NCBI RefSeq assembly: GCF_000007005.1
Contig: NC_002754.1
DNA length: 64,000 bases
Source of the DNA: Saccharolobus solfataricus P2
Lineage (GTDB): Archaea > Thermoproteota > Thermoprotei_A > Sulfolobales > Sulfolobaceae
Reading direction: 5' to 3' (one strand)
The translations under genes and the position numbers were made by a program. A model generated the notes under the pieces. The model searched no databases, was not told the origin of the DNA, and saw only the letters and a program-made list of their open reading frames with translations. Numbering within the stretch: the first letter of the stretch is position 1; the number at the start of each line of letters is the position of its first letter. Shown here piece after piece: positions 1-64,000 of this stretch.

Positions 1-80
1 CTAACAAAGCAGTTTGCAATGTAAAATTTTAATATAAAAATTTTTAAGGTATAGCTCACATTCTAAACTAGGTAATTAGT

Positions 81-1055
81 ATGGCTAGGGGAATACCAAT
101 TATCAAGCGTGATGACCTTATATTTGCTATTAAACTCTTAAGAAGGATGAGAGATCCAAAAACTAGGTTTGATGAGAAAGAATTTATGAAAAGTGGAAGA
201 GATTATTTGTACAACTACGCTGAGAAAAATGTAGGTCCCCTTGATCCTAGCAGAAGAGCTTTCCTAAAAGGTATACTCATAGGTATAGGAGCCGCAGCAG
301 TATTAAGTGCAATTCCAGTCATTTCATATCTCAATCAACCAGAAATAAGTTTGAAACAATTTCCTTGGGTAATTATAGTCGACTCCAGTGGCAATCCAAT
401 TAAAGCTTCACAAATTCCCGTGAATGACCCAGAGATATTATTGTTCGAATATCCAATGCAAGGCGATATAACCTTCATCTTAAACTTAGGTGATGAGAAC
501 GATAATCCTATAAAAGTTCCTCCGACTACTGTTGTTATTCCGGAAAATGGTAAGACTTATACTTTTCCTGGTGGGGTTGGACCCAATAACTCAATAGTAG
601 CTTTTTCAGCAATTTGCCAACATTTAGGTTGTACTCCACCTGAAATACACTTCTATCCTCCTAAGTATATGAAAGTTGGTTTGCCTACTCCCAATTTTTT
701 ACCACAAGTTGCACTTCAAGCAGCCCAACAAGCCAATGCCCCTGGAGTTATACACTGTGACTGTCACGGATCTACTTATGATCCTTATCATGGTGCCTCA
801 GTCCTTACTGGACCCACAGTTAGACCGTTACCGTACGTACAGTTGTATTGGGATTCTAATACTGATTACTTGTACGCAATAGGTATGAACTTAAATGCTC
901 CCACGATATTAGGACGTACTAACGATCTTTCAGGGTATGCGTATCTATCTTCATATGATGAATCAACTGGCTGTCCAAAAATGCTATTACAATCTGGTCA
1001 AACACCTAGTAATTGCTACACTGAGCTTGAGAGCGCTGGAAACACCTACCAATGA
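81..1055 (+). CDS. soxL: Rieske iron-sulfur protein SoxL of the SoxABCD-L quinol oxidase cluster
   Basis: Rieske boxes CQHLGC and CDCHGS separated by a long insertion typical of Sulfolobales SoxL; Tat-like SRRAFLK followed by a TM helix. Confidence 0.88.
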   Translation: MARGIPIIKRDDLIFAIKLLRRMRDPKTRFDEKEFMKSGRDYLYNYAEKNVGPLDPSRRAFLKGILIGIGAAAVLSAIPVISYLNQPEISLKQFPWVIIVDSSGNPIKASQIPVNDPEILLFEYPMQGDITFILNLGDENDNPIKVPPTTVVIPENGKTYTFPGGVGPNNSIVAFSAICQHLGCTPPEIHFYPPKYMKVGLPTPNFLPQVALQAAQQANAPGVIHCDCHGSTYDPYHGASVLTGPTVRPLPYVQLYWDSNTDYLYAIGMNLNAPTILGRTNDLSGYAYLSSYDESTGCPKMLLQSGQTPSNCYTELESAGNTYQ

Positions 1056-1065
1056 GGTGACAAGT

Positions 1066-1497
1066 TTGGGAGCTATAGAAATGATGTATGAGAAATATAT
1101 CCAGATGAGCAAGATGATGTCTAGAATGAACTATATGCCGGCTATCGCTGCTGGTGAGATAACAATATTACTAATCCTTTACGCTGGGGGTATGCTACTT
1201 GCTGTGTATAATCTTTCTCTTCAAGGAGTGCCTTTAATAATGCACTTATACGGTGCAATTCTCGTTGCGATATTAAGTGTAGGTTTACTTGCTTCGGCAG
1301 TAAGTTATAAGGATAAGGGCGCAATTATGCTCTCATTTTTAAATGTTCTCTCGGTTCTTTTAGCAGCCTTTGCTGGGTCGTTTTATTTTGGAGGTGTAAT
1401 AGACGTGAGCTATTTGCTCGAAATGGGAATGGGTTTTGTATTTGCACTTATAACCGCTTCTGGCTGTTTAGTATATAGTATTAGAAGAGGTGAGTAG
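1066..1497 (+). CDS. 4-TM membrane protein, co-transcribed with soxL
   Basis: ORF 937..1497 trimmed to the in-frame TTG at 1066, which follows SD GAGGTGA (1054-1060) overlapping the soxL stop; four hydrophobic helices. Confidence 0.7.
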   Translation: MGAIEMMYEKYIQMSKMMSRMNYMPAIAAGEITILLILYAGGMLLAVYNLSLQGVPLIMHLYGAILVAILSVGLLASAVSYKDKGAIMLSFLNVLSVLLAAFAGSFYFGGVIDVSYLLEMGMGFVFALITASGCLVYSIRRGE

Positions 1498-1900
1498 ATT
1501 GGCAGTTTCACAATCTAGAATAAGACCAAGTAGGTTGATGTTATATATATCACTAACTGAAACTATACTTTTAGCTGGATTATTTTATGCAGGATTAGCC
1601 ACACTATTTTACGATAAATTCCCACTAAATGCCTACTCGGAAGCTTTGATATTATCAAGTCATATAACACTTGCCATGCTTGTAGGGTTTTTTGGGTCTG
1701 CTATGCTTGCTCAGTCTGTTAGAGAAGGTATAAGATCAGTATATCTATTTTCTTTACTAAATTTATTGTTTATAGGCATAGCAGCTGCCGGTGGATTAGC
1801 TTTTTATGGCTTGTTAATTCCAGACTATGCATACTTAATGGCACTAGGGTTCTTCGGCTCCCTATTTTGTACATCGTCGGTTTTATTTTACGCAATTTAA
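1490..1900 (+). CDS. 4-TM membrane protein, paralog of the upstream gene
   Basis: GTG start overlapping the upstream stop; aligns by eye with 1066..1497 (E..TILL..YAG, H, S.LN.L, AA..G..F.G, Y..M..GF). Confidence 0.75.
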   Translation: MSRLAVSQSRIRPSRLMLYISLTETILLAGLFYAGLATLFYDKFPLNAYSEALILSSHITLAMLVGFFGSAMLAQSVREGIRSVYLFSLLNLLFIGIAAAGGLAFYGLLIPDYAYLMALGFFGSLFCTSSVLFYAI

Positions 1901-1908
1901 ATTTTTTT
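1901..1908 (+). terminator. oligo-T terminator candidate of the soxL operon
   Basis: T7 run directly after the stop at 1900. Confidence 0.4.
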
Positions 1909-2008
1909 GACATTATCAATTTTTAAAATATTTGGCAGAAGCTCTTCGATATTCGGTAACAAATCCTACGGTAGAATTTTAAGTATCAGCTACCATTGCC
2001 TATATAGC

Positions 2009-2575
2009 TCATCCTATTATTCCTTTTATATATCTAGCTATGACATATCCTAGAAATACGTTCATCGCTATGAACATAGCTACTCCAGCAATTGGGAGAG
2101 TTGATGGAGAATATGGAGAGAACTTATATACAATATTTGAATATAGGGGGCTCGACACTATAAATATAATTGCGAGTGCACTATCCCCTAACATCCAAAG
2201 TGCAAATAATGTAACTTTTAGGTAAAACTTCACGTATCTGATGGAGGAACCGACAAGGATTCCACCAGTAAGAAGCGTTATTTCTAGAATTGCTCTATAT
2301 GTTATGAAAGCAGCTCCTATTGCAAAAAAATATGGTAAGTGCCAAAGGATAGGTGGTATTAACCCAAGGATTAGGGAAATTATATCCCCCTTAAAGTACT
2401 TATAACCAACAAATATTCCAGAGAAGTAAACGAGATAATGAGATATCATATAAATTGCCGGAGAATAAAATTCAAGACCTTCTGTGAAAGGATTAACAGC
2501 AATTGCAAGAAGGACTATTGGAAGAACTAATGGTCTAAATGTGATTTTTTCGTCCTTGACTAAACTTAATATCAT
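2009..2575 (-). CDS. DUF1404 / CtaG-like membrane protein (possible oxidase assembly factor)
   Basis: 5-6 TM; SHY..Y..G and LWHLP motifs resembling the CtaG/DUF1404 family; next to oxidase genes. Confidence 0.6.
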   Translation of the reverse strand: MILSLVKDEKITFRPLVLPIVLLAIAVNPFTEGLEFYSPAIYMISHYLVYFSGIFVGYKYFKGDIISLILGLIPPILWHLPYFFAIGAAFITYRAILEITLLTGGILVGSSIRYVKFYLKVTLFALWMLGDSALAIIFIVSSPLYSNIVYKFSPYSPSTLPIAGVAMFIAMNVFLGYVIARYIKGIIG

Positions 2576-2870
2576 ATTATAAAATATCGTAATCGGTTTA
2601 AGAACTTTTATGAGATCGTGTAAGTTTTAACTTAGTTGTGTTAAATACTATTAAAAACTTTTAAAACTAGTTGTGAATTCAAATAATTGTTTTCGCCCAT
2701 ATTAAAGAAGTGCAATAATTATACCTGATATTGTAGGCATATATTAGGTCCTTGAAATTGTGAAATAAATTATCCATTTACTTATAGATAAGTACTCATA
2801 GCTATTGAAAACTATATAATAGCATAAAATATCTAAAAATTTATTTATTTAGGTTTAAGATAATTCATGT

Positions 2871-3629
2871 ATGATAAAGCTAGATCTGAGCGGAAAAGTC
2901 TGCCTCATAACTGGTGGGACTTCTGGCATAGGTCTAAAGACTGCAGAACTCTTTAGCAAATTGGGCGCAAATGTCTACGTTATAGGTAGGAGAGAAGCTA
3001 ACTTTCTATCTAAAAACATATATTTTAAAAAAGTTGATTTAACACGGAGAGAAGATGTTCTCTCATTTATTGAATGGTATGAGAAAAACGTGGGGACAAT
3101 CCATGTATTGATAAATAACGCGTCTCAAAATTCAAGATATTCAGTGCTTGATATCCCAATAAAGGAGTGGGATGAGATGATAAGTCTGAACTTAACTGCA
3201 CCTTTTCTCTTATCAAGAATGGCTGCAAAGTTGATGATTAAAAGAGGTATTAAGGGAAAAATAATTAATATCTCAGCAATCCAATCGAAGTTTCCATTAG
3301 AGAGATCCTTCGCCTATGTTACTACTAAAGGAGGATTAATATCTATGGGAAGGAGTCTTGCGGTGGATTTAGGAAAATACGGGATACAAGTAATTACTGT
3401 ATTACCTGGGCCAATTTATTCAAAAGATGACGAACCTCCAGCAAGTTTAGATAAGAGAGCAGCTACTCTGTTGGGAAGAATGGGAAGGATGATCGAAATA
3501 TCCCATTTATTAGCCTTTTTAGCTTCAGATTTGAATAGCTTCATCACCGGAACGGAAATTATAATTGATGGAGGTAGAATAATAAGCAGAAAACCGGATC
3601 CAGAAGAAATTACCAAGGGCGAGATATAA
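2871..3629 (+). CDS. short-chain dehydrogenase/reductase (SDR)
   Basis: TGGTSGIG Rossmann motif, NNAS, catalytic S...YVTTK. Confidence 0.92.
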
Positions 3630-4811
3630 CTAATAGTCTCTCCAAGTTCCTTTAACTACCCACACTGGTTCTTCTGGATTAAAGTACTCCTCACCTTTAA
3701 CCTTTAAACTATCTAACATTTTCTCATTTACTTCAACTCCTAAACCCGGTCTTTCCGGTATTATAGCGTATCCGTTATCTATTGGAGTACCATTATATAT
3801 TAGCTCCCTCTTCCAACTCGGGAACCAATCATAGAAAGACTCTTGTATTAAGAAGTTTGGTATAAATGCGTCAAACTGTAGTGTTACGGCGTTTAGTATT
3901 GGACCTTGAGCATTGTGAAAAGCCATCTGTACGTCAAAGGTCTCAGCAATCCCTACTACCTTCTTGGTCTCAGTAACTCCACCAATTCTGTATAGATCAG
4001 CTTGTAAGAAATCCACTAATCCCTCTTTCATAAAGTATAAGGCTTGCTGTTTATTAATTATCCTTTCACCTAACGCAATCCTTAAGCTCGTATTGTTCCT
4101 ATATTTTCTAAGTCCTTCCACATCCTCAGGATGAATTGGTTCTTCCATGAACAATGGATTATACTTCTCTAGTCTTTTCGCTATCATAATAGCCGAATTC
4201 GCATTAAACCTACCGTGATGCTCTATTAAAATATCCACGTTGTCTCCAACTGCCTCTCTAACAGCCTTTACTCTCTCCTCAGCTATATCTAGTCCTTTCT
4301 TTGAAATATCGTTAAAGTACGGACCAAATGGGTCAAATTTCAAAGCCTTATATCCCATTTTTACGATCTCCTTAGCTTTTTCCGCAAAGTCCTCTGGCTT
4401 CACGCAGTTTTGATACCAACCATTAGCGTAGACAAGTACTTTATCTCTTGTTTTTCCTCCAAGCAGCTTATATAATGGAGCACCTAACTCTTTTCCGATT
4501 ATGTCCCAAGAAGCTATATCTACTGCACTATAGGCTGTTGTAGACTCTAAGGAGATAGTCATATTGAAATCATGTTTATACCATTCTAGCCTGTTCTTTT
4601 CAACGTTAAACACGTCATTTCCTTTTAATACAGTATTTATCTTTTTTACAAAATTTGCCACAGCTTCTGCCCTTAAGGCACTTACAGTTTCTCCCCAGCC
4701 TACTCTACCATCGTTTGTGGTTACCCTTACCAGTACCATTAATGAAGCCCATTGAGCGCTTGTTACTTCCTTACCTAAAATGTACGCTTCGATTTCTGAA
4801 ATCTTTGTCAT
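3630..4811 (-). CDS. mandelate racemase/muconate lactonizing family acid-sugar dehydratase (gluconate/galactonate dehydratase-like)
   Basis: KFD, IEHHGR, EEP, GER, HN, QE motifs of the MR subgroup. Confidence 0.9.
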
Positions 4812-4874
4812 GTATGTAAGTAAAGGTTTGGAAAAATAAAGTTTTTATCGGCTACACAATAGGGTATATACTGT

Positions 4875-5348
4875 ATGAGAAGGAGGACAATTTTAGCAAT
4901 CTCAATTACAATACTAGCTATAGGCTTGATAGACGTACTTTTCACTTACCTTTACTCATCTCTAGTGGTATATAGTCTTAGAGATAATTTTTCCTTAGCT
5001 GAAGAAGGAGCACAAAGTTTTCCAATTTTGGTTAAACAAAATGATAAAATAATAATCGAAGGGAATTCTTCGAAACCTATTGATATTTATATTATAGGGA
5101 TCGTACCCCAAAAGGTTGCAAATAACGTGAGTTCGTTTAGTATATCATATGTTTCCCCAAATACTGGTGAGCTTTATATTCAATTTAGATCTCTTCCGTA
5201 TTCTAACTTAACTACCATTTCATTTACTATAAAAGTTTTCAACTCTTGGTTCTCGGGTATTGGCTATTTATCTTCAGCAATTATACTATTTGTTGGACTT
5301 ATACTTCTTGGTTACGCGGTTCAGTTAAAAGAGAGGCGAAGGAAATGA
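4875..5348 (+). CDS. hypothetical membrane protein (N- and C-terminal TM, small beta domain between)
   Basis: 157 aa ORF with TATA/BRE upstream; two hydrophobic anchors. Confidence 0.7.
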   Translation: MRRRTILAISITILAIGLIDVLFTYLYSSLVVYSLRDNFSLAEEGAQSFPILVKQNDKIIIEGNSSKPIDIYIIGIVPQKVANNVSSFSISYVSPNTGELYIQFRSLPYSNLTTISFTIKVFNSWFSGIGYLSSAIILFVGLILLGYAVQLKERRRK

Positions 5349-5854
5349 AACTGCTTCCATTTTATATGATTGGTAACAACATCTTTATAGACGCACATTT
5401 TCTTAGTAGTATATCGAAGCCTTATATTAGAATTTTATTAGTAAGGTCTAATCTTAAACTTGAACAAGAAGGAGAGAAATTAGAACCAATTCCACTGGAT
5501 CATGTCATCAAGTTACTAGAAGATGGCTATGTGGACCTAAAAAGTCTGAGCGAGAAGAAAGAAAGACTTGATTCTTTAGATTATTTATTATCTAGCTTAT
5601 ATAATCCAGGGTGGTATTTCAGAAAAAGGGAGGCGGAGATTACCTCATCTTCTCTTCTGAGAATATACGATTTAGCATACAAACTAGTGTTAAAAAAATT
5701 GCGTGATTTAAGTCGTGTTGACGTTGTATTTGTTTCAATATCATTCTCTAATGATTCCATTTTGATCAATGGTAAAGAAGATAGAATATACACTACACTC
5801 TTTAAATCCGATTCCAACTTTAAGAAAGCTATTTTAAATTCTTTATCTGGATAA
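5345..5854 (+). CDS. hypothetical protein
   Basis: ORF 5246..5854 trimmed to ATG 5345, which overlaps the upstream stop (ATGA coupling). Confidence 0.65.
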   Translation: MKLLPFYMIGNNIFIDAHFLSSISKPYIRILLVRSNLKLEQEGEKLEPIPLDHVIKLLEDGYVDLKSLSEKKERLDSLDYLLSSLYNPGWYFRKREAEITSSSLLRIYDLAYKLVLKKLRDLSRVDVVFVSISFSNDSILINGKEDRIYTTLFKSDSNFKKAILNSLSG

Positions 5855-5998
5855 TCGCATATACTATCATAAAGACTGATAGTATTAGTACAACTATCTG
5901 CGAAAATAAGGTGGTAGGACTCCTATAAATTAACAGTGAAAAAATGTCAAGGAGCAATAGCGTATAACCTATACTCATTAGGGTTCTATATGCTTCCA

Positions 5999-7000
5999 TT
6001 ATTCTTCACCTACTTTAGCTCTGGGATCTAGGAATGAATATGTTAGGTCTGCAATTAAATTACCCACAATTACTGCTACTATTATTATGATAAATACTCC
6101 CATTTCAGTGGGATAATCATTAGAGGTTATGGAGTTAATTAACAAGTTTCCTACTCCGGGATAGGAGAAGGTTTGCTCTACGAAAACCGATCCACTGAAT
6201 GAGAACCCTATTGATATGATTAAGCTAGTATATAGGGGTAGTATCGCATTCTTTCCGATATACTTCTTTTCTATTATATCTTTTTTAACTCCAGAGATTT
6301 CAGCAAAGTTGACGAAGTCTTCACCCAGTACATATATTGTATTTGCTCTCATCTGTAAGATCCACCCAACTAAATTAACTATTGTTAATGTAAGTATTGG
6401 TAAAAATGCATGGTATAATACGCTAGCTATGAAAGGAAGATTAAATCCCGGTGTTACATGAATACTATAGGCTCCACCTGTGGGGAATATATGATATATA
6501 AATGCAAGTATATAAATTAGTAATACGGCGTAAATGTAAATCGGTACTGATCTCAGTATTGATAAAGAAACAGTAGCTACGGAATCCGTCTTTGTTCCCC
6601 TTAGGTATCCTAGTTTTTGACCAAGTCTTATACCAAGGAAGAAACTTATTAGAATGGATGTTACTACAATGAATAATGTCCACGGTAAGGCAACTGCAAT
6701 TAGCTCAGCTACTGGTACATTGCTTATTATAGAGAAGCCAAGATTTCCATGTAATGTATTCCATATATAATTTACTGCATTGATCAAAGGGTTTCCATGC
6801 GGCCTAAGAGTGTTCAGATAATCTATGAGTGAAGCGTACAGTTCAGGTTTTTGAGCGAAATCTTGTGGATTTATGAATTGCATTATATAATTTGCAGGTG
6901 AATAAGGAGAAAATTCCAACAAGGCCCAGCTTATGACTATTGTAACAAATATTGCAATAATCACTGAAGCTAATCTTCTAATTAACCACTTATAGTTCAT
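5999..7000 (-). CDS. Opp/Dpp-type ABC permease (OppB-like)
   Basis: EAA-like loop FVNFAEISG, VEQTFSYPGVG motif, multi-TM. Confidence 0.92.
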   Translation of the reverse strand: MNYKWLIRRLASVIIAIFVTIVISWALLEFSPYSPANYIMQFINPQDFAQKPELYASLIDYLNTLRPHGNPLINAVNYIWNTLHGNLGFSIISNVPVAELIAVALPWTLFIVVTSILISFFLGIRLGQKLGYLRGTKTDSVATVSLSILRSVPIYIYAVLLIYILAFIYHIFPTGGAYSIHVTPGFNLPFIASVLYHAFLPILTLTIVNLVGWILQMRANTIYVLGEDFVNFAEISGVKKDIIEKKYIGKNAILPLYTSLIISIGFSFSGSVFVEQTFSYPGVGNLLINSITSNDYPTEMGVFIIIIVAVIVGNLIADLTYSFLDPRAKVGEE

Positions 7001-7097
7001 GCATTACTATTACTTTTTAATAAGATATAAGTGTTTCTGAGCTGTATCATTAGAGTTTTAACAAAGTTTATAAGCTAGACAATACAAAATAATATTT

Positions 7098-9179
7098 ATG
7101 AGGAAGGAATTAGTATTAGAAGTAGGTGTAATATTCTCGATATCTGTAATGCTCTTTTCAATCAGTGGTATAATGATAGCCAACTCAGCATCTTCACCAT
7201 TTCCGTCAACCCTTTACTTAGGATGGTATAATTCTAACGTCGAAGCTTATTCTTCATTTGCTACTTATAATCCCAATATATTTGCAGGAGGTTTAGGTGG
7301 ATCTTTTTACGGATTGCTCTATGCATACTCTGCAATAATTAATGTTAGTAATTCTCAAGCGATTCCCGTGATAATAACTTCATGGAACTTCTCTCCAGCA
7401 AACTGGCAGCAGATTTGGCAGACAAAACCGGTTAATGTGACGCTGATTATACGCAATGATTCTGGTTGGAGTAATGGGCAACCTCTCACTGCTTACGATC
7501 TTATGGCCACATGCCTAATTTTAGATATGTTTGGTGCTCCGCCATTTCCTAATTATACTGTTATTAATAATTACACGCTAGTTGAGACTTGGCCTCCAGA
7601 TACGTTATCACCGATATTGTTTACAGACACGCTAATTAATACGGTAGGCTTAGGGGAAGTTGCAATTATAATACCATACCAAGTTTGGAAGCCTATAATT
7701 AGTCAGATAATGGGCAATTGGACAACAATACAAAATACAAGCAATATGAAACTTGCGCAGCAGATTATTAAGAATATTAGGTCAGAAATCCTTCACTTTA
7801 GACCAAACCCTGCCACATATCCTTATAGTGGTCCGTTCTACCTATCACAGTTATCATCGAATGAAATAGTACTAAATAAGAATCCATATTATTATGACGC
7901 TAAATATATACCATTCAATCAAGTAATAATATATCAATACGGTCAGGCTGACTTAGCAGCAGCTGCAATAACGGGTGGTCAAGTTTCTATGGACTGGTCC
8001 GGTTTGACAGGATTATCACCAACGCAGCTAGAAAGTTTGCCGACCACACTTGAGGTAATTAATATACCTCAACCATTTGGCTGGGGTATAGCATTCAATC
8101 TGAAGAATCCATGGTTAAGAGAGTATCAAGTAAGGGCGGCAATTGCATATATTCTAAATAGGACTGCCATAGCTTCAGTGGGAGGTCCTTTAACAGCACC
8201 GGTTACTATTCCTAATGCAATACCCAATTTATCGTACTATTCATTCATGACATCTTCGCAATACTACTCATCTTTAAATCCGTATAATGTTAATTTAACA
8301 AAGGCAGCACAGCTGCTTAAGAGTGTAGGGTTTTACCAGAAGTCTGGAGTTTGGTATACTCCAAATGGTACACCGTTTACTTTAACAATAGGTGCTGGAA
8401 GTCCACCAACGCAAGCACTAGCAATGATGGAAGAAGTACAAAAAGAATTACAGCAATTTGGAATTAACGTACAATTACACATATATACTGTAGTTAGTCA
8501 GTGGCATCAAGCATGGCAAAATGGTACCGGCTATGATTTATGGTTTGAGAATTGGGGTAGTTCATACTCGCCGGGGACTGCACCATGGAGTTTGGTACTT
8601 TCTTATTTTGGAGGATATCCATGGAATGTTACACAGTGGAATGAGAATCTTACTTTACCTAATGGTACTATAATTGACTTCCATAAATTACTTGAGGAAA
8701 CCGAGTCTCCTAATACCACACAACAGTTAATACAAGCTAATCAAGAGTTATCATATTATATGAACCAATACTTACTTCCAATCTTACCTCTAGTTGAGAT
8801 CGAGAATTACGTCATTGTAAATCCCTCGCTACTTATTGCAGCTCCACCTGCTAATTCGTGGATATGGGAAGAGGCACAATACGGTATAGGTGGTACTGCT
8901 ATGGTACAAGCTCTAATAGATTATTGGTACGCCCCATTATATGAGAGCACTATAATTACTACAACTACGACTTCTATTTCTACTACTATAACTACAACAA
9001 CCACTTCCGCAACAACAGCTACCACGTCTGTAACTACGACTACGTCTGTAACTACGACTTCTATTTCTACTACTACAGTTACTGTGACTTCTACTTCAAC
9101 TATTCCAATTATAATAGCAATAGTTATAGTTATTATTGTTATAATTGCTGCTGTGGCAATATTAATGAGAAGGAGATAA
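7098..9179 (+). CDS. cbtA: Opp-family solute-binding protein (cellobiose/oligosaccharide-binding CbtA as recalled)
   Basis: SBP family 5 motifs (W.NGQPLTA.D, RAAIAYILNR); N-terminal signal, Thr-rich linker, C-terminal TM + RRR; symbol from recall of the S. solfataricus locus. Confidence 0.8.
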   Translation: MRKELVLEVGVIFSISVMLFSISGIMIANSASSPFPSTLYLGWYNSNVEAYSSFATYNPNIFAGGLGGSFYGLLYAYSAIINVSNSQAIPVIITSWNFSPANWQQIWQTKPVNVTLIIRNDSGWSNGQPLTAYDLMATCLILDMFGAPPFPNYTVINNYTLVETWPPDTLSPILFTDTLINTVGLGEVAIIIPYQVWKPIISQIMGNWTTIQNTSNMKLAQQIIKNIRSEILHFRPNPATYPYSGPFYLSQLSSNEIVLNKNPYYYDAKYIPFNQVIIYQYGQADLAAAAITGGQVSMDWSGLTGLSPTQLESLPTTLEVINIPQPFGWGIAFNLKNPWLREYQVRAAIAYILNRTAIASVGGPLTAPVTIPNAIPNLSYYSFMTSSQYYSSLNPYNVNLTKAAQLLKSVGFYQKSGVWYTPNGTPFTLTIGAGSPPTQALAMMEEVQKELQQFGINVQLHIYTVVSQWHQAWQNGTGYDLWFENWGSSYSPGTAPWSLVLSYFGGYPWNVTQWNENLTLPNGTIIDFHKLLEETESPNTTQQLIQANQELSYYMNQYLLPILPLVEIENYVIVNPSLLIAAPPANSWIWEEAQYGIGGTAMVQALIDYWYAPLYESTIITTTTTSISTTITTTTTSATTATTSVTTTTSVTTTSISTTTVTVTSTSTIPIIIAIVIVIIVIIAAVAILMRRR
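8951..9100 (+). repeat. low-complexity Thr/Ser linker-coding repeat (ACT/ACA/ACG codons)
   Basis: repeated gtaactacgact and tctatttctactact units encoding TTTTTSISTTITTTT... Confidence 0.85.
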
Positions 9180-9249
9180 AAGGGTGTAAGTATTTTTAAT
9201 GGGAAAAGGTAGTATAGTCTTTTTTAAAAATTTTTCTTCTTTTTTCCCT

Positions 9250-10122
9250 TTAATATCTTCTTATTCTTGGATTACTTATCTCATCAATTCCATAACTTAA
9301 TAGTATTAGACCACTCATAAAACCAGCAACTACTATTGTGGGGAAGGCTAGATAATATATTGCCTTACCACCTGCTGCGGCACCATATGAAAGAGCTTGT
9401 TGGATCATTGCTCCCCAATTGTTAGGATTATAGGGTAATACTCCTAAGTAGTATAATCCTACCTCTGCATATACCGCAGCTTCCACATTAAATATATAGT
9501 GTATCGCAATGTATGAACCTAGGGTTGGTACCACCTCCCTAAATATTATATATTTTCTAGACAGTCCTAATACCCTTAACACTTCCACGGCAGGAGAGTT
9601 TCTAATTACTAGAACTTGAGATCTTACTGCTCTAGCTAATCCAGCCCAACTAGTTATACTTAATATCAAGGAGAGGAAAATTGGATTACTAGTTTTAAAC
9701 GCGCTAACTATTATTATAATTAGTATCAAGCTAGGTAGAGTTAGGATAATATCAGTTATTCCCATGAGAATATTATCGATTATTCCACCCAGATATCCCG
9801 CAATTATACCTACAACTATTCCGATTAACGTTGCGAATAGTCCAGCCAAAAAACTTATTTCAATTACTGACTTGGCGCCTTGAATAATCTGTACTAATAT
9901 GCTTTCTGCAAATGGACCAGTTCCAAAGATAAGGTAAAAGTTTGATAGTTGAGGAGGCATAAATATTGTAGTAGGGCTAGGAGGTAAAGAGTATGTCTTA
10001 GGGAATATAATTTGCCCAAATATTGCAATTAAGATGTAAAATACGGTTATTATTAATCCTACTCTAGACTTTTTGTTATCCCATAATAGTCTCAGATACT
10101 CGAAAAACTTGCCTTGCACCAT
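9250..10122 (-). CDS. Opp/Dpp-type ABC permease (OppC-like)
   Basis: FGT...I..Q...GA, ARAVRSQVL and NWGAMI motifs. Confidence 0.92.
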   Translation of the reverse strand: MVQGKFFEYLRLLWDNKKSRVGLIITVFYILIAIFGQIIFPKTYSLPPSPTTIFMPPQLSNFYLIFGTGPFAESILVQIIQGAKSVIEISFLAGLFATLIGIVVGIIAGYLGGIIDNILMGITDIILTLPSLILIIIIVSAFKTSNPIFLSLILSITSWAGLARAVRSQVLVIRNSPAVEVLRVLGLSRKYIIFREVVPTLGSYIAIHYIFNVEAAVYAEVGLYYLGVLPYNPNNWGAMIQQALSYGAAAGGKAIYYLAFPTIVVAGFMSGLILLSYGIDEISNPRIRRY

Positions 10123-10201
10123 AAATATAAATTCACTTCACACTCTTTTATTTTCTCGGGAGGAAAAATCTATAAGCAATGGATATGAGTATAAATGTGT
10201 A

Positions 10202-11161
10202 ATGATTTTAGAAGTGCATAATCTGAATGTGATTTATGATGAGGGAAACAGTAGAATTATTAAAGCAGTTAATGATGTTAGTTTTGGAGTAGAAAAAGGT
10301 GAAATTCTTGGAATTATAGGTGAAAGCGGCTCTGGTAAAACTACACTCATAAGCGCTATACTAAGAGCCATAAGACCTCCCGGCAAAATAATCTCTGGAA
10401 AAGTAATTTTTAACGGAATGGACATATTTTCTATGACTATTGACGAGTTTAGAAAATTATTATGGAAAGATATTTCCTATGTTCCTCAAGCTAGCCAAAA
10501 CGCCTTAAATCCGGTCTTGCCAATTAGTGAGATCTTCTATCATGAGGCAATTAGTCATGGAGAGGCCGATAAGAAAAGAGTAATTGAGAGAGCAAGTGAA
10601 TTGTTAAAGTTAGTGGGTTTAGATCCAGCTCGCGTTCTTAAAATGTATCCTTTCCAATTATCTGGTGGTATGAAACAGAGGGTAATGATAGCACTAAGCC
10701 TCCTCTTAAATCCTAAATTAATATTAATGGATGAACCTACAAGTGCTTTAGATATGCTTAATCAAGAATTATTGCTTAAGTTAATAAAAAATATAAATCA
10801 AGAAATGGGAGTTACAATAGTTTATGTAACACATGATATACTTAATATAGCGCAAATAGCTAACAGATTATTGGTTATGTACAAAGGTTATGTCATGGAA
10901 GAGGGAAAAACTGAGGAAATAATTAAGAGTCCATTAAATCCATATACATCATTATTAGTATCCTCGATTCCTTCTTTAAAAGGAGAAGTAAAGGTAATTA
11001 ATGTTCCTCTAGACGAGCCTTTAGTATCAAAAGAAAAAGGTTGTCCGTTTCTGGCTAGATGTTCTAAAGCTTTCGGTAGGTGCAAAGAGGAATTACCGGA
11101 GATTCGTTTAGTGTACGATAGAAAGGTAAGGTGTCACTTATATGGGTCTAATGGAGCTTAA
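10202..11161 (+). CDS. ABC ATPase (OppD-like)
   Basis: GESGSGKT, LSGGMKQR, MDEPT, C-terminal CPF..RC..C Fe-S/oligo_HPY tail; start moved to ATG 10202 (MILEV) because 10073 overlaps the opposite gene. Confidence 0.93.
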   Translation: MILEVHNLNVIYDEGNSRIIKAVNDVSFGVEKGEILGIIGESGSGKTTLISAILRAIRPPGKIISGKVIFNGMDIFSMTIDEFRKLLWKDISYVPQASQNALNPVLPISEIFYHEAISHGEADKKRVIERASELLKLVGLDPARVLKMYPFQLSGGMKQRVMIALSLLLNPKLILMDEPTSALDMLNQELLLKLIKNINQEMGVTIVYVTHDILNIAQIANRLLVMYKGYVMEEGKTEEIIKSPLNPYTSLLVSSIPSLKGEVKVINVPLDEPLVSKEKGCPFLARCSKAFGRCKEELPEIRLVYDRKVRCHLYGSNGA

Positions 11162-12116
11162 GGGAGTTTCCGTAATTTTCGAGGATAAAGTTGGACTGTT
11201 TAAAAAGCGTAAATTCTATGCTTTAAAGGACGTTTCTTTAAGCATGAATCAAGGGGATCTACTTATAGTATTAGGTGAAAGCGGAGCCGGTAAGACCACT
11301 TTAGGGCGAGTAATTGTAGGTTTACAAAAGCCGACGTCTGGGGAGGTAGTTTACGATGGGTATAACATCTGGAAAAATAAAAGAAAAATATTTAAAAAAT
11401 ATAGAAAGGATGTACAATTAATTCCTCAAGATCCTTACTCTACACTTCCCTTTAACAAGACTGTGGAAGAGATCTTAGTGGCTCCTATATTACGTTGGGA
11501 AAAAATTAACAAAGATGAGTTAAGAAAGCGTCTGATTAACCTACTTGAATTGGTAAAATTGACACCAGCAGAGGAATTTTTAGGTAAATATCCCCATCAG
11601 CTCTCGGGAGGACAGAAGCAAAGGCTTAGCATAGCTAGAAGTCTTTCAGTAAATCCTAGGATAATAGTTGCTGATGAGCCTGTGACAATGGTGGACGCCT
11701 CGCTGAGGATTGGAATATTAAATACATTAGCTGAAATAAAGAATAGACTCAATCTTACGATGGTATTCATAACTCACGATATTCCAATAGCCAGATACTT
11801 TTATCATCTATTTGACAAGGGTAATACAATAGTTATGTTTGCGGGTAGGATAGTGGAGAGAGCCGATTTAGAGGAAATATTAAAGGATCCATTACATCCA
11901 TATACTAATGATTTAATAAAGCTCACACCATCTATTGATAATCTATATAAAGAGATTAACGTTAAGATAAATTACGAGAGAGTAGAAAAGGGATGCCCAT
12001 ATAGGCTAAGATGTCCTTTTGCAATGGATATATGCAAAAATGAAGAGCCCAAATTATTTAAATACTCGCATGAAGTTGCGTGTTTCTTATACGGTAAGGT
12101 GGGTGAAAGTGAGTAA
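11142..12116 (+). CDS. ABC ATPase (OppF-like)
   Basis: GESGAGKT, LSGGQKQR, ADEP, HPYT, Cys-rich tail. Confidence 0.93.
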   Translation: MGLMELKGVSVIFEDKVGLFKKRKFYALKDVSLSMNQGDLLIVLGESGAGKTTLGRVIVGLQKPTSGEVVYDGYNIWKNKRKIFKKYRKDVQLIPQDPYSTLPFNKTVEEILVAPILRWEKINKDELRKRLINLLELVKLTPAEEFLGKYPHQLSGGQKQRLSIARSLSVNPRIIVADEPVTMVDASLRIGILNTLAEIKNRLNLTMVFITHDIPIARYFYHLFDKGNTIVMFAGRIVERADLEEILKDPLHPYTNDLIKLTPSIDNLYKEINVKINYERVEKGCPYRLRCPFAMDICKNEEPKLFKYSHEVACFLYGKVGESE

Positions 12117-13206
12117 GTGTATCAGAGGACTAGAGATAATAACCCCATTAGAAAGTTTTAGGGATGACATAGTAATATCTGATGGTGAAATAAGGAAAAT
12201 TGGAAGTGGAATCTGCAATGAGGAAATAAAAGTAGATAGAGGTAAATATGTAATACCTGGAATGATTGATATTCATACTCACGGTATAGGGGGAATTCTT
12301 GTAAATGACATTAGAAGTATTAATGACTATGAGAAAATGGTATCCTATTATTATTCACATGGTGTAACCACTTTCATTCCATCAACAATTTCTGAAAATG
12401 TTGAAAAATTAGTGAGTATAGCAAGGGTTTTAAATGAAGTTAAAAGTATTGGGATACACCTTGAGGGACCGTTAATAAATCCGAATAGAGCTGGTGCACA
12501 TAAATTCTTTACTAGATTCGACGAACGAATTTTAGAAATTTCTAAACTCTTTAAAATAAAGAGAATTACTATAGCACCAGAGATTTTGAGTGATAAAGAA
12601 TTAGAGAATTTAGCGGATAACTTTCAAGTTTCTTTAGGTCATACGGACGCTAATTCAGATGATACCAGAAGAGCTATAGGTTTTGGAGCATCATCAGTTA
12701 CACATTTGTTCAATGCTATGAGGCCATTCCATCATAGAGATCCCGGAATAATTGGTGTTTCGTTAACTTCTCCGATATACGCTGAAGTAATATCAGATTT
12801 GGTACACATTAATGAGATTACACTAAGTATTGTAAGTAAGTTAAAGGGGGATAAGACAATTCTAGTGACTGATTCCTTACAAGCTGCGGGATTAGGCGAA
12901 GGAGAATTTTTACTATATGGAGAAAAAATTACTTGCGATAAGGCTTGTTTCGAGGCTAATAAAAGGCTTGTAGGTAGTAACATAACTTTGGATGAAGGCG
13001 TGAGACGTGTTAGTAAAATAATTGGATTAAGAGAAGCGATAAAATATGTAACGTATTCTCCAGCATCTCTACTTAACTTAGAAAAAATAGGACAGATATC
13101 TAGGGGTTATGTTGCAGATTTAGTTATATTGGATGAAAACCTCAATGTGCTCACAACGTTAAAAAGTGGTAGTATAGTCTTCTCCATCTTTAAAAATTCA
13201 TCATAA
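12109..13206 (+). CDS. nagA: N-acetylglucosamine-6-phosphate deacetylase
   Basis: DIHTHG, HLEGP, GHT, HLFNAM, DLVH, VTD motifs; GTG start at 12109 after GGGTGA. Confidence 0.88.
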   Translation: MSKCIRGLEIITPLESFRDDIVISDGEIRKIGSGICNEEIKVDRGKYVIPGMIDIHTHGIGGILVNDIRSINDYEKMVSYYYSHGVTTFIPSTISENVEKLVSIARVLNEVKSIGIHLEGPLINPNRAGAHKFFTRFDERILEISKLFKIKRITIAPEILSDKELENLADNFQVSLGHTDANSDDTRRAIGFGASSVTHLFNAMRPFHHRDPGIIGVSLTSPIYAEVISDLVHINEITLSIVSKLKGDKTILVTDSLQAAGLGEGEFLLYGEKITCDKACFEANKRLVGSNITLDEGVRRVSKIIGLREAIKYVTYSPASLLNLEKIGQISRGYVADLVILDENLNVLTTLKSGSIVFSIFKNSS

Positions 13207-13275
13207 AAACAAGGATAATTCATTACTCATATACAAATTCATAATAATATTCATGATATTCTTATTAAATAATTT

Positions 13276-15222
13276 TTAACGTATTTTGTCTAACGCTAAT
13301 TTCAATAGCCAAACCGAAGTGCTTCCTATGTACGACATTAGCCCCACGTACTTTCCATCTATTGCATCTATTCTAGAGGATTGATCGAATGGGTTAAGCT
13401 CCTTTATCGTCTCCCATTCCCTTTTAGCTACTTCAATTCCCTCCTTAACCATTCCCCTTAATATCATATGTGCAGCTACTGCAAAGGAAACTCTAGGCCA
13501 ACATGACCTAAGTTGGGCTGTTGAAGAATCCACACTGCCATCTTCCCTTACTGCATTAGTTAAACAGTATTTAGAAGCTTTGAAGTTTAGTTCATAAATA
13601 CTTCTTAAGGCCGTATTTATTTTATCATGATCAGTTATAGGTGGTAATCCTAAAATATCACACCAGAATTGGCCTAACAATTGTGAGTTTAGACAAGACG
13701 TATTTTCCTCGTCATTTTTCTTCCATAAAATGAAATATTTGCCGTTCCATAATGAATTAAATGTCTTCTTTCCACACTCTAAAAATCTGTAATACTTATC
13801 ATCAATCTTAACATCCAAGATTTCAGACATTTTGATAAATGCGGTCAATGCTGAAAGGAACATCGATGCTATATAGGATGAGGCTCCGTACATGTGAGTT
13901 CCGTCATAGGAGTTATCGTAACCACCCTTTGAGTCCGGTATACAATCGTTATCCATATCTTTTCTTATGAGCCAATCAATTATCTCCTTTATTTTATTAT
14001 AGTTCTTCTCCAAAATTTCCCTATTAGAGGTAAACACGTAGTCTCTGTATAACATTAGGACTAAAGTAGGTCCCAAATCTGTCCACCAATATGGATATGA
14101 CGCACCGTAAATTGGATCTTCAATACTTTCCTCTCCAACATCATGTGGCGTTTCCCCATAATTTACATAGTTCATAAAGTAATTATCAGCTGATATTACT
14201 AAATCTCTGTAAAGTTCTAAGAGAGTAAATCCGAGACCATCAAAGGTCATAGAACCAATCGTATTCATTAATTTAGTAACGAATGGATCTTCATATACAG
14301 CGAATCTTCCATCTTTAGTTAACCAAGTATTTGATGTTAGTATGTACAAGCTATTTACTAACGCATCTTTTAACCACTCCACTTTCTCTTCTATTCCTAA
14401 ATCTGGTTCTAATTTGAGAGCGTATTCTGCAACATCTATAGAATCTTTAAAGAAATTTTCGTAGTAATGTCCATATGGATAGTGATAAGGTCTTCCGTTA
14501 AAATACCATGAAAGGATAAACGTTTCTTCTTCATCCACATCTTTATATACAATACCCCCTATTTCTTCTCTGGCATATGGTTTTATTACATATGTTTCAT
14601 CATATTCTTCTAAATTATAAAAATATGTGATATCTTCAGTCATTCCGACCTTAGCTGGTTTATAGTAAGCGTAATTGGTTATAACCTTACAGCCAATACA
14701 TCCAAGGAAAATTTCTCCATAAGCTGGATCAGAATTTAAGGCCTTCTCGTTTTTCATCACTACACCATTTAACTTTCCCTTATAGCTCTCATTTGCTCTA
14801 CCAGCTCTCTTACTTCCAACTATATTCGGAAAAGAAATTGCAAATCTTCCTTTACCTTTTATTCTAAACTTTATTACTGGGAGGGATGAATTCTTAACGT
14901 CATTTTTCCGTAGGATTGAATACACTTCTATTTCAGCTAGAGGTGTCGAATATCTGATAACAGGGAACTCAACAAATGTCTCAATGTCTTTTACGTAAGT
15001 ATATTGAGGAGGTGTTTCAACATTCTTGCCAGGATTAGTTTGAAGAAATATAGGTTTCTTATCTAGAAACGTTAATAGGTGGAAACCCCTTACTTTTCTA
15101 AGTGGATTTGACCAGTTGTTTAGAATAGTTATCTCGCCAATTGTGAGATCTGGGTAGAAGTTTATCTTTCCAGTACCTATTCCTCCTAAAGGTATACCAA
15201 AATTCTTCTCTATCTTCATCAT
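13276..15222 (-). CDS. glycoside hydrolase family GH116 (beta-glucosidase / beta-N-acetylglucosaminidase-like)
   Basis: N-terminal GIPLGGIGTG, PHD.G, DNSYD, SQLLGQ, W.R motifs of GH116. Confidence 0.88.
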   Translation of the reverse strand: MMKIEKNFGIPLGGIGTGKINFYPDLTIGEITILNNWSNPLRKVRGFHLLTFLDKKPIFLQTNPGKNVETPPQYTYVKDIETFVEFPVIRYSTPLAEIEVYSILRKNDVKNSSLPVIKFRIKGKGRFAISFPNIVGSKRAGRANESYKGKLNGVVMKNEKALNSDPAYGEIFLGCIGCKVITNYAYYKPAKVGMTEDITYFYNLEEYDETYVIKPYAREEIGGIVYKDVDEEETFILSWYFNGRPYHYPYGHYYENFFKDSIDVAEYALKLEPDLGIEEKVEWLKDALVNSLYILTSNTWLTKDGRFAVYEDPFVTKLMNTIGSMTFDGLGFTLLELYRDLVISADNYFMNYVNYGETPHDVGEESIEDPIYGASYPYWWTDLGPTLVLMLYRDYVFTSNREILEKNYNKIKEIIDWLIRKDMDNDCIPDSKGGYDNSYDGTHMYGASSYIASMFLSALTAFIKMSEILDVKIDDKYYRFLECGKKTFNSLWNGKYFILWKKNDEENTSCLNSQLLGQFWCDILGLPPITDHDKINTALRSIYELNFKASKYCLTNAVREDGSVDSSTAQLRSCWPRVSFAVAAHMILRGMVKEGIEVAKREWETIKELNPFDQSSRIDAIDGKYVGLMSYIGSTSVWLLKLALDKIR

Positions 15223-15255
15223 TAATTTTTTATTTACACCCGAATTTATATAGGC

Positions 15256-17610
15256 ATGCCTAACATCGAGAAATACGAAATTTTTCTGGATTTTAATGGG
15301 AATGAATATGAGGGTGTAGAGAAAATATACCTTAACTCAGAAGAAGAAAAATTAGAGCTTGATAGTGTGAATCTCGAAATAAGAAGTGTGAAATCTGATG
15401 GTAAGGATACAAAATTTGAATTGAAAGGTGAGAAATTAGTAATCTACGGAAAGATTGAAAGAGAACTTGAGATAAAGTTTAAAGGAAAAGCCTCTCGGGA
15501 TTCAATTTTAGGGATTTACGTTGCTCCTTATGATGGTAAAGGAATGATTACAACGCAATTTGAGGCAGTATACGCTAGGAGATTTATCCCATGTTTTGAT
15601 CATCCTGCAATGAAAGCTAGATTTAAACTAAGCGTTAGGGTACAAAAGGGACTAAAGGTAATATCTAATATGCCAGTTGAGAGAATAGAAGAGGATGTGG
15701 ACGGTAAGGTAATTTATCGTTTTCAAGAAACTCCTAAAATGTCTACGTATCTATTATACTTGGGAATAGATGAATTTGAGGAGATTTCTGATAACTCTAA
15801 ACAACCTACAGTAATATTAGCCACAGTACCCGGAAAATCAAAAAGAGGACTATTCGCAATTAACGTCGCCAGAAAGGTCATTGAGTTTTATGAAAAATAC
15901 TTTGAAATACCTTATCAGTTACCAAAAGTTCATTTAATACAAGTTCCCGAGTTTGCTGCTGGCGCTATGGAGAATTGGGGTGCTATTACCTTTAGGGAGA
16001 CTGCTTTGCTGGCTGATGATTCTTCTTCAATTTCTCAAAAGTTTAGAGTTGCTGAGGTTGTTGCTCATGAGTTGGCTCATCAGTGGTTTGGTAATTTGGT
16101 TACTTTGAAGTGGTGGGATGATTTGTGGTTAAACGAGAGCTTCGCAACATTCATGAGCTATAAGAGTATAAAGCATTTATTTCCCCAATGGGATAGTGAA
16201 GGTCATCTTATTTATGACGAATCTATAGGTGCTTTAGAGGATGACTCTCTTTCTACTACACATCCAATAGAGGCACATGTAAAAGATCCCCATGAAATTG
16301 AACAAATGTTTGATAATATTAGTTATGGTAAGGGGGCTAGTATTTTAAAGATGATTGAGGCTTATGTTGGTGAGGAGAATTTCAGAAGGGGGGTTGTCAA
16401 TTACTTAAATTCTTTCAAATTCGGAAATGCAGAGGGTAAGGATTTGTGGAATTCTATTTCTAACGCAGCTGGGCAGAGTATTGGAGAAATTATGGCTGAT
16501 TGGATTACAAAGCCTGGTTACCCTGTAATTTTTGTCAACGCATACGGTAATTCTATCAGGTTTTCTCAAAAAAGATTTACACTTCTTGATAGCGGTTTAA
16601 ATGAGGTTTACAAGGTTCCAATTACATATGAGATTAATGATAAATTTGGCACTCTTCTTCTGGACAAGGAATCAGCTGAAATAAGGTTAGATGAAGGTTT
16701 GAAGAGTATTAAGGTTAATATAAATAGGACTGGATTTTATAGGGTCCTTTATGATTCTCTTAATCTAGCTTTCTCATCAAAGCTTAATGCTTATGAAGAG
16801 TTGGGATTGGTTAACGACTATTGGAATTTCCTATTGGCTGATCTAATAGATGCGAAGACGTACTTTGGCGTAATTGGTAGGTTTGTATATACTTCTAACT
16901 CTTTTGTATCAAGAGAGATAACCTCTCAACTCTTAACATTATATTATCTATTTAAGAAAAATTACGGGAAAGATTTCCTAGTTAATCAAGTTAAGATATT
17001 TAGAAAGGCTAATGACGACCTAGGCAAATTAGCGTATTCAACTGTTATCAGTGCCTTAGCTAGAATGGATGAAGAGTTTGCATTAGGATTATCAACTTTA
17101 TTTGATCAATATGAAAATATAGACAGTAATATTAAAGAAGCTGTTGCAATAGCTTACGCAGTAACTAATAACGACTTCAATACTCTTCTAGAAAAGTACA
17201 AGAGGTATACAATAGATGAGGAGAAGAATAGAATATTAAGTGCAATTTCATCACTTCGTGATCCATCAATTGTAGTCAAGGTTTTCTCACTAATATTTGA
17301 AAGGAATATAAAGGCTCAAGATACTAGATTCGTTATATCTTCACTGCTACACAATCCTCATATAAGGGAGGAAGTATGTAGTTATCTTATGAACAATTTT
17401 GAGGAAGTTAAGAAATTCGTAAATACAGTTTATGGAGGTCCTTGGGGTTTAGGCTCTATAGTTAGGAGTATGTCATTCTGCGGTGTAGATAAGCCTAAAG
17501 ACATTATTGACTTTCTTGAAAAGGTGAAGTTCAAGGAGATCGAAAGACCTATTAAAGAGTCTGAAGAGAGGATAAAAGTATATTCTCGATTAAAACAAAA
17601 CCTACCATAA
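15256..17610 (+). CDS. M1 family leucyl aminopeptidase (tricorn-interacting factor F2/F3-like)
   Basis: GAMEN, HELAH + LNESFA zinc motif, YGKG. Confidence 0.95.
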   Translation: MPNIEKYEIFLDFNGNEYEGVEKIYLNSEEEKLELDSVNLEIRSVKSDGKDTKFELKGEKLVIYGKIERELEIKFKGKASRDSILGIYVAPYDGKGMITTQFEAVYARRFIPCFDHPAMKARFKLSVRVQKGLKVISNMPVERIEEDVDGKVIYRFQETPKMSTYLLYLGIDEFEEISDNSKQPTVILATVPGKSKRGLFAINVARKVIEFYEKYFEIPYQLPKVHLIQVPEFAAGAMENWGAITFRETALLADDSSSISQKFRVAEVVAHELAHQWFGNLVTLKWWDDLWLNESFATFMSYKSIKHLFPQWDSEGHLIYDESIGALEDDSLSTTHPIEAHVKDPHEIEQMFDNISYGKGASILKMIEAYVGEENFRRGVVNYLNSFKFGNAEGKDLWNSISNAAGQSIGEIMADWITKPGYPVIFVNAYGNSIRFSQKRFTLLDSGLNEVYKVPITYEINDKFGTLLLDKESAEIRLDEGLKSIKVNINRTGFYRVLYDSLNLAFSSKLNAYEELGLVNDYWNFLLADLIDAKTYFGVIGRFVYTSNSFVSREITSQLLTLYYLFKKNYGKDFLVNQVKIFRKANDDLGKLAYSTVISALARMDEEFALGLSTLFDQYENIDSNIKEAVAIAYAVTNNDFNTLLEKYKRYTIDEEKNRILSAISSLRDPSIVVKVFSLIFERNIKAQDTRFVISSLLHNPHIREEVCSYLMNNFEEVKKFVNTVYGGPWGLGSIVRSMSFCGVDKPKDIIDFLEKVKFKEIERPIKESEERIKVYSRLKQNLP

Positions 17611-17614
17611 GAAA

Positions 17615-18007
17615 TTAGGACTTTTGTATTATTTCGTCCAATTTTTTCATAAGTTCTGATTCAACATGCTCATTCCATAGCATTTCCGGCACATCAACTA
17701 CTAAGAACAATTCTGATAGAAACAGTGTCTCTAATGCTGTTATTGCTAAATTCTTTTTCCAACTACCTATACCAGCAGTCACCTTAAGGCCTTGTGTTGT
17801 ATTCTCAAAAGTAAATGTTAGGGCTCTATCTGCAGCAATTATGTCCCTTAGTATTCCACCTTTTTGGGCCTGAACTATTGCCTTATTTCCCTCAACTTTC
17901 TGTTGTACTTTCCATTTCTGAATATTTAGGTAAGACACAAACTCATTTACTACCTTGTTTAAATCTACTTGTTTAGGATATGTCTTTTCTTTTTTAAAAG
18001 GGTTCAT
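17615..18007 (-). CDS. conserved hypothetical protein
   Basis: ORF trimmed to ATG 18007 (MNPFKKEK); upstream extension overlaps the divergent promoter. Confidence 0.65.
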   Translation of the reverse strand: MNPFKKEKTYPKQVDLNKVVNEFVSYLNIQKWKVQQKVEGNKAIVQAQKGGILRDIIAADRALTFTFENTTQGLKVTAGIGSWKKNLAITALETLFLSELFLVVDVPEMLWNEHVESELMKKLDEIIQKS

Positions 18008-18089
18008 ACTATAAATGTAGTTACGTTGTATAAAAGGTTTTTGACAAGTCACATATAATTTTTTATTTTCAATATAAAGTAAGTGGAAT

Positions 18090-18854
18090 ATGCAAGATGA
18101 GTTAGTCATCTTATCCTCAATAGCATCAATAATGGTTGCAATAATAGTATTAATACTTTTCTACATAGAGAAGATAAGAACTTATGTAGGAGTTTTCTTC
18201 GTTTATTTTTCCCTCACAATGATGATAGCTATGTTCGTTGGGGCATCAATTTATTTACTCTATCCATCAAGAGTATCTTTGGCAATAGCCTTTGGAATAA
18301 ACACTTTTATTATGATACCTCTAATCGCGTACTTTTTGCTGAAAATAGCGAAGTTAGCAAATACACCGTTTAGAGGAGAAAGGACTCATGTTGTTATTTT
18401 CTCGATTCTACTAGTACTAAATGAAATATTAATGGGAACGACTTTTGGTATTGCTCAATTTGGTTTTTCTAGATTTTCAAACCTATACTATAGTCTTTAT
18501 TTTTCCATAAATAGCTATTGGTTTTTTTATCCCATGATGGCTGAGATGCTAGCACTCTATTTACTACATTATTTAAAGGGTTCAATAAATAGAGAACTTT
18601 TTCCTTTGATTGGGTTAGCGACTTTTCCGCCCACAGCGTTTGATTATCAAGAGTGGTTTTATTCAGCTCTAATATTTTCATTAGCATTTTCAATTCTAGG
18701 AAGTATTCTCTCAAAGCGTCTTTGGCGATATGTCTATCTAATGTTAATCTTATCTGAGCTAATTCTCCTTATAAATGCTATTCCATATGATATCGCAATA
18801 GCTATATCTATGATTCTATACTACTATCAAAGCCTTTTACCATTAAGGAGGTAA
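18090..18854 (+). CDS. polytopic membrane protein of unknown function
   Basis: about 8 TM; polar intramembrane motifs NE..MG and NSYWF..PM.AEM. Confidence 0.75.
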   Translation: MQDELVILSSIASIMVAIIVLILFYIEKIRTYVGVFFVYFSLTMMIAMFVGASIYLLYPSRVSLAIAFGINTFIMIPLIAYFLLKIAKLANTPFRGERTHVVIFSILLVLNEILMGTTFGIAQFGFSRFSNLYYSLYFSINSYWFFYPMMAEMLALYLLHYLKGSINRELFPLIGLATFPPTAFDYQEWFYSALIFSLAFSILGSILSKRLWRYVYLMLILSELILLINAIPYDIAIAISMILYYYQSLLPLRR

Positions 18855-20381
18855 GTTTTCTCCTACTATTTTTCCATTAACTATAATAATAAAGTACGGT
18901 ATGACTATTGGTTGTGCGTATCCATTAATGTTTAATATACTTTCATTTATTGGAATACTTATGTTCAGTTTGTAAGTGTAAAAAGTGTAATTAGGTAAAT
19001 CTTGTGTTCCATTTAGCATAACTGTAAGAGATACGTTAGTTAAGGAGAAGTTCAGTAAGAATGGAGGAGAATAAGATGTTATATTATATGTTATATTCAT
19101 TATGATAGGGAGATTCATTAGCTGTTGAGAGTTGTTATAGAGTATTTGGAATGAGGAAATATCCTTATTTAGTGAATTGCCCATTATATACACCGTAATG
19201 TTAATTGGTAAATAACCTAAGTAAATCGAAGAACCTCCAACTCTTATCGGATTAATATTATTACTATTTAAATAATTGAATGTAAAATTATAATACTCAT
19301 AATACGAATAACTATATCCACTATAAGTAATATAGACCGGACTATTGTTATCCAATGGTTTAATCCACAATTGACTGTAGCTTCCCACAGTATAGAAACC
19401 TGAGTTTGAATTTGTAAGATTATATGTGTATACTATCATGCAAAGTGGTACGTAGCCAGAAAGACTAGTTACGTGGAAAGTGATTATGTAATCCTGAGCA
19501 AAGTTAATTGATCCGTATTTGTAGTAAATATACGAGGTATTGTAGGATATGTTAAAACTACCAACTGTTTTATTATAATGGTTGCCAATCGCGTAAACTT
19601 TTCCACTCCAGTAACCATAACCAGGATATATAATATATGAATTGTTATCCTTTAAATCCAGAGCTTTTATGAAAGTAACATTTTCGAAATAGGCTATACG
19701 AACTTGGTAATAATTAGCTTGGACTTTGCTAGGGCTATTAACCATTGGCTGAAGTGTGTAATTATATAGTGGTGGCGTGGAGTTGAATATCAGTTCAACA
19801 CTTGTTATGTTTTGAGGTCCTATTAAATGATTATTTGTTGTCCTTATTGACAGAATGTTCTCATTCCCTAGACTAATAACAGTATAATTTTGGCTTGACT
19901 TATTTGGTAATAACGTTCTATCTGAAGGTGGAAGTAAAGCCAACGAGAACGCATTTCCAGTGTTGGTTACGAAACTTAATTGTCCGCTAGTTATATTCGG
20001 TCTTATAATTATTACATTCCCCGGACTCAAAATTACTCCATTCCTATTCAATGAACCATTGGTAAAGATTAGCAAATCTTTAACTGGAAATGTGTAAATT
20101 TCGCCGTTAAAAGTTGTTTCAACTACGCTTTGAATGTTATATACACCCTCGGTGTCTAGTATATATACATGAGGTATGAAGGAAATTGTTTTATTTTTTA
20201 ATTCCTCTACGATCCAATAATAACCTACTTTAGCTTTACTTAATATTTCGCCATTTATATTACTCTGAATGTTGTAGAGTTGTGTAAAATTCTCATGATT
20301 TAAGATTATTATTCCAATTAAAATAGAAAATAGCAAAACGATCACTAGAGTTATTGCAAGTAATCCTAAACTATCTTGCAT
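18843..20381 (-). CDS. large pilin-like surface glycoprotein downstream of basF
   Basis: N-terminal TM, pilin-like VTNTGN motif near residue 140, many N-x-S/T sequons, Tyr/Asn-rich beta region. Confidence 0.7.
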   Translation of the reverse strand: MQDSLGLLAITLVIVLLFSILIGIIILNHENFTQLYNIQSNINGEILSKAKVGYYWIVEELKNKTISFIPHVYILDTEGVYNIQSVVETTFNGEIYTFPVKDLLIFTNGSLNRNGVILSPGNVIIIRPNITSGQLSFVTNTGNAFSLALLPPSDRTLLPNKSSQNYTVISLGNENILSIRTTNNHLIGPQNITSVELIFNSTPPLYNYTLQPMVNSPSKVQANYYQVRIAYFENVTFIKALDLKDNNSYIIYPGYGYWSGKVYAIGNHYNKTVGSFNISYNTSYIYYKYGSINFAQDYIITFHVTSLSGYVPLCMIVYTYNLTNSNSGFYTVGSYSQLWIKPLDNNSPVYITYSGYSYSYYEYYNFTFNYLNSNNINPIRVGGSSIYLGYLPINITVYIMGNSLNKDISSFQILYNNSQQLMNLPIIMNITYNITSYSPPFLLNFSLTNVSLTVMLNGTQDLPNYTFYTYKLNISIPINESILNINGYAQPIVIPYFIIIVNGKIVGENLPP

Positions 20382-20415
20382 TAGTAAAAAATAGGAAAAG
20401 AGAAAATATAAACGT

Positions 20416-22404
20416 TTATATCGAGAAGAATTTCAAGATTATCGGTTCTATTACGCTGAAGAAGTGTATTGAGAGCACTGCTAGGGTTAATCCAATTGCT
20501 GGCATTATCATGTATTGTACAGTGCCATATAGTGCTTTAGTTACCAGTAATCCTATGGCAAAAGTTGACATTAAAATGAATATGAACATTTCAGCAAGTA
20601 TCACCGGAGATAAAATAAATTGACTAATGATGTTTGGGAATTGTGGTAAACCTACGGTATTTGTCGGTAAAGTTACTATTGTGAATGAGTCAATAATCAC
20701 AATAGCTATAAGTATTGTAGCTATTAGAAGGAGTGGTGTTAGAATTCCTAAAACTTGATAAGCTCTCATTCTTGAGAATGCCTCCTTCTTTGATTGTATA
20801 AAATTAAGTGTAAATTCAGTTAAATACTCCAGTAGATCTGGTCTTACAGCACCGCTTTCTATTAGTATCTGGACAGTGGTAAGAGAGAACTTACCCAACC
20901 AGCTTCTAGTATTTATCTTAGCTCTAGTTATTGGAATCCCCATGGAATCTTGTTTTGTTATTTCATTTAGTACCCTATTAAACTCCCTTCTATATCTCTT
21001 TTCCTCGGCCAATGTCTTAATAGCCCTACTTAGATCGTAACCTATCTTTCTGAACTCTGTAATATCTCTTAGAAATTGCGGTAACGAGTTTTCAACATCG
21101 TTAATTTCTCTTATTTGGTTATACATGAATATTGTTGATGCTAGAGAGAACGATAAGAGCCCTAAACCAATTGCGTAATATATTTCATCAAGAAATATTT
21201 CGATTACCCCTGCTGTTAATAATGCAGCGATAAATCCTATTAGTAACTGTAACTTGGTGAGACCTATACTATCCATATATCTAGGTCTATTATTAGCTGT
21301 AATTGTATATAATATTGTACCAAATAATATAGGTATTATGAGCAAAAATGATATAACTGCACCACTTGTGAAGAAGGCTAATGCAATTAAGAACATGGGG
21401 AAAATAAGGAATAAGATCACTATTAACTCTCCTAGGAACGAAGTCCTTTCAGAGTAAAACCTCCAACGGAATTGGAGCCAATTGAGAAACTCTCTAGCCT
21501 TTTGGAACAAATATGCTTCAATATCGCCACCACTTCTTATGATCGAAGAATAGCCAGCTAAAAACCAAGAGTAATCTCTATTTAGTGTTAATCGAGATCT
21601 ATGCTCCAGAGCATCTAGCGGGGATTTTCCAAAGAATTCTATATCCCTTATAATGAGTAATGCCTCCTTTTTCATAGCTTTAAATATTGGAAATTGTAAA
21701 ATTTTTCTCATTCCCTCATATATGGTTGTACCACTTGCATTAATGATAGTGATTAGAGTCACAAAGAAAGGTATCTCATCTTGAATATCGTCTCTTATTT
21801 CTCTAGCCCTACTCTTGTATTTCTGTTCTGGATAAAAGATAAAAGTTAACGGAAAAAATATTAATAGAAATGGTAGAGGAGAGAGTAATGCTATACTAAG
21901 TGCTAATGATACCGGTATTACGACAAGTAATGAGACTAAAAAATATGCAACGTATCTAACGCCAACCTCAGTAGGACTTTCCAAATCAGCACTCGCGTTA
22001 ATATATCTCTTACTACGCTCACTTATCCAATTTGCTATGATACCTAATCTACTACTTGTAATTATCCTAGACCTTAGAATGGTTGATAATGGAACGCCCT
22101 CTTCATATTCACTCCTTATTCGCGTCAAATTTATTGTAAAGCTTATACTTAAAATAACTATTCCTCCAATAAATAGGCCTAGAAGTAATGCTTGAAGAAC
22201 GAATATAAAACCCAACGCATCCCCAAGTGCTACCGAAGGGTTACTCACGATATATTGGAAAAAACTAGAAAGCACATATAGGAGACGTTCTCTAAATATT
22301 GTAATAATTAAGTTTAGTAAGCCTGATAGTAAAACTAGAAATAAGAAATCGTATGAGATTATACTAGCTAATTTAACTCTTCTCTCAGTCACTCTTATCA
22401 CCAT
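20416..22404 (-). CDS. basF: type II secretion/pilus membrane platform protein BasF
   Basis: two T2SSF-like domains (ELPFF-type DEIPFF; ENSLPQFLRDI), multi-TM; follows the ATPase. Confidence 0.85.
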   Translation of the reverse strand: MVIRVTERRVKLASIISYDFLFLVLLSGLLNLIITIFRERLLYVLSSFFQYIVSNPSVALGDALGFIFVLQALLLGLFIGGIVILSISFTINLTRIRSEYEEGVPLSTILRSRIITSSRLGIIANWISERSKRYINASADLESPTEVGVRYVAYFLVSLLVVIPVSLALSIALLSPLPFLLIFFPLTFIFYPEQKYKSRAREIRDDIQDEIPFFVTLITIINASGTTIYEGMRKILQFPIFKAMKKEALLIIRDIEFFGKSPLDALEHRSRLTLNRDYSWFLAGYSSIIRSGGDIEAYLFQKAREFLNWLQFRWRFYSERTSFLGELIVILFLIFPMFLIALAFFTSGAVISFLLIIPILFGTILYTITANNRPRYMDSIGLTKLQLLIGFIAALLTAGVIEIFLDEIYYAIGLGLLSFSLASTIFMYNQIREINDVENSLPQFLRDITEFRKIGYDLSRAIKTLAEEKRYRREFNRVLNEITKQDSMGIPITRAKINTRSWLGKFSLTTVQILIESGAVRPDLLEYLTEFTLNFIQSKKEAFSRMRAYQVLGILTPLLLIATILIAIVIIDSFTIVTLPTNTVGLPQFPNIISQFILSPVILAEMFIFILMSTFAIGLLVTKALYGTVQYMIMPAIGLTLAVLSIHFFSVIEPIILKFFSI

Positions 22405-23932
22405 TTGTATAATACTTGACTAACTCTCTTGCTAATGTGTCATAGTCATAAACTCCCTTTTCGGCAAGCCCTCTTATTAGTAGTAATCTGTTTTCAATCT
22501 CCCTATACAACTTATCCCTACTCCAGCCTAATAGTTCTCTAGATCTTTCTAGCTGTATACTAGTAATTTCTTTTAAATTATCTGGAACAAAGTTCTTTCT
22601 TTCATAGTCATATCTAAATACTTCCCTAAATCCATTTCCATCATTTTCGACGATAGATATCATTTTCCTATTCATCTTTCTATCCTCAGTTTCAATTCTT
22701 TTTATGATTGCGATTACTGAAATTAGTTGTTTGAATTGTAATGAGAGCTCTGGACCTAATAATCCGCTAATTCTTGTTATTAGGTCAGTATGATTAGATC
22801 CGTGAAAGGTTGTAAGTCCACCATGACCACTGGCGACAGCTTGAACTAACCATTCTATTTCCTTACCTCTAACTTCCCCCACTATAATGTAATCTGGTCT
22901 GTATCTTAAGGAAAGTCTGACTAGCTCATAATAACTGATATCCTTACTTCCTTCATAGTTTGATGGCCTAGTATAGAATTGTATCCAATATTTATGTGGC
23001 AATTTTAGTTCTGGTGTATCCTCAATAGTTAAATATTTCGCTAACGGATTAAGTAGCATCAATAATGCGTTCAATGCCGTAGTCTTTCCACTACCAGTAG
23101 GGCCTACGAGAAATGTAAATAACTTAGCTTCTGCAATTATCCACAAGTAAACTGCCATTAAATCGCTTAATGTCCCATACTTATATATCAAATCAATTAT
23201 CGTTAGAGGTTTTTCAGGGAATTTTCTTATATTAAATGTCGTTCCCCTACTTATTTCTTCACCGTAACTCACAGCGACCCTATGTCCCTCCGGTAACATG
23301 AAATCTTGTAGTGGTGTAGCTGTACTTACACTTCTCCCACCTAGCGATGCCAGCCTCTCTACTAATCTCCTTACCTTTAATTCGCTCCCTAAAACGATGT
23401 TAGTCTCCAATCTAGGCCATTCACTATGTCTACTATGTACTACTGAAATTGGTGTAGTCGGAGATACTAGTTCTATCTCTTCGACGAAAGGATCACTCAT
23501 TGGTGCTTGTAATATCGAATATTTTATTTCTCTAGTGATATAGTACATATACTTCTTTAAGTTTCTCTTCACGTCGCCTATTACTCCTAATTTGGCTGAA
23601 ATTTTTAATACATCTTCTTGTAGCTTTTCTAAGTCAATTTGTTTGTTCGATACGGCGGTTGATGCGGAGTATATCAAGCCATCGAGTATTGCTAATAAGA
23701 TTTTGTTTTCTCTCTGATCAAGTTGTGGTTCATTTACTAAGTAGAAGCCAATTCCATCCTTTTCGGCAATGTAAATTTCAACGTCAAAGCTATTTAGTGT
23801 ATAATGCTCTACGATATTTCGGTTATCTAGGCTAGCTTTAAGGGATATTATTCCAGATTCATCAAGTGATTGAAGATAATAGGATAATTCTTCAAATTTA
23901 TTGTGTGATTTCTTTTTACCAATAAGTACCAT
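22385..23932 (-). CDS. basE: type II/IV secretion ATPase BasE (bindosome assembly)
   Basis: GPTGSGKTT, IEDTPE, LRYRPDYIIVGEVRG, TTFH. Confidence 0.9.
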   Translation of the reverse strand: MVLIGKKKSHNKFEELSYYLQSLDESGIISLKASLDNRNIVEHYTLNSFDVEIYIAEKDGIGFYLVNEPQLDQRENKILLAILDGLIYSASTAVSNKQIDLEKLQEDVLKISAKLGVIGDVKRNLKKYMYYITREIKYSILQAPMSDPFVEEIELVSPTTPISVVHSRHSEWPRLETNIVLGSELKVRRLVERLASLGGRSVSTATPLQDFMLPEGHRVAVSYGEEISRGTTFNIRKFPEKPLTIIDLIYKYGTLSDLMAVYLWIIAEAKLFTFLVGPTGSGKTTALNALLMLLNPLAKYLTIEDTPELKLPHKYWIQFYTRPSNYEGSKDISYYELVRLSLRYRPDYIIVGEVRGKEIEWLVQAVASGHGGLTTFHGSNHTDLITRISGLLGPELSLQFKQLISVIAIIKRIETEDRKMNRKMISIVENDGNGFREVFRYDYERKNFVPDNLKEITSIQLERSRELLGWSRDKLYREIENRLLLIRGLAEKGVYDYDTLARELVKYYTNGDKSD

Positions 23933-23974
23933 ATACCTATTTAAAAAAATAAAAATAAAATACTTTATTGTTAC

Positions 23975-24394
23975 TTATTGGTCGATAACTTCCACTGATG
24001 TAGCATAGGTTTGCCCATTATCGTACTTAACAAGCACAGTAATAACATAATTATTGCCTTCTATTGCTTTAGGTACAGCTAGTGTAAAGGCATAAGAGTG
24101 ACCGGGTGGTATATTTAAACTGGAATTGGTAAAGTTTGATATAACCGTAGCGTTATTTTGAGGACGCACTTGAATTGTTATGCTGGTTATATTACTAGCT
24201 CCTTGATTAATCAAATCCCCAGTTAAAATTCCTCCGACCATCTGGACATTACTTATACTTAATCCAGTAGTGATCATACTATGCCTAAGCACGCCGAAGA
24301 AGTAATAACTGATTAGGCTAACTGCTGCAATTGCTACTAATATTAGTAATACGGTAACTAAAGCATTCTCTAAACCCTTTCTATATTTTTGCAT
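23975..24394 (-). CDS. archaeal type IV pilin-like protein (one of basABC)
   Basis: class III signal RKG/LENALVTVLL. Confidence 0.85.
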   Translation of the reverse strand: MQKYRKGLENALVTVLLILVAIAAVSLISYYFFGVLRHSMITTGLSISNVQMVGGILTGDLINQGASNITSITIQVRPQNNATVISNFTNSSLNIPPGHSYAFTLAVPKAIEGNNYVITVLVKYDNGQTYATSVEVIDQ

Positions 24395-24421
24395 ACAGAT
24401 ATTTCTCTTATTTCTCCTTTT

Positions 24422-24811
24422 TTACTTTTTCCCAGAAGATGGCGCAATATAGAAACTATTTCCATACGATGTTACAATAACGTATCCGTTAGCAGTCTTA
24501 ACGTGTATTATAACGTTGGAATTGGGTGGTATTACAATGTTTTCCGGTACAATTGTCACATTGGTCTTATTTATTAATAATATAGCAACAATTGTAGTCA
24601 CTACTGATCCAGCGTTATATATTGACAAGGAACTATTTACATATCCTATTAGTAAATTCTCTTTAGCCTTATTTGCAAGTATTTGGGAAACTTGTATATA
24701 TTCCTTCTGTAAGTTTTCATACGAGACGCTGATATATAGTATTAAGCCTATTGTTGCAATTATCAAGAAGAAGATTACTACCATTGCAATTACTGAAGCT
24801 TGTCCCTTCAT
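24422..24811 (-). CDS. archaeal type IV pilin-like protein (one of basABC)
   Basis: class III signal MKG/QASVIAMV; C-terminal IVTSYGN. Confidence 0.85.
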   Translation of the reverse strand: MKGQASVIAMVVIFFLIIATIGLILYISVSYENLQKEYIQVSQILANKAKENLLIGYVNSSLSIYNAGSVVTTIVAILLINKTNVTIVPENIVIPPNSNVIIHVKTANGYVIVTSYGNSFYIAPSSGKK

Positions 24812-24814
24812 TTT

Positions 24815-25225
24815 CTAAGCCTCCAACTGTATCAAGTTATTATTGGAAGTTTGTATTATTATATTGGTAGTGTTATCGTAGACTTCAATCACGTAAACTA
24901 CTTTCGGATACAATATCTTAATTTGGGTATTCGTATTATTATATATTATAAATTTTACAATAGTATGATTAACGTAAATATTAGTGATATTTATCGGTAA
25001 ATTTCCAATATTTTCAACATAAAAATACGAATGATTATTTATTTGATGGTAATATACTACACTCAAAATTTGGCCACTATCAATATAGTAATTTTTAAGT
25101 TCTTGATACAAACCATATTGATTTGCGTTAACTATGTGTAGATAGTAGATAGTAACGATTGCAATTGCAATTAATGTAACTAAAATAAGAAATACTACAG
25201 TTATAGCCTCAGAAATACCTCTCAT
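24815..25225 (-). CDS. archaeal type IV pilin-like protein (one of basABC)
   Basis: class III signal MRG/ISEAITVV; ENIGN motif. Confidence 0.85.
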   Translation of the reverse strand: MRGISEAITVVFLILVTLIAIAIVTIYYLHIVNANQYGLYQELKNYYIDSGQILSVVYYHQINNHSYFYVENIGNLPINITNIYVNHTIVKFIIYNNTNTQIKILYPKVVYVIEVYDNTTNIIIQTSNNNLIQLEA

Positions 25226-25315
25226 TAACAGTCACTTATAATAAAGTAATGATTTACCTTATTTATAACGATTTCTCAAGGTATTAATAAAATTAAAATT
25301 TTTACTTTCCACAAA

Positions 25316-26086
25316 TTAGCTGATGTCTCTTACCATTAAATAGGTTAAAATTGAAGTATAAGGTATGGCGAATATATTTACTATTGGTATTAAGCTAAGT
25401 AACGATCCGATTAGTATAACTACTGCCCCGCCAGCATCTACACCAAACGCCCTTGAATACCAGTTTATTGTTTCAGACAAGCTCATTGGTCTATTTAAGA
25501 TTGTTGCAGCTGAAACTATATATAGTAAGACTCCAACGAGTCCCATTATTATCCAGCCTAACCCTAGGGATCTGCTTAACCCTAATAGTATTCCTAATAC
25601 TATTAGAATAGCAATTATAGGATATAATCTACTTAAGGTGTTCCTAGCATTTGTAAAAGCGTTATTCAAATTGAGTTGAGCTCCCATAACTGCATCTCTA
25701 GCCATGTAAGTGGTTGTATGAACTGTTATGCTGAAAATAATCGCATCTACAATCCCTATAATTATACTAAATATTAGAGCTGTAACTGTAAAGGCTACTG
25801 GTGAAATCAAACTTATTCCAGCAGTTATTGCACCGAAAAGCGCTAATAATATAACCTCTATTATTAACATTATTATCGGCGGAAATATAATTGAGAGGTT
25901 CTTTGTAAGGATATTGAACGAAGTAGATAGCCTATCTGGCTGTAAGGGATTAGGAGACGTAGGTGAAGGTGTTGAGGGAGGGTTCGTAGATATTATCGGC
26001 TGGTATTGAAGAGGATACCCACATTTACTGCAATAATTCGCGTCATCTGGATTAATATACCCGCACTTCGGACATTGTTTTGGCAT
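25316..26086 (-). CDS. zinc-ribbon + Pro-rich linker + membrane domain protein
   Basis: CPKC...CSKC double zinc ribbon, PPSTPSP linker, 5-6 TM. Confidence 0.8.
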   Translation of the reverse strand: MPKQCPKCGYINPDDANYCSKCGYPLQYQPIISTNPPSTPSPTSPNPLQPDRLSTSFNILTKNLSIIFPPIIMLIIEVILLALFGAITAGISLISPVAFTVTALIFSIIIGIVDAIIFSITVHTTTYMARDAVMGAQLNLNNAFTNARNTLSRLYPIIAILIVLGILLGLSRSLGLGWIIMGLVGVLLYIVSAATILNRPMSLSETINWYSRAFGVDAGGAVVILIGSLLSLIPIVNIFAIPYTSILTYLMVRDIS

Positions 26087-26213
26087 TTGTAAGATAATTC
26101 TCTTCCCAGTTTATATCAGTTATGCGCCCGGCCATTCACCAATCATAATGGCGAAAAATCGCCATTCTCTTCATCCTATAAAAACTAAAAACTTCTTCCT
26201 TATATATAATCTT

Positions 26214-26459
26214 GTGAAAATTAAGGATGCGATAAATAGGGTTAGATGGAAATATAAGGAGAAGATTGACGATTACGTCATTGTGATAAAGGATAAGTTA
26301 ACTGAGACTGGACTAAAAGAGATCCCCTTTACGGATATTTATACTGTAGATAACAATTATTTGTATCTTAAAGGAGAAGATACTATAATTCCACTCCATA
26401 GGGTACTTATGATTAGGAGAAAAAGTGATGATGCGTTGATTTGGAAACGTGGAGATTAA
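26214..26459 (+). CDS. DUF504/UPF0248 (MJ1316-like RNA-end recognition) protein
   Basis: I...RW N-terminus and IPLHRV motif; GTG start 26214 downstream of a TATA box. Confidence 0.7.
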   Translation: MKIKDAINRVRWKYKEKIDDYVIVIKDKLTETGLKEIPFTDIYTVDNNYLYLKGEDTIIPLHRVLMIRRKSDDALIWKRGD

Positions 26460-26519
26460 GCTTTTTAACGTCTAATTATTGAATAAAGTTTTTATTGATC
26501 TTTTCATAAACATATATTT

Positions 26520-26771
26520 ATGAGCAGTAGGAAAATTATACCCACTAAGCTACCAGTAATTGGTAATGAAGACATTCTTCCGCTTTTACCTCGAGTTTCG
26601 TTATCAGAATACGACGAGGTCATGTTAAGATGTAAAGCGTGTAATCAAATATTACCAATTTCTAAAGCTCTAAATCACCAATTAATGCATAAAGAGAAGG
26701 GAGAGGATGCTTGCTTCATAGTTGAGATGAGTAAACCTAAGCACATATGGTACTCTAATGAGATAATTTAA
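26520..26771 (+). CDS. small C2H2-type zinc-finger protein
   Basis: CKAC-x11-HQLMH; own AT-rich promoter. Confidence 0.55.
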   Translation: MSSRKIIPTKLPVIGNEDILPLLPRVSLSEYDEVMLRCKACNQILPISKALNHQLMHKEKGEDACFIVEMSKPKHIWYSNEII

Positions 26772-27102
26772 CTTGACCTTTCTCCTCTGCTAGAACATCA
26801 CAAGATAAGATAGATTGGCTGTATTTTTTGACATGATTTATGGATAGTTTTATTAGTTCAATTATTTCCGGTGTTGATATTGAATAGTACGAAAACTTAC
26901 CATCCTTTCTAACCTTAACTATTCCGCAATTTCTCAGACAAGCCATATGATGAGATATTAAAGATTGCGATTTCCCCAGCGATTTGCTTATTTCATCTAC
27001 AGTAGCTTGTCCCTTGTCTAATAGAAAGAGCACTATTCTCAATCTCGTCCCATCTGCTAGGGCAGAGAATAGTGATTCCAATTCATTTGTAAGAGGCTCC
27101 AC
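26755..27102 (-). CDS. merR: ArsR/SmtB-family mercury-responsive regulator MerR
   Basis: ALADGTRLRI, SQSLISHH.ACL wHTH; divergent from merHA. Confidence 0.88.
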   Translation of the reverse strand: MEPLTNELESLFSALADGTRLRIVLFLLDKGQATVDEISKSLGKSQSLISHHMACLRNCGIVKVRKDGKFSYYSISTPEIIELIKLSINHVKKYSQSILSCDVLAEEKGQVKLSH

Positions 27103-27132
27103 ACTTTTATAATGTCAATAGGTGAAAATAAG

Positions 27133-27163
27133 TCTTTCTATGAACATATGTTCATATGAAAGA
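27133..27163. promoter_or_regulatory. mer operator (merO) palindrome
   Basis: TCTTTC-T-ATGAACAT|ATGTTCAT-AT-GAAAGA; perfect 16-bp core directly upstream of TATA box TTTTTATA. Confidence 0.9.
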
Positions 27164-27204
27164 TTTTTATATTAGTTGATAAGAATCATAAATAGGTGAA
27201 CTAG

Positions 27205-27387
27205 ATGGTTAATCTAAGGTTAAATTTGAAACAAGACGAGTTAAAATGCGAGAACTGCGGCGTTAAACTATCCGAAGATGAAATATATGTAAGGGAAATC
27301 AATGGTAAAGAACATTACTTCTGTTGCTCTCATTGTGCCGATAAATATGAGGCAAGATTTAAGGAAGGAGTATCATCGTGTTGCTAG
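27205..27387 (+). CDS. merH: TRASH-domain mercury chaperone MerH
   Basis: CENC...YFCCSHC plus C-terminal CC. Confidence 0.88.
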   Translation: MVNLRLNLKQDELKCENCGVKLSEDEIYVREINGKEHYFCCSHCADKYEARFKEGVSSCC

Positions 27388-27400
27388 AGAGGGATAGATA

Positions 27401-28762
27401 GTGGAAGATCTGGTGATCATAGGATACGGCGCAGCTGGATTTGCGGCGTTAATTAGGGCAAATGAACTCGGAATAAAGCCAGTGGTTGTAGGTTATGGAG
27501 AAATAGGCGGAACTTGCGTTAATGTAGGATGTGTTCCATCGAAGAGAATGTTGAGAATAGGTGAATTGTACAATTACTCTTCAAAAGTAATAGGAAAAAA
27601 GTTGTTTCCAGAATTTTTCCAAGCCTTTCAAGACAAGGCTGAAATCGTAAATTCCCTGCGAAAGGAAAAATACGAGGATGTGATAAATTCATATGATATC
27701 AAATTAAAAATTGGTAAAGCATATTTTACTTCACCTAATGCAGTTAAAGTAAATGGTGAGATAATAGAGGCTAAAAAGTTTATAATAGCCACAGGCTCTT
27801 CTCCCAATATACCTAACATAAAGGGTTTAACTGAAGTTGGATTTTGGACTAATGTGGAAGCCTTATCACCAGACAAGACAATATCATCCTTGGCTATTAT
27901 AGGCGGAAGGGCATTGGCGTTAGAGTTCGCACAAATGTATAAGAGACTAGGAGTTGATACTACAATTCTTCAAAGGAGCGGAAGAATATTACCGGATTGG
28001 GAGCCTGAAATTTCCCTTTCCGTTAAAAACTATTTAGAGGAGAATGATAGTATTCCAATTTTTACAAATGTGAGAGTTAAGGAGGTTAGAAAAGGAAACG
28101 GGGGAAAGATAATAGTTACTGATAAGGGTGAAGTTGAGGCTGATGAAATTCTGTTAGCTACCGGAAGAAAGCCCAATGTAGATTTAAATTTAGATGCAGC
28201 AGGAATCGAATTAAACGATAAGGGAGGCATAAAAGTTAATGAAGAACTAAGAACCTCAAATCCTAATGTATTTGCCGCAGGAGATGTAATTGGCGGTCCT
28301 ATGTTGGAAGCTCTAGCTGGCAGACAAGGTTCAATTGCGGCAGAGAACGCAATAATGAATGTGCATAGAAAGATTGATATGTTAAGTGTACCTCAAGTTG
28401 TGTTTATAGAGCCGAATGTAGCTAAAGTTGGTCTCACTGCACTTGAAGCAGTAAAAGAAGGCTATGATATAGACCAAAGGGTAGTAAAAATGGATAATAT
28501 AGCTAAAGCGAGGATATTAAGGGAAAATTACGGATTAATAAAAATGGTTATAGATAAGAAGTTTAGGAACATTTTAGGTGTCCAGATGTTTGGTAAATAC
28601 GCAGCTGAAGTGATAAATGAGGCAGCATTAGCACTTAGATTTAGGGCTACAATAGATGACTTGATCGATACAATACATGTCTTTCCCACAATGGGAGAAA
28701 GTTTAAGAATAGCAGCGTTAGCTTTTACCGGTGACGTTAGTAAAATGAGTTGTTGTGTATAG
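27401..28762 (+). CDS. merA: mercuric reductase MerA
   Basis: GGTCVNVGCVPSK redox centre, C-terminal SCCV, FAD/NAD folds; no NmerA domain. Confidence 0.96.
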   Translation: MEDLVIIGYGAAGFAALIRANELGIKPVVVGYGEIGGTCVNVGCVPSKRMLRIGELYNYSSKVIGKKLFPEFFQAFQDKAEIVNSLRKEKYEDVINSYDIKLKIGKAYFTSPNAVKVNGEIIEAKKFIIATGSSPNIPNIKGLTEVGFWTNVEALSPDKTISSLAIIGGRALALEFAQMYKRLGVDTTILQRSGRILPDWEPEISLSVKNYLEENDSIPIFTNVRVKEVRKGNGGKIIVTDKGEVEADEILLATGRKPNVDLNLDAAGIELNDKGGIKVNEELRTSNPNVFAAGDVIGGPMLEALAGRQGSIAAENAIMNVHRKIDMLSVPQVVFIEPNVAKVGLTALEAVKEGYDIDQRVVKMDNIAKARILRENYGLIKMVIDKKFRNILGVQMFGKYAAEVINEAALALRFRATIDDLIDTIHVFPTMGESLRIAALAFTGDVSKMSCCV

Positions 28763-28902
28763 CTCGATTTCATTTCTTTTTATATAATTAGTTGTTCTAT
28801 TGGTTAAGCGATAAAGAAAAATTCTCTGTATAGTAACGCGCTTATTTCTATGAAAGTTATGAAGGTAAAAGTTTAAATACTATAAACAGTATAAATACCA
28901 CT

Positions 28903-29271
28903 ATGCAAGAAGTTAAGAGATTATATGAAGATGAGGAAGTCGAGGAGATAGCACTCCGTATAACTGATGAAGAGATAGAAGTTGTTGACCGCAGAGGAGT
29001 TATTAAGGGGAAAATTTCATCTAAACAACTGGCTAAGAAAGCTTTAGAGAAGAAAACTTTAAAGTTTAGAATTACAGAGGCTATTGACACAAAAATTACA
29101 AAAGAAGATGAGAAAGCTTTACCAAATTTAATTGAGTTATACTTCGACCCTCATCTGCTAATATATGGAAAAAAGGCTGAAGAAGTAAAAGGTTCCGGTT
29201 ACATATGCCCAATATGTGGAATTGAAATAGACGAATATGGCTATTGCGGCTGTGGTACTGGATCAAGTTAA
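28903..29271 (+). CDS. merI: mer-associated protein MerI
   Basis: directly after merA; C-terminal CPIC...CGC; symbol from recall of the S. solfataricus mer locus. Confidence 0.65.
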
Positions 29272-29406
29272 TCTATATATTTTTTTCTTATACAAAATGA
29301 TCTATTTCTTTATATATGTCTTTTAAGTTTTCTTGTTATAAAGCACAATTGTTAAACATTGTTAATGATAAATAAAGTTTAAGTTGTAGAGAGAGAAAAA
29401 TAATCT

Positions 29407-29808
29407 ATGAAACTTAAAGATGTTTTCAATAATACTAGACCTATAAGAATTGCCCGACATACTAGTCTTTCCGAAGCATTAGAACGTATGGATAAACAAG
29501 GAGTCAAGTTTGCGCTTATAGTTGACGATAGTAAAGGAGAGGAGATCATAGGCATAGTAACTAGAAGTATAATTTTAAGTTCACTTGGGAAGGGGATCTC
29601 ACAAAATGAGCCGGTATCAAAGGTTATGATAAAAAACGTTATTACTATAAATGGAGAGGAGGATTTGATAGATACTTTTATGTTTATGATGAAGAATAAC
29701 ATCACTCACTTATTAGCAATTAATGAAAACGGGAAAATAATAGGTGTAGTTACCTTGAGAGATGTTCTTTCAGCCATAAATAAGGAATGTGAAAGAGATA
29801 TTGATTAG
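29407..29808 (+). CDS. CBS-domain pair protein
   Basis: two CBS repeats (IIGIVT, IIGVVT). Confidence 0.9.
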   Translation: MKLKDVFNNTRPIRIARHTSLSEALERMDKQGVKFALIVDDSKGEEIIGIVTRSIILSSLGKGISQNEPVSKVMIKNVITINGEEDLIDTFMFMMKNNITHLLAINENGKIIGVVTLRDVLSAINKECERDID

Positions 29809-31580
29809 AGTAAATATTTACTAAACCATTCTAATTTAGTCTTCAATCTATCTATCATATTCTTAGGCTTCCCTCTTCTAGCGTGTTCATGACTATCACC
29901 TTGGTATCTTACCAACGTTGTAGGGACTCCTTGCATCTTCAATGCAACATAAAATTGTTCAGCTTGTTCAATTGGGCATCTATAATCTTCCTCTCCGTGA
30001 ATTAACATGGTAGGTGTTTTAACGTTTTTCACATAATAAATTGGCGACATTTTCATTAGTTTCTCAATGCCTTCAGTACTCCATGGATCTGCAATCCCGG
30101 ATTCAATCGCATTAAACCAAAAACCTATATCACTAGTACCACACATACTAACTAGATTCGATATACTCCTTTCGCTAATTGCAGCCGAAAACATACTAGT
30201 CTTCGTTACTATCCAATTGGTCATAAAGCCTCCATAAGAACCACCAGTAATACCGAATTTACCTTTTAAACTATACCTTTCCTTAACGGTATTCACGAAG
30301 TTCATTAGATCTTCGAAATCCTTTCCACCCCAATCCCCCACACAAGCCTTGGCGAATTCCTCCCCATATCCTTGACTGCCTCTAGGATTTGCATATATTA
30401 CGTTAAACCCATTATCTACGAAGAACTGGAATTCTATGAAATAACCATAACCATACGCCATATGCGGTCCCCCATGGATGAATAATATTGTTGGTGCGTT
30501 AGGATCTTTAATTATACTCCATCCCTCCACTTCTACTCCGTTAGAGTTTACTGTTATTCTCTCTGGAGTGTATCCTTTGATGTTAGGGTTCGGATCATAT
30601 TCTATATCTCTATATTTTAATATTACAGGCTTTTCTGGAGTGGAATAGAAGTAAGCTAGTTCACTATTACTATAATCAAATCCTCTTACCATTATATTTC
30701 CACTAGTTACCTTATCTACCTTATTATCAGAGATTTGATAAATATGTGACGTACCTCCCTCTTGACCTAAGGAGAGTATTAGATCTTTTTCGAATACGAT
30801 CCTATCCTTTACGCCATCAAATAAATCAGTTAACACTTTATTTCCGCAAGTCTTTCCACACATGTAACTCTTTCCTTCTTCTGGTAGCATTATTTCGAGA
30901 GAAGCCCATGGGGTTAGCCCTTTCCTATGCCCTAAAAACGCTATTTTCCCCTCGCTATTCATAGCTATTGCTTGTACAGTCCCATCCTCCTTCGTTATTC
31001 TGTTTAACTCCCCAGTTTCTATATTTACCTCATACAAATTTCCTAATCCATAATCATCTCCGTCCTTAGTTGCTGAAATTACGACCCTATTACCGTTTGT
31101 AGCTAAATCTGTAACGTCAAAGTTCCCTGTAACGAGCCTTCTCAGATCCTTACCATCAAATAGGTAAAGTGATTGCCTAGCTCTCAATAAACCTCTGCTA
31201 TCAAACCTATACTTTATCTTCTCGGCTCTAAAAGGTAATGTCTTATCTGTGTTTTCCTCTGCTATCACTAATATTCCCTTATTATGGAACTCATATTTGG
31301 ATATTTTGCCAGAAAATGTAAATATTACTTTAGGCTCGCCATAGAGTTGTGCTTCAAGTAAGGATGATTTAGCCTCTTCGTTTCTTATAAAGTAAAGCTT
31401 ATCATTATTGAACTTAGGTGATGATTCATTTCCTTGAAAAGTTATCCTCTTGAGGTTCAAATAAATTGATGATTTGTATTTATCCTCTTCTATCCATGTC
31501 TCTACGTGAAATAGTTTTCCATTCTCTATTGTTATTTCTGGTACTAATTTAATCGAATAGTAGTAGTCTTCTGGTTTCAT
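29805..31580 (-). CDS. acylamino-acid-releasing enzyme (S9 acylpeptide hydrolase)
   Basis: IHGGP, GGSYGG nucleophile, HGEEDYRCP, SHEH; beta-propeller N-terminus. Confidence 0.93.
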   Translation of the reverse strand: MKPEDYYYSIKLVPEITIENGKLFHVETWIEEDKYKSSIYLNLKRITFQGNESSPKFNNDKLYFIRNEEAKSSLLEAQLYGEPKVIFTFSGKISKYEFHNKGILVIAEENTDKTLPFRAEKIKYRFDSRGLLRARQSLYLFDGKDLRRLVTGNFDVTDLATNGNRVVISATKDGDDYGLGNLYEVNIETGELNRITKEDGTVQAIAMNSEGKIAFLGHRKGLTPWASLEIMLPEEGKSYMCGKTCGNKVLTDLFDGVKDRIVFEKDLILSLGQEGGTSHIYQISDNKVDKVTSGNIMVRGFDYSNSELAYFYSTPEKPVILKYRDIEYDPNPNIKGYTPERITVNSNGVEVEGWSIIKDPNAPTILFIHGGPHMAYGYGYFIEFQFFVDNGFNVIYANPRGSQGYGEEFAKACVGDWGGKDFEDLMNFVNTVKERYSLKGKFGITGGSYGGFMTNWIVTKTSMFSAAISERSISNLVSMCGTSDIGFWFNAIESGIADPWSTEGIEKLMKMSPIYYVKNVKTPTMLIHGEEDYRCPIEQAEQFYVALKMQGVPTTLVRYQGDSHEHARRGKPKNMIDRLKTKLEWFSKYLL

Positions 31581-31655
31581 AATATTAGTATATTGCTCTA
31601 AGTAATAACTTTGATTATCTTATCGTTTTATAAACTTTTAGAGCGAGTAATATGT

Positions 31656-32486
31656 GTGCACTCTATAACCACGTATTGGTGGAAATATTATCTAGCATCC
31701 TTCTTCTCTATTTTAGTAATTGGTATAGTAATATCGTCCTTAAATATAAATATACCCTATTTCTTTCTAATCCAAATAGGGCTAGTATTTAGTCTCTGGT
31801 ACCTCATTTCTCCAATTATAATGATCCTTGTATTTAAGATGAGAAGAGCTCCTCAAGATGTTACCTTTATGGTAGAAGATCTTTCAAAGAAATATAACGT
31901 TAAACTGTCCAAAGTTTACATTATAAATGATAATTTCCTTAACGCTTTTGCCTTTGGCAATATAATTTTTAGAGGAATAGCAGTTACTTCACCACTGTAT
32001 GAAAGTCTAGTCCAAGAGGAGTTAGCGGCAGTTCTCTCTCATGAAATTGCCCATATAAAGAATTACGATCCAGAAGTTATGTTACTTACAATATTTTCCA
32101 TTAATTCCATTTATGCAGCGCTTATTTATTATCTGCCTTTAGTTTCCCTATTTTTCCTAATAATATACTTTGTCATCTTATTGCCATCAGTCTTTTACGT
32201 GCATAGGAAAATAGAAAAGAGGGCTGATTTAACTGCAGTAAAGGTGAATCCTGATATAACTTATTGGTTGGAGAGTTCCCTAATAAAAATTGGATATTTA
32301 AGTAGAAGTATTCCGACTAACATGTTAAGATATGTCCCCCCAATACAGATATTCTTGGCTAAGGAGTTCATTGTAAATCACATTGTTGATGAAAAAAGCG
32401 TTCTCTCATTTAGAACGCATCCATCCCTAAAGGAAAGATTGTTATACTTATCTCAGTATGAGAAACAAAAAATGTATTATATTTGA
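31656..32486 (+). CDS. M48 (HtpX-like) membrane metallopeptidase
   Basis: NAFA, HEIAH, EKRAD, THP; start moved to GTG 31656 because a TATA box (31626-31634) lies inside the longer ORF. Confidence 0.88.
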   Translation: MHSITTYWWKYYLASFFSILVIGIVISSLNINIPYFFLIQIGLVFSLWYLISPIIMILVFKMRRAPQDVTFMVEDLSKKYNVKLSKVYIINDNFLNAFAFGNIIFRGIAVTSPLYESLVQEELAAVLSHEIAHIKNYDPEVMLLTIFSINSIYAALIYYLPLVSLFFLIIYFVILLPSVFYVHRKIEKRADLTAVKVNPDITYWLESSLIKIGYLSRSIPTNMLRYVPPIQIFLAKEFIVNHIVDEKSVLSFRTHPSLKERLLYLSQYEKQKMYYI

Positions 32487-32489
32487 GAA

Positions 32490-32816
32490 TTACTTCCTTT
32501 CATGCGGATGGCCAATAGGTGGTGTGGTTTTAATAGCCCTTATCGCTTCATCAACAGAAATCGCTAAATAGGTCTTTGTCCTTACAGTGCCTCTACTATT
32601 CAATTCTATTAAGGCTTTAAGGAACGTTTCAACATTATCCACTTCTACTATGTTAATGAAATCTATATCACCAAATACTACATATTGCTCCTTTACTTTC
32701 GCCCCTATTTTAGCCAATTCCTCATTCACCTCTTTTATTCTTTCTGGCTTATCTGCTATAGTCTCAGCCCCCTTATCGGTAAGGTTAGAAAGAACTATGA
32801 ATATTGCCATTATCAT
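32490..32816 (-). CDS. GYD-domain protein
   Basis: QYVVFGDIDFINIVE, G.VRTKT pattern. Confidence 0.75.
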   Translation of the reverse strand: MIMAIFIVLSNLTDKGAETIADKPERIKEVNEELAKIGAKVKEQYVVFGDIDFINIVEVDNVETFLKALIELNSRGTVRTKTYLAISVDEAIRAIKTTPPIGHPHERK

Positions 32817-32947
32817 TATACTCTTTCTTAAAAAATATAAACATTTCTTATTAACAAGTACTATTGTTGTTTTTGCTCTAGAAATGAAGTTTATGTTCTC
32901 TTTATTGGAAGTTCAATTTTATATTTTAAATGTGGAATCTCACATGA

Positions 32948-34078
32948 ATGGTTGCAATTATTGACGCAAGCATAACCCGATTCGGAAAGAGAAAGGAGAG
33001 CTTATTAGAGCTTGCTGGAGAGGTTGCATTACCATTAATAGGGAAATACGAAATTGATTTTGTAGTAGTTTCTAACAGCTATTCTGGGGAGTTTAACTCC
33101 TTATCTGGGATAAATAATTTAATTACAACTTATTTATCAGTAGATAAAGTACCATCAATTAGGGTCGATAATACTAGTGGAAGTGGGGGTTCTGCAATAT
33201 TGGTAGCTAAATCACTACTTGATTCTAAAATTACTAAAACTGTATTAGTCTTAGGAGTCGAGAAGATGTCTGAGAAGAATACCAAACAAGTTACATCTGT
33301 CATAGCCTCATTATTATCACCGGAGGAAAAAATTGTCGGACTAACTCTACCTTCACTAGCAGGATTAATGACTAAGGAGTATATGAGGAGATATAACGCG
33401 TCCAGAGAAGCCTTTGCCTTAGTAGCAGTCAAAAATCACTATAACGGATCTTTAAATCCCTTTGCTCACATACAGAAGGTGGTGTCATTAGAGGAAGTTT
33501 TGAATTCCCCTATCATAGCAGATCCCTTAACCCTTTACGAATTTACCCCAATTAGTGATGGGGCTTCAGCAATAGTTATGGTAAGGGATGAGGACGCTTA
33601 TAGTTTTACCAAGAAGCCTGTATTTATAAAAGGTATGGGTGCTTCTTCAGATACGTCATATTTATCTGAACGTGAGGATATATTAACAATGAATGCGGTG
33701 AGAATTGCTGGATTGACCGCTAGGAAAATGGCAAAGGTTGATAAGGTTGATTTCGCTGAGCTTCACGATATGGCCACAGTTCTGGAAATAGTTGAGGCTG
33801 AAGAGTTAGGCTTATTAAAGAAAGGAGAAGGATGGAAAGCATATTACGACGACTACACCAAAATTAATGGCGAAATGCCAATAAACACTAGTGGAGGGTT
33901 AAATTCTAAAGGTCATCCAATAGGGGCAAGTGGTATAGCCCAAGCAGTTGAGGCATTTTTACAAATTAGGAATCAAGCGGGAAGTAGGCAAGTTAGAAAT
34001 GCTAGAGTTGGGCTATCCCTAAGTATGGCTGGTTTCGGAAATTCCGCAACTGTAATAATTTACGGTGATGAGCCTTGA
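32948..34078 (+). CDS. thiolase-fold protein (SCP2/Ltp2-like) lacking cysteine
   Basis: PISDGA, ELHD, GHPIGASG; nucleophile motif reads TSGSG; no Cys in the translation. Confidence 0.88.
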   Translation: MVAIIDASITRFGKRKESLLELAGEVALPLIGKYEIDFVVVSNSYSGEFNSLSGINNLITTYLSVDKVPSIRVDNTSGSGGSAILVAKSLLDSKITKTVLVLGVEKMSEKNTKQVTSVIASLLSPEEKIVGLTLPSLAGLMTKEYMRRYNASREAFALVAVKNHYNGSLNPFAHIQKVVSLEEVLNSPIIADPLTLYEFTPISDGASAIVMVRDEDAYSFTKKPVFIKGMGASSDTSYLSEREDILTMNAVRIAGLTARKMAKVDKVDFAELHDMATVLEIVEAEELGLLKKGEGWKAYYDDYTKINGEMPINTSGGLNSKGHPIGASGIAQAVEAFLQIRNQAGSRQVRNARVGLSLSMAGFGNSATVIIYGDEP

Positions 34079-34341
34079 TCTATGTATGTAAAAATTGCGG
34101 TTATTCGTTTTGGGTTAAGAGGGCCAGATGTCCAAGGTGTTATTCAACTGAATTTAACATTAAGGATAATATAAGAGAGGGGGAACTACTAACATCGTGG
34201 AAATTGTCTGCTACTCCAGAGGGATTTGAAGATAAGTATTGGCTTTGTCTAGTCAAAGTCGATAATGTGAAAGTATTCTGTAGATCCTTAAGTGAGCCTA
34301 AAAATAAAATGGTGTTAAAAGAAAATGGCTTATGTGAACCA

Positions 34342-34350
<9 letters not shown>
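34075..34350 (+). CDS. DUF35-like Zn-ribbon/OB-fold thiolase partner
   Basis: CKNC...CPRC then OB-fold; TTG start overlapping the thiolase stop. Confidence 0.8.
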
Positions 34351-35573
<1,223 letters not shown>

Positions 35574-35676
35574 TTAATACTCAATGTTTTCCTTATTAAG
35601 TTTAATTTAGCTAGAGACAGAAGATAAAACGAAAAATAGTTAAACTACTAAATTCTCTTGTAATATAGGTGATTTT

Positions 35677-36852
35677 TTGCAAGACGATTACGGCTATACT
35701 TTTCTTTTACTGTCAAGAATTTTAAGAAGCATTGGTATAATTTACATAACTCTCTCCTCTTCACTATATTTATCCGCAATTGGCGTGAAACCAGAAATTA
35801 TAGGAATAATATTTCTAGGTGCAATAGGATTCTCATCAACTCTCAATTTAGCCCTAGGTATCATAGGTGATAGAATCGGTTACAAAAAAGTCTTGATCTT
35901 TGTGGAAATATTGGCCGCAATCGCGTCAATGCTACTTGCGCTTTCGATAAACCAAACGCTAATCTTTGCAGCTCTTATAATAGGGGGAGTTGGAGGAGCT
36001 GCGGGAGGTATAAGAGGGGTATTTTCACCGGGTTTAACTGCACTGGTAGCTAGTAATTGGAGTGAAGAAAAGGAAAGAGTGAGAAGATTAAGTTTCCTAA
36101 TGTCAGCTTCATCCTTAGCTGGAATAGGAGGGAGTGTTCTCCTTTCAATAAGGTCCTATATAAGTAATTCCGTTGAGGGATATAGATTACTATATTTCCT
36201 ATCATTTGCATTACTCTTAGCTTCGGCAATATCATTACTCCTTGTTAAAGAGGTTAAAAGGCCTAAAAAGACTTCAAAAGTTATGAAAAAATCTAGTATG
36301 AAATACATTTCAAAAGTCATAGTTTCAAACTCAATAACTGGATTCGGACTAGGTATAGCTATTCCGCTACTTCCATTATGGTATAAGTTAGCTTTTCACG
36401 CTAATTCCTTTGAAATAGGATTAATCTTTACGATATCTTATTTAACAACTGCGATAGGTTCACTGCTTTCAAATAAAATAATGTTTGACCCATTAAAAGT
36501 CGCTTCGATAACTAGGATACTGAATGGAGTGTTCCTAATCGCAATGGCCTTTTCGCCTTGGTTAGCTTTAGCGGCTGGATTATACATTGCAAGGGGATTG
36601 AACGCTGGGATTGGAGCACCAAATAGAAGTGCAGTTAATGTTAGAGGGGTATCTGCTGAAGATTTCGGTACTGCCTCAAGCTTCCAAGGTTTGGCGACAA
36701 GGCTATCCCAGATGAGCTCTGGTATTAGTGGTTACTTATTAGATATTTCATACTCATTACCATTGGAAATAGGGGGTTTGTTGCAAGCTGTGGGAGGTTA
36801 TCTCTATATGAAACTATTGGCAATATCTACTGATAGAAAAGTCGATTCTTGA
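35677..36852 (+). CDS. MFS transporter
   Basis: 12 TM, GIIGDRIGYK motif A; TTG start. Confidence 0.88.
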   Translation: MQDDYGYTFLLLSRILRSIGIIYITLSSSLYLSAIGVKPEIIGIIFLGAIGFSSTLNLALGIIGDRIGYKKVLIFVEILAAIASMLLALSINQTLIFAALIIGGVGGAAGGIRGVFSPGLTALVASNWSEEKERVRRLSFLMSASSLAGIGGSVLLSIRSYISNSVEGYRLLYFLSFALLLASAISLLLVKEVKRPKKTSKVMKKSSMKYISKVIVSNSITGFGLGIAIPLLPLWYKLAFHANSFEIGLIFTISYLTTAIGSLLSNKIMFDPLKVASITRILNGVFLIAMAFSPWLALAAGLYIARGLNAGIGAPNRSAVNVRGVSAEDFGTASSFQGLATRLSQMSSGISGYLLDISYSLPLEIGGLLQAVGGYLYMKLLAISTDRKVDS

Positions 36853-37870
36853 GTAGCGGAATTACGCCTATTATAATAATTATGATAATTTGTTCCAGAA
36901 GTAAGTAATAGGATGACAATTGCAATGAACTATAGAGACCATACGCAATTAATCCTAAACTTATGAAGCCTAGTAGTTTCAGTTCATTTCTAATTGAAAA
37001 GGTCATCGAGATAAAGAAGATTATTAGCGATATATAAAGTGCCGTCAAAGATGGGACAATCGTATAAATATAATACATATAGGGATTTATTAGGCTAGTA
37101 AGTGTAAATCCTAAGAATCCTAAAACGAGATATTTTCTACTCTTAATGCTGAATTTCGATAGAACGCTCTTCAATGAATAAAATTCTACTACAATTAACG
37201 AGAATGTACTAAATGATGAAATAAGATATATTATTTTAGGAATGTTAAAAAATGAGTCTAAAAACAGTATGGCTCCAGTTATTAAATACGCTAGAATTAC
37301 ACTATTAATTCCCTCTTTGCTACCATTTCCTATAAACGGTGTAAGTGTTATGCAGATGTATAAGAGAGAGGTAGAGAGAATGTTAGTAAAGCTTAGCTCA
37401 TAAGGGTTCATGAATTTAAGATGCCAATTTATAGGGAGTATAAATAACATTTGTATGATTGCTGAGACAAATAGGAATTCTAACTCCCTATCTAGAAGTG
37501 TTATCATTGCGATAGATCCCGCTATTCCAATTGTAAGCAGTATAGCTGTAAATCCGTCCAGATTTAGTATATAATATACTATATAATCTACAGTATAACT
37601 TAAATAAAGGAAATATGAGAAAAACCAGAAGTATAGGAAGTAACTGGAGAGTTTTGGAGTAAATTTGACTACATAATCGTAAAGTCCACCTTTATCCCAT
37701 ACTTTATTCATAGAATAGTATACAAGAAAAGTTATGGGTGAAAATATGAGAACAGATAAGACTACTTCAAATGGGTTTACGTTTTCTAAGAATTGTCCAA
37801 CTAATGCTAAAGGTCCACCTATGGAAGAAAAAGAAAAACCAAAAACAAGTAGCTTTCTGTTCAACCCCAT
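36827..37870 (-). CDS. membrane protein, truncated APC-like fold
   Basis: about 11 TM; FSSIGGP unwound TM1-like motif and GGLY.YV. Confidence 0.65.
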   Translation of the reverse strand: MGLNRKLLVFGFSFSSIGGPLALVGQFLENVNPFEVVLSVLIFSPITFLVYYSMNKVWDKGGLYDYVVKFTPKLSSYFLYFWFFSYFLYLSYTVDYIVYYILNLDGFTAILLTIGIAGSIAMITLLDRELEFLFVSAIIQMLFILPINWHLKFMNPYELSFTNILSTSLLYICITLTPFIGNGSKEGINSVILAYLITGAILFLDSFFNIPKIIYLISSFSTFSLIVVEFYSLKSVLSKFSIKSRKYLVLGFLGFTLTSLINPYMYYIYTIVPSLTALYISLIIFFISMTFSIRNELKLLGFISLGLIAYGLYSSLQLSSYYLLLEQIIIIIIIGVIPLLKNRLFYQ

Positions 37871-38070
37871 ACTGCTCCACTAGAACTTGATGTAGTAGTT
37901 GTAGTAGAAGATGATGTGCTAGGTGAAGTTGTAGATGTGTAGGTTGTCATATGGCTTGTTGAAGTCGCTGGTTGATGTGATGTGGCAGCCATTCCAAAAA
38001 ATGCTCCACCGATTATCAGAATTAGTATAGAAATTCCTACTATTATAAGTCCTATTTTGCTGATTTTCAT
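37861..38070 (-). CDS. small Ser/Thr-rich membrane-anchored or secreted protein
   Basis: signal/TM then S/T-rich tail ending GAVWG; stop overlaps the next start. Confidence 0.65.
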   Translation of the reverse strand: MKISKIGLIIVGISILILIIGGAFFGMAATSHQPATSTSHMTTYTSTTSPSTSSSTTTTTSSSSGAVWG

Positions 38071-38187
38071 TGTTTCGCCAATATCCTCCTCTTTTCATAT
38101 TAATTTAAATCTTTTCCCAAATAGTATTTTCAATCTAATTAAAGATTTGGGCAAAATCTTATTATTTATTGAATTACACAATGTCAT

Positions 38188-38583
38188 ATGCCTAGAGTTT
38201 CGATTTCCTTATTAGCCTTAGGAGTAGTTGCAGGGATAGCTAGTTTTGCATGGACTGCTGATCATTTGCCGTTATATAGTATAAGATTTCTACCATATAG
38301 TATTAGGGCATTCTTCCTTTTTGACTCAATCCTAGCTATTATTGCTGGCATACTATTCATACTTTCATTTAGACTCTTTACCTTGAAAATTATCTATCTC
38401 TTAGAAGTAATATACTGGTGGATAAATTATCTACTCCTTACTTTAACTAGAGTATTCCCAGCACCGCTTATAGGTAGACCATTACCGGTAACTACTGGGC
38501 CAGCTTTAATAGCTTTTGTTCTAGACATAATACTCATAATACTATCTACAACCATATACATTTTTCTAACTAGCAAACGGTAG
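38188..38583 (+). CDS. 4-TM hypothetical membrane protein
   Basis: 131 aa hydrophobic ORF. Confidence 0.7.
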   Translation: MPRVSISLLALGVVAGIASFAWTADHLPLYSIRFLPYSIRAFFLFDSILAIIAGILFILSFRLFTLKIIYLLEVIYWWINYLLLTLTRVFPAPLIGRPLPVTTGPALIAFVLDIILIILSTTIYIFLTSKR

Positions 38584-38672
38584 GTAAATCATTATAAATT
38601 TATGATTTTTTAAAAAAGTATGATCGTTATTGGGCAAAAGTTTTAATAAATTAAAGTTAAGTCTTTAACTAT

Positions 38673-40376
38673 ATGGTTCAGTACAAGTGGATTGCATTGT
38701 CCAATACAAGTCTCGGTGCATTCATGGGATTTATGAACGCTAATGTAGTATTAATAGCATTACCAGCAATATTTAGAGGAATTAATATTAATCCGTTTAA
38801 CTCTTTCCAATACTTATTATGGATCTTATTTGGTTATAGTATAGTATCAGCAATCTTAGTAGTGAATGTAGGTAGGATCTCAGATATCTTCGGAAGGGTG
38901 AGAATGTACAATTTAGGATTCCTAATTTTTACAATTGCATCTATACTATTATATTTAACCCCTGGCAAAGGAGATATAGCCGCAATTCAATTAATAATTT
39001 ACAGGATACTTCAAGGTATAGGAGGATCATTCTTAATGGCTAATAGCGCTGCAATTTTATCTGAGGCATTTCCACCAAATGAGAGGGGATTTGCATTAGG
39101 ATTAAATGGCGTAATAGGAATATTCGGTGGAGTAGCTGGAATAATCATCGGTGGAATTCTTGCTTCAATATACTGGCGTGACGTATTTTTAGTGAGCGTT
39201 CCTATAGGTATTTTAGGAACTATTTGGTCATATAAATCCTTAAGGCAATTAAATAAGCCTAATAGAAATCAAAGTATCGATATAGTTGGAAATATCCTTT
39301 ATGCCGTTTCCCTTATATCAATACTGCTTGGGATAACGTATGGTATTTTACCATATGGTAATCAAGTTACTGGTTGGACAAATCCATTTGTGATATCGGG
39401 TATTGTAGCAGGTGTAGGAATGTTCATCGGATTCTTGTTCGTTGAGAGTAGAGTTAAAGACCCCATGTTTAGAATAGAACTATTTAAAATAAGGGCATTT
39501 ACATCTTCAGCAGTATCAATAATCTTAGCACAGCTAGCATTTGGAGGTCTTCAATTGATGCTAGTATTATTACTTCAAGCCATATGGCTACCTTTACACG
39601 GTTATAGTTATGAAGTAACACCTTTCTGGGCCGGAGTATATCTTCTTCCACTATTAGCTGGATTTGGAATAATGGGGTCAATAGCGGGTAGACTAGCAGA
39701 TCGTTATGGAGCGCGAAGCTTAGCCACTATTGGACTTTTAATCATGGGAATAGGAGTTTTGACACTAACAACATTGCCATATAATTTCAACTATATAGAA
39801 TTTGCTGTGATAATATTTTTCATAGGTGTTGGAAATGGACTATTTGTATCGCCTAATATGACAGCCTTAATGAATGCCTCACCACCACAGCATAGAGGAT
39901 CTGCTTCTGGAATAAGAGCTATGTTAACTAATACCGGTAGTACATTAAGTATTGGGATATTCTTTACTATAGTAATTGACACCTTATACATTTCATTACC
40001 TCCAGTATTAACTAATGCATTAACTGCTGCTGGAGCTCCTCAACTAGCCCCAATATTAAGTAAAATACCTCCAACTGCTGCGATATTTGCGAGTTTTCTA
40101 GGCTATAATCCTGTTTCGACGATACTTTCGCAACTACCGACCTCATTAGTTAACGCAATTCCTGCCTCTACAATAGCTACCATAACCGGTACATATTGGT
40201 TCCCTAACGTGATAGCATCACCCTTCATGGAAGCTCTAAGAATTGCATTTTACGTTTCAGCATCAATGGCATTTTTAGCTACTATAGCTTCAGCTTTAAG
40301 AGGAAAAACGGTGATTTATGAAAGAGATTTAATGAGACCTATGGCTGTAAACTCCTCAGATGATAAAAAGGATTAA
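38673..40376 (+). CDS. MFS drug:H+ antiporter (DHA2-like, 14 TM)
   Basis: GRISDIFGRVR, PPNERG, GRLADRYG. Confidence 0.92.
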   Translation: MVQYKWIALSNTSLGAFMGFMNANVVLIALPAIFRGININPFNSFQYLLWILFGYSIVSAILVVNVGRISDIFGRVRMYNLGFLIFTIASILLYLTPGKGDIAAIQLIIYRILQGIGGSFLMANSAAILSEAFPPNERGFALGLNGVIGIFGGVAGIIIGGILASIYWRDVFLVSVPIGILGTIWSYKSLRQLNKPNRNQSIDIVGNILYAVSLISILLGITYGILPYGNQVTGWTNPFVISGIVAGVGMFIGFLFVESRVKDPMFRIELFKIRAFTSSAVSIILAQLAFGGLQLMLVLLLQAIWLPLHGYSYEVTPFWAGVYLLPLLAGFGIMGSIAGRLADRYGARSLATIGLLIMGIGVLTLTTLPYNFNYIEFAVIIFFIGVGNGLFVSPNMTALMNASPPQHRGSASGIRAMLTNTGSTLSIGIFFTIVIDTLYISLPPVLTNALTAAGAPQLAPILSKIPPTAAIFASFLGYNPVSTILSQLPTSLVNAIPASTIATITGTYWFPNVIASPFMEALRIAFYVSASMAFLATIASALRGKTVIYERDLMRPMAVNSSDDKKD

Positions 40377-40403
40377 AAGCTAATTATACTAAAATACTAA
40401 GGC

Positions 40404-41261
40404 ATGGAGCCGAATTTAATTACCTTAAGTAATTACAAGGCGACTTTAGGAGAGGGCCCCGTTTACGATAAGGAGTTGAATAAACTTTTTTGGGTTGATA
40501 TTGAGGGAAAGAGGATAATAGTTAACGATCTGAATACTGGTACTGAAGTATTCTATGAGATGCCTGATCTCATATCATCCTTATGTGTTATTGATGATAA
40601 GAGAGTGATTGCTACCATTAGACATGGATTTTATATAGTAAATTTAGACAGAGGAGAAATTCAGAAGATTGCTGAAGTGGAAACTGATATGGAATCTAAT
40701 AGATTTAACGATGGGAAGTGTGATAAACTTGGGCGATATTGGGCGGGAACTATGAATATGAATGAAAGAAAACCAACTGGAAGTTTCTATAAACTTGATA
40801 CTGGTAAGATAACTAAGATTTTAGAAGGTCTCACAGTATCAAATGGCTTAGGTTGGGATCCAGATAATACTCAAATGTTCCTCATTGATAGTCCAGTTAG
40901 AAAGGTCTTCGTATTTGATTTCGATCTGAATAAAGGGGAGATCTATAATAGAAGAGTTGCAGTAGATTTCGGAAATGAGCCGGGAAATCCTGACGGGATG
41001 GCAGTTGATGAGGAAGGATATATTTGGGTAGCTCATTGGGGTGGAGGAAAGGTTAGTAGATGGAATCCTAAAACCGGGAAGAAATTGTTTGAAATAAAAG
41101 TGCCCGCAACCTATGTAACCTCAGTAACTTTCGGTACTCAAGAACTAGACCAATTATTCATTACCACTGCTGGAAAAAGCCAAGACCCATTAGCTGGAAA
41201 AACGTTTACAACTAAAGCTAATGTAAGAGGATTGCAAAATTTTAGGTTTAAAATCTCGTAA
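40404..41261 (+). CDS. SMP-30/gluconolactonase family protein
   Basis: LGEGP, NRFNDG, SNG, PDGM. Confidence 0.93.
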
Positions 41262-41276
41262 GTTTTATATCCTTAA

Positions 41277-42002
<726 letters not shown>

Positions 42003-42252
42003 ATTCGAAATTTTTTAATGTATGTAAAAATTGGCTTCCTAGCAAATATTACTGAAGAGTAAATACTTGAAACGCTATTAAAAACTCTATTCGTATCTTG
42101 CAGATATAGAATTGCAATCTTACTACTTTCTATTATTCATTATAACTAGAAGTATAATTTACAGACCAAGTACAGAGATTTCATGTTGTAATTTACATCA
42201 ATTATGAAATAACTTTAAAGATATGTTTCCAGAAGGGAAGTAAAAAAACAAA

Positions 42253-42654
42253 TTAAATTTGTGGACCCGGTAATATGGCTAAATCGCCTGGACCTAATAG
42301 CAGTAATATTATTGCGCCAGCTAGGAATAGTATATCTAGATCCATTCCTGGATTCATTCCAGTGGCTAGTGGCTTTTTCATTCTATGACTTACCACTATA
42401 GTACCCAAGAAGAACAGGATCAATACCGCTGAAACTATTAGTGATATAGCCCCTATCATTACTAAAAGTCCACCTAAGATTTCAACTAACATGGAGAGAT
42501 CTACAAATATTGGCGGTACTCCTAACTGTCTCATATAACCTTTAAATTGGGAATTGAGATTTTTATTTGCCTTAGCCGTACCATGTGGTATTAGGGCGAT
42601 TCCATATAGTATTCTGAATATTAGTAGACCTATTGAGGCTATGGTCAGATCCAT
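42253..42654 (-). CDS. DoxX family membrane protein
   Basis: RILYG....HG..K, EILGG, GPG motifs. Confidence 0.85.
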   Translation of the reverse strand: MDLTIASIGLLIFRILYGIALIPHGTAKANKNLNSQFKGYMRQLGVPPIFVDLSMLVEILGGLLVMIGAISLIVSAVLILFFLGTIVVSHRMKKPLATGMNPGMDLDILFLAGAIILLLLGPGDLAILPGPQI

Positions 42655-42869
42655 ATTTGGTTCCTCCGAGGAAACTACTTTACTTAGCTAAGTTCATATA
42701 ATTAACTTAACTTGCATTAAGCTAGTTACCATATGTAAAGTTAGAATTATATAAGGGTTATATACTTTTTTAAATATATTTTTATTTTTATTACCTTTTA
42801 TCCAGCAACTACTTATGGAAAGCATTTGGTTACTTAACCTTTTAAATTTCCCAAGTATTTTATCACTTA

Positions 42870-43895
42870 ATGCATTTAGGAAAGATAAATGAGGATGTAT
42901 TTAACAAGGTAATCTATCCTCACCTTGGAGAGAGACGAAAGGAAGTAGTTGTCGGTCCTCAGCATGGAGTTGATACTGGAGCAATAGATCTTCAAGATGG
43001 TAGAGTCTTGGTAGTAAAGACTGATCCAGTATTCATCGTTCCTCAATTTGGGTTTAAAAAAGCTGCGTGGTTCGCAGTTCACATTTTAGCTAGCGATGTT
43101 ATGACCTCTGGAATTCCACCCGAGTATGCTGTAATAGATCTAAATTTACCGCCCAGAATCAAAGATGAGGAATTTGAAGAGATGTGGATTGGGATTCACG
43201 AGGCGTTAAAGGAGATTGGAGTAATGGTAGTTGGAGGTCATACAGGTGTCTATGAGGGTACTGACTATCCAATGGTAGGAGGATTCACGATGTTCGGTAT
43301 AGGAGAGAAGGAAAGGTTAGGAATGCCATCTAAGGTTAAGGTTGGAGATAGTGTGATAATGACTAAGGGTCCAGCGATAGAAGCTACCGGCCTTTTAACT
43401 AACCTTTACCCTGAGTATTTTAAGCAAAGATTGAGTAATGAGATTTTTAACGAAGCCTATAACATGTATTGGAAAATGAGTTGTTGGAAAGATGGTTTAA
43501 TAGCGTCCAGAATTGGCATTCACATGATGCATGATGCTACTGAAGGTGGGGTATTTGGAGCATTAACAGAGGTAGCGAGAGCGAGTAGTAAAGGAATGCG
43601 GATATATGAGGAAAGGTTTTTCATCAATAGGGCTGTTAGGGAGGTGACTAAGTTAGTTAATATAGATCCATGGATATCCATAAGTGAAGGTACTATGATC
43701 ATAGTTACTGATAAGGGAGAAGAAGTGAGGAACACGTTGATAAGGGAAGGAATTGAAGCTGAAATAATTGGGGAAATAGTAGACCAAAGCGGAGAGGTAA
43801 CTATGGTAAAGAAAGACGGAAGTAGAGTTAAGATTGAACATCCTTTAGAGGATCCTTTCTGGAGAGCGTTTTTCGATTTAGCTAGCAAAACTTAG
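42870..43895 (+). CDS. AIR synthase-related (HypE/ThiL/PurM-like) protein
   Basis: [23 protein letters not shown]. Confidence 0.88.
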
Positions 43896-44790
43896 TAATT
43901 ACTTTCTCGATAACTTCTTTAGTTTTTTCCTTAAATTTTCCCTCTCTGATCTCTTCGCAAACAATTTCTCTGAATTCCTCCATCTCTTCTAAATATTCTG
44001 TTAAAACTTTTATGGCTTCTTTCTCATTAGTTTCAGTTAGGATCTCTACTTCAGTTAGTTTAATGTAAGGATTATCTGGATCAATTTCTAAAGCTCTCTT
44101 TATTGTATTATAAGCCTCGTTTGTCCTTCCCATAAAAAGTAATGTCTCAGCTTTACCTTGATAGTAATATGGATCTTCAGGGTTTGCACTAATAGCCTTA
44201 TTGAAATACTCAAGAGCTTGATCATATTTTCCCATTGTGAAATATGTGTAAGCTATTGCGTAGAGGTTTTTGTCATCGTTCAAGTTAGTCTTATATTCCT
44301 CAATCGCCTCATTGTATTTCTTCAATTGAAATAAAATATCACCTCTTAACTTATGAACTTCCGAAGAGTCGTCAATTTCTAAAGCTTTATTAACTTTTTC
44401 CAAAGCCTTTTCGTAGTCCTCCAGTTCATATAAGATGTTAGCCATATAGTAATAATATTTCTTTTCCTTATTTGGTAAATCCTTATCCATCTCCAATGAA
44501 AGTTGAAGTTCCTTTAATGCCCTCCTTATTAGTTTTTCATCACTAATATTATATCCTTCCATATATAGCGAATAGCCTAAAAGACAGTGATATTTTGCCT
44601 CATCCTTCTTAAGCCTTATTGCTTTTCTTAAGTTGTCTATTGCCCTTCTATATTTTCCAATCTTAAAATACACTAACCCCATTAGATAGTATAATTCAGG
44701 GTCATCTTTCTTTTGCTCTATTTCTTCTTTTATCCTCTTTAAGGCTTCATTATACTTTCCTCTATTTATTAGCTCTAATATTTCACTCAT
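43882..44790 (-). CDS. tetratricopeptide-repeat protein
   Basis: multiple TPR motifs (YYLMGLVY, A...NKA...NP.D). Confidence 0.9.
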
Positions 44791-44909
44791 CTCCTCTTCA
44801 TTAACTTCCCTTATTTAATAACGTTTTCTTTTGTTCACTAGTTTTATGTCTTCAATTTCTATATTAATATTAAGATAACCATTTATTTTTCAAATTCCAC
44901 CCTACATGT

Positions 44910-45539
44910 ATGGAAATTAACGTTGATCAGATTAATCTAATGACGAAGAAGGGTTTAAGAGGTGATTTGAAAAACTTTGAGAGTGTATTAGACTTTCTGG
45001 AGAAATACGGAAATGCAACCATAGTAAAATATGGTATGTATTCTTTAGTATTTCAAATTGCAATGAATAAGTTCATAGATATTTCGAAAGAATGTGAGGA
45101 GTGTGGAGGGAAGTGTTGTCAAATTGGTTATCCCGTACCCGTCTATGGATTTGATTATGAGGAGTTAAGAAATAAACTAAGTATGGAGGATTTGAAAAAA
45201 TTGGAAAAAGTAGATAGTAACTTATTTTTGTTAAGAAGACCTTGTAAATTTCAAAAAGGATGGTATTGTAGTATTCATAAATTTAAACCATATGCGTGTC
45301 TCTCATATCCATTTGCGACGGAAGATGAGCAGAGGGACGCAATTAATTCATACGATGGAAAGGGTATTCCAGATTTTAAAGTACCTGAATATTGTAAAGC
45401 AGGGATGCGAGTAAAGCATATTATGAACCAAATTATTACTGATTTAACTAACAAATTGGGCAGACCACCTACTCCGAGAGAGCTATATAATGAGTTAAAA
45501 TCAAGATATTATAAAAATGAGGAAACCACCAGTAAATGA
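44910..45539 (+). CDS. YkgJ/UPF0153 cysteine-cluster protein
   Basis: CEECGGKCC and CKF....CSIH..KP.AC..YP. Confidence 0.85.
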   Translation: MEINVDQINLMTKKGLRGDLKNFESVLDFLEKYGNATIVKYGMYSLVFQIAMNKFIDISKECEECGGKCCQIGYPVPVYGFDYEELRNKLSMEDLKKLEKVDSNLFLLRRPCKFQKGWYCSIHKFKPYACLSYPFATEDEQRDAINSYDGKGIPDFKVPEYCKAGMRVKHIMNQIITDLTNKLGRPPTPRELYNELKSRYYKNEETTSK

Positions 45540-45616
45540 ACTGATGATTAAACCTTCAGTGGGCTGATTTTAACTAGGATATTTTTAAAAGTAGAAATTC
45601 ACTATATTTAGTAGAT

Positions 45617-47053
45617 ATGAAAGCCCTTTCAACTCTTGCAATGGCTGTAATAATAATAGTTGTAATAGCTGTAGTGGCTGCTGCAGCATATCTGATTACC
45701 TCAAGTAGTCATCATCCCTCTATTTCAACGACAACTACACCGATTATAGCTACCAACACAACCGCACCAATTACATTAACAGTAGTCACATTTAGTGGGC
45801 AGTCTGCAAACTTTATCCAATACGCTGGTAACTTATTCCATCAACTACACCCAAATGTTCAAGTTGAAGTTATCCAATATCCATTTAGCGAGTACATTCA
45901 GAAAGAACTTACGGCACTTGAAGCTCATTCCTCCCAATATGATATTATAGGCTTCACTTCAACTTCTGCTCTAGATGTCGCATCATATTTGTTGCCTATA
46001 AACGAGTCAGTTTTCAATTTCTCCGACATAATATACCCTCAAGAAGATTTTGGAGGATTGTATTATAACGTATCCACTAATAAAACTGAAGTGATAGGTA
46101 TCGCATATGAAACTGCAGTTTACTTAATGGCATATAATGCTACAATATTTAATAATCAAACCTTGGCACAAGAATTTGAACAAGAGTATCATATGAATTT
46201 TTCACCAATTACATATAAGAACTGGAGTGTAGTTTTAGATGTTGATCAATTCCTAACTTCACACCATATCACAAAATACGGTTTCCTAATAGACGATCAT
46301 GTCGCACACGGAATTATTGACGCATTTCCTGCAGTATTTGGCTGGTATTATTTTAGAAATAATTCATTAAATATGGGTAATCCAGCAGGTTTACCTAACT
46401 ATAACATAATGTTTGAGGGTAGAATATTACCAGGTTTTAATTATCCTCTACCATCGTTTAATTCTTCCTCTGGCGTGCAAGCTCTAATTACCTATAGGGA
46501 ATTAGTAAGTTATGAGCCCAGTCCTTCACAGATTCAAATATCGTATGATAACCTACCAGCATTCTTCTCTCAAGGAGCTGGCGCATTTCTATTCACATCT
46601 CAATTAAGTTATATAAATAACTCTAAAGATGTACTACTCGCACCATTACCTGGGGGATATGCGGAAACCGGAACTGACTTTTTAGGAATTAGTAAGTACT
46701 CATCACATCCTCAATTAGCTCTAGAATTCTTGCAATTTTTAGTATCCCCTAAGGTGCAAGAGATTGCATTCCTAAAATATGGTAAATTCCCGATCTCTAA
46801 ACAAGCGTTTCTTTCACTAATAAGCAACTCGTCACTTCCTTCTTATAAAAGGGAATGGCTGCAAGAGACTTATTACGCAGCGTTAAATGCCACAGCAAAT
46901 CCACCAAATATTCCACAAACATATCCTGCATTAATTCCAAGCTTTAATAATGAGGCATTTCAGTTCTTAACTTCACCTCAATATAATGAGACATATGCTA
47001 TGAACGTATTACAACAAGCTGCAAATGCATGGATTAAGGCACTTTCTTCATAG
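45617..47053 (+). CDS. sugar ABC solute-binding protein with class III (PibD) signal peptide
   Basis: MKA/LS + hydrophobic helix + ST-rich linker; SBP family 1 pattern. Confidence 0.88.
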   Translation: MKALSTLAMAVIIIVVIAVVAAAAYLITSSSHHPSISTTTTPIIATNTTAPITLTVVTFSGQSANFIQYAGNLFHQLHPNVQVEVIQYPFSEYIQKELTALEAHSSQYDIIGFTSTSALDVASYLLPINESVFNFSDIIYPQEDFGGLYYNVSTNKTEVIGIAYETAVYLMAYNATIFNNQTLAQEFEQEYHMNFSPITYKNWSVVLDVDQFLTSHHITKYGFLIDDHVAHGIIDAFPAVFGWYYFRNNSLNMGNPAGLPNYNIMFEGRILPGFNYPLPSFNSSSGVQALITYRELVSYEPSPSQIQISYDNLPAFFSQGAGAFLFTSQLSYINNSKDVLLAPLPGGYAETGTDFLGISKYSSHPQLALEFLQFLVSPKVQEIAFLKYGKFPISKQAFLSLISNSSLPSYKREWLQETYYAALNATANPPNIPQTYPALIPSFNNEAFQFLTSPQYNETYAMNVLQQAANAWIKALSS

Positions 47054-47095
47054 TAAAAGCTAATATTTTTTATTTTTATATCTTATTGATAGTTC

Positions 47096-48040
47096 GTGAT
47101 TACGCTAAAGGAAGTTACGAAGTTTTTTGGGAGTTTTAAGGTTATAGACAGCATTAGCCTTAATGTGGAGAAAGGAGAATTTTTCGTAATTTTAGGTAAA
47201 TCCGGTTCTGGCAAAACTACCTTGTTAAGACTAATTGCGGGTTTAGAAAAAGTTAGTAGTGGGAAAATACTTATTAGTAACGAAGACGTCACTGATTTAC
47301 CACCCTCCAAGAGAGATATTGGGATGGTTTTTCAGAGTTATGCGTTATATCCAAATAAAAAAGTCTTTGAGAACTTGATGATTGCATTGGAAAATTCGGA
47401 AATTAACAAGAAGGATAAGGAGGAGAGAATTATAGAAATCTCGAAGCAACTCGAAATATATCATTTAATGGATAAATATCCAGCTCAACTCTCTGGAGGA
47501 CAACAACAGAGAGTCGCTATAGCTAAAGCACTAGTGAAGAGACCAAAAGTATTATTGATGGACGAACCCTTATCTAACCTCGACGTACAGCTAAGGTATT
47601 CAGCGAGGAAATTAATCAAGAAAGTTCAAAAGGAGTTTAATATCACAACAATATATGTTACGCATGATTCAAATGAAGCCTTAGCAATTGCAGATAGAAT
47701 TGGTGTAATTGATAAAGGTAGACTATTGCAAGTGGGAATACCTGAAGATATCTATAATAATCCATTAAGTAAAGAGGTAGCGTCTTTAGTTGGTAATCCT
47801 CCAATGAGTTTCGTTAAAATTGATGGGAAGATAATTGGCGTTAGACCAGATAACATCATTATAAAGGATAATGGAACGTATGAGGGAATTGTGAGTAATT
47901 GTGAATTTTGGGGTTCATACTATTTAATTTACATAGATTTCATCGATAATGAAGTTAAAGCTATAAGTAAGGAAAGGATTAAGGAGGGTTCTAAGGTTAA
48001 ATTCGACTTCATTAGTTATAAGGTGTTTAGTAATGATTAA
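47096..48040 (+). CDS. CUT1 sugar ABC ATPase
   Basis: GKSGSGKT, VFQSYALYP, LSGGQQQR, DEPLSNLD; GTG start. Confidence 0.93.
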   Translation: MITLKEVTKFFGSFKVIDSISLNVEKGEFFVILGKSGSGKTTLLRLIAGLEKVSSGKILISNEDVTDLPPSKRDIGMVFQSYALYPNKKVFENLMIALENSEINKKDKEERIIEISKQLEIYHLMDKYPAQLSGGQQQRVAIAKALVKRPKVLLMDEPLSNLDVQLRYSARKLIKKVQKEFNITTIYVTHDSNEALAIADRIGVIDKGRLLQVGIPEDIYNNPLSKEVASLVGNPPMSFVKIDGKIIGVRPDNIIIKDNGTYEGIVSNCEFWGSYYLIYIDFIDNEVKAISKERIKEGSKVKFDFISYKVFSND

Positions 48041-49679
48041 GTATTCTGTCCCTTATTTGGTATATATTGCAGTTTTTGGTATAATACCATTAATTCTAAC
48101 CTTTGTTATCGTAGGCATTAATTTCTCAGGTGCAATAAAGTCTTCCTTTAGTGTTGCTCCTCCACCGGAAATAATATATAATACGTTTTTCTTCTCGTTA
48201 TTCACAGCGGTGGTATCAACATTATTAGGATATATTCTAGCCATCACAGTTGATATATACCCTAAAAAATTACTAATTCTTTTAATATTACTACCATTTA
48301 CAATACCATTTACGGCATCAGCATTGATATGGGTTATAAGTTTTTACGGAGGTTATGGATGGTTCACATACTTTTTGGGTATAAATTATGATCCATTATA
48401 CTTTTCCAAAAGTGCATTATTTGCGGTAAGTCTAGTAAGTGCGTGGAGTTCTGTCCCCTTAGCCTTCCTTTTAATTTTGGCATCATTAAAGAGTATTCCA
48501 AAGGAGATCAAAGAGTCTTCTCAGATAGACGGTTTAACATTATCTCAGTATTATTTTAAAGTAGCATTTCCGTACTCATTAAAGGGGATCCTATTAGCCT
48601 TTTTGATAACCTTTGTCCTATCCATGGGTAACTTTGATTTACCTTATGTTATGACTCAAGGAGGTCCTGGGTTCTCTACAACAACATTACCTCTAATTGT
48701 ATATTTTATGATGTTTCAGTACGATAACTTTTCCGGTGGAGCACTTTTCGCGTCTATTTTAGCGTTAATAGCTTCGATACCGGCAATCGGTGTAGCGTTA
48801 TTAGTGAAAAGCAAGGGCTTCAGATTTTCTCTTCCAGCAATAAAAATTCCGGATAAAATATTTAAAATAATAGCGTTACTGATTTCTTTAATTATTATAA
48901 TATTCTTAGACTTTCCTGTATATTGGATGGTATTAGTAGCTACCAGACCAAATACCTTAGATTTCTTAAAACCTCCAGTTTTAATTCCCAAGGAGTTTAC
49001 TCTTTCATACCTAGTTTCGTCCTTAGAATCATCTGTTCCATACATTATATCTTCCATTATTGTATCATTAATCGTAGGTGTCCTTACAATACTTCTATCT
49101 AGTCTAGGAGCTTATGAGGGAGCAAGAAAGTTCTGGTTCTGGTTATTATTGTTATCAATTTACCTCTATGCCTTACCATCGACCTCTTACATTATTCCAG
49201 TATATTTAATGACGTCTGATTTACATTTAATAAACACTTGGATAGGACTGGCATTACCTTCGGCAATATTCACCGCCTCATTTGCCTTTTGGACGATGTT
49301 TAACTTTTACATAGATTTTCCAAAAGTGTACGAGGAAGCCGCTGAAATTGACGGCATGAAGAACAAAATACTAAAATTAATATTGCCGCTCTCAAGACCA
49401 TTTCTAATTGCGACGTTTGTAATATCATTTACATTTGCATGGCACCTTCTATTCTATCCTTTAGTTCTGAGTGAGACTCCCTATCAAATGAACTTTCCAC
49501 CAACTGGGAGTGAGACTGCAACAATTTTCGCTCTAAATGCCATAAGTCAAGGGTCAGTTAATTGGGCCTTATTAGCCTCATCAGCTCTAGTAGCATCATT
49601 ACCTGTCGTAATAGTATCATATGTGGCGCAAGATTACATGTTAAGGGGCTTATACTCTGGTGGTGTTAAGGGAGCATGA
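48033..49679 (+). CDS. fused double sugar ABC permease
   Basis: two EAA loops (ESSQIDG, EEAAEIDG). Confidence 0.9.
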   Translation: MIKYSVPYLVYIAVFGIIPLILTFVIVGINFSGAIKSSFSVAPPPEIIYNTFFFSLFTAVVSTLLGYILAITVDIYPKKLLILLILLPFTIPFTASALIWVISFYGGYGWFTYFLGINYDPLYFSKSALFAVSLVSAWSSVPLAFLLILASLKSIPKEIKESSQIDGLTLSQYYFKVAFPYSLKGILLAFLITFVLSMGNFDLPYVMTQGGPGFSTTTLPLIVYFMMFQYDNFSGGALFASILALIASIPAIGVALLVKSKGFRFSLPAIKIPDKIFKIIALLISLIIIIFLDFPVYWMVLVATRPNTLDFLKPPVLIPKEFTLSYLVSSLESSVPYIISSIIVSLIVGVLTILLSSLGAYEGARKFWFWLLLLSIYLYALPSTSYIIPVYLMTSDLHLINTWIGLALPSAIFTASFAFWTMFNFYIDFPKVYEEAAEIDGMKNKILKLILPLSRPFLIATFVISFTFAWHLLFYPLVLSETPYQMNFPPTGSETATIFALNAISQGSVNWALLASSALVASLPVVIVSYVAQDYMLRGLYSGGVKGA

Positions 49680-49763
49680 TAATTGATCAACTCGTTAACA
49701 ATTACCGGGTTTACCGTTTATTAAGCAAACTTTTTAAGGTCTAATGTACCAGTTTTAGACACG

Positions 49764-51173
49764 ATGAATACTAACTCTATCCTGATTGTATTAACTCTAG
49801 GATCTCTAATGGCTGCAGTGGATACTACAATAGTATTATTAGCACTTCCTACTATTACATCGAGCTTACATACCGACTTATTGTCGTCAATATGGGTGCT
49901 TTTAGCTTACATGATAGTTATTTCAGTTTTATCAACACAAGCTGGCAGAATAGGGGATTTATTTGGAAAAGGAAAGATCTATAATTTAGGATTTGTAATA
50001 TTTACAGCAGCGTCAGCCTTATGTGGTATTTCAAGTAATATAGATATGCTGATTGTATTTAGAATTATACAAGCTATTGGTGGGTCAATGTTGGTGGCTA
50101 ACAGTTCATCCATAGTGGCTGATGTTTTTCCACCTAATAGAAGAGGTAAGGCTTATGGAATAACTAGTTTAGGTTGGAACATAGGGGCGTTAGTGGGTAT
50201 TGTTTTAGGTGGAGTTTTGACTACTTTCTTTGGCTGGCAATACATATTTTACATTAATGTACCGATTGGAATAGTCGCAGTCCTTTTAGGAGTAATGAAC
50301 ATTAAGGATATCAATAAGGTTAATACGAAACTGGATATGCTTGGAGCAATCCTTTTGGGCATTTCATTAGCATTAATATCGTTATCATTAATGTTTATTG
50401 CGGCATCTGGAATTTCTACTGATAATATTATAGAGTTAGCTTTAGGTGTAGCGTTAATACCATTTTTCCTATTAAATGAAACTAGGAGTAAATATCCTAT
50501 ATTAAATTTGAAAATATTTAAAATAAGGCTTTTAACGTATTCAATCTTAGCTAATTTCCTCCAAGGGATTGGAGGGCTTTCCTTGAGTTTCTTACTTATA
50601 ATGTATCTTCAAGGCGTTAGAGGACTTAGCCCTTTAGATAGTTCCTTATTATTGACACCAGGTTATGTTATTGCTAGCATTTTAGCTCCATTTATGGGAA
50701 GAGTAGCGGATAGGGGAAAGCCGGGTATTGTAGCTGGTATAGGTTTGATGTTCATTTTCATTACCATGATTCTGTACTTCTTCTTACTAACACCGACTAC
50801 TGACTATTATTTAATTGTAGGAATTAGTGCAATTACTGGTATAGGCTCTGCGATGTTTTGGCCGTCCAACTCAACTGCTATAATGTTTCATGCACCTAAA
50901 GAATATTACGGTTCGGTCTCGGGTTTATCCAGAACGTTAGGGAATATAGGTACTATTCTAAGTTACGTTTTAAGTATAGTAGTTGCAACTTTAAGTATAC
51001 CCAGAAGTGTTGCCTTTGAGATATTCATAGGAACTACCACGTTGAATGGGGACGTCAGTGTAACGTTTGTTAATGGATTACATTTTGCTTTTCTCATATC
51101 TTCGATTATAATAGTAGTAGCTATGATATTCTCTTTTATGAGTGGGAAAACTCAAGAAAGTGCCATCAAATAG
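49764..51173 (+). CDS. MFS transporter (DHA2-like)
   Basis: GRIGDLFGK, PPNRRG; 14 TM. Confidence 0.92.
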   Translation: MNTNSILIVLTLGSLMAAVDTTIVLLALPTITSSLHTDLLSSIWVLLAYMIVISVLSTQAGRIGDLFGKGKIYNLGFVIFTAASALCGISSNIDMLIVFRIIQAIGGSMLVANSSSIVADVFPPNRRGKAYGITSLGWNIGALVGIVLGGVLTTFFGWQYIFYINVPIGIVAVLLGVMNIKDINKVNTKLDMLGAILLGISLALISLSLMFIAASGISTDNIIELALGVALIPFFLLNETRSKYPILNLKIFKIRLLTYSILANFLQGIGGLSLSFLLIMYLQGVRGLSPLDSSLLLTPGYVIASILAPFMGRVADRGKPGIVAGIGLMFIFITMILYFFLLTPTTDYYLIVGISAITGIGSAMFWPSNSTAIMFHAPKEYYGSVSGLSRTLGNIGTILSYVLSIVVATLSIPRSVAFEIFIGTTTLNGDVSVTFVNGLHFAFLISSIIIVVAMIFSFMSGKTQESAIK

Positions 51174-52119
51174 AATCCATTTTTATTAGTACTTTTATGT
51201 TAGGTAGTTCTATTACATATTTTCTGAACCACTCGTTAATATTGTCTATATAACCTACCTTATCCACTATTTTGTTAAATTTTTCTTGATTTTCACTAAC
51301 TATCTTTATGGAATTTAAAAAATCATCTTTACTATATATTATTGAACCTCTAATTATTACTTCATTTCTAACTATAATATCTCTATTTAAACTGATCTGT
51401 TCATTATCTAATCCGGTAATTATTAACTCAGATCTAGCTATAGAATTTTTGAGAATTGACTGGGCTAGTACCATACTCTCTTGATTATTTATAGTATCTA
51501 TCACTGCAACTCTGTCATCAAATTTTAATTCCTTAGTTGTTCTAAAGCCCTTCTCCTTAAGGATTTCTTCCTTTCTACTATCCTTCTCTATAACGAAAGT
51601 TTCTAATCCATTTATTTCAGCTACTATTGAAACCAGAGTTCCAGTGCTACCGCCTCCTATTATTATTACCTTCTCTATCTCTTTGTCTATCTTATTTAAC
51701 GCAGCAACAGCAACTGCCGTAGGTTCTACTAAAGCTCCTAATTTCAAATCTAAGGTGTAGGGTATTCTAAACACGAAATCTTTAGGTACGTTGATATATT
51801 CCGCCATTCCGCCATCAGCATTAACTCCAATTGATATTTTATTTTTACAACTGTTATAAAATCCTCTTCTACAATTATTACAGTAACCGCACCAATAATT
51901 TGGGAAAATAGCTACCTTCTCCCCTTTTTCAGTTATCCCGGATATTTCATGTCCTAAGACAAGTGGTTCCTTAACTGGCTTTTTACCTAAATAAATATTC
52001 TTATCAGTACCACATATTCCTATGTATTTAGGAAAAACCTTTACTTCATTCGGTTTAGGAAGCTCATCTCTAACATTTTCTTTAACGAAATTTCCATTAA
52101 TAAAAAATACCTTCCACAA
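51166..52119 (-). CDS. zinc-dependent (MDR) polyol/threonine dehydrogenase-like protein
   Basis: CGTD, GHE, CGYCNNC...C structural Zn, VEP; GTG start. Confidence 0.9.
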   Translation of the reverse strand: MWKVFFINGNFVKENVRDELPKPNEVKVFPKYIGICGTDKNIYLGKKPVKEPLVLGHEISGITEKGEKVAIFPNYWCGYCNNCRRGFYNSCKNKISIGVNADGGMAEYINVPKDFVFRIPYTLDLKLGALVEPTAVAVAALNKIDKEIEKVIIIGGGSTGTLVSIVAEINGLETFVIEKDSRKEEILKEKGFRTTKELKFDDRVAVIDTINNQESMVLAQSILKNSIARSELIITGLDNEQISLNRDIIVRNEVIIRGSIIYSKDDFLNSIKIVSENQEKFNKIVDKVGYIDNINEWFRKYVIELPNIKVLIKMDSI

Positions 52120-52121
52120 TC

Positions 52122-53381
52122 TTAGCTCACCTTTATTTGCCTATAGTTAGTTATTATTACTGTTCCGATGAAGTATATAAGACCTATCCCAATTAAGATT
52201 TCCATTCCTAAGAGATATGCTTTGGTGACTTCCACAGTAGCACCAAATACTATTGGTACTATTATACCCCATAGAGTTTCCCAAAAGCCAATATGACCAC
52301 CAAATTGACCAGCTAATTCAGTAGAAACTAGAAAGGATGGTGCTGCCCATTGTATCCCCGACCATCTTAGGAAGAAGAAAGTTACCATTAGTATTTCAAC
52401 TGCTTCTATCGGTGAAGAAATGAGAGTAGCAGCTGCAAGACCTATAGTTACTGCCAAAGAGCTAACCGCAAATCCTACTTTGAAACCTAAATTGGGATTT
52501 CTCTTAATTAATTTGTCAACGACATAACCTCCTACTAACTCTCCTATGAAGCCAAAGCTCCAAATCAATGCAGTGTATTCTAATGTAAACGATAGAGAAA
52601 GATGTCTAGCGTAAAAAAGATATAAAGGCAACCAAGTAAATAGACCGAAGAATATCCCAGCTTGCGCACCCAAACCTTGCATATAACCCCAGTAATTTTT
52701 ACTTCTTAACCAATATGACAATGGAAGCTTAGTTTTCACGCCAACCTTTTCTCTGCCTGACAAAATGTAGTCTAATTCTTCCTTAGAAATCTTCGGATGC
52801 TGTTCTGGTAAATCATACAAAAGGCGACCTAATATGATAGCTAGAATTATAGCCAAAAGACCACTAACTAAAAATCCCAACCTCCACGCTAATTCTTGGT
52901 TAGGAATTATTGCAAACAATCCCAACATAAATAAGGAACCGAAAACTATCCCTAAATTCACCCCAGAATCTGAAATGGTACCACCTCTAGCCTTTTCGTC
53001 TTTTCTAAGCCAATTTGCGACTATCTTTGTAACTCCTGGGAAACCTACTGCTTCTCCAATTCCCAATAATACTCTAGTTACTATAAAGTAAAAAGTTGAG
53101 AAAGCAAATACATTAATAGCTTGTACAGCCCCCCAAAGGATTGCAAATCTACTAAAAACCCTTTTAGGTCCGTACTTGTCCAAAAAATAACCAACTAAAG
53201 GGTTCATTATAAGATATCCAAAAGTGAAACCATCTCCAATTATTCCAGCTTCAAAAGAACTTATGTGGAATTCACTTTTTAGTACTGGTAGTGCAGTATT
53301 GATTAGCCCCCTATCTATGTAGTCTACTATAATTAATGCAAATATAATCAGAACGATCTTCCATCTTAGATTTCCTTTCAT
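52122..53381 (-). CDS. MFS anion:cation symporter (ACS; galactonate/allantoate permease-like)
   Basis: DYIDR, GYFLDKYG, RVLLGIGEA, W....E.ARG. Confidence 0.88.
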   Translation of the reverse strand: MKGNLRWKIVLIIFALIIVDYIDRGLINTALPVLKSEFHISSFEAGIIGDGFTFGYLIMNPLVGYFLDKYGPKRVFSRFAILWGAVQAINVFAFSTFYFIVTRVLLGIGEAVGFPGVTKIVANWLRKDEKARGGTISDSGVNLGIVFGSLFMLGLFAIIPNQELAWRLGFLVSGLLAIILAIILGRLLYDLPEQHPKISKEELDYILSGREKVGVKTKLPLSYWLRSKNYWGYMQGLGAQAGIFFGLFTWLPLYLFYARHLSLSFTLEYTALIWSFGFIGELVGGYVVDKLIKRNPNLGFKVGFAVSSLAVTIGLAAATLISSPIEAVEILMVTFFFLRWSGIQWAAPSFLVSTELAGQFGGHIGFWETLWGIIVPIVFGATVEVTKAYLLGMEILIGIGLIYFIGTVIITNYRQIKVS

Positions 53382-53735
53382 TAGTGAAGAATATAATTAG
53401 ATATATATAAGTTATTACGTTTACAAGTTTATTAAAAAGACTGAATGATAGTAAATAGTTTAAATTTACGATATATACTTAACTTGAAAAGTTATTTTCG
53501 AATTCTTATGACTTAATACCTCATCACATTTAATCCTATCTAAACCGTTTAACCAGTCGATAAACCTCTTCACATTTTTAAGAAATAGGATTCCATTTAA
53601 CTATGGCTCTAATCACACTAATTATCTTGAGACCCTAGAGAGGAAGGGATTAGTTATCTTAAAGAAATAAGGTTTTACCGATCTCCTTAAATAGCATCGT
53701 TAAGGATTTTTAACCTATAGCTAATATATTATTTA

Positions 53736-54941
53736 ATGAATCCAGAAAGGTTTTTGACAACTTTCCATTCGTTAACTAATATAGGTTGGACTGAGGACGG
53801 AGTACTGAGGCTTGCTTTAAATGAATATGATATAAAAGTAAGAGAGGAACTAATAAAAATTCTATCGAGTATAGGTGTTCACATAATGGTCGATGATGCC
53901 GGAAATATAATTGGAGAATTAGGTGGTAAACTAAGTGATGCTATTGCGATTGGATCACATATGGATTCCGTGCCTTATGGAGGAAAATACGACGGTTTTT
54001 ATGGCGTTATGGCGGGACTTGAAGTATTACGAAGTATTAAAGAGAGAGGCATATCTAATCATTCTATTAAACTTATAGATTTTACGAATGAAGAGGGTTC
54101 TAGATTTCAACCCTCACTTCTAGGCTCGGGATTAACCACAGGTATCTTCGATAAAAACTACGTCTACTCAAGGAGAGATAAGGATAATATAAGTTTTGAG
54201 GAAGCGTTAAGGGTTTCCGGATTTATGGGAGATGAAAGCAATAGACTAATGCATATGAAGCCTAACTACTATCTAGAGCTTCACATAGAACAAGGTCCAA
54301 TTTTAGAGGAAGAGGGGTATCAAATTGGAATACCTTTAGGAATTGCTGGTTTAAGCGTATATGAATTCACATTTAAGGGTCAGTCTAGTCAAACCGGACC
54401 TACACCAATGGATAGGAGAAGGGATGCCCTAGTAGGCGCATCTAAATTCGTAGTTAGCGTTAGGGATCACGCAAAGAAGCAGGAAAACTTAAGGGCCACT
54501 GTTGGTATACTTAATGTTAAACCAAATGTATACAACGCTATACCTAGGGAAGTCAGACTCACTGTTGACGTTAGGAGTATTGAGAGGAATAGAATAGATC
54601 ACACTATAAATGAATTTGTTAATATTGCAAAAAGTATTGCCGACGACGAGAAACTAGAAGTTGAATATAGGCATCTGTGGACAGCTAATCCTGTGAGTTT
54701 TTCCGACGAAGTCATTAGTGTTATAGAAAGAGCGTGTAAAGAGTTAAGCATGAGATATAAGTTTATGTATAGTTGGGCAGGGCATGATGCACAGTATATG
54801 ACGAAGATTTCTAAAGTCGGCATGATATTTATTCCATCTCATTTAGGCATTAGTCACGCAAAGGAAGAATACTCCTCAGATGAGGATATGTTAAACGGGC
54901 TAAGAGTACTAGAGAAAGCTGTAGAACTTTTAAACAGTTGA
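53736..54941 (+). CDS. M20 N-carbamoyl-amino-acid / ureido amidohydrolase
   Basis: GSHMDSVPYGGKYDG, NEEG, ELHIEQGP, GHDA, SH..EE. Confidence 0.92.
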   Translation: MNPERFLTTFHSLTNIGWTEDGVLRLALNEYDIKVREELIKILSSIGVHIMVDDAGNIIGELGGKLSDAIAIGSHMDSVPYGGKYDGFYGVMAGLEVLRSIKERGISNHSIKLIDFTNEEGSRFQPSLLGSGLTTGIFDKNYVYSRRDKDNISFEEALRVSGFMGDESNRLMHMKPNYYLELHIEQGPILEEEGYQIGIPLGIAGLSVYEFTFKGQSSQTGPTPMDRRRDALVGASKFVVSVRDHAKKQENLRATVGILNVKPNVYNAIPREVRLTVDVRSIERNRIDHTINEFVNIAKSIADDEKLEVEYRHLWTANPVSFSDEVISVIERACKELSMRYKFMYSWAGHDAQYMTKISKVGMIFIPSHLGISHAKEEYSSDEDMLNGLRVLEKAVELLNS

Positions 54942-55022
54942 TGATTATATTCAATTTTTGTACTAATTTTAATCATCTGTGTAAAAAGCTTATAACCCTT
55001 GCTTATAAAAATAAGATAGAAT

Positions 55023-56357
55023 ATGGGAGAAATAGAAGATAAGAAAATTATTAGGGATCATACTTTCAAAACGTGGAGTAAACAAAAGGGATGGGATCCC
55101 ATAATCGTATCAAGTGCAAAGGGAGTCTACTTTTATGATGTGGAGGGAAAGAAATATTTAGACTTTTCATCGCAATTCGTTAATGTAAATTTGGGATATG
55201 GAAATGAAAGGGTTATAAACAGTATAAAGGAACAGCTTGATAGGTTACAGTATATTAATCCCTCATTCGGTGCGGATATTAGAGTTAAGGCTACAAAAGC
55301 TTTACTTAAGGTTATGCCTAGGAATATTAGTAAGTTTTTTTACTCTACCTCTGGCACTGAGGCTAATGAAGCTGCAATTAAGATATCTAGGTTTTACAAG
55401 AAGCCGAGATATAAGATTCTGGCTAGATATAGGTCATACCATGGATCCACTGAGGGATCCATATCTTTAACTGGGGATTATAGAAGGTGGTTTGTTGAAC
55501 CCAACACTATGAATGGAGTAGTGCGAATACCAGAACCTTACTGCTTTAGGTGTCCACTTAAGCTAAAATACCCTGATTGTGGAATAGCATGTGCGACCTA
55601 TGTTGATTACGTTATTAGGCAAGAAAAGAACGTCGCTGCTATGATTATTGAACCAATAACCGGTACCAATGGTGTTATAGTACCTCCTAAAGAATATATG
55701 CCTTTAATAAGGAAGATAGCTAAGGAAAATGACGTTTTGTTTATAGCGGATGAAGTTATGACTGGCTGGGGAAGAGTAGGGGAGTGGTTCGCTGTAAACT
55801 TATGGGATATTCACCCTGACATTTTAACTACTGCCAAGGGTGCTTCTGCATCTTACGTCCCAATTGGAATAACTGGAGTAAGTAAAGAGATAGGAGAGTT
55901 TTTTGAAGACGAGGTTTTTGCGCATGGACATACTTTTGAGGCTCATCCAGTTTCACTGTCAGCTATCCCAGCGGTAATAGAAGAGTATGAAAGATTGAAC
56001 ATTCTTTCTCATGTGAAAGTAATGGGGGATTATTTGGGTAAGAGGCTTCAAGAGTTAAAGGAGAGGCACAGAAGTATCGGCGATGTGAGAGGAGTTGGGT
56101 TATTCTGGGCAATTGAGTTGGTAAAGGATAAAAATAATACTCCATTTGGTGGGTATGATGATAAATATGAGGGTTATACTACATTTGTTGACGTTTTAGC
56201 TAGGAGACTCCTAATAGAGAAAAATACTTATGTCTATAACGGTCCCTCATGGTTTATAATCTCACCTCCTTTAATAATAAATAAAGAGGAAATAGACGAG
56301 GGCGTAGATGCTATAGATGATATACTAAAGGAGGCTGATAAAGAATTTAATAATTAG
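55023..56357 (+). CDS. class III PLP aminotransferase (beta-alanine/taurine:pyruvate type)
   Basis: SGTEANE, SYHG, DEVMTGWGR, TAKG, HGHTF. Confidence 0.92.
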   Translation: MGEIEDKKIIRDHTFKTWSKQKGWDPIIVSSAKGVYFYDVEGKKYLDFSSQFVNVNLGYGNERVINSIKEQLDRLQYINPSFGADIRVKATKALLKVMPRNISKFFYSTSGTEANEAAIKISRFYKKPRYKILARYRSYHGSTEGSISLTGDYRRWFVEPNTMNGVVRIPEPYCFRCPLKLKYPDCGIACATYVDYVIRQEKNVAAMIIEPITGTNGVIVPPKEYMPLIRKIAKENDVLFIADEVMTGWGRVGEWFAVNLWDIHPDILTTAKGASASYVPIGITGVSKEIGEFFEDEVFAHGHTFEAHPVSLSAIPAVIEEYERLNILSHVKVMGDYLGKRLQELKERHRSIGDVRGVGLFWAIELVKDKNNTPFGGYDDKYEGYTTFVDVLARRLLIEKNTYVYNGPSWFIISPPLIINKEEIDEGVDAIDDILKEADKEFNN

Positions 56358-56429
56358 TAATAATAGAACTACTATAGTTAATATGAAAGCAGTTCCTCAA
56401 ATTAATAATTTTTTATCTTAATGGGGGTT

Positions 56430-56454
56430 AAGGGGGCAGAAGACTAATCCGTAA
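56430..56454 (+). mobile_element. left half of an IS200/IS605-type terminal hairpin relic split by the IS stack (right half 60206-60221)
   Basis: rejoined site AAGGGGGCAGAAGACTAATCC-GTAA-GGGCAGGGTAGTTCAC resembles IS200/IS605 ends as recalled. Confidence 0.4.
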
Positions 56455-56799
56455 CGGTAGACCAAAAATCATTTTACAAAAATAATTCTGGTTGAGTAAT
56501 ATCAGATTCTGGAAAAATAATAGAAATTATAGCTTTGTCAAGAATTCAACAACTGAAGAAAGGTTTAAGGTGAGGAAGCCGGCATTATCACGTGGTGAAT
56601 TTAAGGTGGTAACACCGGGTCTTCCCCACTAAAATAATCTTCAACAAATAGCACATAAATTACTTTCCATGTTGAACTTCAAGGGAAAGAAGGCAGAGGA
56701 AGTAGCGAGAGTTCTGGTCTCCGCGTGCTTGTGGAACGACTCTGTAGAGGGCAGATCCAAAGGGTACAACGTATCACCACAAACCGTGAGGAACTACGT

Positions 56800-56878
56800 T
56801 AGTATTTTGGAAAAGTTCTTAGACTATGATCTAGTGGTATATCCTTTGTCTAAAGCTATAAACTTTCTGAAAGCACTA
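56800..56878. mobile_element. 79-bp MITE (SM1-like)
   Basis: absent from copy 2; imperfect TIRs TAGTATTTTGGAAAAGTT / AACTTTCTGAAAGCACTA (13/18); GT duplicated on both sides. Confidence 0.8.
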
Positions 56879-57378
56879 GTGAAAGAGCAGGGAAATGGGG
56901 TAATCGAGAAACTCCTGGAGTCCATGAGAAGAATTTCCATGGAGATGCTCAAGGGAGTGAAGGAAGTAGACATCTCCATAGACTGGACAACCAAGACGTG
57001 GTACGGTAAGCCGGTGAAGGGACTAGGTAGTTCGGCCAAGGGGAACTCGTATAACTACGCCACTGCCACCACGAAGTACAAGGGAATGGTGCTCTTCCTG
57101 GTCTTCGTTCCCCAAGTTAACGGGATGACCAAGGACGAGATCGTGAAGTTCCTCATGGAGTAAATTACGGGAATGGGCTTCAAGGTGAGGCTCGTAACCC
57201 TGGACACGGGCTTCTACACTGTAGAAGTCCTCAAGTTTATATCGCAGTTCAAGTACGTGATCGGAGTTCCCGTGGAGGACGTGAAGGCGTTCAGTAATAA
57301 ATCTTTCGGTCGAATTTTGAGCATAGTATCAGCTACTATTGCCACGCGGACTCTTTCAATCCGCGTGATAGGGGAGGG

Positions 57379-58342
57379 TCACGTCACCTCATAAGGTTTA
57401 TTATTATACCAAACACTCCACACAATCCTAGCCAACTTCCTAGCTAAGGCAGTGTACAGTTTCCTACCCTTCAGTTTATCCTTGTGAGCTTCGTGGAACT
57501 TAAGGAGAGTAGGGTTACGCGAATATTGAGTCTCGGCAAGGAAATAAAACAAGCTACCCAAATACTTGTTACCCCTCTTGGAGATACCCTTTCTAACCTC
57601 AATCCTACCACTCCTCTCAACCACCGGGTCTAAACCGCAATAAGCAACGAAGGATTCAGGTCTTGGGAAGCGCTTAATATCACCCACAATCCCAATTATA
57701 ATCCCAGCTGCCAGTTTCCCTATTCCGGGAATCGTGAGTAACACGTGGTCTTGAGGCACATTACCCTCTATCATTTTCCTCACCTCCTTCAACTCTTCTC
57801 GTGTTTGAAGTAGTGTCCTCGCTAGGACTTGAATCTCACGTAGTACTGTACCAGTGTATTCCAGTTGATACAGTTTTACGTCAGAGAAGTCTCCCTTAGA
57901 GAACTTCTCCAATCTCTCCTCGCTCAACTTCTCCTCGTCGCTCACGAGGAAGAGAGCTCTCCTTAACCTGTTCTCTTGTTTCGTTTGCACATCATTCATG
58001 AAGAGGTAGAGTGATACTAACTCTTTCAAGGGGTTGTTAACGTATTCTCTAGCCTTATTTACCATGTTTTCAAGTTTTTCTGCGTCGTAAAAATCTGTTT
58101 TCTTTCCCCTTACGTCCTTTTCTTTCCATAGCAAGGCTGACTAGTAGGACTTTCACTCCTCTTTCTTTGAAGTATTGGCAAGGTCTCGTTGAGTATACTC
58201 CGGTGGGTTCTATTACGATGATGTTTGGCTTCATGGTTAGTATTTCTTCGTAGCCCTTCTCGTTGTTTGTGAACTTTCTCACCCTCCCCTTACTTGTTAC
58301 CAAGTGTTCTTTTGATACGTCTATTCCAATTACCCCTACCCT
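57379..58342 (-). pseudogene. IS110 recombinase (DEDD RuvC + Tnp domain), frameshifted near 58135
   Basis: GIDVSK, IEPTG, KTDFYDA, GLDPVVERSG catalytic motifs intact but split over ORFs 58070..58447 and 57379..58134. Confidence 0.88.
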
Positions 58343-58345
58343 TGT

Positions 58346-58484
58346 GTCACACCTATATTCGTGAATATTTTCACAATGTTCAGTCCGACTGTAGGGGCTC
58401 GTCACGCCTTCACCCGAAGACTTGGCTTCAGTTACGAGGTCGACCATTTTTCCCCAGCTGAGGAGAATATTACTCTCCCCAGCT
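58346..58484 (-). ncRNA. predicted IS110 bridge RNA (5' hairpin + target-binding loop + donor-binding loop)
   Basis: stems found by eye; guide segments match the insertion site (TACGAGG, GTGAAG) and the element ends (GTTCAGT, ATATA.G). Confidence 0.8.
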
Positions 58485-58977
58485 AATTAACCTATATATA
58501 AGTCTACGAGGAGTTCGACGGAGAGTACACTACCAACAGCAAGAGACATAAGAAGGAAGAGCAGGTTAATTTCAGACTTCTGGTATATGGTAAGGAAATC
58601 GTTAAGAAGAAGAGGAAGGCCGTGATGTATTTCGCAAGAGCAACCAACCTCGACTTGACCAAGAGGGAAGTGCTGGAGCTTTACAACAAGGTTAGGGGTC
58701 CCATTGAGACGTCTTACAAGAATATCAAGACCTTCCTTCCCTTCACGAGCTCCACCAAGTTCGTCTTTCGCGAGTTGATCTTCGTACTGGCCATGGTCTT
58801 CTACTCGCTTTACACCGTGTTCAAGGACGTCATGAGAAGAGAGGAGTTTAGATTGCTTTCATCCTCTGTTTTCTAGATGATCTATCGGATCTTGAGGATT
58901 TTCTAGTTAAACTTGAGAAGACACTTAATAACAAGATAGATTTATTTTTACGGAGGTGATTTTGGGTCTACCGGTTA

Positions 58978-60201
58978 CGGTAGACCAAAATCATTTTACA
59001 AAAAATAATTTTGGTTGGGTAATATCAGATTCTGAAAAATAATAGAATTTATAGCTTTGACAAGAACGCAATTAATTGAAGAAAGATTTAAGGTGAGGAA
59101 GCCGGTATTATCACGTGGTGAAGACAAGGTGATAACACCTGGTCTTCCTCACCAAAATAATCTACAACAAGTAGGGTATAAATTACTTTCCATGTTGAGC
59201 TTCAAGGGAAGAAAGGCGGAGGAGGTATCGAGAGTTCTGGTCTCCGCGTGCTTGTGGAACGACTCCGTGGAAAGCAAGTCCAAAGGGTATAACGTGTCAC
59301 CACAGACCGTGAGGAACTACGTGGAGGAGCAGGGAACTGAGGTGATCGAGAAGCTATTAGAGTCCATGAGGAGGATTTCCATGGAGATACTCAAGGGAGT
59401 GAAGGAAGTCGACATCTCCATAGACTGGACAACCAAGACGTGGTATGGTAAGCCGGTGGAGGGACTGGGTAGTTCAGCCAAGGGGAACTCGTGGAACTAC
59501 GCTACCGCGACCACGAAGTATCAGAATATGGTGCTCCTCCTAGCTTTCGTTCCCCAAGTTAACGGGATGAGCAAGGATGAGATCGTGAAGCTTCTCATGG
59601 AGCAAATTGTGGGAATGGGCTTCAAGGTGGGGCTCGTAACCTTGGACGCGGGATTCTACACCGTGGAAGTCCTCAAGTTCATATCGCAGTTCAAGTTCGT
59701 GATAGGAGTCCCTGTGGGGGACGTGAAGATCTACGAGGAGTTCGACGGAGAGTACACGACAAACAGTAAGAGGCATAAGAAGGAAGAGCAGGTCAAGTTC
59801 AGACTCCTGGTGTATGGTAAGGAAATCGTTAAGAAGAGGAAGAAGACCGTGGTGTACTTCGCGAGGGCGACCAACCTCGACCTACCCAAGAGGGAAGTGC
59901 TGAAGTTGTACAACAAGGTTAGGAGTCCCATTGAGACGTCTTACAGGAACATCAAGGCCTTCCTTCCCTTCACGAGCTCCACCAAGTTCATCTTCCGCGA
60001 GTTGATCTTCGTGCTGGCCATGATCTTCTACTCGCTTTACACCGTGTTTAAGAACGTCATGACAAGAGAGGAGTTTAGATTGCTGCTCATCCTCTGCTTT
60101 CTAGACGATTTATCTGATCTAAAGGATTTTATATTTAATCTTGAGGAAACACTTATTAATACTATAGATTTATTTTTATGGAGGTGATTTTGGGTCTACC
60201 G
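58978..60201 (+). mobile_element. ISH3-family IS (ISC1225-like), intact copy 2, 1224 bp
   Basis: TIRs at 58978 and 60186-60201; GTTA duplicated at 58974-58977 and 60202-60205. Confidence 0.95.
59129..60187 (+). CDS. ISH3 DDE transposase
   Basis: open frame; DWT, LDAGF, IETSY acidic triad; likely GTG start 59129 (track ORF opens at TTG 59057). Confidence 0.92.
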   Translation: MITPGLPHQNNLQQVGYKLLSMLSFKGRKAEEVSRVLVSACLWNDSVESKSKGYNVSPQTVRNYVEEQGTEVIEKLLESMRRISMEILKGVKEVDISIDWTTKTWYGKPVEGLGSSAKGNSWNYATATTKYQNMVLLLAFVPQVNGMSKDEIVKLLMEQIVGMGFKVGLVTLDAGFYTVEVLKFISQFKFVIGVPVGDVKIYEEFDGEYTTNSKRHKKEEQVKFRLLVYGKEIVKKRKKTVVYFARATNLDLPKREVLKLYNKVRSPIETSYRNIKAFLPFTSSTKFIFRELIFVLAMIFYSLYTVFKNVMTREEFRLLLILCFLDDLSDLKDFIFNLEETLINTIDLFLWR

Positions 60202-60238
60202 GTTAGGGCAGGGTAGTTCACTTGATGTGCAAAAGGAA

Positions 60239-61213
60239 TTATCCTATAACAAACTGATGTGTTTTTACCTTATTGTCTTCTAAGATTATATAGGCCGCAT
60301 GGAGCATTCCCAAATTGTATTCACTACCAGGGTTAATAATGATAGTCTTATTTATCTTATCGAAAGCTCTTGACTCATGAATATGTCCGTGAATACCTAA
60401 TAATGGTTGAAACTCCTCTTCTAACTTTCTTATTGACATTGAACCTACGTGAGTCATTACTATTTCGCCGTTTTTCACTACTGGTTTTAATGTTTTATCC
60501 AATAGAGGAGCGTTATCTAAATTTGTACCATATGGGGGAGCGTGTAAGTTGAAAATTGTCTTAGCGGGATTCCCGACTTTCTCTATTATCCGCTTTAGGT
60601 TAGAGTATATTTGATCTTCTGTCATTTCCCTTGGAGTGTTCCATGGTGTTGGATTAACATAACCGAAAGTGATCATTTCGTATCCGTTTATATTGACAAT
60701 TTCTCCCTCACACTTTACCATTCTTTCACTTTTGGTTATAACATCAAACATGTATAATGGATCATCATTGCCTAAATTAGTGTAAATTTTTAGGTTTGTT
60801 CCTTTCAGCTTCTCTTCAGCTATTCTATCCCATTCTTGTAATCTTTCTAATATTACTCTCTTAAACTCTTCATCTAATGATTTCCGATTCTCATTTAGTT
60901 CTGTAAGACCTTTTTGGTCGACTATCGTATAGTAAACCCCAGAAGATTTATATTTCTTGATAATTTCATCTACACCCTCTTTTCCCACAATTTTATCTTC
61001 TATCTTAAACTTGCTATTTCCTATATCTATTATTGGGACTAATGATTTACCTGCTAGATCTCCTCCTATAATTAACGTATCGGCTTTCGTCATTAAAGCA
61101 GCATTAAGGAATTTTCTGAAAGCGGTTTCAGAACCGTGAAGGTCACTTGTAAACAATATCTTAAGGCCTCCTATCTTGTTTGAATCTGGATTATTCCTTT
61201 TAAATAGTCCCAC
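60239..61213 (-). CDS. metallophosphoesterase (calcineurin-like)
   Basis: SDLHG, GGD, GNDD, HAPP, GHIHE, NPG; GTG start. Confidence 0.9.
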   Translation of the reverse strand: MGLFKRNNPDSNKIGGLKILFTSDLHGSETAFRKFLNAALMTKADTLIIGGDLAGKSLVPIIDIGNSKFKIEDKIVGKEGVDEIIKKYKSSGVYYTIVDQKGLTELNENRKSLDEEFKRVILERLQEWDRIAEEKLKGTNLKIYTNLGNDDPLYMFDVITKSERMVKCEGEIVNINGYEMITFGYVNPTPWNTPREMTEDQIYSNLKRIIEKVGNPAKTIFNLHAPPYGTNLDNAPLLDKTLKPVVKNGEIVMTHVGSMSIRKLEEEFQPLLGIHGHIHESRAFDKINKTIIINPGSEYNLGMLHAAYIILEDNKVKTHQFVIG

Positions 61214-61292
61214 AAGTGTTAGACTCTGATTAACTTGTATTTAAAATTAAATATCAAAAAAGAAGATGAAAAAGATAAAGAAAAGAGTTAAC

Positions 61293-62882
61293 TTATTCCG
61301 GCGGTATTTCCTCAAAAATTAAGTTCATATGTATCCCTCTTTTCTTATTAATGATGTAAGAGATAGCGTAAATCATAATTCCGCTTGTATATATTATTAC
61401 TAATGAAAGTATTGTGGGGAAGTTTATTGGTAGCAATACAGGGTTTCCCCAAGTTTGATATAACGCAAAAAGAAGGAATCCAAACTCAGGAAATCCTATC
61501 AGAGATACTAGGGGGATTCCACTTATATTTTTGATATGCACGACCTTGTTGAAGAAGTTCTTCTTCACGAAAGGTGATAATGCAGTAGTTAGGGCGAAGA
61601 TTCCATAGCTTATTTCGAATATTACTGTTACATCTACAATTGATATTACTGTTACATATGCGTAAAGTAGTACTCCTATTAAACCAACAATTACAGTAAT
61701 TATGGTTGAAATTAGTGGTATATGGAACTTTTCATTTACATCAGCTAACCTCTCTGGCATTATCCTATCAAACGCCCATGCAAACAGATATCTGGTTAAG
61801 GAGATAACTAAGGGTGGATTGCTGTAGAAATTAGGTAACCAGAAGGCTATCCACATTACAATGTATAATAATATACTATGGTTTACTAATAAGGCGAAAA
61901 AAGGGGTGAATGTACCCATACTACTTAGATCATTATAAACTGTGCTATTTAACGAATTTGTGGAAATGTATGACCAAGACGTTAAGAATCTCTCACCAAA
62001 GGCATGAAGATTAAGGGAGGTAAATAGAATATAATAGACTCCTATGAATAGTACTGCAATGATTATACCTAGTAGTGAATTATACTTTACTTTCTTCATC
62101 TCTCCGCTCCAAGATGCTGGTAAATTATACCATACGTAATAATACCATACTACTGGAATTGCTAGTAATGCTCCATAAAATGGAGATACAAAATTTAAGC
62201 CGTTTGAAGTAGCAGTGGATATCACTTCGTTATACGCATTACTTACCCCAGTAAAAGATGATAACGCATCAGAGAATTGTGAAGGAGTTATTAACGCTAA
62301 AGCCACGAATGTTACTATTGTTGAGAGTATTGATACAATACCAGTTATAAATACAAAACTCCAACCATATTTTCCTATTGAGGCTATAATTGCTCCAATA
62401 ATCAATATTATTATGCCTATTATTACACTTCCTAGAGTTGTGGTAAAAAATGAGCCTAAGTTTATTAATGTTTGGTTATTGTAAAAGACCCCTAAACCAC
62501 TAAATAAATAAGCAAACCATTGTGCTCCTAAATAACTATATAGCCCTAAGGATAGTGCAAAGGCCACCCATAAGGCCCAATAATTGACAAACGCCACCAA
62601 TGGATGTGACGATCTAGCTTGAAATACGTAATCCCCACCTGACCTAGGGGTGGAGACAGACGCTAAGTAAAAAAGAAATGCCATTCCTAAGGTCGGTAAT
62701 AGTGATATTAAATATGATAAGGTCCAATTTGCACCCGGCGCAAGATATAACCATGAAACTATTAATATAGGTATTCCACCCGTTACTAGTCCAAATGTAG
62801 CGAAAAAGGACGCCCAAGGACTAACTTCCCTTACTAAACCAGAAGATTGTCTTATGAAAACAGATTGGCTCTTATCTGGCAT
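61293..62882 (-). CDS. APC-family amino acid/amine permease
   Basis: [29 protein letters not shown]. Confidence 0.92.
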
Positions 62883-63246
62883 TTTAAGTAATGTGGTATA
62901 TAAAAGTGCTTAAAAATCTTACTACTATCAAATTTTTAGAATATTTAAATTCACGAGCACTTGGTTATCTTTTTTCAATGAGGATACATAACTTAGCAAA
63001 TGGAAAACTTAAATTACTATCTTCAGTTTTTATTTAATATTCTTCACGATTACTATATTTTCACTAATAACGATTGTACTAGTTTAAACTGTATCTGTTT
63101 TAGAAATTATTACAACTTTATAGATTCTTGTCAAGAAGAGCGCTTAGACTGTAACACATTTGCATAACTTTTAAATACTTTTAATCATTTCACAATATGA
63201 TCTTTATTATGATTATGTTTATATATTATTTCCTCTACATTATAAA

Positions 63247-63438
63247 TTGATGAACTCCATACTGATGACGGGCTATGCTCACGAGGTATTGGGGGCGACA
63301 AATACGGATGGGAGGGTAGTGGTGTTTCCCTCGACTAGCCCCAATGAGTTGAGGGTGAGTGTGTATGAGCCCTCAAGAGGGGTGCCCGTGGCGGAATTAG
63401 AAGTGGTTAAAAGTAAGCAGAAGTTACGCCACGGGTAA
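63247..63438 (+). pseudogene. 3' relic of an IS200/IS605 tnpB gene with overlapping structured RNA
   Basis: GC-richer island; TGYAHEVLGATNT resembles degenerate CG...DRDVxGAxNI; three hairpins. Confidence 0.55.
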
Positions 63439-63491
63439 ACACTAAATATCGGTAGCTGATCATTTTTAAACAGTGCTAGATAAGTTAGTAT

Positions 63492-64000
63492 ATGGAAGAA
63501 AATTTAGACAGTAGTGTATTGGAAGCTCCAATAATTAACGTAACTCCACCAGGTTCTAAATCACTTAAGTTGTTAAAAGACCAAGAAGAGTATGAAACTT
63601 CAGCTATAAACTACCCTAAGTACTTTAAGATAGCAATAGATAAGGCTCAAGGTTCAACAGTAACTGATGTTGATGGTAATGTGTATATAGATCTGGTTAC
63701 CGGTATATCTGTTGTCAATCTAGGTCATAATAATCCCTTTGTGAGGAAGAGAGTTCAAGAACAGTTAGAAAAGGTTTGGCACACATTAGAGGTACCTACG
63801 GAAATTAGGGTTAACTTTAGTAAAAAATTATTATCAACTCTAGGAATGAGAGCTAAATTATTATTTACTACAACTGGGGCAGATGCGGTGGAAGCTGCAG
63901 TAAAGATAGCTAGATTCATAACTGGAAAGAAGACTATAATTGCATTTGAGGGGTCTTATCATGGAATAACTGCCGGTACTTTGGGTCTCACCGGTGCTAA
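63492..64000 (+). CDS. gabT: 4-aminobutyrate aminotransferase-like class III aminotransferase (partial, runs off the window)
   Basis: MEENLDS... open to the edge; D.DGN.YID, NLGHNNP, TTGADAVEAA.K, FEGSYHG. Confidence 0.85.
   Translation, partial: MEENLDSSVLEAPIINVTPPGSKSLKLLKDQEEYETSAINYPKYFKIAIDKAQGSTVTDVDGNVYIDLVTGISVVNLGHNNPFVRKRVQEQLEKVWHTLEVPTEIRVNFSKKLLSTLGMRAKLLFTTTGADAVEAAVKIARFITGKKTIIAFEGSYHGITAGTLGLTGA

Follow-up and report, generated by a model that had tools for sequence, protein, structure and literature searches.

A Decayed ISC1228 Element of Saccharolobus solfataricus Carries a Predicted Bridge RNA That Matches the Site of Its Insertion into an ISH3-family Transposase Gene

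A Two-loop RNA Predicted at the Left End of ISC1228

Within a 64,000-nt stretch of the Saccharolobus solfataricus P2 genome (contig NC_002754.1, here called the window), the minus-strand segment 58500-57288 is very probably a decayed copy of ISC1228 whose left end encodes a two-loop bridge RNA of ~150 nt, arranged according to an IS621-like scheme. The string matches and the bridge-RNA observation from which this reading started are real; all the strings listed in the original prediction are present at their minus-strand coordinates, including the hairpin at 58484-58456 and the heptamer CCTCGTA at 58439-58433 that equals the flanking sequence. Comparison with relatives agrees with the proposal that the target loop spells the element's own insertion site and the donor loop its own ends, and at the level of sequence it supports the central reading, that of an IS110 bridge RNA that reads an ISH3 insertion site together with the ends of its own element. 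Coordinates are collected in Table 1.

ISC1228 is an IS110-family element of Saccharolobus (Sulfolobus) solfataricus P1. The limits of the present copy were set by homology to relatives, which runs from a left end TATATA(TA)GG through a right end closing in ACTGAACG, and the assignment follows from a protein near-identical to that of the ISfinder element ISC1228 as printed in Supplementary Table 5 of PMC11208160. Copies of ISC1229 and ISC1228 in S. solfataricus P2 are mostly decayed remnants (PMC10883916), and the window copy is dead, being immobile by itself because its recombinase is frameshifted; intact ISC1228 relatives exist, and the RNA of the window copy could still work with a recombinase provided by another copy. 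The frameshift is a one-base length difference, in an A-rich run, from the closest relative (locus L061). The C-terminal piece of the recombinase matches the NCBIfam model NF033542 ("IS110 family RNA-guided transposase") at 144 bits and the intact relative P0002 does so at 178 bits. On alignment of P0002 to the IS621 and ISCro4 structures the motifs GID, IEPTG (IExTG), KTDFYDA (KTDxxDA), and SKRG (SK(R/A)G) are conserved.

Table 1. Features of the ISC1228 copy, its predicted bridge RNA, and its surroundings. LT and RT, left and right target; LD and RD, left and right donor; LTG, RTG, LDG, and RDG, the corresponding guides.
Feature	Coordinates	Strand	Remarks
Host 5' part, diverged decayed ISC1225-like (ISH3-family) element	56451..57285	+	~88% nt identity to intact neighbour; DUF4322 domain
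Host 3' part, same ISC1225-like element	58503..58983	+	89% nt identity to intact neighbour
LT CCTCGTA in host ISH3-like gene	58505..58511	-	7/7 identical to LTG; followed by spacer GA (58504-58503)
Left core copy CT	58501..58502	-	CC in almost all relatives, including the closest, L061
ISC1228 body	57288..58500	-	1213 bp; flanked left and right by a 2-bp core copy
Left end TATATATAGG	58491..58500	-	Conserved start of all copies; first 5 nt are RD, read by RDG
Predicted bridge RNA	58484-58332	-	~150 nt; 5' hairpin, target-binding and donor-binding stem-loops
5' hairpin SL1	58456..58484	-	In MFE and consensus structures
Target-binding stem-loop	58401..58444	-	Outer stem GUCG/UGAC, internal loop, inner hairpin CUGAAG..CUUCGG (58431-58414)
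LTG	58431..58439	-	Variable 7-mer CCUCGUA (58439-58433) plus mostly fixed AC
RTG GUGAA; core guide GG; handshake CGU	58413-58409; 58408-58407; 58406-58404	-	
Donor-binding stem-loop	58332..58398	-	8-bp stem GCCCCUAC/GUAGGGGU around GUCG/(U)GAC, internal loop, inner hairpin 58375-58360
LDG ACUGAAC	58378..58384	-	Invariant in 20 aligned RNAs; equals right end 57295-57289, 7/7
RDG AUAUA; core guide GG; handshake UGU	58358-58354; 58353-58352; 58351-58349	-	Invariant
Recombinase N-terminal piece (GIDVSK, IEPTG)	58070..58336	-	Pfam DEDD_Tnp_IS110 (PF01548), weak; ends in frameshift
Recombinase C-terminal piece (KTDxxDA, Tnp domain, SKRG serine)	57379..58134	-	Pfam Transposase_20 (PF02371), E 1.7e-23
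Right-end hairpin containing ATTGAAAG	57343..57367	-	Conserved, found in all relatives
Right end ACTGAAC-G (LD) and right core copy CC (57287-57286)	57286..57295	-	
RT TTCAC in host ISH3-like gene	57281..57285	-	5/5 complementary to RTG
Unoccupied paralogous site CCTCGTA-GA-TC-TTCAC	59723..59738	-	In intact ISC1225 copy (gene 59057-60187, +)

The Predicted RNA Has a Conserved Scaffold with Variable Target Guides

Twenty distinct left ends of relatives, with a mean identity of 84%, were aligned. Column entropy is 0.26 bits in the scaffold, 1.60 in the LTG, and 1.55 in the RTG, and it falls to 0 in the LDG, the RDG, and the core guides. The consensus structure comprises 40 pairs, with 97% of cells paired compared with ~40% when the partners are slid, and the RNA has an MFE z-score of -3.7. 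Compensatory change is seen at 7 pairs, among them three in SL1 (UA to CG, CG to UA, and AU to GC, in either direction), the outer pair of the donor stem-loop (GC and AU, 8 sequences), and the inner donor hairpin (AU and GC, 3 sequences); the stems of the target loop are invariant across the 20 sequences. The originally proposed fold is recovered here as a conserved two-loop consensus structure with no Rfam counterpart, as a scan of 56500-59200 and 62900-63800 against Rfam 15 returned noise alone at E ≤ 10. Kinship with K-turn or C/D-box RNAs, raised by the CUGA that follows the LTG, was rejected, as that CUGA sits in a Watson-Crick stem. The left end is a possible archaeal TATA box as well as the right donor, and Cappable-seq and RNA-seq datasets from S. 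solfataricus P2 are public (GSE141290 and GSE226026, cited in PMC10883916).

Both junctions are mirrored in the loops. The target-loop string GTGAAGGCGT at 58413-58404 is the reverse complement, at 10/10 positions, of the right junction ACG-CC-TTCAC (57290-57281), and in the donor loop ATATAGGTGT (58358-58349) matches the left junction by pairing at 8/10, where a G·T wobble makes up one of the two mismatches. The RDG with its core guide, ATATA-GG, is complementary to CC/CT-TATAT and is antisense to the core plus TATAT; when the handshake is included, this string pairs with ACA-CC-TATAT at 10/10 positions at the left junctions of the relatives that we call group A, against the 8/10 of the window copy.

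Target Guides Tend to Agree with the Flanks of Their Own Copy

Copies in relatives came mostly from metagenomes and exact-protein look-ups, with three loci from a scan of species-representative genomes; the matches of viral contigs to a 16-nt donor-loop word were discarded as 14 chance matches in unrelated genes. Concordance was assessed over 17 distinct guide/flank events in relatives against 20,000 shuffled pairings. The RTG agrees with its flank at 5/5 positions in six independent lineages (the window copy, group A, L042, L062, L081, and L082), and the LTG does so at 6/7 or better in 10 of the 17 events; the number of shuffled pairings that reached either count was 0 of 20,000. The RTG matches to the copies' own flanks have differing sequences, for example GTAGT/ACTAC in one case and GTATT/AATAC in another. 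For the window copy, with the positions fixed by the family alignment, the matches are expected by chance at p ∼1e-3 for the 5-nt RTG and p ∼2-3e-4 for the 7-nt LTG (3-5 registers). Chance similarity within a low-complexity, A+T-rich left end might still be proposed, given that the ATATA/TATAT match between RDG and RD is itself of low complexity and that 7-mers recur in long sequences. The matches, however, are position- and strand-specific and recur with different sequences at the same columns in independent relatives, and with the permutation result this leaves coincidence a vanishingly small share of the probability.

In about half of the relatives' copies, nevertheless, guides and flanks disagree on at least one side (both sides in L002, L006, L008, L061, and L083; the right side in L004, L009, L012, L079, and L080), and the concordance of guides and flanks is therefore a tendency and not a rule. 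To account for the misfit copies, trans-mobilisation, recombination between copies, or a later change of guide must be invoked. The misfit of L004 is accounted for by two adjacent target sites, and in the L002 group the LTG of the misfitting guides resembles the right flank. In the closest relative, L061, whose protein is 96% identical, 9 of the 14 target-guide positions differ, compared with ~2% elsewhere. On the donor side, guides and ends alike show almost no variation, and L031, which has a variant right end, is a truncated remnant without the RNA, so that we can speak here of concordance but not of covariation. The original expectation that LTG and RTG would co-vary with the flanks while LDG and RDG tracked the ends is thus borne out for the target guides, whereas for the donor guides it reduces to invariance shared with the ends. 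The L002 group, a second and unrelated member of the family, likewise lies inside an ISH3-like transposase gene.

A CC Core at a Variable Distance from the Left Guides

The original prediction had a CT at the junctions, with both left guides stopping 2 nt before it. In nearly all relatives the right end closes with ACTGAACG-CC and the left end opens with CC-TATATAG, the right-end exceptions being rare single-base variants, one remnant with TC, and the Sulfolobus sp. E5-1-F copies L062 and L063, whose right end reads ACTGAAC-TG-CC and so has an extra T. A CT is limited to the left junctions of the window copy and L062. Because nearly all relatives end in this way, the right junction is to be read as ACG-CC-TTCAC and not as GC-CT-TCAC. 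An unoccupied site in the window, GAGGGAA-ACA-CC-ACTAC at 63332-63316, holds a single CC, compared with the LT-CC/TATATAG...ACTGAACG/CC-RT of occupied copies, which amounts to a 2-bp CC duplication. The core is therefore CC rather than CT, as found at nearly all right and almost all left junctions, with GG as the core guide in both loops. The CT register, which implied the loss of one base relative to the intact paralogue, was discarded since relatives show the CC core; with a CC core, the empty site equals the intact paralogue in length.

The distance from left guide to core ranges from 1 to 3 nt with a mode of 2 nt. It is 2 nt in the window copy, L012, L080, L081, and the unoccupied L004-type site, 3 nt in group A (confirmed by an unoccupied site), and 1 nt in L062/L063 and the occupied L004 copy; a single fixed spacing rule was abandoned, as none fits all three distances. 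What survives of the earlier claim is that the left guides stop short of the core, and the fixed 2 nt and the CT do not. The core-reading positions of the left guides are AC in the LTG or AT in the LDG, with CC in L062/L063 only. The handshake assignment is right: the target-loop CGT faces the right-end ACG in nearly all copies (L062/L063 read CTG), and the donor-loop TGT faces the 3 nt before the core, which are ACA in group A (3/3) and AGA in the window copy (2/3), with AGT facing ACT in L062/L063.

The Predicted Target Lies in a Conserved ISH3 Coding Motif

The predicted target CCTCGTA-NN-CC-TTCAC corresponds to the codons of a conserved ISH3 motif, DVKVYEE in relatives, and DVKVYEEF occurs in most ISH3 homologues. 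ISH3 copies of S. islandicus REY15A contain CCTCGTA-CA-CC-TTCAC, which is the exact predicted site, and ISH3 DNA of S. shibatae has CCTCATA-GA-CC-TTCAC. In the intact ISC1225 neighbour all 12 guide-read bases are present, with TC (part of an Ile codon) at the core. To this extent the idea of an RNA programmed against a stretch of ISH3 stands as a statement about sequence. The CCTCGTA/GTGAA guide pair, in contrast, was found with one insertion in all collections searched, and because there is just this one, the habitual parasitism of ISH3 elements that was also proposed goes further than the insertion itself and is a conjecture.

The same single insertion is the starting point for a different explanation, in which there is a genuine bridge RNA and the element came to lie in the ISH3 gene incidentally, its guides having met a 12-nt match once, with no specialisation for ISH3 or ISC1225-like elements. 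The canonical ISC1225 copies of the genome, which have TC at the core and are unoccupied, fit such an account, as does the targeting of unrelated intergenic repeats by other family members. Against it, the 7+2+5 read bases coincide with the protein motif that is best conserved in the ISH3 family and recur exactly or with one mismatch in ISH3 elements of several Sulfolobales species, the unrelated L002 group shares this kind of host gene, and IS110/IS1111 elements are well known to target repeats or other mobile elements, for example REP sequences and the inverted repeats of Tn21 (cited in PMC11208160). We regard an incidental landing as unlikely, although it keeps an appreciable minority of the probability.

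Overlap of the Predicted RNA with the Recombinase Frame

The 5' end was originally described as non-coding, which is not clearly the case. The predicted RNA lies inside the annotated open reading frame, and in all copies the frame stays open when followed upstream from the first catalytic Asp across the two loops; within the RNA region an in-frame GTG is invariant and an ATG nearly so, and it is at this ATG that annotated genes begin. Because the frame is open through the RNA, part of the RNA conservation could be protein-coding. The same features would be expected if the internal copies of ends and flanks acted as DNA or through protein, either as subterminal repeats or as the coding sequence of an N-terminal extension, rather than as RNA. 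The NCBIfam model and the IS621 and ISCro4 structures, however, cover the protein only from residue 39 onward, and conservation of the scaffold extends to every codon position, whereas the coding sequence goes down to ~75% nucleotide identity. The stems have compensatory changes, and in one clade a +1 indel closes the ATG frame. Left guides in sense and right guides in antisense orientation are the RNA-pairing pattern of IS621, which protein-binding repeats do not predict, and no DNA-level model explains the internal copies of the flanks. A DNA or protein role in place of the RNA is thus very improbable, and we retain the bridge RNA as the reading of the left end.

Relation to Known Bridge RNA Systems

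IS621 of E. coli (Durrant et al. 2024, PMC11208160; Hiraizumi et al. 2024, PMC11208158) resembles ISC1228 in its recombinase with DEDD RuvC-like and Tnp serine domains, and in a left-end RNA, predicted from sequence in ISC1228, that combines a 5' hairpin with two stem-loops, each holding an internal loop. In IS621 the left guides carry the sequence of the top strand and the right guides its complement (PMC11208160). Both systems show this arrangement, with antisense right guides that extend over the core, handshake bases 3' of these guides, a 2-bp core present in two copies, one per junction, and no terminal inverted repeats. The two differ in the core, CC in ISC1228 and CT in IS621, and in the left guides, which in ISC1228 are 7-9 nt long and end 1-3 nt before the core but in IS621 consist of 7 nt with 2 contiguous core nt, so that the variable spacing is without an IS621 counterpart. 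ISC1228 also differs in its 3-nt handshake, in the location of the RNA within an annotated open reading frame, and in its archaeal hyperthermoacidophile host, and the recombinases have low protein similarity (phmmer E about 1e-11). ISCro4/IS622 (PDB 9t56; bioRxiv 10.1101/2025.05.14.653916) belongs to the same family with the same two-loop logic, and its recombinase aligns over both domains; it is bacterial, mesophilic, and engineered for human cells, and the differences listed for IS621 apply to it too.

In ISfinder, ISC1229 and ISC1228 form the same element family without an assigned guide RNA, and Supplementary Table 5 of PMC11208160 leaves the entry "Detected Bridge RNA End" empty in the rows of ISC1228, ISC1229, and ISC1190. 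Our literature searches turned up neither a published archaeal bridge RNA nor transcript evidence for one. IS4321/IS5075 (IS1111 group), ISPpu9, and ISPpu10 are also IS110-family elements that home on a conserved sequence of a repeated or mobile element, namely Tn21 inverted repeats and REP sequences, and provide a precedent for an IS landing in an IS. Their targets are non-coding ends or repeats, in contrast to the conserved transposase coding motif matched by ISC1228, and IS1111-group elements carry their guide RNA at the right end.

Proposed Mechanism and Implications

By homology with IS621, the bridge RNA would bind the DEDD/serine recombinase of the element, and the circular RE-CC-LE junction would be recognised as donor. 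Strand exchange would occur at the CC core, with the 3-nt handshakes CGU and UGU then pairing with the incoming non-cognate strand, and the product would be the arrangement observed here, CCTCGTA-GA-C(C>T)/IS/CC-TTCAC inside the DVK(V)YEE codons of the ISC1225-like ISH3 transposase. We infer by analogy that the RNA is produced and bound by the recombinase, how the reaction proceeds chemically, and that it works at about 80 °C.

More tentatively, and with the balance somewhat against it, the ISC1228/1229 clade might form a separate branch of the bridge recombinases, thermostable by nature and recognising its sites with a geometry of its own. Five features would jointly characterise such a branch: the CC core may be read by the right guides alone; the left guides may act from 1-3 nt back; the guide RNA may lie in the 5' recombinase frame, where a single transcript could serve as guide and as message; target-guide cassettes may be swapped among copies otherwise 96-98% identical; and mini-elements carrying the bridge RNA may be mobilised in trans.

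With ISC1228, the bridge RNA mechanism known from bacteria would extend to hyperthermophilic archaea, the mechanism itself not being new. The present data provide a predicted bridge RNA, at the level of coordinates, for an IS110 clade of archaeal hyperthermoacidophiles in which the original survey detected none, and such an RNA would explain the long-noted site specificity of ISC1228/1229-type elements. They also offer a likely example of one mobile element homing into the conserved coding motif of another. Intact orthologues, such as the S. solfataricus protein P0002 and S. islandicus copies, are candidate thermostable programmable recombinases; if one were active at 65-80 °C and reprogrammable, programmable recombinases would have their first hyperthermophilic member and the Sulfolobales a genetic tool. 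Because the ISC1228 example is archaeal, it bears on the proposed kinship of IS110 recombinases and bridge RNAs with archaeal Nop5 and C/D-box RNAs. Natural guide/target pairs are numerous in the clade, which also has unoccupied sites, and both are usable as test substrates.

Conservation and Structure of the Predicted Bridge RNA

All of the strings quoted in the original prediction were found in place, and the guide matches run in the strand sense demanded by the IS621 model (PMC11208160). Folded alone, the window RNA is predicted at -52 kcal/mol (z = -3.7) to form a 5' hairpin (SL1) followed by two stem-loops, each interrupted by an internal loop. Relatives were gathered with the C-terminal recombinase piece, one genome scan returning 3 loci and one metagenome scan 57, and complete-genome copies from S. 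solfataricus, Sulfolobus sp. E5-1-F, Acidianus brierleyi, S. islandicus, and Sulfurisphaera ohwakuensis were added via exact-protein look-ups. Across 20 distinct left ends (mean identity 84%), column entropy is 0.26 bits in the scaffold and 0 in the left and right donor guides and both core guides; it reaches 1.60 bits in the seven columns of the left target guide (LTG) and 1.55 bits in the five of the right target guide (RTG). The hypervariable columns are precisely the positions originally named as target guides. The closest relative (L061, an intact copy in another S. solfataricus strain), whose protein is 96% identical, has another base than the window copy at 9 of the 14 positions in the target guides, compared with ∼2% of positions elsewhere.

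The consensus structure has 40 pairs, with 97% of cells paired compared with ∼40% once the partners are displaced by 1-3 columns. Compensatory changes occur at seven pairs, in SL1, the long stem around the donor loop, the inner hairpin of that loop, and its outer pair, where GC and AU interchange in eight sequences. Rfam holds no model for an ISC1228-type bridge RNA. When nearest-neighbor folding is extrapolated to 75-85 °C, a rough calculation for naked RNA, SL1 and the donor stem-loop are kept and the target stem-loop melts, which suggests that the RNA may depend on protein at these temperatures. On the in silico evidence, the predicted ISC1228 bridge RNA is real and well supported.

Target Guides and Flanking Sequences

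Guide positions were fixed by the family alignment. In six cases the RTG is complementary at 5/5 positions to the bases that follow ...ACG-CC (RTG/flank: window, GTGAA/TTCAC; multicopy group A, GTAGT/ACTAC; L042, a group A variant that shows clean covariation, GTATT/AATAC; and the relatives L062, GCAAG/CTTGC, L081, AAGTG/CACTT, and L082, AGTGT/ACACT). On the left side, 10 of 17 distinct events show the seven LTG bases agreeing with the copy's own flank at 6/7 or better, and none of 20,000 trials with shuffled guide/flank pairings reached either count. The agreement of target guides with flanks is not universal, as about half of the copies misfit their own guides on one or both sides.

One misfit has an explanation. 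The relative L004 has the left flank of the CACGGGC site and the right flank of the GAGGGAA site, the pattern that recombination between two neighboring copies would be expected to produce. Unoccupied versions of the two sites lie 43 nt apart within 63390-63316 (minus strand). Both are inside one conserved intergenic element, multicopy in hot-spring metagenomes, that no Rfam family matches. The target guides of L061 (ATGGGAA/GCACA) also misfit their flanks, and its left flank (L061:1925-1950, TCTCGTAA-CC) resembles the window LTG (CCTCGTAAC) at 8/9. Insertion directed in trans by a window-type RNA, or replacement of the guide after insertion, is possible; a chance likeness, with a probability of roughly 0.1 after multiple testing, is also conceivable.

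Core, Guide Spacing, and Reading Frame

The original prediction took the core to be CT, but by comparison of relatives it is CC: right ends are nearly all ACTGAACG-CC (L062 and L063 have an extra T, ACTGAAC-TG-CC), left junctions are almost all CC-TATATAG, and both right guides carry an invariant GG. In group A the unoccupied site has one CC and occupied copies have two. Given the CC core in relatives, the window right junction reads ACG-CC-TTCAC, and of the ten matching positions there, five belong to the RTG, two to the core guide, and three to the handshake. The CT occurs in the window copy only at the left junction (58502-58501), where the core is degenerate. With a CC core the rebuilt empty site, CCTCGTA-GA-C(C/T)-TTCAC, and the site of the intact paralogue, CCTCGTA-GA-TC-TTCAC, are equally long, with no base lost. 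The left guides had been described as stopping 2 nt before a CT. They leave the core unread, the RNA having AC or AT there, and their match stops 1-3 nt ahead of it; the mode is 2 nt, which is also the spacing in the window.

The 5' end had also been called non-coding, which is not clear-cut. In all copies, an open frame extends upstream from the first catalytic Asp across the two loops (window 58447-58310, minus strand), with an invariant in-frame GTG in the 3' strand of the target-loop outer stem, 28 codons before that Asp, and a near-invariant ATG on the 5' side of the same stem, 42 codons before it, at which annotated genes begin. No canonical start codon lies between the donor loop and GIDVSK in this subfamily, so that the annotated proteins open with ∼38 residues encoded by the guide RNA region. 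Coverage of the protein by the family HMM, and by the structures of IS621 and ISCro4, starts only at residue 39. Since the scaffold is conserved at every codon position while coding sequence has drifted down to ∼75% nucleotide identity, RNA-level constraint dominates here.

Comparison with IS621

The two-loop RNA, strand logic, 2-bp core, and handshake bases are all like those of IS621 (PMC11208160, PMC11208158), and the recombinase shares its catalytic motifs with the IS621 and ISCro4 proteins of known structure, to which it is distantly related; by homology, the ISC1228 system is predicted to work like IS621. Unlike IS621, with its CT core, ISC1228 has a CC core, left guides set back from it, an RNA within the annotated ORF, and an archaeal host growing near 80 °C. 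Durrant et al. (PMC11208160), who surveyed ISfinder, leave the "Detected Bridge RNA End" entry empty for ISC1228, ISC1229, and ISC1190, and full-text literature searches turned up no report that describes a bridge RNA from an archaeon. S. islandicus homologues were already named "RNA-guided transposase" by NCBI, on homology grounds, but no RNA had been assigned.

The Element and Its Target in an ISH3 Transposase Gene

The window element is identified as ISC1228 by the match of its protein to the ISfinder sequence that Durrant et al. print in their Supplementary Table 5 (PMC11208160). Its recombinase survives as two overlapping pieces, the frame being interrupted between the IEPTG and KTDxxDA motifs; intact relatives are present in further strains of S. 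solfataricus and elsewhere in the Sulfolobales, and the IS110 copies of S. solfataricus and S. islandicus are mostly decaying remnants (PMC10883916).

Features of the ISC1228 locus and of related copies
Feature	Position	Strand	Remarks
IS110-family element	58500-57288	minus	copy of ISC1228
Recombinase piece 1	58336-58070	minus	DEDD_Tnp_IS110 domain
Recombinase piece 2	58134-57379	minus	Transposase_20, E 1.7e-23; NCBIfam NF033542 "IS110 family RNA-guided transposase"
Conserved right-end hairpin	57367-57343	minus	contains ATTGAAAG (57360-57353)
Host ISC1225-like (ISH3-family) element	56451-57285 and 58503-58983	plus	diverged and decayed, split by ISC1228 copy
Intact ISC1225 neighbor	59057-60187 (gene)		directly beside interrupted copy
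Unoccupied site, L004-type guides	63390-63375	minus	CACGGGC-AC-CC-CTCTT
Unoccupied site, group A guides	63332-63316	minus	GAGGGAA-ACA-CC-ACTAC
Non-autonomous mini-elements	L034:2719-3290, L042:2696-3251		∼555-570 bp

The insertion point falls in the codons for DVK-x-YEE, and of the 58 ISH3 homologues where this motif could be located, most (34) have DVKVYEEF. Read in IS orientation, S. islandicus REY15A and matching read-set assemblies have a perfect site (CCTCGTA-CA-CC-TTCAC; left target 7, CC core, right target 5), S. shibatae has one left-target mismatch (CCTCATA-GA-CC-TTCAC), and the canonical ISC1225 copies of S. solfataricus, with an Ile codon, have a TC core and are unoccupied (CCTCGTA-GA-TC-TTCAC). 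The interrupted copy, ∼88% identical to ISC1225, most likely had the Val/CC form originally, in which case the CT at the left junction would be a later transition. The conserved codons and the perfect REY15A sites fit the proposed programming against a conserved ISH3 stretch. No second insertion with the window guide pair was found among the copies collected, however, so that specialization on ISH3 elements, though well motivated, would rest on one event.

The L002 group, a second and unrelated member of the family known from a Marsarchaeota MAG and several metagenomes, likewise lies in an ISH3-like transposase gene, ∼310 bp from the DVK-x-YEE motif. L002, L015, L016, L017, and L020 are the same locus, with insertion after the codons for ...YTIFKG. 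The guides of this group misfit its flanks: the LTG (CCCCTTG) matches the right flank (CC-CCCTTG) instead of the left one, and the RTG agrees with neither.

The interrupted and intact ISC1225 elements stand head to tail with zero gap (56451-60211), the end of the former (∼58983) meeting the start of the latter (∼58975); S. solfataricus P1 has a further adjacent ISC1225 pair at ∼2.684 Mb (L092).

Element Ends and Rearranged Copies

At the start of the left end stands TATATATA, which is TATA-like; the right end has a conserved TTTATTA that, in a circular form, might lie ∼26 nt upstream of SL1; either is conjecturally a candidate promoter element. The right-end hairpin contains ATTGAAAG, the 3'-terminal motif of Sulfolobus CRISPR repeats. 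The CRISPR-repeat protein Cbp1 is reported to bind strongly in the 3' flank of ISC1229 copies (PMC10883916), for which this hairpin is a likely location. At L007:1785-1830, the right end and CC run straight into the initial 11 nt of a left end (TATATAGGTTT), a donor-type RE-CC-LE junction in a chromosome that is perhaps the remnant of a tandem copy. A decayed fragment at window ∼1945-2000 (minus strand) resembles the ISC1228/1229-type right-end region (78% over 54 nt), the rest of the element being absent.

The two mini-elements share a deletion structure, in which the complete bridge RNA is retained along with 115 nt of internal sequence and the right end. The fit of the L042 RTG to its own flank suggests that this copy may have been mobilized by its own RNA with recombinase supplied in trans. 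In metagenome Ga0208549, many contigs carry similar right ends. At L013:2100-2470, the 5' part of an element, including the bridge RNA, is inverted relative to the recombinase gene, with the palindrome CCTAGG at the breakpoint.
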